Positions 1 through 28,639 of a DNA stretch of 28,639 nucleotides are shown here, piece by piece (the first letter of the stretch is position 1; each line of letters begins with the position of its first letter). The DNA is taken from NCBI GenBank assembly GCA_031364845.1, contig JANLWX010000123.1, positions 1 to 28,639 on the forward strand. The letters are read 5' to 3'. The position numbers and the translations under genes were made by a program. The DNA comes from Candidatus Eiseniibacteriota bacterium (lineage in GTDB: Bacteria; Eisenbacteria; RBG-16-71-46). The notes beneath the pieces are model-generated. The model ran no database searches. It was given only the letters and a program-made list of their open reading frames with translations, and was not told the DNA's origin.

Positions 1-138
1 TGTTCGTCAGCCCGTCGGTTCGTTCCCCGCTTCCTTCAGACGCTCCCTCACGGTTGCGCCCTTGCGGTTCCCTTGAGTCCCTGTGACCAAGTCCTCGGAG
101 GACTTACACCTCCAAGTCAGCGCCCATGCTGGGCGTAC
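1..138 (-). mobile_element. Group II intron (class IIC-like), 5' end/domain I, truncated by the window edge
   Basis: Minus strand from 138 reads GTACGCCCAGCATGGGCGC...GGAGGTGTAAGTCCTCC...CGCAAGGG...TCTGAAGGAAGCGG...CTGACGAACA. This is in register with the class IIC 5' end pattern (GTGYGCCCGGCATGGG...GGTGAGAGTCC...CGCAAGGG...TCTGAAGGAAGCGG...CTGAGGAACA), and a hairpin lies immediately 5'. RT ORF and domains V/VI are outside the window. Confidence 0.85.
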
Positions 139-139
139 C

Positions 140-185
140 ACCGAGGGCGCGAGGGCCGTAGAGGCCATCGCGCCCTCGGTATTTG
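140..185. terminator. GC-rich hairpin: likely terminator and intron target structure
   Basis: ACCGAGGGCGCGA (140-152) pairs with TCGCGCCCTCGGT (168-180), inner GGCC/GGCC stem, loop GTAGA. Only a weak T tract (ATTTG) on the + side. Confidence 0.6.
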
Positions 186-337
186 TGGCGCTTTGCCAGT
201 GAAACGCGGGCCTTTCGGGAACTCCGCCGTGGCATGCGAAAAGTCGGTGCAAGGCGGCCACCGTGGTACTAGGCTCCACGACGGTTCGGGACAGCGACTC
301 CCGGACACCTCGTCGTCTCACATGAAGGAGGACCCCC

Positions 338-1093
338 ATGAGACCGCTCATCGTAGCCGTCGCGCTGTCGTTGCTTACGGTGTCGCAGGCCGCCGCGGAC
401 ACACCCACCGAAAAGGCCAAGTCGCCTGCATGGAACATGAACGCCACGATCATCGAGGCGTGCTCGTGCCCCATGTTCTGCCAGTGCTACTTTGCGACCA
501 AGCCCGCCGCGCATGCGGCCGCGGGTGATCACGCGGGCCACGGAGGGGACAGCGAACACTTCTGCCGCGCGAACAACGTGTTCAAGGTCAACAAAGGCAG
601 CTACGGCAAGACGAAATTGGATGGCGCCAAGTTTTGGGCCGCGATGGATCTGGGAGACGATTTCTCGGACGGCACGATGAAGTGGGTCACCGTCACGTTC
701 GATCCCGCCGTGAGCAAGGAACAGCGCGAAGGCATCGCCACGATCCTCGGGGCTCTGTATCCGGTGAAGTGGGAAACCCCGCTCGCGATCGCCGACGATC
801 TGCCGATCGAGTGGAGCCACACCGGAGATCGCGCGGTCGCGCGCCTCGACGGTGGCAAAGCCGGCGAAGTGGTGCTGAACGGCGGCAGCGTGTCGCGCGA
901 CCTGCCGGTGCCGGTCGTGATCCACAACCTCAAGTACTGGGGTGCGAAGCGCCACGACGGCTTCGTGCTGATGCCAAACGAAGTCGAGGCCTATCGTCTG
1001 GGTCCGAATGCGTTCGAGTTCAAGGGAACCAACGGCTTCATGATCACGTTCGACATCGATTCGAAGGGCACACCGGCGGCCGGCGGCCACTGA
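338..1093 (+). CDS. DUF1326-family secreted putative metal-binding protein
   Basis: SD AAGGAGG; signal peptide; EACSCPMFCQC cysteine motif; His-rich insert HAAAGDHAGHGGDSEH. Confidence 0.75.
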   Translation: MRPLIVAVALSLLTVSQAAADTPTEKAKSPAWNMNATIIEACSCPMFCQCYFATKPAAHAAAGDHAGHGGDSEHFCRANNVFKVNKGSYGKTKLDGAKFWAAMDLGDDFSDGTMKWVTVTFDPAVSKEQREGIATILGALYPVKWETPLAIADDLPIEWSHTGDRAVARLDGGKAGEVVLNGGSVSRDLPVPVVIHNLKYWGAKRHDGFVLMPNEVEAYRLGPNAFEFKGTNGFMITFDIDSKGTPAAGGH

Positions 1094-1208
1094 TCACGCG
1101 AAAGTGGCGGCCGTATTGCGGGTCGCTGCGTGATTTCACGATCGCGACGTGGGCGGTTAGGCTCCGGGTGCCTGGCCGCCCACGCCCACGTCACTCGAGG
1201 AGTTGCCC

Positions 1209-2048
1209 ATGCGCTGGAAAGATGGACGCCGCAGCGACAACGTCGAAGACCGCCGCGGTGCGATGCCGGGCCGGCTCGCATTGGGTGGCGGCGGCACGAT
1301 CATCGTGCTGTTGATCGCGGTGCTGATGGGCGCCGATCCCCGCCAGATCCTCAACCAGTTGCAGGTGTCGACTCCGGATCAGCAGATGCAGGTCGATCCG
1401 GCGCAGGAAGAGATGAAGCAGTTCATCACGGTGGTGCTCGCGGAAACCGAGGACGTGTGGCGCGAGCAGTTCCGCGCGAAGGGACAGCAGTACCAGGATC
1501 CGGGACTCGTGCTGTTCACGCAGCAGGTCGAGTCCGCTTGCGGCTCGGCGAGTTCCGCAGTCGGTCCGTTCTATTGCCCCGGCGACCAGAAGATCTACGT
1601 CGATCTGTCGTTCTACGACCTGCTCCGCCAGCGCCTCGGCGCGCCCGGAGATTTTGCACAAGCGTACGTTCTGGCCCACGAAGTCGGGCATCACGTGCAA
1701 AATCTGCTCGGCGTGAGCGAGCAGGTTCAGGCGATGCGGGCCCGGCTGAGCGAAGCGGAGTTCAATCAGCTCTCCGTGCGGCTCGAGCTGCAGGCCGACT
1801 TCTACGCCGGCGTGTGGGCGCACCACACCCAGCGTATGAAGCAGAATCTCGAGGCCGGCGACATCGAGGAGGCCCTGAACGCGGCGACCGCGATCGGCGA
1901 TGACAAGCTGCAGCAGCAGTCGCAGGGCCACGTGGTGCCGGACTCGTTCACGCACGGCACGTCGGCCCAGCGCGCGCGCTGGTTCCGGCTCGGCTACGAG
2001 ACCGGCGATGTGTCGCGCGGCGACACATTCGCCGCGCGCTCGCTGTAG
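1209..2048 (+). CDS. ypfJ: YpfJ-family neutral zinc metallopeptidase
   Basis: RRSDNVEDRR N-terminus, TM anchor, SACG..GPFYCP, HEVGHH zinc motif, ELQAD, FTHGTS. ATG 1209 follows GAGGAG. Confidence 0.9.
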   Translation: MRWKDGRRSDNVEDRRGAMPGRLALGGGGTIIVLLIAVLMGADPRQILNQLQVSTPDQQMQVDPAQEEMKQFITVVLAETEDVWREQFRAKGQQYQDPGLVLFTQQVESACGSASSAVGPFYCPGDQKIYVDLSFYDLLRQRLGAPGDFAQAYVLAHEVGHHVQNLLGVSEQVQAMRARLSEAEFNQLSVRLELQADFYAGVWAHHTQRMKQNLEAGDIEEALNAATAIGDDKLQQQSQGHVVPDSFTHGTSAQRARWFRLGYETGDVSRGDTFAARSL

Positions 2049-2051
2049 GGG

Positions 2052-2684
2052 CTAGTCAGCCTCGAGCACGTTGAACACCATCGCCGCCACCGCCGCGCCC
2101 GCGAACGGACCCGCGAGGTAGAGCCACAGGTGTCCGTAGCCGCCGGCTCCGGACAGCGCGTGAACGATCGTCGGTCCGATGCCGACGGCGGGGTTGAACG
2201 CGCCGCCCGAAATCGGTCCGCCGGCGAATGCCGCGGTCGTGATGGTGAAACCGATCGCGAGCCCGTAGAACGAATTCCCCTGGACCTTCTTCGCTGTCGC
2301 GGACGCGAGCACGACCAGCGCGAGCGCGAACGTGTAGAGGAACTCCACGAGCAGCGCCTGCGCCATGGTGGCGCTGGCGGCCGGCGCGGGCGCGAAGGTC
2401 TGGCCGAGGATGAACTTCACCGCGAACGCCGCCGCGAGGGCTCCGAGGATTTGGGAGATCCAGTACGGAATGAGCTCGGACCAGTTCAGCACGCCGCGGA
2501 TCGCGAGCGCGAGCGAGATGGCGGGGTTGTAGTTCGCCCCCGACACGTGCCCGCCCATGTAGACCATCACCATCAGCGCGCTGCCGATCGCGAGCGGGGC
2601 GAACGGGCTGCCACTCAGCACGGCGAGGCCGATCGTCAACACGAGAAAGAAGGTACCGATGAACTCGGCGAGATAGTTCTTCAT
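2052..2684 (-). CDS. MIP/aquaporin family channel
   Basis: AEFIGTF, SGANYNPA, EFLYTF, SGGAFNPAV; six hydrophobic helices. Confidence 0.93.
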   Translation of the reverse strand: MKNYLAEFIGTFFLVLTIGLAVLSGSPFAPLAIGSALMVMVYMGGHVSGANYNPAISLALAIRGVLNWSELIPYWISQILGALAAAFAVKFILGQTFAPAPAASATMAQALLVEFLYTFALALVVLASATAKKVQGNSFYGLAIGFTITTAAFAGGPISGGAFNPAVGIGPTIVHALSGAGGYGHLWLYLAGPFAGAAVAAMVFNVLEAD

Positions 2685-2725
2685 GGTGCGGCGCTCCCTT
2701 GTGATCGTGTGTGATTGACGCCGGA

Positions 2726-3439
2726 TCAGTTTCCGGCGATCGCCGTTTCGAGGGCGATGTGGATCATGGCGTCGAAACTGCTCGTGCGCTGTTCGGGCGA
2801 CATGTGCTCCTTGCGCCGGATATGATCGGAAACCGTGAGAATTCCGAGCGCGCGCGCCGAGAACTCGGCGGCGAGTCCGTAGAGCCCGGCGATCTCCATC
2901 TCGACCGCAAGCACGCCCATCGCTTCCATCACGTCGAACATCTGCGGCTGCGCGGAGTAGAACAAGTCGGACGAGAACACGTTGCCGACCCGCAAAGGGA
3001 CTCCGCTCGCGCGTGCGGCCGCGACCGCGGATTCGAGCATGCCGAAGTCGGCGACGGCGGCGAAGTCGTGATCCATGAAGCGCGTGCGGTTGACCTTGGA
3101 GTCGGTCGACGCGCCGATCGCGAGGATCACATCACCGAGTTTTAGATCGGCGCCGAGCGCGCCGCAGCTTCCGACACGGATCAGCTTCTTCACGCCGTAC
3201 TCGCGGATCAACTCGGTGGCGTAGATCGAGCACGACGGAATGCCCATCCCGTGCGCCATCACGGAGACACGCTGCCCGCGGTAGTGGCCGGTGTAGCCGT
3301 ACATGTTGCGGACTTCGGTGACGCGCCGCGGATCGGTGAGGAACTTCATCGCGATGTGCTCGGCGCGCAGCGGATCGCCCGGCATCAGCACGGCGTCCGC
3401 GAAGTCGCCCTTCTCGGCGAGCATGTGAGGAGTCGGCAT
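2726..3439 (-). CDS. deoD: Purine nucleoside phosphorylase (DeoD type)
   Basis: [37 protein letters not shown] motifs. Confidence 0.96.
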
Positions 3440-3442
3440 CGA

Positions 3443-6343
3443 TCAGCCCCGGCCCTGTTCCACCGAAGCGCCGGCGCGCAGAGCGCGCGTGTCGATCCAG
3501 TGCACGCGACGGTGGTAGAGATCGCCGTCGGCGGCGGCGAGTGCTTCCGCGCGCATGCGATGGCACGTCACCAGGATCACCTGATGATGCTCCGAAAACT
3601 GCTCGATCAGCACTCTCATCGCCGCGCGGGCACGCACATCGTCGCTGGTCGCGAAGCAGTCGTCGATCAGGAGCGGCAACGGTTCCTCGCGCGAGAGGTA
3701 TTCGCTGATCGCGAGCCGCACCGCGAGGTGGAGCTGGTCGCGCGCACCGCTCGAGAGCTGCCGCACCGCCTTGCCACGCGACACCTGCTGGCCGCGGCTC
3801 GGCTTCACCGCGAAGTCGAGATCCTCGCCGAAGCGCACCTGCTCGACGCCGGTGCCGACCGAGCCGAGCAGCTTCGCGACCCGCACGTTCAGGAAGTCCG
3901 CCCACCGCCGATGCGTTTCGAGCGCCACCTGCTGAATCGTGTCGCGAGCGAGATCGATCGCGGCCTTGAAGCGGCGCGCCCGTTCCGCGGCGCGCATCAC
4001 CTGCTCGAGCTCGGTGACCTTTTCCGGAAGCTCGCGGTGATAGCGCTGCTGCACTTCCTCGACGCGCATCCGGAGTTCGCCGCGCTCGTGATGCAGCGCA
4101 TCCAACCGTGAGCGCACCATCTCGCTCTCGCGCACCAGCTCGGCGAGACTCTGCGGTGGCCCCTGAAGCGGTTCGGCCGGGATCATGCCGGTGGCGCGCT
4201 CGATCGCCGAGTCCGCTTCGAACATCGCGACGGTCTGCTCGTTCTGCTGGAGCGTGTCGTCGTCGAGGATGCCCTGCTTCACGCGCGGCAGGATCTCGTC
4301 GACCAGCGACCGGTGCCGGCGCGCGGCGTTCGCGCGGCGCGTGACCTCGGGGGCCAGCTCGGCCCACGGTTGATCGTGATGCACGAGGCCCGCGGTTTCG
4401 AGGATGCGGCGCGCGCGGCCTTCGAGCTCCGCGAGCCGCTTGCGCACTTCGGCGAGGCGGGCGCGCGCGGACTCGACCTGTGTGGTGTGGCTCGCGTGGC
4501 GTTCGAGCGAGAGCGTGCGGGTGCGGATCGATTGCGCAGCGTGGTCGAGAAACTCGACGTCCGGCGGACTGCCGGCGCGCTCGCTCGCCGCGGCGTAGAG
4601 CGCGTCGAGTTCGGAGAGTTCGGCCGCCAGCCGCTGCACAGGCCCGCGCGCGTACTCGAGCCGAGACGCCTCGTTCCATTCGTTGAGCAGGGCACCTGCA
4701 TCCGCGCATTCGAGCGCGCGCGCCAGCGAATCGATCTGGCGCTGATTGCTTTCGCGGCGCACCTCGAGCGCATCGAGCCGTTCGCGCAAGTCCGCGCGCC
4801 GGGTCCGCGCCCCGCTGCGTTCAGCCGCGCGTGTGCGGCTCGCGACCACGAGCAGGATGAGGCCGAGCGCGATCAGCCCCGCCGCCACCGCGGCGAGCGT
4901 CACCCACGAAATCACGAGCGCGCTCGAGAACCATTGCCAGGCCGCAACGCCGGCCGCGGCAGCGCCCAGCCCCAGCGCGATCCAGGCCGGAATCGCGTAT
5001 ACCTTGCGCGCGCGGGCGACCGCGGTCAGTTCGTCTTCGGCATCCTGCAGGCGCATGCGTGATTCGGCGGTCTCGGTCTGGAGTTCGAGCGCCACCGACG
5101 GCTGCTCTTCGAGCACGCTGCGCCAGTGGGTGTCGAGTCCGCCGAAGCGCTTGTCGAGCCGCGCGATCGCCTCGTCGTCGAATCCGTCAGCGGCGAGCCG
5201 GCCTCTTTCTCGCTCGAATCCCGCGCGGCGCGCGGCCCGTTCGCCCTCGATGTGCCGCAGCTCGGCGGCGCCCTTCAGCAGCCGGGTCGCATCCTCCTCG
5301 GTGCCTTCGAACGGTGCGAGCGCCTGGAGTTCGGCCGCGAGGGCCGAGAGCGCTGCTTCGTGCTGCGCCACCTGCCCCTCGAGGTCGGCGCGCTGGCGCG
5401 CGTGTTCCTCGATGCGCGCGACGGCATCGGAGTAGGCCGCCCCCGAGTCGTGCGGCACCGACGCAAAGGGCGCGGTCGCGATCGCTTCCTGATCCAGCAT
5501 CACACGCTCGGCGCTGCTCGTGTGGTGGCGTTCGAGCCGCGCGCGCGCCTGCGCTTCGATCGCCGCGCGACGCGCCGCGTTGATGCGGCGGTCACGGTCG
5601 AGTTCGGAGCGCTCGTCCTCTTCGACGGCGGCGAGCCGTTCGATGTGCGGGCGGATCGACTCGTAGTCGTGCTCGAGCGCGTGGATCTCGGTGTCGAGCA
5701 GGCCGGCCTGGTTGTCGAGCCGCACGATCGCGTTCTCGACCTTGATCGTCGTGTCGAGCAGCGGCTCGGTGTACTTCGCCGAAGCCTCCTCCAGCACCCG
5801 CAGCGCCTCGTTCGCGCTCGAATTGCCCGCGCGCGTGTCGGCGGCGCGCTCGAGCCGAGCCTGCAGCGAATTCGCGCGGCGGTCCTTCTCGTCGGCCGGC
5901 ACGACCTGATCGAGTTCCTCCTGCCGCAGGAACGCGCACTTTTCGAACTCGTCGACGTCGAGCCCCAGCAGATGCTTGCCGACCGGATGTTCGTCGCGTC
6001 CTTCGAGGAACTTGTCGGTGAGTTCCTGGCCGCGTCCGTTCCAGACCGCGACCGTGCCGCGCTCGAAATCGCGCGTGATGGTGTAGTGCTCACCGCCGCA
6101 TTCGAGTTCGAGTTCGACGCCGAACGCTCCGCCCTCCCACGGACGCCAGCGTTCGAGCGGCGTCAGCGGGCGATGCGTGCGCCGGTCGTCGGACAATCCG
6201 TAGAGTGCCGCGACGATGGCCGCGAGCAGCGTGGACTTGCCGCGTTCGTTGTCGTCGACGACCAGCGAGAGCTTGTCCGGATCGAAGCGATGCTCGCCAC
6301 GCAGCGAGCCGAAGCCGTTGATGTTGAGCCGGAGGAGTTTCAT
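3443..6343 (-). CDS. Rad50/SbcC-like (YhaN-type) coiled-coil ABC ATPase with central TM hairpin
   Basis: Start set at MKLLRLNINGFG (ATGA overlap with upstream stop). Walker A DDNERGKST, long coiled coils, signature LSSGARDQL, Walker B LLIDD, H-loop VTCH. Confidence 0.88.
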   Translation of the reverse strand: MKLLRLNINGFGSLRGEHRFDPDKLSLVVDDNERGKSTLLAAIVAALYGLSDDRRTHRPLTPLERWRPWEGGAFGVELELECGGEHYTITRDFERGTVAVWNGRGQELTDKFLEGRDEHPVGKHLLGLDVDEFEKCAFLRQEELDQVVPADEKDRRANSLQARLERAADTRAGNSSANEALRVLEEASAKYTEPLLDTTIKVENAIVRLDNQAGLLDTEIHALEHDYESIRPHIERLAAVEEDERSELDRDRRINAARRAAIEAQARARLERHHTSSAERVMLDQEAIATAPFASVPHDSGAAYSDAVARIEEHARQRADLEGQVAQHEAALSALAAELQALAPFEGTEEDATRLLKGAAELRHIEGERAARRAGFERERGRLAADGFDDEAIARLDKRFGGLDTHWRSVLEEQPSVALELQTETAESRMRLQDAEDELTAVARARKVYAIPAWIALGLGAAAAGVAAWQWFSSALVISWVTLAAVAAGLIALGLILLVVASRTRAAERSGARTRRADLRERLDALEVRRESNQRQIDSLARALECADAGALLNEWNEASRLEYARGPVQRLAAELSELDALYAAASERAGSPPDVEFLDHAAQSIRTRTLSLERHASHTTQVESARARLAEVRKRLAELEGRARRILETAGLVHHDQPWAELAPEVTRRANAARRHRSLVDEILPRVKQGILDDDTLQQNEQTVAMFEADSAIERATGMIPAEPLQGPPQSLAELVRESEMVRSRLDALHHERGELRMRVEEVQQRYHRELPEKVTELEQVMRAAERARRFKAAIDLARDTIQQVALETHRRWADFLNVRVAKLLGSVGTGVEQVRFGEDLDFAVKPSRGQQVSRGKAVRQLSSGARDQLHLAVRLAISEYLSREEPLPLLIDDCFATSDDVRARAAMRVLIEQFSEHHQVILVTCHRMRAEALAAADGDLYHRRVHWIDTRALRAGASVEQGRG

Positions 6344-7542
6344 GCGCCGATCTCCTCCCACATCGGCGCGACTTCGCGCAGACGGAAGGCGTCGAGGCCG
6401 TAGTAGAGCGCGCGTTCGAGTGTGGCACGCGCCTCGGGATCGGTTTCGTGATCGATCCGTTCGAGCAGCACCCGCGCGAAACGGCCTTCGGTCGTCTCGT
6501 CGCTCGCGTGGCGCAGTTCGTCGAGGTTCCACTCCGGACGCATCGCGGACGTGTCGGCGCGCAGATTCCACGCGCGCCCCACCAGCGCCTCGCCCGGCGC
6601 GGACCAGCGCACGCCGCTCGTCAGACGGCCGGTCAGCCGCAGTTTCGCGAAGTCACGGTCGGCAACGCCGGCCTGATCGAGAGCCGCGAGGGCGCGGCGA
6701 TCGATCTGATCGGCGCTCGCGGCGCCGGTGACGTCGACTTCGAGCGTATGCGCGCGGCGCGTGTCGACTCCGATCGCATCGATCGCGGCCGACACCGGAC
6801 CCGAACCGTGCTCGATGCGGACTTCGAGGGCTCCGTGTCCGCCGGTCTCGGTCGCATCGAGTGCCAGCGTCGAGCCGGCGTAGGCGAAGTGGGCGTTCGA
6901 CAGCGCGCGGTGGTAGTGCCCGACGGCCATCCACGCGAACGGCGAATGCTGCGCCTCGTCGAGCGAGAACGGCGCGACCAGCTTCTGGCCCGGCGGCGTG
7001 TGGCCTTCGAGCGAGCCGTGGAACACGCCGATGTGCAGCTCGGTCACCGGCAGCGTGCCGAGCGTGGCGCGGACTTCGGAGCCGAGTGGCCGCTCGGTGG
7101 ACGCCATGCCCGGCGTGAAGCAGCGGCCCCAGATGCGCACCGGCATCTCGCCGAGACGCTTGGAGGTCCATCCCGGCGTGCCGAAGATGTGAACGTGCTC
7201 GGGCCAGCGCAGGCCGCGCGCGACGAGTGCGCGCGCGCTCCACGTCGGGCTCGTCTCCGACCACGGATCGTGATTGCCGGGCGCGATGAACACCGGCGGG
7301 CAACCCGTCATGCGGAACGCCGCGATCGCGACCGCGAGACTTTCGGCATCCACATCGACGTCGTCGAACAGGTCCCCCGGCAGCAGGATCGCGTGCGCGC
7401 CACGTTCGATCGCCAGAGCGACCGAGCGCTCGAGCGCGCGCTGCTGTTCGCGGCGGCGCTCGGCGCGGCGCTCGCGCGGCAGCCATGCGAAGCGTGCTCC
7501 CAAGTGAAGATCGGAGAACTGGAGGAACTTCACATTGGCCAC
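6340..7542 (-). CDS. Mre11/SbcD-like (YhaO-type) metallophosphoesterase nuclease
   Basis: SDLHLG, GDLFD, PGNHD, FHGS, GHYH motifs. GTG at 7542 with GAGG SD 8 nt upstream. Confidence 0.9.
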   Translation of the reverse strand: MANVKFLQFSDLHLGARFAWLPRERRAERRREQQRALERSVALAIERGAHAILLPGDLFDDVDVDAESLAVAIAAFRMTGCPPVFIAPGNHDPWSETSPTWSARALVARGLRWPEHVHIFGTPGWTSKRLGEMPVRIWGRCFTPGMASTERPLGSEVRATLGTLPVTELHIGVFHGSLEGHTPPGQKLVAPFSLDEAQHSPFAWMAVGHYHRALSNAHFAYAGSTLALDATETGGHGALEVRIEHGSGPVSAAIDAIGVDTRRAHTLEVDVTGAASADQIDRRALAALDQAGVADRDFAKLRLTGRLTSGVRWSAPGEALVGRAWNLRADTSAMRPEWNLDELRHASDETTEGRFARVLLERIDHETDPEARATLERALYYGLDAFRLREVAPMWEEIGA

Positions 7543-7742
7543 GTTCGAAACCTCGATCGAGTGATGGATGGCGCTCGCAGGCACGATACGGGGATGGCGG
7601 AAGGCGTCCCGACGCGGCATCCCTGCGGGTCGTCACGATGCTACCGCACAGTATCGTTCCGAACCGCCGCACTCAAGGCGCCGGATCGCGGCGTGGGACC
7701 AATGTGCTCAAGCCGACGGTCGCGGCGACCGAAAACGATTCC

Positions 7743-8192
7743 ATGAAACCCGCAGCCCTCGGACTGTTCGCTGCCGGCGCCGTCGCGTTCGTGGTGTCGT
7801 TGTTCATGCCGGCGAATCAGGACTGGCTGGGTTTCCTGTGGGCCGCGTTCGCCTTCGAGATCGTTTTGCGTGGCCCGCAGGGCGCTGCCGACTACACGCT
7901 GTTTCTGCTCGTGAGCGTGAGCAATCTGCTGGCGCTGGTCTCACCGTTCGCCTTCGCCGGCGCGCGTTCGGGTGGCCGCGTGGTCGCGCACCTGCTGCTG
8001 CTCGCGACGATCGGCTCGGTGGTCGCGTGCCTTCACTACCGTCCGCGAACCTGGGACGCCGGCTACTACGTCTGGTGCGGGGCGCTGGCGGCGATGACGA
8101 TCGCGATCTACATGCGCGCGGCGGCCCTGACGACCGACCAAGCCGATGTCCATCGGCTGGAGCCGCCCACCCCCCTGCGCCGCTCGGCCTGA
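7743..8192 (+). CDS. Hypothetical membrane protein (4-5 TM)
   Basis: Several hydrophobic segments, GYYVW motif in the last helix; start uncertain. Confidence 0.65.
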   Translation: MKPAALGLFAAGAVAFVVSLFMPANQDWLGFLWAAFAFEIVLRGPQGAADYTLFLLVSVSNLLALVSPFAFAGARSGGRVVAHLLLLATIGSVVACLHYRPRTWDAGYYVWCGALAAMTIAIYMRAAALTTDQADVHRLEPPTPLRRSA

Positions 8193-8336
8193 AGTTCGCC
8201 GGGACCGGCCTCGCGGGCCGGGTCTTATCTGCTGAATTCGCTCCGTAGCGCCCCGGATTCCCGGCATCCCCGCACCGCACCCCTTCGAAACGCACGGTGG
8301 CGCAGCCTCCCCGCGGCCCCTATCATCGCGGGCACG

Positions 8337-9083
8337 ATGAGCCATTCTCCCTTAGTCCTGCCGCCAGTTGCCCCGAGTGCCGCGCTTTCGCGGCGCTTCG
8401 CGTGGCCTGCCCTGCGCGTGGTCGGGTTCCTCGGTCTCATCGGCGGCCTCGCGGTCGTGGCGCTGATGTCGCAGATCGCCCGCCCGCAGCTGCTGACCGG
8501 GCTGCCGGATGATGCGGACTTGCGCGCCGCGCAGGACTTGATGCGCAATCGTACCCTTCCCGTGGAGGGCAGCCTGCGCTGGACCAGCGCGTTGCTCGGC
8601 GAAGGTGGCACGTCGGGAGCCTTCAGCACGCTCGACCGGCAGCGCGCTCAGCGCGCGGGCGAATACGTGGCGAGCACGCAGAAGCGCCGGGCGTGGGACG
8701 CGCGGGTCTCGTCGGCCGCAGCGGCGCTCGCGCTCGTGCAATCGGACTACCGCGGCGCCGAACGCGGCTACCGCGCCGCGATCGACCGCAATGCGCATTA
8801 CGGTGAGGCGCGGCTCGGGCTCGGGGTCACGCTCGCGCTGCGCGCGCGCTTCGAGCGCGGAGCCCTGCGTCCGCGGGCACTGTTGCTCGCCGCCATCGCC
8901 CAGTTCGCCGCGGTGCCCGCCCGCGATCCCGCCCGGCCGCATGCGCTGTGGAATCGCGCGATGTTGTTGCGCGAAGTCGGCCGCGAAGACGAAGCCCGCC
9001 GCGTTGCCGCCGCCTATCTCCTCATCGACGGCAAGAGCACGTGGGCCGATGCGCTGCGACGCGAGGATCTCGCGGCGCGATGA
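8337..9083 (+). CDS. Membrane-anchored TPR-like helical protein
   Basis: N-terminal TM; TPR-like patterns (AERGYRAAI..N..YGEARLGLG; ALWNRAMLL..GR.DEA). TATCAT -10-like hexamer at 8321-8326. Confidence 0.65.
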   Translation: MSHSPLVLPPVAPSAALSRRFAWPALRVVGFLGLIGGLAVVALMSQIARPQLLTGLPDDADLRAAQDLMRNRTLPVEGSLRWTSALLGEGGTSGAFSTLDRQRAQRAGEYVASTQKRRAWDARVSSAAAALALVQSDYRGAERGYRAAIDRNAHYGEARLGLGVTLALRARFERGALRPRALLLAAIAQFAAVPARDPARPHALWNRAMLLREVGREDEARRVAAAYLLIDGKSTWADALRREDLAAR

Positions 9084-9180
9084 GCCCACCTGCGCGCGCA
9101 GGGAACCGCTCCTGATCGTGGCGCGTATGAGAAGCACGGAACTCGTCCCGCACTGAATCCTGCCCCCATCGGAGACCTGC

Positions 9181-10179
9181 ATGAACCCGATCGCACCGTC
9201 GCGTCCTCTGCCCTGGCTGCTCGCGGCGCTGCTCATCGCACCCACGGTGCTCGCCCAATCGACGGCGCCCGGTCCGGCGCCGGTTTCCCCGGTGCCGGCA
9301 GTCGCGCCCGCAACGCCACGCCCCTCGCCGGTCAGCAGCATCCGCAACAAGATCTCCGCCGGCGACCTCCTCAGCGCGGAGTCGCTTCTCGAAGTGCATC
9401 GCGCGAAGAACGGCGAGGATGGCCCGGCGATCATCGGACTTTCGTGGCTCGCGCGGGGAGCACTGCTGCTGGGCGATCCCGCGAAGGCCGCGCGCTACGG
9501 GGCCGAAGTGCGGGAACACGTGAAGGAGCGGATCGCGGCGGGCGCCGAGCTCGCCAAGGACCATGATCTGGAATATGCGCTCGGCTCCGCGATCGAGGTC
9601 GAGGCACAACTCATCGAGCGCAAAGTCGGCGCGAAGCAGGCCGCAGAATTCGTGAGCGCCGAACTGACGCGCTGGCCAAAGCCGGCATCGCTGCGCGCGC
9701 GCCTCAACAAGCGCCTCGCTCTGCTCACGCTCGAAGGCACCCCGGCGCCGGAGCTGGTGGTCGAGGACTGGGTCGGCACCGCACCGCCCACCCTCGCATC
9801 GCTGCGCGGCAGTCCGGTGCTGCTCTACATCTGGTCGGAGTCGTGCGGGGACTGCAAGGCGCAATCGACTTCGCTCGCCAAGGTGAGCGCCCGTCATGCG
9901 GCAGCGGGACTGAAAGTCGTGGCGCTGACGCAGTACTACGAGGACCAGCCCCAAGCCCGGATCGCGGAGAAAGCGCGCGTCGACAGCGTGTGGAAGGATG
10001 TCTATCGCGACATGGGTCCCCAGCCGATCGTTCTGAGCAACGAATCGATGGTGCGCTACGGCGGGTCGAGCACGCCGACCCTGGTGTTCATCGACCGCGC
10101 GGGCATCGTGCGGCGCTACACACCCACGCGTCTCACGGAAGAGGAACTGGATCGGTCGATCGCCGCGCTTCTGAAGTAG
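9181..10179 (+). CDS. TlpA/ResA-like thioredoxin-fold protein with N-terminal helical domain
   Basis: Signal peptide; G.PAPEL, LRGSPVLLYIWSESCGDC (CxxC), TPTLVFIDRAG (cis-Pro motif). Confidence 0.85.
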   Translation: MNPIAPSRPLPWLLAALLIAPTVLAQSTAPGPAPVSPVPAVAPATPRPSPVSSIRNKISAGDLLSAESLLEVHRAKNGEDGPAIIGLSWLARGALLLGDPAKAARYGAEVREHVKERIAAGAELAKDHDLEYALGSAIEVEAQLIERKVGAKQAAEFVSAELTRWPKPASLRARLNKRLALLTLEGTPAPELVVEDWVGTAPPTLASLRGSPVLLYIWSESCGDCKAQSTSLAKVSARHAAAGLKVVALTQYYEDQPQARIAEKARVDSVWKDVYRDMGPQPIVLSNESMVRYGGSSTPTLVFIDRAGIVRRYTPTRLTEEELDRSIAALLK

Positions 10180-10378
10180 CTCCCGCGGCCAGTTCCTGTT
10201 CTCCCCCGCCCGTTCGGCAATTCGCGGCAGTCGAAAGCCGTGCGGCGAGGCGCGCATGGCAACGCATTTCCCTATCCTCGAAGCCCAGGTCTTACATCGA
10301 CGAAACCGTTTACACGGCGATCCGGGGCTCATCGGCCCCGGATCGTCGCGATTTTCGGGCGATTCCGCCGAATTCGTG

Positions 10379-10394
10379 TGGCACGCGCATTGCA
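10379..10394 (+). promoter_or_regulatory. Sigma54 (-24/-12) promoter
   Basis: TGGCACG-CGCA-TTGCA is a perfect consensus match (GG-N10-GC), intergenic, about 60 nt upstream of ATG 10453. Confidence 0.75.
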
Positions 10395-10452
10395 GAGAGT
10401 TCTCGCGAACATCTTGGTTCAAACCTTCACCCGTGCCGCGAGCGAGGACCCG

Positions 10453-12009
10453 ATGGATACCGGATCCGGCAGTACCCATTCCGTGTGGATGGAAGACGAG
10501 CGCCTGCGACGACGCAGGCCGATCGATCGTGATTTCGACGTGAACGTTTGCGTGATCGGAGCCGGGATCGCCGGCCTGTCGGTCGCATACCAGCTCGCGC
10601 GCAAGGGACAATCCGTCGTCGTGCTCGAAGACGGCGCGATCGGCAGCGGTGAGACTTCGCGCACGACGGCGCATCTCTCGAACGCGTTCGACGATCGCTA
10701 CGCGCGCGTCGCGCACCTGCACGGCGATGACGGCGCGCGCATCGTGGCCGAGAGTCACACGGCCGCGATCGACGCGATCGCGAACTCAGTGCGCGACGAG
10801 AAGATCGATTGCCGGTTCGAACGCGTCGACGGATATCTGTTCGTTCCTCCGGGCGATCCGCTCGACGAGCTCGAGCGCGAACTCGAAGCGTGTCACGCGG
10901 CCGGACTGCGCGATGTCGCGTGGGTGAACCGTGCGCCGATCGCTTCGTTCGACACCGGTCGCGCGCTCGTTTTTCCGGAGCAGGCGCAGTTCCATCCGTT
11001 GCGCTATCTCGAAGGGCTCGCGGTCGCGATCACGCGGCACAAAGGACGCATCTTCACCGGCACGCATGTCACCACCATCGAGCCGGGCAAGGACGGCGCA
11101 CCCTCCCGCGTCGAAACCGTGAACGGACCCAAGGTCACGGCGGAGCACGTGGTGGTGGCGACCAACACCCCGATCAACGACATGTTCACGCTGCACACCA
11201 AACAACATGCGTACCGCAGCTACGTGATCGCAGCACCGGTGCCGCGCGGATCGTTGAGTGCCGCGTTGTTGTGGGACACCGCGCATCCTTATCACTATGC
11301 GCGTGTGTCGCAGCGCGACGACGACAGCGACGACGTGCTGATCGTGGGCGGCGAAGATCACAAGACCGGCCAGGAGGACGATGCGGAGATTCGCTACGGC
11401 CGCCTCGACCAGTGGGCGCGCGAACGCTTCCCGATGATGGGCGAGATCGAGACGCGCTGGTCGGGGCAGGTCATGGAACCGGTCGATGCGGTGGCGTACA
11501 TCGGGCTCAATCCCGGCGACGAGAACATCTGGGTGGTGACGGGCGACTCCGGCAATGGGATGACGCACGGGGCGATCGCCGGCCTGCTGCTGCGCGATCT
11601 GATCCTCGGACGCGAGAACCGGTGGGCCAAACTCTACGACCCGAGCCGCAAGTCGCTGCGCGCGGCCCTCGACTACGCCAAGGAGAATCTCAACATGGCC
11701 GCCCAGTATTCTCGCTGGGTGACGGGCGGCGACGTCTCGGATCGCGCGGACATCCCGCGCGAGTGCGGGGCGGTGATGCGCCACGGATTGAAGAAAGTCG
11801 CGGTCTATCGCGATGCGAAAGGCGCGTACCACGAGTGCTCGGCCGTGTGCCCGCACCTGGGAGCGATCGTGACCTGGAACACCGATGAGAAGACCTGGGA
11901 TTGCCCGGCGCACGGTTCGCGCTTCGATGCGAAGGGGAAGGTCATCAACGGACCCGCAAACGTGGATCTGAGCCCGGTCGAAGAAGACGCGCACGCCGCC
12001 GACAAGTAG
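10453..12009 (+). CDS. FAD-dependent oxidoreductase with C-terminal Rieske [2Fe-2S] domain (YhfW-like)
   Basis: VIGAGIAG Rossmann motif, GETSRTTAHL, GDSGNGMTHG, CPHLG...CPAHGS. GAGG SD before ATG 10453. Confidence 0.92.
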   Translation: MDTGSGSTHSVWMEDERLRRRRPIDRDFDVNVCVIGAGIAGLSVAYQLARKGQSVVVLEDGAIGSGETSRTTAHLSNAFDDRYARVAHLHGDDGARIVAESHTAAIDAIANSVRDEKIDCRFERVDGYLFVPPGDPLDELERELEACHAAGLRDVAWVNRAPIASFDTGRALVFPEQAQFHPLRYLEGLAVAITRHKGRIFTGTHVTTIEPGKDGAPSRVETVNGPKVTAEHVVVATNTPINDMFTLHTKQHAYRSYVIAAPVPRGSLSAALLWDTAHPYHYARVSQRDDDSDDVLIVGGEDHKTGQEDDAEIRYGRLDQWARERFPMMGEIETRWSGQVMEPVDAVAYIGLNPGDENIWVVTGDSGNGMTHGAIAGLLLRDLILGRENRWAKLYDPSRKSLRAALDYAKENLNMAAQYSRWVTGGDVSDRADIPRECGAVMRHGLKKVAVYRDAKGAYHECSAVCPHLGAIVTWNTDEKTWDCPAHGSRFDAKGKVINGPANVDLSPVEEDAHAADK

Positions 12010-12021
12010 TACAGTTCCCGC

Positions 12022-13266
12022 GTGAATCGCACGACGGTCGAACTCTCGGCACTCGCGTTCCAGGCGCTGGTCACGGCGCTGCTCGCGCTCGTCTACTACG
12101 CGCTGTGGCGTAGCCGGCGGCGCGCTTACGACGCCACGTGGTCGATGGCGTGGGCTGCCTACGCCGCACGGCTCGCGTTCATTTCGGCGTTCATCGTCAC
12201 CCGTAACGAAGTGTGGCTGTTCCTGCACCAGGTGGGGACCGGCGTCAACGCGATTCTGCTGTTGTACGGCGCGCTGCAGTTCTCGCGCGACGCGCGCTGG
12301 CCCGCGTCGCGGTTCGCGTGGCTCGGCGTGATCGTGGTCGTGAGTTCTTACGTGCTCGTGTATCTCGTCCACAACGTGATGATCGCCGGGATCTTCTCGG
12401 TGGTGCTGCTGTCGGCGGTCACGCTGTGGACGGGATCGGTGTTCTGGAAATCGCGTGCGCGCGAGCGCTCGGGCGGCGCCACGCTGCTCGCCTTGAACTT
12501 CACGCTGTGGGGCATTCACCACCTCGATTATCCGCTGCTGCGCCCACTCGGGACCGGCGTGCTGTTCGGCGTGTATGCGGACGTGGTGTTCATCGTCGCG
12601 ACCGCGATCGGCGCGTTGTTCCTGGTGCTCGACCACGACCGGCGCTCGCTCGAGGAACGCCGCGGCCAGCTCGAACAGCTCACTCGGCTGCTGCTCACCG
12701 CGCAGGAGGACGAACGCCGGCGCATCGCGCGCGAGCTGCACGACGAGGCGGGCCAGATCTTGACCGCGGTGAAGATCGACCTCGATCTCTCGGGGCAGCG
12801 CGCCTCGAGCGAGCTGGTCGGCAAGGCGATCGCGCAGGTGCGCGATCTCAGCAATCTGCTGCGCCCAACCGTGCTCGATGATCTCGGCCTCTTGCCCGCG
12901 GTACGTGCTTTGGTGGAGGATTTCGCCATGCGAACCCGGATCCCCACCGAACTCGACGCTCCGCACGAGCTCCGTGACGTTACGCCCGAGCAGCAGGTTG
13001 CGATCTATCGCATCGTGCAGGAGGCGCTGACCAACGTCGCGCGCCACGCCGAAGCGAGCCGGGTGCGCGTGTGCCTCGAAGGCGATCGCGGCGGCGTGCG
13101 GCTCGAGATCACCGACGACGGCCGTGGTGCTAAGGACGGCGTGGCGCCGAATTTGGGATTGCTCGGCATGCGCGAGCGCGTCTCAGCACTCGGCGGCACG
13201 CTCGAAACCGGCAGCCACGATCGCGGCGGGTTCCGCATCGTCGCGTGCATCCCGGCGGCGGCATGA
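12022..13266 (+). CDS. Sensor histidine kinase (HisKA_3/NarX-like) with ~7-TM input domain
   Basis: ERRRIARELHDEAGQ H-box, QEALTNVARHA N-box, DDGRG, LGLLGMRER. Confidence 0.93.
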   Translation: MNRTTVELSALAFQALVTALLALVYYALWRSRRRAYDATWSMAWAAYAARLAFISAFIVTRNEVWLFLHQVGTGVNAILLLYGALQFSRDARWPASRFAWLGVIVVVSSYVLVYLVHNVMIAGIFSVVLLSAVTLWTGSVFWKSRARERSGGATLLALNFTLWGIHHLDYPLLRPLGTGVLFGVYADVVFIVATAIGALFLVLDHDRRSLEERRGQLEQLTRLLLTAQEDERRRIARELHDEAGQILTAVKIDLDLSGQRASSELVGKAIAQVRDLSNLLRPTVLDDLGLLPAVRALVEDFAMRTRIPTELDAPHELRDVTPEQQVAIYRIVQEALTNVARHAEASRVRVCLEGDRGGVRLEITDDGRGAKDGVAPNLGLLGMRERVSALGGTLETGSHDRGGFRIVACIPAAA

Positions 13267-13916
13267 GCGAACGCACGCGGGTGCTGCTGGCCGACGACCA
13301 CACGCTGGTGCGGGCCGGGCTGCGCAAGATCCTCGAGTCGAGCGACACGATCGAAGTCGTCGGCGAGGTCGCCAACGGCAACGATGCACTCGCGCGGATC
13401 GCAGAGGGCGGAGTCGACGTGATCGTGCTCGACCTCACGATGCCGGGCATGGACGGGCTCGAGACGCTGCGCCACATCGAAGCCGAGCACCCCGAGGTGA
13501 AGGTGCTGGTGCTCACCATGCACGCCGACAGCGAACACGCGGTGCGCGCGATTCGCGACGGCGCCGAGGGTTACCTGCTCAAGGACTCGGCGGCGGACGA
13601 TCTGGTGGCGGGCATCGAGGCGGTGATGGCGAATCGTGCCTACTACAGTGAGCCGGTGCAGCGCGCGCTGTCGGATCTGGTGCGCAGCGGCACGCCGCAG
13701 CGGCGCCCCGCAGATTTGCTGACCGAGCGCGAACTCGAGGTGCTGAAGCTGGTGGCGCGCGGATTGTCGACCAAGGAAATCGCGAGCAAACTCGACATCA
13801 GCGGCCGCACCGTCGAGACGCACCGGGCGAATCTCATGCGCAAACTGGCGCTCAAGTCGGTGGCGCTTCTCACGCAGCTTGCGATCCGCGAAGGGTTGAT
13901 CGAGGAAGATCGATGA
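13263..13916 (+). CDS. NarL/FixJ-family response regulator
   Basis: LADDH, VLDLTMPGMDG, GYLLK, LTERELEVLKL..G...KEIA..L.IS..TVETHR. ATGA overlap with the kinase. Confidence 0.95.
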   Translation: MSERTRVLLADDHTLVRAGLRKILESSDTIEVVGEVANGNDALARIAEGGVDVIVLDLTMPGMDGLETLRHIEAEHPEVKVLVLTMHADSEHAVRAIRDGAEGYLLKDSAADDLVAGIEAVMANRAYYSEPVQRALSDLVRSGTPQRRPADLLTERELEVLKLVARGLSTKEIASKLDISGRTVETHRANLMRKLALKSVALLTQLAIREGLIEEDR

Positions 13917-14287
13917 CGGGCGGCGCGCCGGATCCCTTGATTCTGTCCACGCGCATCGCGCCCGAAGCACTGGCGGAAAGGGTGACGTATTTCTTCGATG
14001 ACATGGTGAAGTACGTCGCCGACATCGAACGAGGGATCGTTGCGATCGGTGCAGACATGCACGCCGATCTCGAGGCGGTGCTGATCGCGGATGGAAGCCG
14101 TCAGTCGGACCTGTGGGGCGCGAACTATCTGCCCGGGCGTGGCCGCGACGATTGCATCGAGTACACCTCGCTCATCAACATCCGTCCGTCGCAAGGCAAC
14201 CCGGCCATGACGGTCGAGGATCCCGCGATTCGAGAGAGAATTCGCGAGGTGACGTTCGAACTCATCGGCCACGGCGAGGCGCTCTGA
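13913..14287 (+). CDS. DUF5674-family protein
   Basis: MVKYVADI, MHADLE..L...GS.Q.DLWGAN, IEYTSLINIRPSQGN match the family pattern as recalled. ATGA overlap with the RR. Confidence 0.8.
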   Translation: MTGGAPDPLILSTRIAPEALAERVTYFFDDMVKYVADIERGIVAIGADMHADLEAVLIADGSRQSDLWGANYLPGRGRDDCIEYTSLINIRPSQGNPAMTVEDPAIRERIREVTFELIGHGEAL

Positions 14288-14288
14288 C

Positions 14289-14645
14289 GTGGCCCGGCAA
14301 CATGCTTCGATCACGCTCGAGCGCTGGGCGCAATTCGATTTCGCTCAGCAGGTGTTGATGATCGCAAACGAGTTGCACCGCGGCTCGCGCCTCCTCGGCG
14401 TTTCCCCGGATGACACAGCGGCACGCCGGCGCTGCTATGAACGCGTGTTGCAATTGTCCGACCTCACGAGCGCGGTGCAGACTCGCGGCGGCGCTCGGCG
14501 CGAGTTGCGGCGGTGGCGAGAGATGCTCGCGGGGCTTTACAGCGCGGGCGCGCCCGATCGCGCGATGCATTTGGATCTACTGCGCTGCCTGTTGTGTTTC
14601 ACCCGGGAGTCGGCGCGCCAGATTCCATTTGTTGCGCCCCGCTGA
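14289..14645 (+). CDS. Small all-helical hypothetical protein (DUF5674 partner)
   Basis: GTG start 1 nt after the DUF5674 stop; QH...ERW....QQVLMIANELHR...YERVLQLSDLT...RELRRWRE. Confidence 0.7.
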   Translation: MARQHASITLERWAQFDFAQQVLMIANELHRGSRLLGVSPDDTAARRRCYERVLQLSDLTSAVQTRGGARRELRRWREMLAGLYSAGAPDRAMHLDLLRCLLCFTRESARQIPFVAPR

Positions 14646-14810
14646 ACCGGTTCTCCACCGGTTATCCACTTTCTGCACCGCGCCGGTTCCGTAGCACTAC
14701 GGACGCGCTTCTCAGCATACAACCGAATAGATATGACTGCGGTCGCGGCACTATCTTGCTTGTCGAACGATGTTCCTCTGTCGACGCAGGTGGTTCTGGA
14801 GACGGCTTTC

Positions 14811-17021
14811 ATGTTCTGGAAATCCGCCACGTTTTCACGGGGGTTCCTCCCTTCCCACTCGCAACCGCTCCTTGCGCTCTTTGTGATCGCGTGGACATGG
14901 GGCATCGGTCTGAAACCCGTAATGGCGTCCGGCGTCGCGATTGACTCCAGCAGCACCACCTCGCATCCAGCGACGTCGGACCCAGATTCCTCCGCCCTTC
15001 AGCTGCGCAGCGTTCCGCGCAGCGTGCGCGACACCATCACCGTGCTGCCTCCGGTCCAGGTTCCTGCCCGCCGCACCGCGACGACCACCCGCGAAACCGC
15101 GACCAGCGTGCGCGTCGAGCGCGCCGCCGCGACGCGCTTCCTGCCGAACACCGTGGGTGATGCGCTCGCCACCGTGCCGGGCGTCGATCTCGTGAAGACG
15201 GGTCCGTGGTCCACGCGCCTCTCACTGCGCGGACTCTATGGTGATCGCGTGCTGTTCCTGGTCGACGGCGTGCGCATGAACTCGCTGCGCGGGCACGGCA
15301 CACAGCTTTCGCTGGTCTCGCTCGACCGCGTCTCGGCGGTCGAAGTGATGCCGGGTGCGGCGAGTGCGCAGTTCGGCACCAACGCGCTCGCGGGCGTCGT
15401 GAATGTGATCACCCATCGCAGCCTGTTCTCGGACATCCCCCAGAGCTCCGTCGTGCTCGGAGCGCGCGGCTCGGAGCCGGGTGGCTCGTACGCCGAGAGC
15501 GCCAGACTGCGATTCCTCTCGCGCAACTTCGGGTTCGAGATGCTGGGCGGCGTGGGGCAACTCGATCATCTGCGCACGCCCGCCGGCATCGTGCCCAACA
15601 GCGGCAATCGTGAAGACAACTACGCGCTGCGCGGTGGCGCGCGCTTCGGAGTGGCATCACTCGATGTCGAGCACTCGCATCATGCGGCGCGCGACGTCGG
15701 ACTTCCCGGTTTCACGGGGGGCGCTGTAATCGCGGGTTCATATCCGTTACAGGGGCGAGATGCCCAGCGGGTCGAGCTCACGGTGAAGGGGAACGGCGCC
15801 CTCCCGGATCTTCGTGTTCTCGGCGTGCACCAGCAGCTCCGCAATCACTTCGCGGAGACCTCGGTCGAGAGCACGTTCGTGCGCGGTCGTTTCATCTCGA
15901 CCCGCACACGCGATGCGCGCGACCGCGTCACGACGCGCGCGACGAGCGTGGAACCCTCGCTGTTCTTCGGCGGCCCGCTCGCGGTTCGAGCGTTCGGCGA
16001 ATACCGGCACGAAACGGCGAGCGGCCCCCTGCTCCAGGATTTCGTGACCCGTGATCGCGACGGCAACGTCACCGCGAGCGGCACGAGCGTGACGCAGAGC
16101 GTGGCGCCCGCGAAGCGCGACGGCTTCGGTGCGGGCGTGTCCGCGACCCGCACCGAGTATGGCGTGCGGCTCGAATCGAGCGTGCGTTACGACGAGCTCG
16201 CTTCGCGGGCCGAGGCGAACGACACCAAGCAGATTCCGGCGATCGGCGTCACGGACCGGCGCTGGACCGCCGACTTCGGAGCCGCGCGCGCGATCGGAGC
16301 CGTCGAGCCCTACGCGCACATCTCGACCGGTTTTCGCGCGCCGAACCTCGACGAGCGCTTCTTCGACGGCAACGTGCACGGCGGGCTGCGGTTGTTCGGC
16401 AATCCCGATCTCGAGAGCGAGCACGGCCGCTCCTACGAGTTCGGCGTGCGCGCCACCGACGGCGCATATCCGTGGCTGCGAACCGCGCGAATTTCGGCCT
16501 ATCGATCGGACGTCCGCGATCTCGTCAGCTTCCGCTACATCGGCCAGCTCTATCTGGTGCCGCGCTTCCAGTACTTCAACGTGCGCGACGCGCGCATCGA
16601 GGGGGTCGAGGCCACCGTGCAACTGCGATCGGCGGGCTGGGAGCTCGGGATGAACGCTTCGCTGCCGCGCAGCGAGGACCGCGCGACCGGCAAGCCGCTC
16701 GACGACGCGGGCGCGACGCGCGCTTCGATCGAAGTGCAGGCCCCGGCACGCCGCCTGCTGCCCAACGGCGGCGTGGGCGTGCGTGCGCGCTGGGTCGATG
16801 CAGTCACGAAGGTCAGCGAATCGCTGCGCACGCCCGCGTTCTGGACCACGTCGGTGCAGGCCGACTGCGTGATCGGCGGCGTGCGCGCCGTGCTGGCCGT
16901 GAACAATTTGTGGAACAACGCCTACCGCGAGCCGATGAGTTTCATTGCGGAGCCAGGCAGGACTTACGCCTTTTCGCTCTACCGCGACTTCAGCATGTCG
17001 CTGCCATTTACGAAGGAGTGA
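14811..17021 (+). CDS. TonB-dependent receptor
   Basis: Plug motifs (DALATVPGV, LSLRG, LVDGV, VEVMPG..SAQFG..ALAGVVNVIT), GFRAPNLDE, GNPDLESE, VNNLWN..Y, PGRTY. Start set at ATG 14811 (GGAG upstream). Confidence 0.93.
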   Translation: MFWKSATFSRGFLPSHSQPLLALFVIAWTWGIGLKPVMASGVAIDSSSTTSHPATSDPDSSALQLRSVPRSVRDTITVLPPVQVPARRTATTTRETATSVRVERAAATRFLPNTVGDALATVPGVDLVKTGPWSTRLSLRGLYGDRVLFLVDGVRMNSLRGHGTQLSLVSLDRVSAVEVMPGAASAQFGTNALAGVVNVITHRSLFSDIPQSSVVLGARGSEPGGSYAESARLRFLSRNFGFEMLGGVGQLDHLRTPAGIVPNSGNREDNYALRGGARFGVASLDVEHSHHAARDVGLPGFTGGAVIAGSYPLQGRDAQRVELTVKGNGALPDLRVLGVHQQLRNHFAETSVESTFVRGRFISTRTRDARDRVTTRATSVEPSLFFGGPLAVRAFGEYRHETASGPLLQDFVTRDRDGNVTASGTSVTQSVAPAKRDGFGAGVSATRTEYGVRLESSVRYDELASRAEANDTKQIPAIGVTDRRWTADFGAARAIGAVEPYAHISTGFRAPNLDERFFDGNVHGGLRLFGNPDLESEHGRSYEFGVRATDGAYPWLRTARISAYRSDVRDLVSFRYIGQLYLVPRFQYFNVRDARIEGVEATVQLRSAGWELGMNASLPRSEDRATGKPLDDAGATRASIEVQAPARRLLPNGGVGVRARWVDAVTKVSESLRTPAFWTTSVQADCVIGGVRAVLAVNNLWNNAYREPMSFIAEPGRTYAFSLYRDFSMSLPFTKE

Positions 17022-17026
17022 GTCGT

Positions 17027-19204
17027 TTGAAGACGCGTTTGATCCATTGGATCGCAACCGCCCTGGCCGCGGGGTTGACGATCGCTTCGACGACGCAGAT
17101 CGCGTCCGCGCGCAGCGGACCGAATCCTTTCCCACGAAAGGTGCTGCCCGTCACGAGCGGAGCGTCGCACGTGCCTGATACCCAGGTTTCTACCGGGATG
17201 CACGACGCGCGCCGTTCGTACGGTGCGGCACATCTTGGCCGCTCGGAACGTCCTGGCCCCCCGGCTCTCTGGGGTGATCCGCCCGGAACACCCGGCGCGG
17301 CGCTCGATGTGGGCGGCCGCGCACCCTCACAGGGTTCTTCGGACCCCGGCATGGCCACCACTCGAACCACACCCTCGCTCAACACCTCGTCCGTGATGGC
17401 TGTGCCGGTTCCGCTTCCCGCGGGAGCGGTCCAGATCGACTCGACGTACTACGATCTCCAGGACATGGGCTCGCTCGGGCAGCGCATCATCGTCGGCCCC
17501 GACGGTCGCATCCACGTCACCTGGCAGGACGATCACTGCAACTACGCCCCCGGTGGGTGCCCGCCGAATCCGTCGGCGCCCATACCCTACCCACTCCGCG
17601 GAATGGGCTACGCATTCCGTGACGCCACCGGCTGGCATTCCGTGGGCCGTGTCGAAGATCCCGATCTGCGTCAGAGCTGTTGTGCGTCGGAAGTCGCGGG
17701 CGGGTTCGGAACGATCGCACTGACGGCGAACGGCCGCGCAGTCGTTTCGCAGCACACGCGCGAAGACGGTTGCGATCTGCGCGGAAATCTCTTCGTGCAG
17801 GACGCCGTCGGCGGGGCCACGTGGACGGGTTATCTGCCGCCAATCGCGAGTCCGAGCTACCTCTTCCCGCAGGCAGCCGTGCTCCCGAACGGCTCGATGC
17901 TGATGCTCGGCGAGATCCCGATCTCGCCGCCCGACGGCTTCTACGAAGGGACAAGCGAGTTTCGCACGAGCCGGCTGGCCGCCGAGGGAACGCGCTTCGT
18001 GTGCCCGACCGGGTGGCAGATGGGGCCGTGGACCCAGATCGTCGCGCCGACCGTTTTTCGTGATGGACATGGCGCGTTCCCAACGCTTGCCGCATCGTCG
18101 AACGGCCGCGCGGGCGTGGCCGTCACCGACTTCGGCGGGAACGTGTTCCTGATCGAATCTTCGAACGGCACGTTCGCGACCGGCACCGTGACCCTGCGCA
18201 CGCTCACGAATTACAGCGACACCGCGATCATCAAGAGCGATTCGACTTCGACGCAATGGCGTCCGTACATCCACTGCCACCTCGCGTATCAGGACACGAC
18301 GCCGCACGTGGTGTGGAGCGAACTACAGGCGCGCAAGATCGGAACCGAGGTCAAGTATTTCGACTGGCGCAGTCGCATCCGCCATTGGAGTTCGACGACC
18401 GGCCTCTCGACCGTGAAGCAGGTGGCTCCCGGCGAGGCCGACACGTTCGACGACATCGACAATTATCTGGATGGACCGCTCGCGGGTTTCAACACGATCT
18501 CGGTGGACTGGCCGCAGGTCGGTTTCTCGCCCGACGGATTCGAGACCTACGTCGTGTGGTTGCGATTCACCGACTCGCAGGTCGATACGACTGCGATCGT
18601 CAAGGGTCTCGAGGGAATTCAGACCGGGACCGGCTACGGCGATATCGCCTGCAGCACTCGACGAAATGGCGCATCATGGTCCGCTCCCCAGAATCTGACT
18701 CAGACTCCGCAAACCGACGAGCGCTTCGTCTCACTCGCGACACTCAACGACCGCGGCAATGTGCGGATCGCGTTCCAGGCCTCCGCCACCAACCAGGCCG
18801 GCGTCGCGGCAGTGGGGGATCGTGGCGGTGAATGCGTCCAGGGCAACTGCCCGCCGCTCAATCTCGTACGGCGCATCGCGTTTCTCGAGCGGCATCTGAC
18901 CGCGAGCGTCGTCGCGGTCGGCGATCTGCCCGCGATCGCGGGGCCTTCGATCACGGCGGCGCCAAATCCCGCGCGCGGACCCATACGCTTTTCGATCGAC
19001 CCAGCGCGCGGCGCGCAGAATGGACGGGCGATCCTCGTGTACTCGGTCAGCGGACGGCGCGTGGCGCGGATCGCGGCCGCAGGCGGCAACGCGGTGTGGA
19101 ACGGTCGAGACGAAGCCGGCCACGCCGTTCCGAGTGGTGTCTATTTTGCCCGGTTCGAGAGCGAGCATTCGGGCTCCGGAACCAAGTTCATGCTGTTGCA
19201 CTAG
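17027..19204 (+). CDS. Large secreted beta-rich protein with C-terminal FlgD-Ig/T9SS-type-A-like domain
   Basis: TTG start 8 nt after AAGGAG; signal peptide; Pro/Gly-rich linker; C-terminus PNP..G.IRF...VYSVSGRRV...WNGRDEAG..VPSGVYFAR. Confidence 0.8.
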   Translation: MKTRLIHWIATALAAGLTIASTTQIASARSGPNPFPRKVLPVTSGASHVPDTQVSTGMHDARRSYGAAHLGRSERPGPPALWGDPPGTPGAALDVGGRAPSQGSSDPGMATTRTTPSLNTSSVMAVPVPLPAGAVQIDSTYYDLQDMGSLGQRIIVGPDGRIHVTWQDDHCNYAPGGCPPNPSAPIPYPLRGMGYAFRDATGWHSVGRVEDPDLRQSCCASEVAGGFGTIALTANGRAVVSQHTREDGCDLRGNLFVQDAVGGATWTGYLPPIASPSYLFPQAAVLPNGSMLMLGEIPISPPDGFYEGTSEFRTSRLAAEGTRFVCPTGWQMGPWTQIVAPTVFRDGHGAFPTLAASSNGRAGVAVTDFGGNVFLIESSNGTFATGTVTLRTLTNYSDTAIIKSDSTSTQWRPYIHCHLAYQDTTPHVVWSELQARKIGTEVKYFDWRSRIRHWSSTTGLSTVKQVAPGEADTFDDIDNYLDGPLAGFNTISVDWPQVGFSPDGFETYVVWLRFTDSQVDTTAIVKGLEGIQTGTGYGDIACSTRRNGASWSAPQNLTQTPQTDERFVSLATLNDRGNVRIAFQASATNQAGVAAVGDRGGECVQGNCPPLNLVRRIAFLERHLTASVVAVGDLPAIAGPSITAAPNPARGPIRFSIDPARGAQNGRAILVYSVSGRRVARIAAAGGNAVWNGRDEAGHAVPSGVYFARFESEHSGSGTKFMLLH

Positions 19205-19329
19205 CGAGCGGACGCGCGAGGCCATCGGCGTTCGATGGCTCTCGAGCGGTCGCGCGCCTTCCCCCGATTCCCCCGAGCACGGCTCGCGGCGGCGTCATCA
19301 AAAATCACCCTAGACCAGGAGTATCCCCG

Positions 19330-20133
19330 ATGACCGCCTTGCTTCCACGCTCCGCCGGATTATTCTCCGGCGCGCTGGCGACCGCTCTGCTGGTTGCCAC
19401 ACCCATTTTCGCCGCCAACTCGTTCGTTCCTGTGCGCGCGAATTCGCCTGCCCTCGGTGACAAAGAGGAGCATGTCACCGGCGGCGCGCTCGACCTGCCG
19501 TGGCTGAACGGCTTCGGCGTATCGAACAACATGCAGCCGCTGACGCTGGCGCCCGAGCATCCCGCCTACAACAACCCGTCTGGTGACCACACCGTGGCGA
19601 GCGCGACGAACTCGATCGCCCCCGACAGCGGCGGCGTCATCCTCACGGCCACGGATCCCGGCGGCGTCGCCGACTACATTTGGGAAGGCTGGGTCTTCAC
19701 CGGCGACGGCAACACGCGCCGCGGCCTCGTGGTGCGCGCCGATCCCAACAACCAGTTCACCTCGTGCTACCAGTTCGTGGTTCAGTCCGGCCTGTTCCAG
19801 ATCAACTTCCGCAGGCTCGTGAACAGCATGCCAACCACACTCGCCACCTGGTTCGCCAGCGAACTGCCGGCGGGCTCGCTGCCCCAGAACACGTGGCACC
19901 AGATGAAGGTGATCGCGGTCGGCTCGACGTTCCGCTGCTTCATCGACGGCCACGAGTTCACGTCGACTCCGATCGTCGACGCCACGCTGCCCACGGGATG
20001 GCCAGGCGTCTACAACTTCCGCTTCGATCTCGGCGGCGTTCCGTTCCTGACGGACGATCTCATCATGACCGACATCCGTAAGACGCCGGTGGCGCCTTCG
20101 ACGTGGGGCCAGGTGAAGGCGCGCTGGCGGTAG
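19330..20133 (+). CDS. Secreted protein, ConA/lectin-like (DUF1080-like) domain, C-terminal STWGxxK tail
   Basis: AGGAG SD; signal peptide; GLVVRA, NTWHQMKV.AVGS.FRCFIDG, D...PTGWPG; ends TPVAPSTWGQVKARWR. Confidence 0.78.
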   Translation: MTALLPRSAGLFSGALATALLVATPIFAANSFVPVRANSPALGDKEEHVTGGALDLPWLNGFGVSNNMQPLTLAPEHPAYNNPSGDHTVASATNSIAPDSGGVILTATDPGGVADYIWEGWVFTGDGNTRRGLVVRADPNNQFTSCYQFVVQSGLFQINFRRLVNSMPTTLATWFASELPAGSLPQNTWHQMKVIAVGSTFRCFIDGHEFTSTPIVDATLPTGWPGVYNFRFDLGGVPFLTDDLIMTDIRKTPVAPSTWGQVKARWR

Positions 20134-20161
20134 CATCTGCGCCCGCGTTCGCCCGTCGTAT

Positions 20162-20199
20162 CGCGAAGCCCGCACCTCTCCAGAGGCGCGGGCTTTGCG
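20162..20199 (+). terminator. Terminator-like hairpin after the secreted-protein genes
   Basis: CGCGAAGCCCGC-A-CCTCT / AGAGG-C-GCGGGCTTTGCG inverted repeat, about 30 nt after the stop. Confidence 0.6.
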
Positions 20200-20240
20200 C
20201 TGGCTTCCGCGCCGGCGCCCCCGCGTTCGGAACGAAACTA

Positions 20241-20270
20241 TTGACTCGCGATCCCCGGTCTCGATAGATT
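20241..20270 (+). promoter_or_regulatory. Sigma70-type promoter of the small RNA unit
   Basis: TTGACT-N18-TAGATT with A-rich upstream sequence; predicted TSS ~20276-20278. Confidence 0.65.
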
Positions 20271-20297
20271 TCTCGAACGCGGAAAGGAGGTGGTCCA

Positions 20298-20342
20298 TTG
20301 ACTGATACGCGCAATAGGATCGCGGAGGTGGCTGTCCGCTAG
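20298..20342 (+). CDS. Putative 14-aa peptide MTDTRNRIAEVAVR
   Basis: TTG 7 nt after AGGAGG; TAG stop in a hairpin loop; too short for the ORF track. Confidence 0.5.
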   Translation: MTDTRNRIAEVAVR

Positions 20343-20416
20343 GACGGCCCCGCACCTGGCCTCCAAGGCCAGCGACCTGCTGGGTCGTCCCGCGAATCCC
20401 AGCAGCTGACCGGAGT

Positions 20417-20449
20417 GGCGGGGGATGGGCGACCGTCCCCCGCCTTCTC
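20417..20449 (+). terminator. Intrinsic terminator-like hairpin closing the small RNA
   Basis: GGCGGGGGATGG-GCGA-CCGTCCCCCGCC (12-bp stem, GNRA loop) followed by TTCTC. Confidence 0.65.
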
Positions 20450-20620
20450 ATGGGCTCCCGGCTGTAACCCTCCCCGTTACGGGTGACACTTTTCGCGGTT
20501 CTCCGTGACACGTTGCGGCGAAACCAGGTCCGCACGCGGCTGCGGGAACCGTCGCCTCGCCCTTTGTCCGGCAAGCACTTGAGGCCGCGCGCTCCCCGCG
20601 ATCGCGACCGTGTCGCTGCG

Positions 20621-20636
20621 CGGCACGCCGTGTGCT
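20621..20636 (+). promoter_or_regulatory. Possible sigma54 promoter for the RnfD-like/DUF2330 genes
   Basis: CGGCACG-CCGT-GTGCT, GG-N10-GC, imperfect at -12. Confidence 0.5.
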
Positions 20637-20783
20637 TTAGCCATCCGCGGCCGTCTCCACATGGGAGGAGGCGGCCGTCCCCATCTGGCTGAGCTGAAAA
20701 GGCGCGGACTCCGAGCCCCCCTCAAAACGCTGATCGTCGTCGCGTGGAAGAACTCACGCGGCAGCGGCGTAAGGAGGGGCACG

Positions 20784-21737
20784 ATGGACATCCGACCGCA
20801 ATCCTCGTCCTGGCCCGCGCGCTTGCGCGACTCCGATCCCCGCTACTACCAGATCGGCGCCCTCTCGCTGCTGCTCACGTACGGCGTCATGGGGCTCGGG
20901 TTCGGGATCGGCGCGGCCCACGTCTTGACGGTGATCGGCGCGGCACTCGCGACGCAGTTCGCGGCCACGCGGCTCGCCCGGCTTCCGCACTTCGATCCGT
21001 TGAGTGCCCTCATCTCGGGCATCGGGCTCGCCACTCTGCTGCGCACGTCCTCGCTGTGGATCGCGGCACTGGTCGCCGTGATCGCGATCGCGAGCAAGTT
21101 CGTGTTCCGCATCGACGGGCGCCATGTGATGAACCCGACCAACGGTGCCCTGGTCCTGATGCTCGCACTCGGCGCCCCGGTGTGGATCTCGCCCGGGCAG
21201 TACGGCCACGTCACGTTCGTGGCGCTCGGGATCGCGTGCATCGGCAGCGTGGTCGTGAATCGCGCGGCGCGCAGCGACGTGACGTTCGCGTTCCTCGGCG
21301 CGTGGGCCGCCATCCTGTTCACGCGGGCACTCGTGATCGGCGAACCGCTGACGATTCCCGTGCACCGCCTGGAGAACGGGCTCTTGCTTCAGTTCGCGTT
21401 CTTCATGATCTCCGACCCGCGCACCACCCCGCGCGCACGCGCAGGTCGCATCGGGTTCGCCGTGCTGGTGGCGCTCGGCGGAGCCTTCGTTCAGTTCGGT
21501 CTGTTCCGCACCAACGGGCTGTTGTGGTCGCTCGCGCTGTGCTCGCTCGCGGTGCCGCTGATCAACCGGCTCGTGCCGGGCGAGCGCTACGAGTGGAATA
21601 CCGTCCGTCCCGCACCGGGTCACTCACCAGGAGAACCTCATGAACACGAACGCGAAACGCGCCCGGATGTTGCGGGCGACGGGGCTCGCGATGGCCGCCT
21701 GCCTGGCCATGCTGCCCGCGCCGCAATCCGCCCATAG
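20784..21737 (+). CDS. RnfD/NqrB-like (NQR2 family) membrane protein, stand-alone
   Basis: DPRYYQI, ASKF...GRHVMNPTN, FFMISDPRTTP; many TM helices; SD AAGGAGG before ATG 20784. Confidence 0.8.
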   Translation: MDIRPQSSSWPARLRDSDPRYYQIGALSLLLTYGVMGLGFGIGAAHVLTVIGAALATQFAATRLARLPHFDPLSALISGIGLATLLRTSSLWIAALVAVIAIASKFVFRIDGRHVMNPTNGALVLMLALGAPVWISPGQYGHVTFVALGIACIGSVVVNRAARSDVTFAFLGAWAAILFTRALVIGEPLTIPVHRLENGLLLQFAFFMISDPRTTPRARAGRIGFAVLVALGGAFVQFGLFRTNGLLWSLALCSLAVPLINRLVPGERYEWNTVRPAPGHSPGEPHEHERETRPDVAGDGARDGRLPGHAARAAIRP

Positions 21738-23007
21738 CTTCTGCGGATTCTACGTCGCCAAGGGCGATGCAAAGCTGTTCAACAACAGCTCGCAAGTGGT
21801 GCTCGTACGCGACGGCGATCGCACGGTGCTGACCATGATGAGCGACTACCAGGGCGACCCGAAGGAGTTCGCGGTCGTGATCCCGGTCCCGAGCGTGATC
21901 CAGAAGAGTCAGGTTCACATCGGCGATCCGGCCGTGGTCGATCATCTCGACGCGTTCTCGGCGCCGCGGTTGGTCGAGTACACCGATCCCAATCCGTGCC
22001 CGTCGGCGGACCGAAGGGTGTACGAGATGAGCATGGCGCCGGGAGCCGTCGCCCAGAGCGGCGGCCTCCACTTTCGCGGCGGCCGCAAGGGCGAGGTCAA
22101 GATCGAGGCGAGCTACACCGTCGGCGAGTACGACATCCTCATCTTGTCGGCGAAATCCAGTTCCGGGCTCGAGCGCTGGCTGATCGACAACGGCTACCGC
22201 ATTCCCGAGGGTGCGAACGCCGTGCTCGCGTCGTACCTCAAGCAGAACATGCGGTTCTTCGTGGCCAAAGTGAATCTCGCCGAGCAGCGCAAGCTCAACC
22301 TCACGAAGCTGCGCCCGATCCAGGTGGCGTTCGAATCGGCGAAGTTCGTGCTGCCGCTGCGGCTCGGCATGGTGAACTCGACCGGCACGCAGGATCTGTT
22401 CGTCTACGGCATCACGAAGCGCGGCCGCATCGAAGCGGTGAACTACCGCACCGTGAAGCTCCCGTCCGACGTCGATGTGCCCGAATACGTGAAAGACGTG
22501 TTCCCCGACTTCCATCGCGCGATGTTCGCCGAACAGTGGCGCAAGAACGGCCGCGACGTCGTGCTCACCGAGCACGCGTGGGACATGGCGTCGTGCGATC
22601 CGTGTCCTTCGGAGCCGCTCTCGCACGCGGAACTGCGCGCACTCGGCGTGTGGTGGGTGCCAGCGGACGCGCCGTATCTGTCGCAGGGCGAGACGTTCCT
22701 GACGCGCCTGCACGTGCGCTACGACCGCGCGCACTTTCCCGAGGACCTCGTGCTGCAGGAGACCGCCGACCGCGAAAACTGGCAGGCGCGCTACGTCGTC
22801 CATCATCCATATGCGGGCACCGAAGATTGCCCGGCGGTGGCCGCGTACCGCCGGCAGGTGCGTGAACGTCGCGAGAAGGAAGCGAGGAATCTCGCGGACC
22901 TGACGGGATGGCGGATCGAAGACGTTCGCACGCGGATGAGCGTGAACGACGTCTGGTCGCGGCCCGAAGAGAATCTGACGTGGTGGGAACGGTTGTGGGG
23001 GAAGTAG
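21640..23007 (+). CDS. DUF2330-family exported protein
   Basis: Signal peptide then FCGFYVA, FAVVIPVP, SAPRLVEY.DPNPC, VGEYDI.ILSA, LPLRLG, CDPC, TRLHVRY; AGGAG SD. Confidence 0.87.
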   Translation: MNTNAKRARMLRATGLAMAACLAMLPAPQSAHSFCGFYVAKGDAKLFNNSSQVVLVRDGDRTVLTMMSDYQGDPKEFAVVIPVPSVIQKSQVHIGDPAVVDHLDAFSAPRLVEYTDPNPCPSADRRVYEMSMAPGAVAQSGGLHFRGGRKGEVKIEASYTVGEYDILILSAKSSSGLERWLIDNGYRIPEGANAVLASYLKQNMRFFVAKVNLAEQRKLNLTKLRPIQVAFESAKFVLPLRLGMVNSTGTQDLFVYGITKRGRIEAVNYRTVKLPSDVDVPEYVKDVFPDFHRAMFAEQWRKNGRDVVLTEHAWDMASCDPCPSEPLSHAELRALGVWWVPADAPYLSQGETFLTRLHVRYDRAHFPEDLVLQETADRENWQARYVVHHPYAGTEDCPAVAAYRRQVRERREKEARNLADLTGWRIEDVRTRMSVNDVWSRPEENLTWWERLWGK

Positions 23008-23083
23008 CGGACGGCGCCGCGGTCGTTCAGCGGGCGGGGGACGGCGCCGCGCGTTGTGGCGTCCGTGCTTTCGCGGAAGTCTT

Positions 23084-24931
23084 TCAGCGCGCGGGGACCG
23101 CTCCCCGTTCCGCGGCCGCGACGCGATCGATCTCGTCGATCAACCGGATGGATTCGGGGTCGCCGGGGACACGGTTGAGCAGCTCGATTGCGCCGCGCCG
23201 CGCGTTCACGAGGTCACCGAGCCGCGCGGACATCGCGGTGTAACCGCGCCACGCGAGCGGATCGTCGGGCGTGCGGGCGATCATGCGCACGTAGGCTTCA
23301 CGCGCGTCGGCGTAGTCCTTCGCTTCGGTCGCCGCGAGCCCCCACTGAATGAAGAAGCGCGGATTCGGTACCTGATCGGCGGCGCGACGAAATGCGGTCG
23401 CCGCCGCGGTGTAGCGCTCGAGTCTCAGGTTGCGGATCCCGATGTAGTCGAGCACCGTGACGCGTTCGGCCTCGGTGCGCGCCGGGGGCTCGGTGAGGAA
23501 TGCCTGCATGCGCGTGAGGCCGCGCTCGACGTCCGCGTGGTGGATCATCCACTGCAGCGTGAACATCGCAGTACACGCGGTCACGCCGACCGCCGCCACC
23601 GCGCGACCCCGCTCTTCACGCAGCGATTCTCCGATCAGCCATGCGGCGATCAGCGAAATCGCCACACCGCCCGCGACGAAGTTGTCCCAGTCGCGAAACA
23701 TGCCCTGCACCGGATGGACGAACGGGATCACGGCCACGAGCGGAATGGCGAGCACGAACAGCGCCACGATCTCGCGCGTACGACCGGCGCCCGGCCGCCG
23801 CACGAAGAGTAGAACCGGGATCACGAGCGCGAGCGGCGCCAGCATCAGCAGGATGTTCACGAGATCGAGCGGCCGCAGTCCGCTGAATGCGCTCGCCAGC
23901 ACGCCGCCGCCTTCGCGCACTTCGGCCGGCGCCAGATGGACGGCGAGATCGACGTCGCGAAACGTGCGCCACGCTCTCGGGATCGTGAGTGCCAGCGCCG
24001 CGAGCGGCAACACGAATCCGGTGATCGTCTCCGGGGCGCGACGGGTGGCAGCGGACGCCGGATGGCGCCACCACAGCACCCAGGTCAGTAACGCTGCGGG
24101 GAGAAGGCCCAGCGCTGAGCGATGCAGCAGGAACGCGATCGTGAGGGCGGCGCCGAACGGCAGCATGCCGGTCCCCGTGCGCACGACGCGCACGGCACCC
24201 GCACCGACCGCCGCCGTCACCGCGCACAACTCGACGACCGCCTTGCTGTAGCCGGTGAACACCGCGAGATAGCCGCCGAAGAACACCGTCGCGACCGTCG
24301 CCACCGCGACCGCGCCGCTCACCTCGAGCGCGCGCGCGAACGCGATCGATGCCGCCATCAGGGCCGCGGCATCCAGCGCTCCGAGGATGCGGCCGGAGGC
24401 GTTCGCATCCATGCCGAGCCCCTTGGACCACCAGGTCGGAATCACGTTGTGCAGGATGCGGTCGAGCGGCAGCGCCTGCGGGAACACGTTGCCGGCGCCG
24501 ATCCGCTCTTCGATCGCGCCCTGGCGGAGCAGGAAGTCACCCACGTACCACACGCGATCGGGCAGCAGCATCACGAGGGCGGCGGCCATGAATGTCGCGA
24601 CCGCGATCGGGAACGCACCACCGCGCGCGAGGCGATCGCCGAGTCCCTCGAGCGCGGGCGCCGCACGACGCGCGAGCGCGGGAACCAGTGCCAGGGCGGC
24701 GACGAGCGTGAGCGGCCACGCGGCCCACAGCGGTAGGAAGCGCGCGACGTTGAGTCCCCAGCCCGCCATCGAAGGGATGAGCGCGAGCACCACGCGCGCC
24801 GTGACGAGTACCGCAAGCGTGATCGTGATCGCGCGCGTCGCGGGGCTCCACGGTCCTTCGTCGGGCGCCGCCGAGACATTCGGACGCCGGCGCGGGTCCG
24901 GGGCGCGGGCAGGACGCTTCGCCGCCATCAC
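23084..24931 (-). CDS. Polytopic membrane protein with C-terminal TPR repeats (GT-C glycosyltransferase-like architecture)
   Basis: About 12-13 TM segments, loop motifs VGDFLLR and RDWD, TPR-like C-terminus; start overlaps the sppA stop. Confidence 0.7.
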   Translation of the reverse strand: MMAAKRPARAPDPRRRPNVSAAPDEGPWSPATRAITITLAVLVTARVVLALIPSMAGWGLNVARFLPLWAAWPLTLVAALALVPALARRAAPALEGLGDRLARGGAFPIAVATFMAAALVMLLPDRVWYVGDFLLRQGAIEERIGAGNVFPQALPLDRILHNVIPTWWSKGLGMDANASGRILGALDAAALMAASIAFARALEVSGAVAVATVATVFFGGYLAVFTGYSKAVVELCAVTAAVGAGAVRVVRTGTGMLPFGAALTIAFLLHRSALGLLPAALLTWVLWWRHPASAATRRAPETITGFVLPLAALALTIPRAWRTFRDVDLAVHLAPAEVREGGGVLASAFSGLRPLDLVNILLMLAPLALVIPVLLFVRRPGAGRTREIVALFVLAIPLVAVIPFVHPVQGMFRDWDNFVAGGVAISLIAAWLIGESLREERGRAVAAVGVTACTAMFTLQWMIHHADVERGLTRMQAFLTEPPARTEAERVTVLDYIGIRNLRLERYTAAATAFRRAADQVPNPRFFIQWGLAATEAKDYADAREAYVRMIARTPDDPLAWRGYTAMSARLGDLVNARRGAIELLNRVPGDPESIRLIDEIDRVAAAERGAVPAR

Positions 24932-27555
24932 TCGATGGTCAGCGCTTCGGGATCCATCCAGTAGCGCGCCTGGCCGGACTCGGGAAGATGAACGTTACGC
25001 TCCCATTGTGTGCGCAGCCACGAGTTGACGAGTCCCGAGAACGCTCCGGGATGCGGGCGGCGGTATTCGGCGAGGCCGATCTTCTCCGCGGGGACAATGC
25101 CGACGCGCCGGCGCGCCTCGGCGATCGCGGCATCGAGACCGCCGATCTCGTCGATCAATCCGTGCGCGAGCGCATCCTCGCCCATCCACACGCGGCCCTG
25201 CGCGACCGCGTCGACCTCGTCGAACGACATGCGGCGCGCCTTCGCCACCACGTCGACGAACGCGCGATAGTCGGTGTAGGTCGCGGAGTCGGCCGCCGCC
25301 TGCGCGCGCGCGTCCCAGTCGTGCCCGGTCGACCAGTGCTTCATGTAGTCGCCGCGATCGAAGTCGTCCTGCCGGATCCCGTGGCGCTTGAGCCAGCCTT
25401 CGAGCGAGTAACGCACCGACAGCACGCCGATCGAACCGGTGATGGTGAAGCGGTCGGCGAAGATGCGGTCACCCGCGATCGCGAGGTGGTATCCGCCGCT
25501 CGCGGCCGCGCGCGCCATCGAGACAATGAGCGGCTTCCTGGTCTCGCGCTTCATGCGCGCCGCGGTGTGATGCATGAGGTCCGAGGCCACGCTCGATCCC
25601 CCCGGGCTGTCGATGCGCAGGACGACCGCCTTCACTTCCGGATTGCGGAACGCCGCCTCGATCTGCTTCGAGATCGTTTCGTTGCCCATGAACGCGCCGG
25701 TGAACAGATCGTTGCCGCTGCGGCCGGCTTCGATTCCGCCGGTCGCGTAGACAACTGCGATCGGGCGCGGTGTGTGCCATTCGCGGCGCGGCTCGCGCAG
25801 CTTGCGCAGATCGACTCCGCGCGGCCGGTCGCCAAGATGCGCGAGCCGGCCGAGTATCCGCATCGCGTCTTCGCGATATCCGATGGAATCGACGACGCCG
25901 TGCTCCTGCAGTTCCTCCGCGCGCCACGGCCGGCCGTCGAGCACGACGCGCAGCGCGTCTTCGGTGAGATTCCGGTCGCGCGCGAACGCGGAGACGAACA
26001 GGTTCTGCGCGACATCGAGCCCGCGATCGATCGACTCGCGATCGGCGGCGGAGGTCGAGTCGACGCTGTAGTTGCGATACGCCGACTTGTACTTGCCGTA
26101 CGACGTGCGATCGACGCGCACGCCCCAGTCGGCGAGCGCCTTGCGGTAGTAGCGGCGCTCCGAGTGGAGGCCGAGCCCTGCCCAGAACGACTCCGGTGTG
26201 GTCACGATGCGATCGCACGCTCCGGCCAGGAACAGATCTCCGCGGCGCCCTCCGTACTCGATATAGGCGACGACCGGCTTGCCGGCCGCGCGCAGGGCCG
26301 CGATGCGCGGGCGCAATTCCTCGATCTGCGCCATGCCCGCGACGCCGGTCAGATGCAGCAGCACGCCGCGCGTGAGCGGATCCTCGAGCGCGCGCTCGAG
26401 CTGGCGGCGCACGGGTGCGGCCGCCCCGACCGTCTCGGTGCCGAAGATCGACACACTCGTGATGCCTTCGTCGCCGAGCGTGCCGCCCACGCGCATCACC
26501 GCGACGCGCTTCCGCTCGAAGGCGTCGAGCACGCTGTGCTCCTGGGCGCGATGGAACGTCGCGGTCACGGTGCCGGCCGCGTCGTCGCGAACGCGACCGC
26601 CGGGGCCGGTAATGGCGGAAGACTCGCGCGCGCCCGCGCCGAGCCGTTCGGCATCGCCGTGCACGCTCGAGCGCCGTCCGATCAGCGACAACCCCGCGCG
26701 CACACCGCCATGATCTTCGACCGCGCCGCGCACGATGAGTCCGGGCACCAGTTCGAATTCGGCGCCGATGCGGGTGCGCGCCGACTCCAGCTCGTCGTCC
26801 TCGCGCACGCGCACGTCGGCCGTCAGCGATAGCCGTGTGCCAAGCGTGTGTGCCCGGCCGGGCACGAGTGCCAGCGGGCGCAATCCAAGCCCAACTGTGA
26901 TCTCACGGTCGAGTCGCGTGCCGAGCAATCGCGGCTCGGTCGCGTGATCGAGCACCGCACCCAGCGAGAGCCAGCGCGTGGGTCGCGAGAGGGCTCCGAT
27001 CCGCAGATCGGTGGTGCGGTCCTCGCCGAGACCGAACCCGCGCTCGATCGCCGGACGCGTGCCGTCCGGGCCGCGCACCAGGCTCGCGGCGTAGGTGCTG
27101 ACGGTAAGCGACTGCAGCGCCACGCCGATGCGCAGTCCGGTCGTGCCACCGGACAGACTGGCGCCGTAGGACACGCGGCTGGCAGGAGGGTGGGCGACCA
27201 TGAATCCGAACGGACCGAGCGCCAGCGCGGATCGCTTCAGCGAACCGAGGAGCCGCGCCTCACGCGGATTGCGGGCGGGCACATCGGGCGCGGCGATCAC
27301 CGACAGCGCCAGCTCGGGCCCGCGCCGCAAACCGGCCGCCGCCGGGTTCGCGAAAAGTGCGGTGGCGTCGTCGGTTCCGGCCACGCTCGAGTTCGCGTGC
27401 GGCGGAAGCTCGAACGCGAACTGCGCGGAAGCGGGTTTCACGAGCGCACTCATCAGCAGGCACACCAGTGCGCACCGCCGCGCGACACGCGCGACCTCGG
27501 TGGTCCGCACGGTCCGCACGAGGCGTTCGGGCGCGAACACGCGTCCTGCGCTCAT
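24928..27555 (-). CDS. sppA: Signal peptide peptidase SppA (S49, long form) with extra N-terminal beta-rich domain
   Basis: GKYKSA (Lys), LRIDSPGGS, AASGGY (Ser), TITGSIGV, AQGRVWMG..A...GLIDEIGG. Start set at ATG 27555 (ATGA overlap with nth). Confidence 0.9.
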   Translation of the reverse strand: MSAGRVFAPERLVRTVRTTEVARVARRCALVCLLMSALVKPASAQFAFELPPHANSSVAGTDDATALFANPAAAGLRRGPELALSVIAAPDVPARNPREARLLGSLKRSALALGPFGFMVAHPPASRVSYGASLSGGTTGLRIGVALQSLTVSTYAASLVRGPDGTRPAIERGFGLGEDRTTDLRIGALSRPTRWLSLGAVLDHATEPRLLGTRLDREITVGLGLRPLALVPGRAHTLGTRLSLTADVRVREDDELESARTRIGAEFELVPGLIVRGAVEDHGGVRAGLSLIGRRSSVHGDAERLGAGARESSAITGPGGRVRDDAAGTVTATFHRAQEHSVLDAFERKRVAVMRVGGTLGDEGITSVSIFGTETVGAAAPVRRQLERALEDPLTRGVLLHLTGVAGMAQIEELRPRIAALRAAGKPVVAYIEYGGRRGDLFLAGACDRIVTTPESFWAGLGLHSERRYYRKALADWGVRVDRTSYGKYKSAYRNYSVDSTSAADRESIDRGLDVAQNLFVSAFARDRNLTEDALRVVLDGRPWRAEELQEHGVVDSIGYREDAMRILGRLAHLGDRPRGVDLRKLREPRREWHTPRPIAVVYATGGIEAGRSGNDLFTGAFMGNETISKQIEAAFRNPEVKAVVLRIDSPGGSSVASDLMHHTAARMKRETRKPLIVSMARAAASGGYHLAIAGDRIFADRFTITGSIGVLSVRYSLEGWLKRHGIRQDDFDRGDYMKHWSTGHDWDARAQAAADSATYTDYRAFVDVVAKARRMSFDEVDAVAQGRVWMGEDALAHGLIDEIGGLDAAIAEARRRVGIVPAEKIGLAEYRRPHPGAFSGLVNSWLRTQWERNVHLPESGQARYWMDPEALTIE

Positions 27556-28475
27556 TCCGAGATCGTGACGCCGAGGCGCGGACAATGCTGCAGCAACGGA
27601 CACACCGAACAACGAGGCTTGCGCGCGATGCACGTCGATCTCCCATGAAGGATCAGCCAGTGCGAGAACAACGTCCACCGCTCGCGGGGCACGATCTCCA
27701 TGAGCGCGAACTCGATCTTGACGGCGTCGGTTTCATCGGTGAGCCCAAGACGGTACGAAAGGCGGCTGACATGCGTGTCCACGACGAGACCCGGAATGCC
27801 GAACGCATTCCCGAGCACGACGTTCGCGGTCTTGCGTCCCACTCCGCGCAGGCGCGTGAGTTCCTCGAGCGTGCGCGGAACATTGCCGCCGTGTTTCGTC
27901 ATGATGTCGGAGCAGCACTCGCGGATGGCGCGCGCCTTGTTGCGGAAGAATCCGGTCGAGCGGATCACCGTCTCGAGTTCTTCCTGCGGCACCGCCGCGA
28001 GTGCCGCGGCGCCGGGATAGCGCTCGAACAATCCGGGCGTCACCATGTTCACACGCACGTCGGTGCACTGCGCCGACAGGATCGTCGCGATCAGCAGCTG
28101 CAGCGGCGTCTGAAAATCGAGCGCGCAGCGAGCGTCGGGATAGGTGCGCTCGAGAATCCCGCAGATCGCGGCGACACGCGCCGGCTCCGGAGCCACGAAG
28201 CGTGTGCGCGCGGTCGACTTCTTGGCGGCGCGCGCGGGGCGGCTCGGAGTGCTCGCGGTGGCAGGCCGCCGGCGCTTCACCGCGGCGGTGCCACGGGCGC
28301 GGGCCGGCTTCGTACGCCCTGGCGGCGTGAGCGTGCCCGAAGCATGTGAGCCCGCCGCCGGCGCGGATGTGGACCGCTTCGCTCGCTTGCGCGGCGATGC
28401 CGGCGCACGCAGAGCGCCGCGAGTACGTGCCGCAGGCGCAGCCTTGCGTCGCGAGCGGGGAGATTTCCGGGCCAT
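27552..28475 (-). CDS. nth: Endonuclease III with basic N-terminal extension
   Basis: LLIATILSAQCTD, GFFRNKA, HhH GVGRKTANVVL, VDTHV, [4Fe-4S] motif C-X6-C-X2-C-X5-C. Confidence 0.95.
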   Translation of the reverse strand: MARKSPRSRRKAAPAARTRGALRAPASPRKRAKRSTSAPAAGSHASGTLTPPGRTKPARARGTAAVKRRRPATASTPSRPARAAKKSTARTRFVAPEPARVAAICGILERTYPDARCALDFQTPLQLLIATILSAQCTDVRVNMVTPGLFERYPGAAALAAVPQEELETVIRSTGFFRNKARAIRECCSDIMTKHGGNVPRTLEELTRLRGVGRKTANVVLGNAFGIPGLVVDTHVSRLSYRLGLTDETDAVKIEFALMEIVPRERWTLFSHWLILHGRSTCIARKPRCSVCPLLQHCPRLGVTISE

Positions 28476-28483
28476 GGAGCAGC

Positions 28484-28512
28484 AGCCTAGCGAGGCTTCA
28501 CGTGCCTAGCAA
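28484..28512 (-). promoter_or_regulatory. Possible sigma70 promoter for (near-)leaderless nth
   Basis: Minus strand TTGCTA-N17-TAGGCT ending 8 nt before ATG 28475; no convincing SD. Confidence 0.45.
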
Positions 28513-28569
28513 GAAATCGGGCCGGCAATGGGCCGGCCCGAATTCTCTGATCCGCGCTCGCGCTAACGG

Positions 28570-28639
28570 CGGGCTTCAGAGAAGCCCGAGTGCAAGGCGC
28601 GAGGGAAGAGACGAGCGAGACGTGTCCGCAGGACACTTC
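28570..28639. repeat. Possible truncated palindromic intergenic repeat/MITE-like element
   Basis: Hairpins CGGGCTTC-AGA-GAAGCCCG and GTGTCC-GCA-GGACAC around TGCAAGGCGCGAG...GAGCGAGACG; non-coding; cut by the window end. Confidence 0.35.

Follow-up and report, generated by a model that had tools for sequence, protein, structure and literature searches.

A conserved, stand-alone small RNA gene with complements of the 16S rRNA tail before both the start and the stop codon of a 14-codon reading frame

The window analysed here is a stretch of DNA of 28,639 nucleotides, and comparative evidence identifies a unit at about 20277–20450 of its forward strand as a real, conserved, stand-alone small RNA gene. 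The unit combines a conserved promoter, a 17-nt complement of the 16S rRNA tail, a TTG start, a 14-codon open reading frame, a covarying 3′ stem and a terminator, and it is a further example of a class already described, though one without a known job. On its RNA the ribosome is probably held both at the beginning and at the end of a very short round of translation. We put at about one in two the probability that this is a stand-alone, weakly translated mini-mRNA of the rre/Ms_IGR-5 type, whose function would lie in the ribosome cycle on the RNA and not in the peptide. What we add is a second Shine–Dalgarno sequence before the UAG stop, and a test in three reading frames. A preliminary description had taken the unit for an undescribed system; that view fails, because the class has been known since 2016 and two Rfam models, Ms_IGR-5 and CC2171, align here over their full length, below their cut-offs. 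It had also given too little weight to the TTG and 14-codon frame (20298–20342) directly after the 17-mer, and to the difference between the conserved family fold and a fold of four hairpins.

What marks the unit as a gene of its own? The sigma-70-type promoter noticed earlier, TTGACT-N18-TAGATT, is confirmed at 20241–20270 (+); it is the sole such site in 19000–22000 (shuffle mean 0.2), and 14 of 17 homologs have it at the equivalent position. From its spacing the predicted +1 is an A at 20277 (+), 7 nt past the −10 box, where the Ms_IGR-5 model also begins; the first base of M. smegmatis IGR-5 is given as A in bioRxiv 2021.12.14.472595. At the other end an intrinsic terminator-like hairpin occupies 20417–20450 (+), with a 12-bp stem at 20417–20444 and a weak U-tract. 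A terminator scan did not list it; in an alignment of 16 sequences (A1) its stem is 96% paired, with two-sided changes in six of nine counted pairs, and U-runs follow it in homologs. On this sequence evidence the unit has the promoter and terminator of a stand-alone gene, as in the rre class. A GC-rich hairpin does lie upstream, as had been described, at 20163–20198 (+), after a gene that ends at 20133 (fold of −37.8 kcal/mol for 20151–20215); it is probably a terminator that insulates the unit. A 151-nt contig from a soil run (depth 2, run type guessed to be RNA) covers 20317–20442 plus 25 similar loose letters, and carries a 3-nt insertion in the short frame that keeps the reading frame; it shows that a close homolog exists and is not evidence of expression.

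Several features of the surrounding DNA may be recorded here. The upstream frame of 433 codons (18832–20133, +) has no Pfam match and ends in what we take to be a TWGxVK-type motif, linked to secreted proteins of related uncultured phyla. Downstream, before RnfD-like/DUF2330 genes, stands a GGCACG-N5-TGC motif (20622–20635, +) with −24/−12 spacing that we presume to follow the sigma-54 consensus; upstream of it, at 20463–20511 (+), are a palindrome and a pair of GTGACAC repeats, all candidate activator sites. A look at four orthologous loci did not reveal this arrangement on the same strand. A group II intron fragment (RF02001, 41 bits), cut by the contig end, occupies positions 1–57 (−) of the window.

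The first 16S complement, SD1 (20281–20297, +), is the 17-mer singled out in the preliminary description, and it can pair with all 17 bases of the mature 16S 3′ tail, with two G–U pairs. It is the sole site in the 4.6-Mb genome that can do so, G–U pairs allowed. Since only the 5′ end of this genome's 16S gene is assembled, the tails of relatives were used. A search of 61 genomes for the tail pattern gave matches in 22, and all 12 relative tails listed, four of the same family among them, read ...CUGGAUCACCUCCUUUCUA. With these tails the duplex of 17 bp and two G–U pairs is predicted at −31.0 kcal/mol; with same-family tails the complementarity reaches the start codon, over the 16–17 nt usual in rre genes. 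Hahn et al. (PMC5711450) cite a 12-bp helix from crystallography, which bears on whether 17 bp fit the 30S subunit.

An extended Shine–Dalgarno sequence alone is not diagnostic, because in viral contigs the extended sequence plus a start codon gave 65 matches, mostly ahead of ordinary frames; the pattern of SD1 with the second sequence, SD2, gave no match there. Four phage contigs place an extended Shine–Dalgarno sequence before Lys-rich frames of 11–15 residues, and three viral contigs carry rreB-type genes, probably host DNA. Another small gene with an extended Shine–Dalgarno sequence, at three loci, has a Lys/Ala-rich frame of 21–22 residues, then conserved sequence and a hairpin; a search of the window's genome for its downstream motif gave no match.

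Directly behind SD1 begins the short frame itself (20298–20342, +): a TTG start and 14 codons, TDTRNRIAEVAVR after the initiator, with the TAG stop at 20340–20342. A weak start behind the Shine–Dalgarno sequence and a length of about 14–18 codons are likewise features of rre genes. Inside the frame lies SD2, GGAGGUGG (20324–20331, +), an 8-bp complement of the anti-Shine–Dalgarno sequence with a predicted duplex of −14.3 kcal/mol. The end of its GAGG lies 11 nt ahead of the stop; SD2 has no start codon behind it, and its position is kept in phylum and actinobacterial loci.

How constant is this arrangement? Three sets of loci, each chosen on other grounds, bear on the question. The preliminary description had looked to homologs with the extended complementarity as a check, and these are plentiful: a phylum scan on SD1 plus start codon, with SD2 and the stop outside the pattern, found it in 86 of 151 genomes, against none with a reversed pattern. 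This tally includes one unpublished genome that was left out of the 101 sites examined; after 15 sites inside long open frames (from the relaxed base) and one cut by a contig end were dropped, 85 true sites remained. All 85 have a frame of 12–17 codons in which [GA]AGG ends 10–12 nt before the stop (10 nt in 34, 11 nt in 50, 12 nt in one). Their starts are TTG (57), GTG (27) and ATG (1), and their stops UAG (81), UAA (3) and UGA (1). In a crude control set of 1408 long frames of this genome, 36 have GAGG at that distance, and the stops are UGA in 927, UAG in 366 and UAA in 115. Actinobacterial loci were chosen on SD1 and the stop context CGC-UA(G/A), not on SD2; among the matches listed, GAGG stands exactly 11 nt before the stop in 80 of 81. 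Metagenome loci were chosen on SD2, with the stop outside the pattern, and among the matches listed (112 unique loci) the stop falls 10–12 nt past GAGG in 108, in three frames, and is UAG in 104. The homologs are kin, so that these counts overstate independence.

The SD2 motif is read in three frames among the 85 phylum sites as well, and the frame changes occur in several separate clades; changes of length upstream leave the frame to the same stop intact. Since the same nucleotides are read in three frames, we conclude from the comparison that conservation applies to the nucleotides and to translation as far as this stop, and not to the peptide. The three-frame result thus directs attention to translation up to a fixed UAG behind a second Shine–Dalgarno sequence.

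The RNA is also strongly structured. The fold of 20275–20455 has z = −4.46, and none of 200 shuffles is equally stable. Hairpin P1 (20290–20302 with 20311–20323, +) masks the start codon together with the 3′ half of SD1, while the 5′ purines of SD1 form a partly free toehold (mean unpaired probability 0.5 in this copy); in rre RNAs, too, the Shine–Dalgarno sequence and start lie mostly in a hairpin with a free 5′ seed. In A1, 91% of P1 cells are paired, with no two-sided change; 134 of 137 homologs are compatible at its sole variable pair, and its predicted pairing probability, 0.95 in this copy, reaches 0.7 or more in 14 of 16 homologs. Downstream, A1 defines a 3′ domain, P2–P4 (20327–20411, +), with pair swaps across phyla. 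P2 (20327–20334 with 20403–20411) hides SD2 and is 99% paired, with one U–A to A–U change. P3 (20337–20339 with 20392–20394) was read by eye from the alignments, its pairs uncounted; a variable arm, P4 (20343–20389), and a conserved AAUCCC loop (20395–20400) complete the domain, in which the UA of the stop codon is bulged. The first pairs of P2 (GGU/ACC) are fixed and later ones swap freely across phyla, the swapping beginning where the 16S complementarity ends; the table of P2 partners was fitted to maximise pairing and is illustrative only.

The covariation that had been called for is found: over A1 the named structure is 91.7% paired with two-sided changes in 10 of 31 pairs, none of 500 shuffles reaches this level and slid controls are 32–49% paired, the structure being scored on the same 16 sequences from which it was derived. 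The four hairpins and terminator of the preliminary description do appear in the minimum-energy fold, with the 12-bp terminator stem, but the conserved family fold differs. For this copy the family fold is computed at −90.0 against −96.2 kcal/mol for the four hairpins, and P2 has a predicted probability of 0.0, exceeding 0.5 in only eight of 16 homologs. The conflict between these models points to a switch or else to a shortcoming of the energy model. Two candidate pseudoknots with the AAUCC loop were rejected: that from the 3′ strand of P1 has no covariation and a C–A mismatch in 59 of 130, and that from the base before GAGG has no covariation. In one unassigned metagenome clade a near copy of the 16S tail follows the stop in 31 of 33 loci; it pairs with the RNA's own SD1 in both examples folded, so that masking of SD1 is a recurring theme.

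How might a ribosome pass along such an RNA? The free 5′ purines would seed pairing with the 16S tail, P1 would melt and SD1 would bind the 30S subunit very tightly, and with a TTG start initiation would be slow; such a first step has been shown for rreB. The elongating ribosome would then unzip P2–P4 and expose SD2. With UAG in the A site, SD2 would stand 8 nt (7–9) upstream of the P-site codon; the distance from SD1 to the start is 7 nt. At so start-like a distance the ribosome would be gripped again at termination: the anti-Shine–Dalgarno sequence would re-pair with SD2, and release of the mRNA at termination or recycling would be slowed, as in vitro work on other mRNAs suggests. UAG is read by RF1 only. 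The last step is the most speculative. The dwell might set the fold and turnover of the RNA and free its C-rich 3′ strand, so that the RNA, a self-limiting tether or gauge, would report on initiation and on RF1/RRF-dependent termination capacity; candidate outputs are its own turnover or the freed strand. A read-through or frameshift product was considered and rejected, no frame being consistently open for 30 codons past the stop (138, 130 and 85 of 208).

The main weakness of a model with two Shine–Dalgarno sequences is the alphaproteobacterial SD2, which is weak and variable (median −7.3 kcal/mol, three of 12 at or below −8; control −5.0, 17%); the grip at termination is therefore not universal. 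Conservation of the UA could moreover be structural and unrelated to RF1. This leads to the alternative that survives best, a possible though rather unlikely one: the same translated, 30S-binding mini-mRNA, in which the second GAGGUG is kept for RNA structure, the UA(G) is a structural bulge and only SD1 contacts the 16S rRNA. A protein or tertiary contact might require GAGGUG, or the 3′ CACC strand might need either GGUG copy. The invariant GGU/ACC pairs fit this reading, as does rreB, which does without a strong SD2; and a homologous stem sets how far SD2 lies from the stop, which could make the 10–12 nt a by-product. However, sets chosen without regard to GAGG show no variation in its unpaired GA, the pair swaps begin just at the end of the 16S complementarity, and the pseudoknot between P1 and the loop is unsupported.

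Might the product instead be the peptide of 12–19 residues, the extended Shine–Dalgarno sequence merely keeping its synthesis low? Peptide ends are alike within clades (…EVAVR, …EVAAR; …EVAR in RreB), and Hahn et al. report conservation of Rre peptides at clade level (PMC5711450). Yet the same nucleotides yield …EVAVR, …GGGCS and …RCLVR or …RWLSA in the three frames. Synonymous change is absent at the Glu codon of SD2 and almost so at the Val codon: among the actinobacterial matches listed, all 80 loci use GAG for Glu and 79 of the 80 use GTG for Val, whereas the codons that follow differ between loci. The RreB and RreR peptides are described as unstructured, and overproduction of RreB as having no effect on growth (PMC5711450). 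We regard a peptide function as improbable.

The preliminary description favoured a non-translated decoy of the 30S subunit, a hibernation RNA or a shield of the 16S 3′ end. Its broader claim of a stand-alone ribosome-binding RNA is well supported, since the genomic context is not conserved and the alphaproteobacterial counterpart rreB co-sediments with 30S subunits (PMC5711450). The 17-bp duplex at −31 kcal/mol suits a decoy, as does a single copy per genome in 44 of 59 genomes of family f1, and rreB stays on the 30S subunit after replacement of its start codon. A decoy without translation is nevertheless improbable in our judgement, because a start and an in-frame stop are retained in all 85 true phylum sites. 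In the same report rreB is far scarcer than ribosomes and its 20-fold overexpression leaves growth unaffected, which argues against bulk sequestration of 30S subunits by that RNA (PMC5711450).

Family f1 also shows how the gene is distributed. It is present in 44 of 59 relatives, always once per genome; the exact motif of SD1 plus start is absent from the searched genomes of several families, for example f17 (none of 12) and f10 (none of seven). A DNA search matched 20 of 61 genomes, 18 with the true element, and a covariance-model search 25 of 61; blanks in either are not absence, because the divergent long subtype was missed. The short subtype, as here, occurs in 11 genomes of f1 and the long one, with a 5′ extension of about 95 nt, in 34, including one of the same genus, and never both together. 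Both occur within the same genera, which suggests that one subtype replaced the other.

Neighbouring genes, which we take to be a ychF-like gene and an FMN-riboswitch-like leader, enclose the element in several relatives; in this genome such a leader lies near the end of another contig, with unrelated sequence upstream of it. That the unit is a cis-acting leader (attenuator) of the downstream gene or, as had been proposed, a guide for 16S 3′ maturation is highly improbable: the FMN-riboswitch-like leader follows in six of the 12 short-type loci listed and the ychF-like gene precedes in four, but the adjacent genes differ between loci and some are convergent, no element lies within 1.5 kb of four orthologs of the downstream RnfD-like gene, the terminator covaries, and the sequence 5′ of SD1 shows no match to pre-16S, so that the complementarity stops before the precursor sequence.

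To which known RNAs, then, is the translated mini-mRNA that we prefer related? The comparison with Rfam that had been suggested gave two full-length matches, both under cut-off: Ms_IGR-5 (RF02471) at 27.1 bits (E 0.014; cut-off 45) and CC2171 (RF01867) at 26 bits (cut-off 75). At E ≤ 0.1 the Ms_IGR-5 model has matches in 14 of the 61 genomes searched, and in 11 the match is the element, with a best score of 42.6 bits in relatives and none of the 61 over 45; three of four actinobacterial loci tested exceed the cut-off. A scan of a genome collection with SD1 and CGC-UA(G/A) gave at least 90 unique non-16S loci (25 listed matches were 16S genes), by record title 81 actinobacterial and nine alphaproteobacterial among the matches listed. 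A covariance model, R1, built from 16 homologs of the window's clade, scores 40 of 40 actinobacterial loci at 16–55 bits (77 loci scored, of several hundred) and seven rreB-type loci, which have SD1 in common by selection, at 16–32 bits; of seven controls with the same Shine–Dalgarno sequence before other frames, one scores 16 bits and six nothing. A. broomeae ATCC 49717, which appears in figure 2A of PMC5711450, has a copy that ends CGC-UAA and scores 20.6 bits on R1. Because of the Rfam and R1 scores, homology with Ms_IGR-5 is solid; homology with rreB is likely but unproven. CC2171 is probably the Rfam face of rre, because its model starts with the same 17-nt Shine–Dalgarno sequence and GUG and all four rreB/rreR-type loci tested match it over the full length, at 37–55 bits.

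Hahn et al. (PMC5711450) describe rreB as 165 nt long, with a 17-nt Shine–Dalgarno sequence, a GTG start and 14 codons, found by them only in Alphaproteobacteria, weakly translated and without an assigned function; its binding to the 30S subunit is tight and seed-dependent, and its decay depends on translation, removal of the start codon lengthening its life from 10 to 37 min. The available parts of an S. meliloti small-proteome paper (PMC10117765) and an S. aureus extended-Shine–Dalgarno paper (PMC13009471) do not mention rre. Ms_IGR-5 is expressed in M. smegmatis (bioRxiv 2021.12.14.472595) and S. lividans (PMC8079986), and CC2171 is expressed with function unassigned (bioRxiv 2022.01.24.477521). 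A literature search that covered few subscription journals found no paper noting the 16S complement or short frame of Ms_IGR-5, linking it to rre or describing a second Shine–Dalgarno sequence. The accessible parts of PMC2602773 and PMC8388888 gave no support for identifying the Streptomyces copy with scr4389.

Described in 2016, the rre genes still have no assigned function, and catalogues list Ms_IGR-5 among uncharacterised non-coding RNAs. Should they form one class, a single-copy gene would be common to Actinomycetota, Alphaproteobacteria and uncultured phyla, and testable in M. smegmatis or Streptomyces; SD2 before UAG, with the three-frame result, gives the basis for a sharp experiment. 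A bolder proposal, which we hold tentatively and consider unlikely, is that rreB/rreR/CC2171, Ms_IGR-5 and the window RNA are one old, cross-phylum, translation-gated family, and that its non-alphaproteobacterial branch is a two-anchor ribosome trap sensing termination or recycling. A second Shine–Dalgarno sequence, unmasked by elongation, would then hold the ribosome at the UAG read by RF1, delaying recycling, and the signal would pass through the freed C-rich 3′ strand or the RNA's own cleavage. If real, a natural RNA using a Shine–Dalgarno sequence at a stop codon to control or sense the recycling of ribosomes would be a new regulatory device.

How does the window RNA compare with these systems? 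With rreB/rreR it shares a length of about 165–175 nt, its own promoter and terminator in a context that is not conserved, a 17-nt 16S complement up to a weak start, a 14-codon frame, and a Shine–Dalgarno sequence and start mostly within a hairpin. It differs in its two G–U wobbles, where rreB is perfectly Watson–Crick, in TTG for GTG, in an SD2 that is strong here and weak or variable in rreB, in the strand that sequesters SD1, and in a peptide unrelated except for its last residues. The match to CC2171, a Caulobacter sRNA, owes its score to the 5′ end and the terminator. SD1, SD2, CGC-UAG, the AAUCC loop, P2, P3 and the terminator are common to Ms_IGR-5 and the window RNA; the differences are the score below the 45-bit cut-off, a start that follows SD1 after 1 nt and not 2–7, and the filing of Ms_IGR-5 as a non-coding sRNA. 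The mechanistic parallel is the work of Chen et al. (PMC5737721), in which a Shine–Dalgarno sequence 9–14 nt ahead of a stop makes release of the mRNA in vitro 50-fold slower, and one before the stop raises ribosome occupancy at leader-peptide stops. Those effects were shown on model mRNAs and cis attenuators, whereas the window RNA stands alone, with SD2 3 nt farther from the stop than in their construct and hidden in a stem; common to both is a Shine–Dalgarno sequence at a start-like distance before the P-site codon, which in their system slows release of mRNA and tRNA alike.

Follow-up and report, generated by a model that had tools for sequence, protein, structure and literature searches.

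The window, by which we mean the whole 28,639-nt stretch of Candidatus Eiseniibacteriota DNA that was analysed, carries on its forward strand a predicted stand-alone RNA of about 175 nt (20276-20452), delimited by its fold and by the Rfam model for Ms_IGR-5 and with putative ends. A pattern scan places a sigma-70-like promoter upstream on the same strand (-35 at 20241, -10 ending at 20270), with one match as against 0.0 in shuffled sequences. The RNA closes with a terminator-like hairpin predicted from the fold (20417-20450, plus strand; stem-loop 20417-20444), which has a 12-bp stem and, in this copy, a weak U tail. A terminator scan returned no match at this hairpin; T runs close the RNA in near relatives. 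The fold of 20276-20452 has a z value of -4.65. One 151-nt contig of depth 2, from a sequencing run only guessed to be RNA, covers 20317-20442 and is taken neither for nor against expression. BLAST found no second copy of the RNA in its own genome, and Rfam gave no match at the locus at gathering level.

The gene upstream (19330-20133) encodes a predicted secreted protein of 267 residues, which had no match in a Pfam search and ends in a TWG-x-VK-type tail, presumably of the type known from Eisenbacteria and related phyla. A strong hairpin with a short T run (window 20162-20199) closes this gene and insulates the promoter of the RNA. Downstream (20744-23007) lie a gene for an RnfD-like membrane protein and then a DUF2330 gene; the former is preceded by about 330 nt of its own upstream sequence beyond the RNA. 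The contig end (window 1-57, minus strand) holds a truncated group II intron D1-D4-3 match (41 bits, Rfam cut-off 32).

Inside the RNA an open reading frame of 14 codons (20298-20342, plus strand) runs from TTG (20298-20300) to TAG (20340-20342). It is headed by an extended Shine-Dalgarno sequence, SD1 (20282-20297, plus strand), which is predicted to form a 16-bp duplex with the 3' tail of 16S rRNA (-28.4 kcal/mol) and whose GGAGG ends 7 nt 5' of the start. A second, internal element, SD2 (GGAGGTG, 20324-20330, plus strand), spans codons A-E-V, ends 9 nt before the stop and forms a predicted 7-bp duplex with the last 11 nt of the tail (-14.0 kcal/mol). No 3' end of a 16S gene turned up for this genome, and the tail was borrowed from fetched loci (L191, with an identical tail in L190 and L195). 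A first-pass annotation of the same DNA had described the frame, SD2, a stem around the stop codon and a CACCT at 20353-20357, and all of these coordinates are right.

Relatives were collected from GTDB with a pattern consisting of SD1, a gap and GAGGTGRC, which fixed neither start nor stop and gave at least 120 loci. Pooled counts rest on 192 loci that, as members of one family, are not independent samples, and include L024/L308, L233, L234, L235 and L255 from the unpublished genomes G038, G216, G233 and G263, which carry none of the claims by themselves. An in-frame start is present in 189 of the 192 (TTG 83, ATG 56, GTG 32, CTG 8, others 10) and the frames have 10-20 codons; the first start 3' of SD1 is nearly always in frame with the stop linked to SD2. 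The spacing between SD1 and SD2 is at least 35 nt, about one ribosome footprint, in 181 of the 189, though the patterns permitted about 30. A promoter-like pattern lies 5' of 106 of the 192 loci (shuffles: mean 4.4, maximum 11).

In seven members (L247-L250, L105, L141 and L173) the sole in-frame start is ATA, ATC, ATT or ACG, placed behind the strongest possible SD; these members look as if tuned to initiation fidelity. The extended SD also heads longer small ORFs of 35-56 codons with terminators (L199, L226, L268), two of them with signal-peptide-like starts.

SD1 itself raises the possibility that the RNA binds the 16S 3' tail, or free 30S subunits, as a decoy or chaperone, with the ORF merely serving to strip the RNA off. 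The 16-bp tail complement goes far beyond the needs of initiation, the SD1 pattern occurs only once in the genome, start codons are weak and the RNAs of Rfam family CC2171 have an identical head without SD2. Such a role would, however, leave both the fixed distance from SD2 to the stop and the covarying 3' domain (below) unexplained, and we consider it unlikely.

In the window's copy 11 nt lie between the GAGG of SD2 and the stop; exactly this distance recurs in 115 of the 120 GTDB matches listed, the other five lying at 8-14 nt. The first-pass annotation had regarded loss of the start or frame among homologues as fatal to its reading; both are conserved, the first ORF ending 8-14 nt past SD2 in 135 of 139 loci (the 120 GTDB matches listed and 19 relatives). 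As background, GAGGTG occurs 10-12 nt before the stop in 6 of 1881 likely genes of the window's genome. When the stop occupies the A site, 7-9 nt separate SD2 from the codon in the P site, which is the geometry of an initiation site, and SD2 would then be expected to pair with 16S rRNA. The identity of the stop varies among relatives (TAG, TAA, TGA). Termination-reinitiation at SD2 was considered and rejected, since no start codon coincides or overlaps with the stop in the column profile; a selenocysteine reading was rejected because the stop is mostly TAG.

Since the first GTDB scan had fixed SD2, searches were repeated with SD1 only, and 20 regions were chosen for a start codon after SD1 and not for SD2. 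Among ORFs of 10-21 codons found in this way, the stop has an SD2 ahead of it in 18 of 18 from Actinomycetota (30 matches), 33 of 35 from the window's own phylum (46 matches), 4 of 8 from Acidobacteriota (29 matches), 2 of 5 from Desulfobacterota (30 matches) and 1 of 3 from Alphaproteobacteria (30 matches). Most short-ORF loci without SD2 look like chance matches or CC2171-type RNAs. A membership test that does not use SD2, and is insensitive, recognised 8 of 165 SD1-only matches, all eight with SD2. In the own phylum the stop lies 10 (n=7), 11 (n=24) or 12 (n=2) nt past SD2, and at these offsets the motif is translated as GG, EV or RC, respectively. In two whole families the motif encodes GG; in three loci it encodes R-C or R-W. 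SD2 thus persists in three reading frames, and what is conserved is therefore its nucleotide sequence and its spacing from the stop, not the peptide. This is also the outcome of the comparison of peptide with nucleotide conservation that had been suggested at the outset: the SD2 nucleotides outlast the peptide.

A functional product in the form of the 14-residue peptide, with its serine-rich start and EVA end, would make SD2 a by-product of these codons and of the pairing described below. The strong SD1 would suit such a product, the EV frame is kept in 167 of 189 loci, and serine occupies codon 3 in 97 of 189 through both codon families (AGT 47, TCT 25, AGC 18), which allows for some selection on the peptide. 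Against this stand the GG, R-C and R-W readings of the same nucleotides; the SD1-only members, in which no synonymous GAA or GTC was seen and the single deviation is AAG; and the free variation among relatives of both the N-terminal half and the length of the ORF. We regard the peptide as an improbable functional product.

The RNA is predicted to fold in two competing ways around SD2 and the stop. A hairpin near the start, P0 (20290-20322, plus strand), pairs the spacer between SD1 and the start with the middle of the ORF and encloses the start region (probability 0.98 for pair 20295-20318); it has partial covariation only. The predicted ground state of this copy further contains a local hairpin (20330-20349, plus strand) with the stem 20330-20337/20342-20349 and a loop (20338-20341) that holds the first two bases of the stop codon. 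The claim that the stop begins in a hairpin loop is confirmed by this hairpin, which is part of the minimum free energy fold with a central pair probability of 0.998. Across the family it is present in 138 of 191 loci (mean -11.3 kcal/mol), as against 110-131 (-8.2 to -9.5 kcal/mol) in 40 controls: the stop-in-loop hairpin is strong here, and its family-wide enrichment is modest. Pairing of AGGTG with CACCT, which had been offered as a separate alternative, turns out to extend the same stem past a 4-nt bulge, at a cost of about 4 kcal/mol (-92.0 as against -96.2) and with a pair probability of 0.0025.

The rival of the local hairpin is a long-range helix, all elements of which lie on the plus strand. 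The 3' strand of P1 (20402-20411), which ends in CACC in the family, pairs with 20327-20335, a segment made up of SD2's 3' half and the codons after it; the 3' strand of P2 (20384-20394) pairs with the last sense codon and bases past the stop, as seen in a constrained fold (-90.0 kcal/mol) and by covariation in the family. Between P2 and P1 lies a conserved C-rich bulge with an AATCC core (20395-20401), in which AATC is found in 79 of 116 aligned loci and which is predicted to be unpaired (mean 0.72). Variable positions are fully paired in 76 of 110 loci for P1 and in 67 of 110 for P2, with shuffle means of about 42 and maxima of 54-55; these shuffles ignore kinship and so overstate the covariation. 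The alignment was anchored by a hidden Markov model with two registers permitted and covers 110 of the 192 loci; of the other 82, 76 lack a match to the 3' motif, including a second RNA subtype described below, and six were dropped. With a cruder pattern anchor P1 stays above the shuffles and P2 mostly does not. Of 118 loci, 58 favour the long-range fold and 40 disfavour it, and in this copy it lies about 6 kcal/mol above the local fold (-90.0 as against -96.2). The long-range helix and the local hairpin are thus rival folds, and it is the former, not the latter, that has covariation support in the family. Either would hide SD2 until a ribosome opens it. Only one locus in 110 has a U of P1 facing the A of GAGG, and therefore the long-range helix does not explain the conservation of SD2.

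Several actinobacterial loci, among them L073, L092, L094 and L180, have an extra 3' hairpin with a GTCC loop complementary to a conserved mid-ORF GGAC; a pseudoknot between the two that competes with P0 is possible. This hairpin is absent from the window's copy. In Acidimicrobiia and their kin (L079, L092, L099, L147, L159, L185) the inner loop of the long-range helix has a short segment complementary to SD1, which mimics the 16S tail and offers an internal lock for SD1.

These folds would also permit a translation-gated small RNA, in which a ribosome held at the stop opens P1 and P2 and the released C-rich 3' strand pairs with the SD sequences of mRNAs or binds a protein. The covariation of P1 and P2, the conserved and predictedly unpaired bulge and the two folds within about 6 kcal/mol of each other in this copy are all compatible with gating, and C-rich seeds are common in bacterial sRNAs. 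The conservation of the 3' strand is, however, largely explained by its pairing with SD2, and when the stop region of this copy is blocked in the prediction, the freed 3' strand refolds into a local hairpin. A gated sRNA is therefore a doubtful candidate, though one to be kept in mind.

The covariance model of Ms_IGR-5 (RF02471) matches the locus end to end (20277-20451) with 27.1 bits and E 3e-4; because this is below the gathering cut-off of 45, the locus is filed as a distant relative. CC2171 (RF01867) reaches 26 bits, below its cut-off of 75. Ms_IGR-5 and the locus share the order of their motifs: extended SD, internal GAGGUG, bulge, CACC strand and terminal hairpin. Among 20 pattern loci scanned with the Ms_IGR-5 model, three actinobacterial ones scored 95-98 bits and one acidobacterial one 47.7, and among 15 further loci one from the own phylum (L290) scored 54.5 bits, which passes the cut-off. 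A profile of 117 GTDB loci, none of them from Eisenbacteria or Krumholzibacteria, finds this locus as its sole match in the 4.6-Mb genome (E 2.3e-11), and without SD1 the same profile gives E 0.0025. The locus is homologous to Ms_IGR-5 through these intermediates.

Relatives were found in at least nine phyla. The GTDB matches listed are mostly from Actinomycetota, and include Acidobacteriota, Desulfobacterota, Ignavibacteria, Planctomycetota, Leptospira, Alphaproteobacteria, Sumerlaeota, Krumholzibacteria and Eisenbacteria. Within the own phylum 71 of 101 genomes contain the SD1 pattern, usually as a single match, and some of these matches are chance. The Rfam model for Ms_IGR-5, run over 21 own and related genomes, gave two weak matches and none above the cut-off. 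In viral contigs a loose pattern gave 26 matches, none with the architecture, and a stricter pattern none at all. The second subtype, with an LDS..EV(A/T)SS peptide and a different 3' strand, is found in L317 (genome G001, of the same genus) and L309-L329 and is widespread in genomes of the own taxonomic family. The window's RNA is of the EVAVR subtype and is sited elsewhere than the copies linked to ribD; the differences in subtype and site suggest replacement or transfer.

Ms_IGR-5 is the RNA named IGR-5 or ncMSMEG15794c in M. smegmatis, ncMab10731 in M. abscessus and SLIV_16488 in S. lividans. It is expressed in mycobacteria and streptomycetes and has no known function. For S. coelicolor, locus-tag arithmetic leads us to guess that scr4389 is the copy. 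Two other proposed counterparts, scr1906 and ncRv0810c/ncRv10810c, were set aside, no tie to this RNA having been established. According to published reports, the RNA is transcribed in S. lividans (PMC8079986), a relative in S. avermitilis is a bounded sRNA with its own promoter and terminator, mapped as a separate transcription unit (PMC8780764), and the M. smegmatis RNA was detected and is NAD-capped (PMC10454040; 10.1101/2021.12.14.472595). Ribosome-protected reads lie on Ms_IGR-5 in two mycobacteria (PMC4974804). In the M. abscessus table the relative has 3737 RPKM in Ribo-seq as against 70 in RNA-seq (PMC4974804 supplement 2) and tops the 36 ncRNA rows both in Ribo-seq value and in ratio (53; next 12.5), while the ratios of many tRNAs in the table are higher still and, as the authors warn, footprints arise on most ncRNAs (PMC4974804). 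Our literature searches turned up neither the ORF nor SD2 in any description; they did not extend to the original family reports, and supplementary lists of small ORFs could hold one.

The neighbourhood of the RNA would permit one further reading, a leader-peptide attenuator of the downstream operon that encodes the RnfD-like membrane protein and the DUF2330 protein. SD-like sites have been reported near the stops of leader peptides in attenuators (PMC5737721, citing its ref. 16), the U tail is weak in this copy and ribD lies downstream in eight loci of the own order. Yet among 47 scanned loci Pfam names the downstream gene in 35; this gene runs on the strand of the RNA in 20 and convergently in 15, and apart from the eight ribD loci the downstream functions are unrelated. 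The ORF has no run of a single amino acid, the terminator hairpin persists in every predicted fold with a ribosome block, and the Streptomyces relative is transcribed separately, as noted above. Attenuation is accordingly very unlikely.

On balance we favour the view that the ORF is the track of a ribosome-holding mini-mRNA, which loads a ribosome at SD1, re-grips it through SD2, at a conserved 10-12 nt ahead of the stop, and holds it after termination. The RNA would be made from its own promoter and ended by its own terminator, both of them predicted here. SD1 would bind the 16S tail, and the mostly weak start (TTG, GTG, sometimes CTG, ATA or ACG) would slow initiation. Elongation over 12-20 codons would then unwind P0 and the helix that hides SD2. 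Once the stop enters the A site, SD2 would pair with 16S rRNA, as the geometry of the sequence suggests. Release of the mRNA would wait for the ribosomal subunits to split, a behaviour with an in vitro precedent on another mRNA: an SD before the stop, there with 8 nt between GGAGG and the stop, makes release of the mRNA 50-fold slower, and the delay lasts until subunit splitting, after which release is rapid; that study leaves the effect of spacing open (PMC5737721). Since fewer than 35 nt hardly ever separate SD1 from SD2, a ribosome at the start and another at the stop would have room to sit end to end.

The putative purpose is most likely to tether ribosomes and to report the speed of recycling through an open or closed 3' domain. 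More broadly, and tentatively, this may be a multi-phylum housekeeping RNA that docks two ribosomes and switches its fold with recycling capacity, as a recycling sensor or tether; we see this as possible rather than probable. Two considerations weigh against a long hold: the stop lay 8 nt after GGAGG in vitro and lies 11 nt away here, and release is rapid once the subunits have split, so by analogy the hold may last seconds. The amount of RNA in M. abscessus, about 70 RPKM, is little for a bulk store of ribosomes. The idea that the ORF might hold a ribosome at termination had already been put forward in the first-pass annotation. The distance from SD2 to the stop fits 16S pairing at termination and speaks for it, whereas the stop-in-loop hairpin on which it also drew is only modestly enriched in the family. 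That interpretation is partly supported overall; it missed the stand-alone RNA related to Ms_IGR-5 and the conserved long-range helix with 20392-20411.

SDs acting at termination are known mainly from model mRNAs and attenuator leaders. If an SD at the start and an SD at the stop form a conserved unit, this RNA would be a natural and widely kept case. Comparison with known systems places it as follows. The analogies drawn earlier with the tag frame of tmRNA and with the prfB frameshift site rest on a short frame that ends near a hairpin and an internal SD near a stop, and both fit poorly. Unlike either, the ORF has an SD and a start of its own and a variable stop, and it shows neither a conserved slippery codon nor a continuing frame; the SD spacing in prfB-type frameshifting is much shorter. 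At the locus ARAGORN predicted no tmRNA gene, Rfam gave no tmRNA match and no tRNA-like domain was found. CC2171, a Caulobacter sRNA, resembles the RNA in its extended SD, in a short ORF whose start codon follows after 7 nt, and in its terminator; it is expressed and is described as of unknown function (10.1101/2022.01.24.477521). True members above the cut-off (L201, L206, L212), in contrast, have ORFs of 23-25 codons without SD2. SD2 is present in 1 of 30 alphaproteobacterial SD1 matches, a profile from SD2 onward finds none of the 30, and 29 of the 30 match only the 5' head or nothing. By sequence, CC2171-type RNAs share only the loading module, a 5' module that would join two Rfam 'sRNA' families as translated mini-mRNAs. 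The SD-bound post-termination complexes described in vitro have, as here, an SD upstream of the stop at an initiation-like spacing; those cases are a model mRNA or a cis leader, whereas here the unit is a stand-alone, multi-phylum RNA with an SD-hiding helix (PMC5737721). The closest relation is to Ms_IGR-5, whose whole model is matched: the head, the internal GAGGUG, the AAUCC-type bulge and the CACC strand are all shared, and so is their order. The present copy differs in being shorter, in an SD-start spacing of 7 nt rather than 10-12 and in lacking the extra 3' hairpin. Rfam files Ms_IGR-5 as a non-coding sRNA of Actinobacteria, and the ORF, SD2 and the distance from SD2 to the stop are absent from the available parts of its accounts; the relatives described here extend the family to at least nine phyla.
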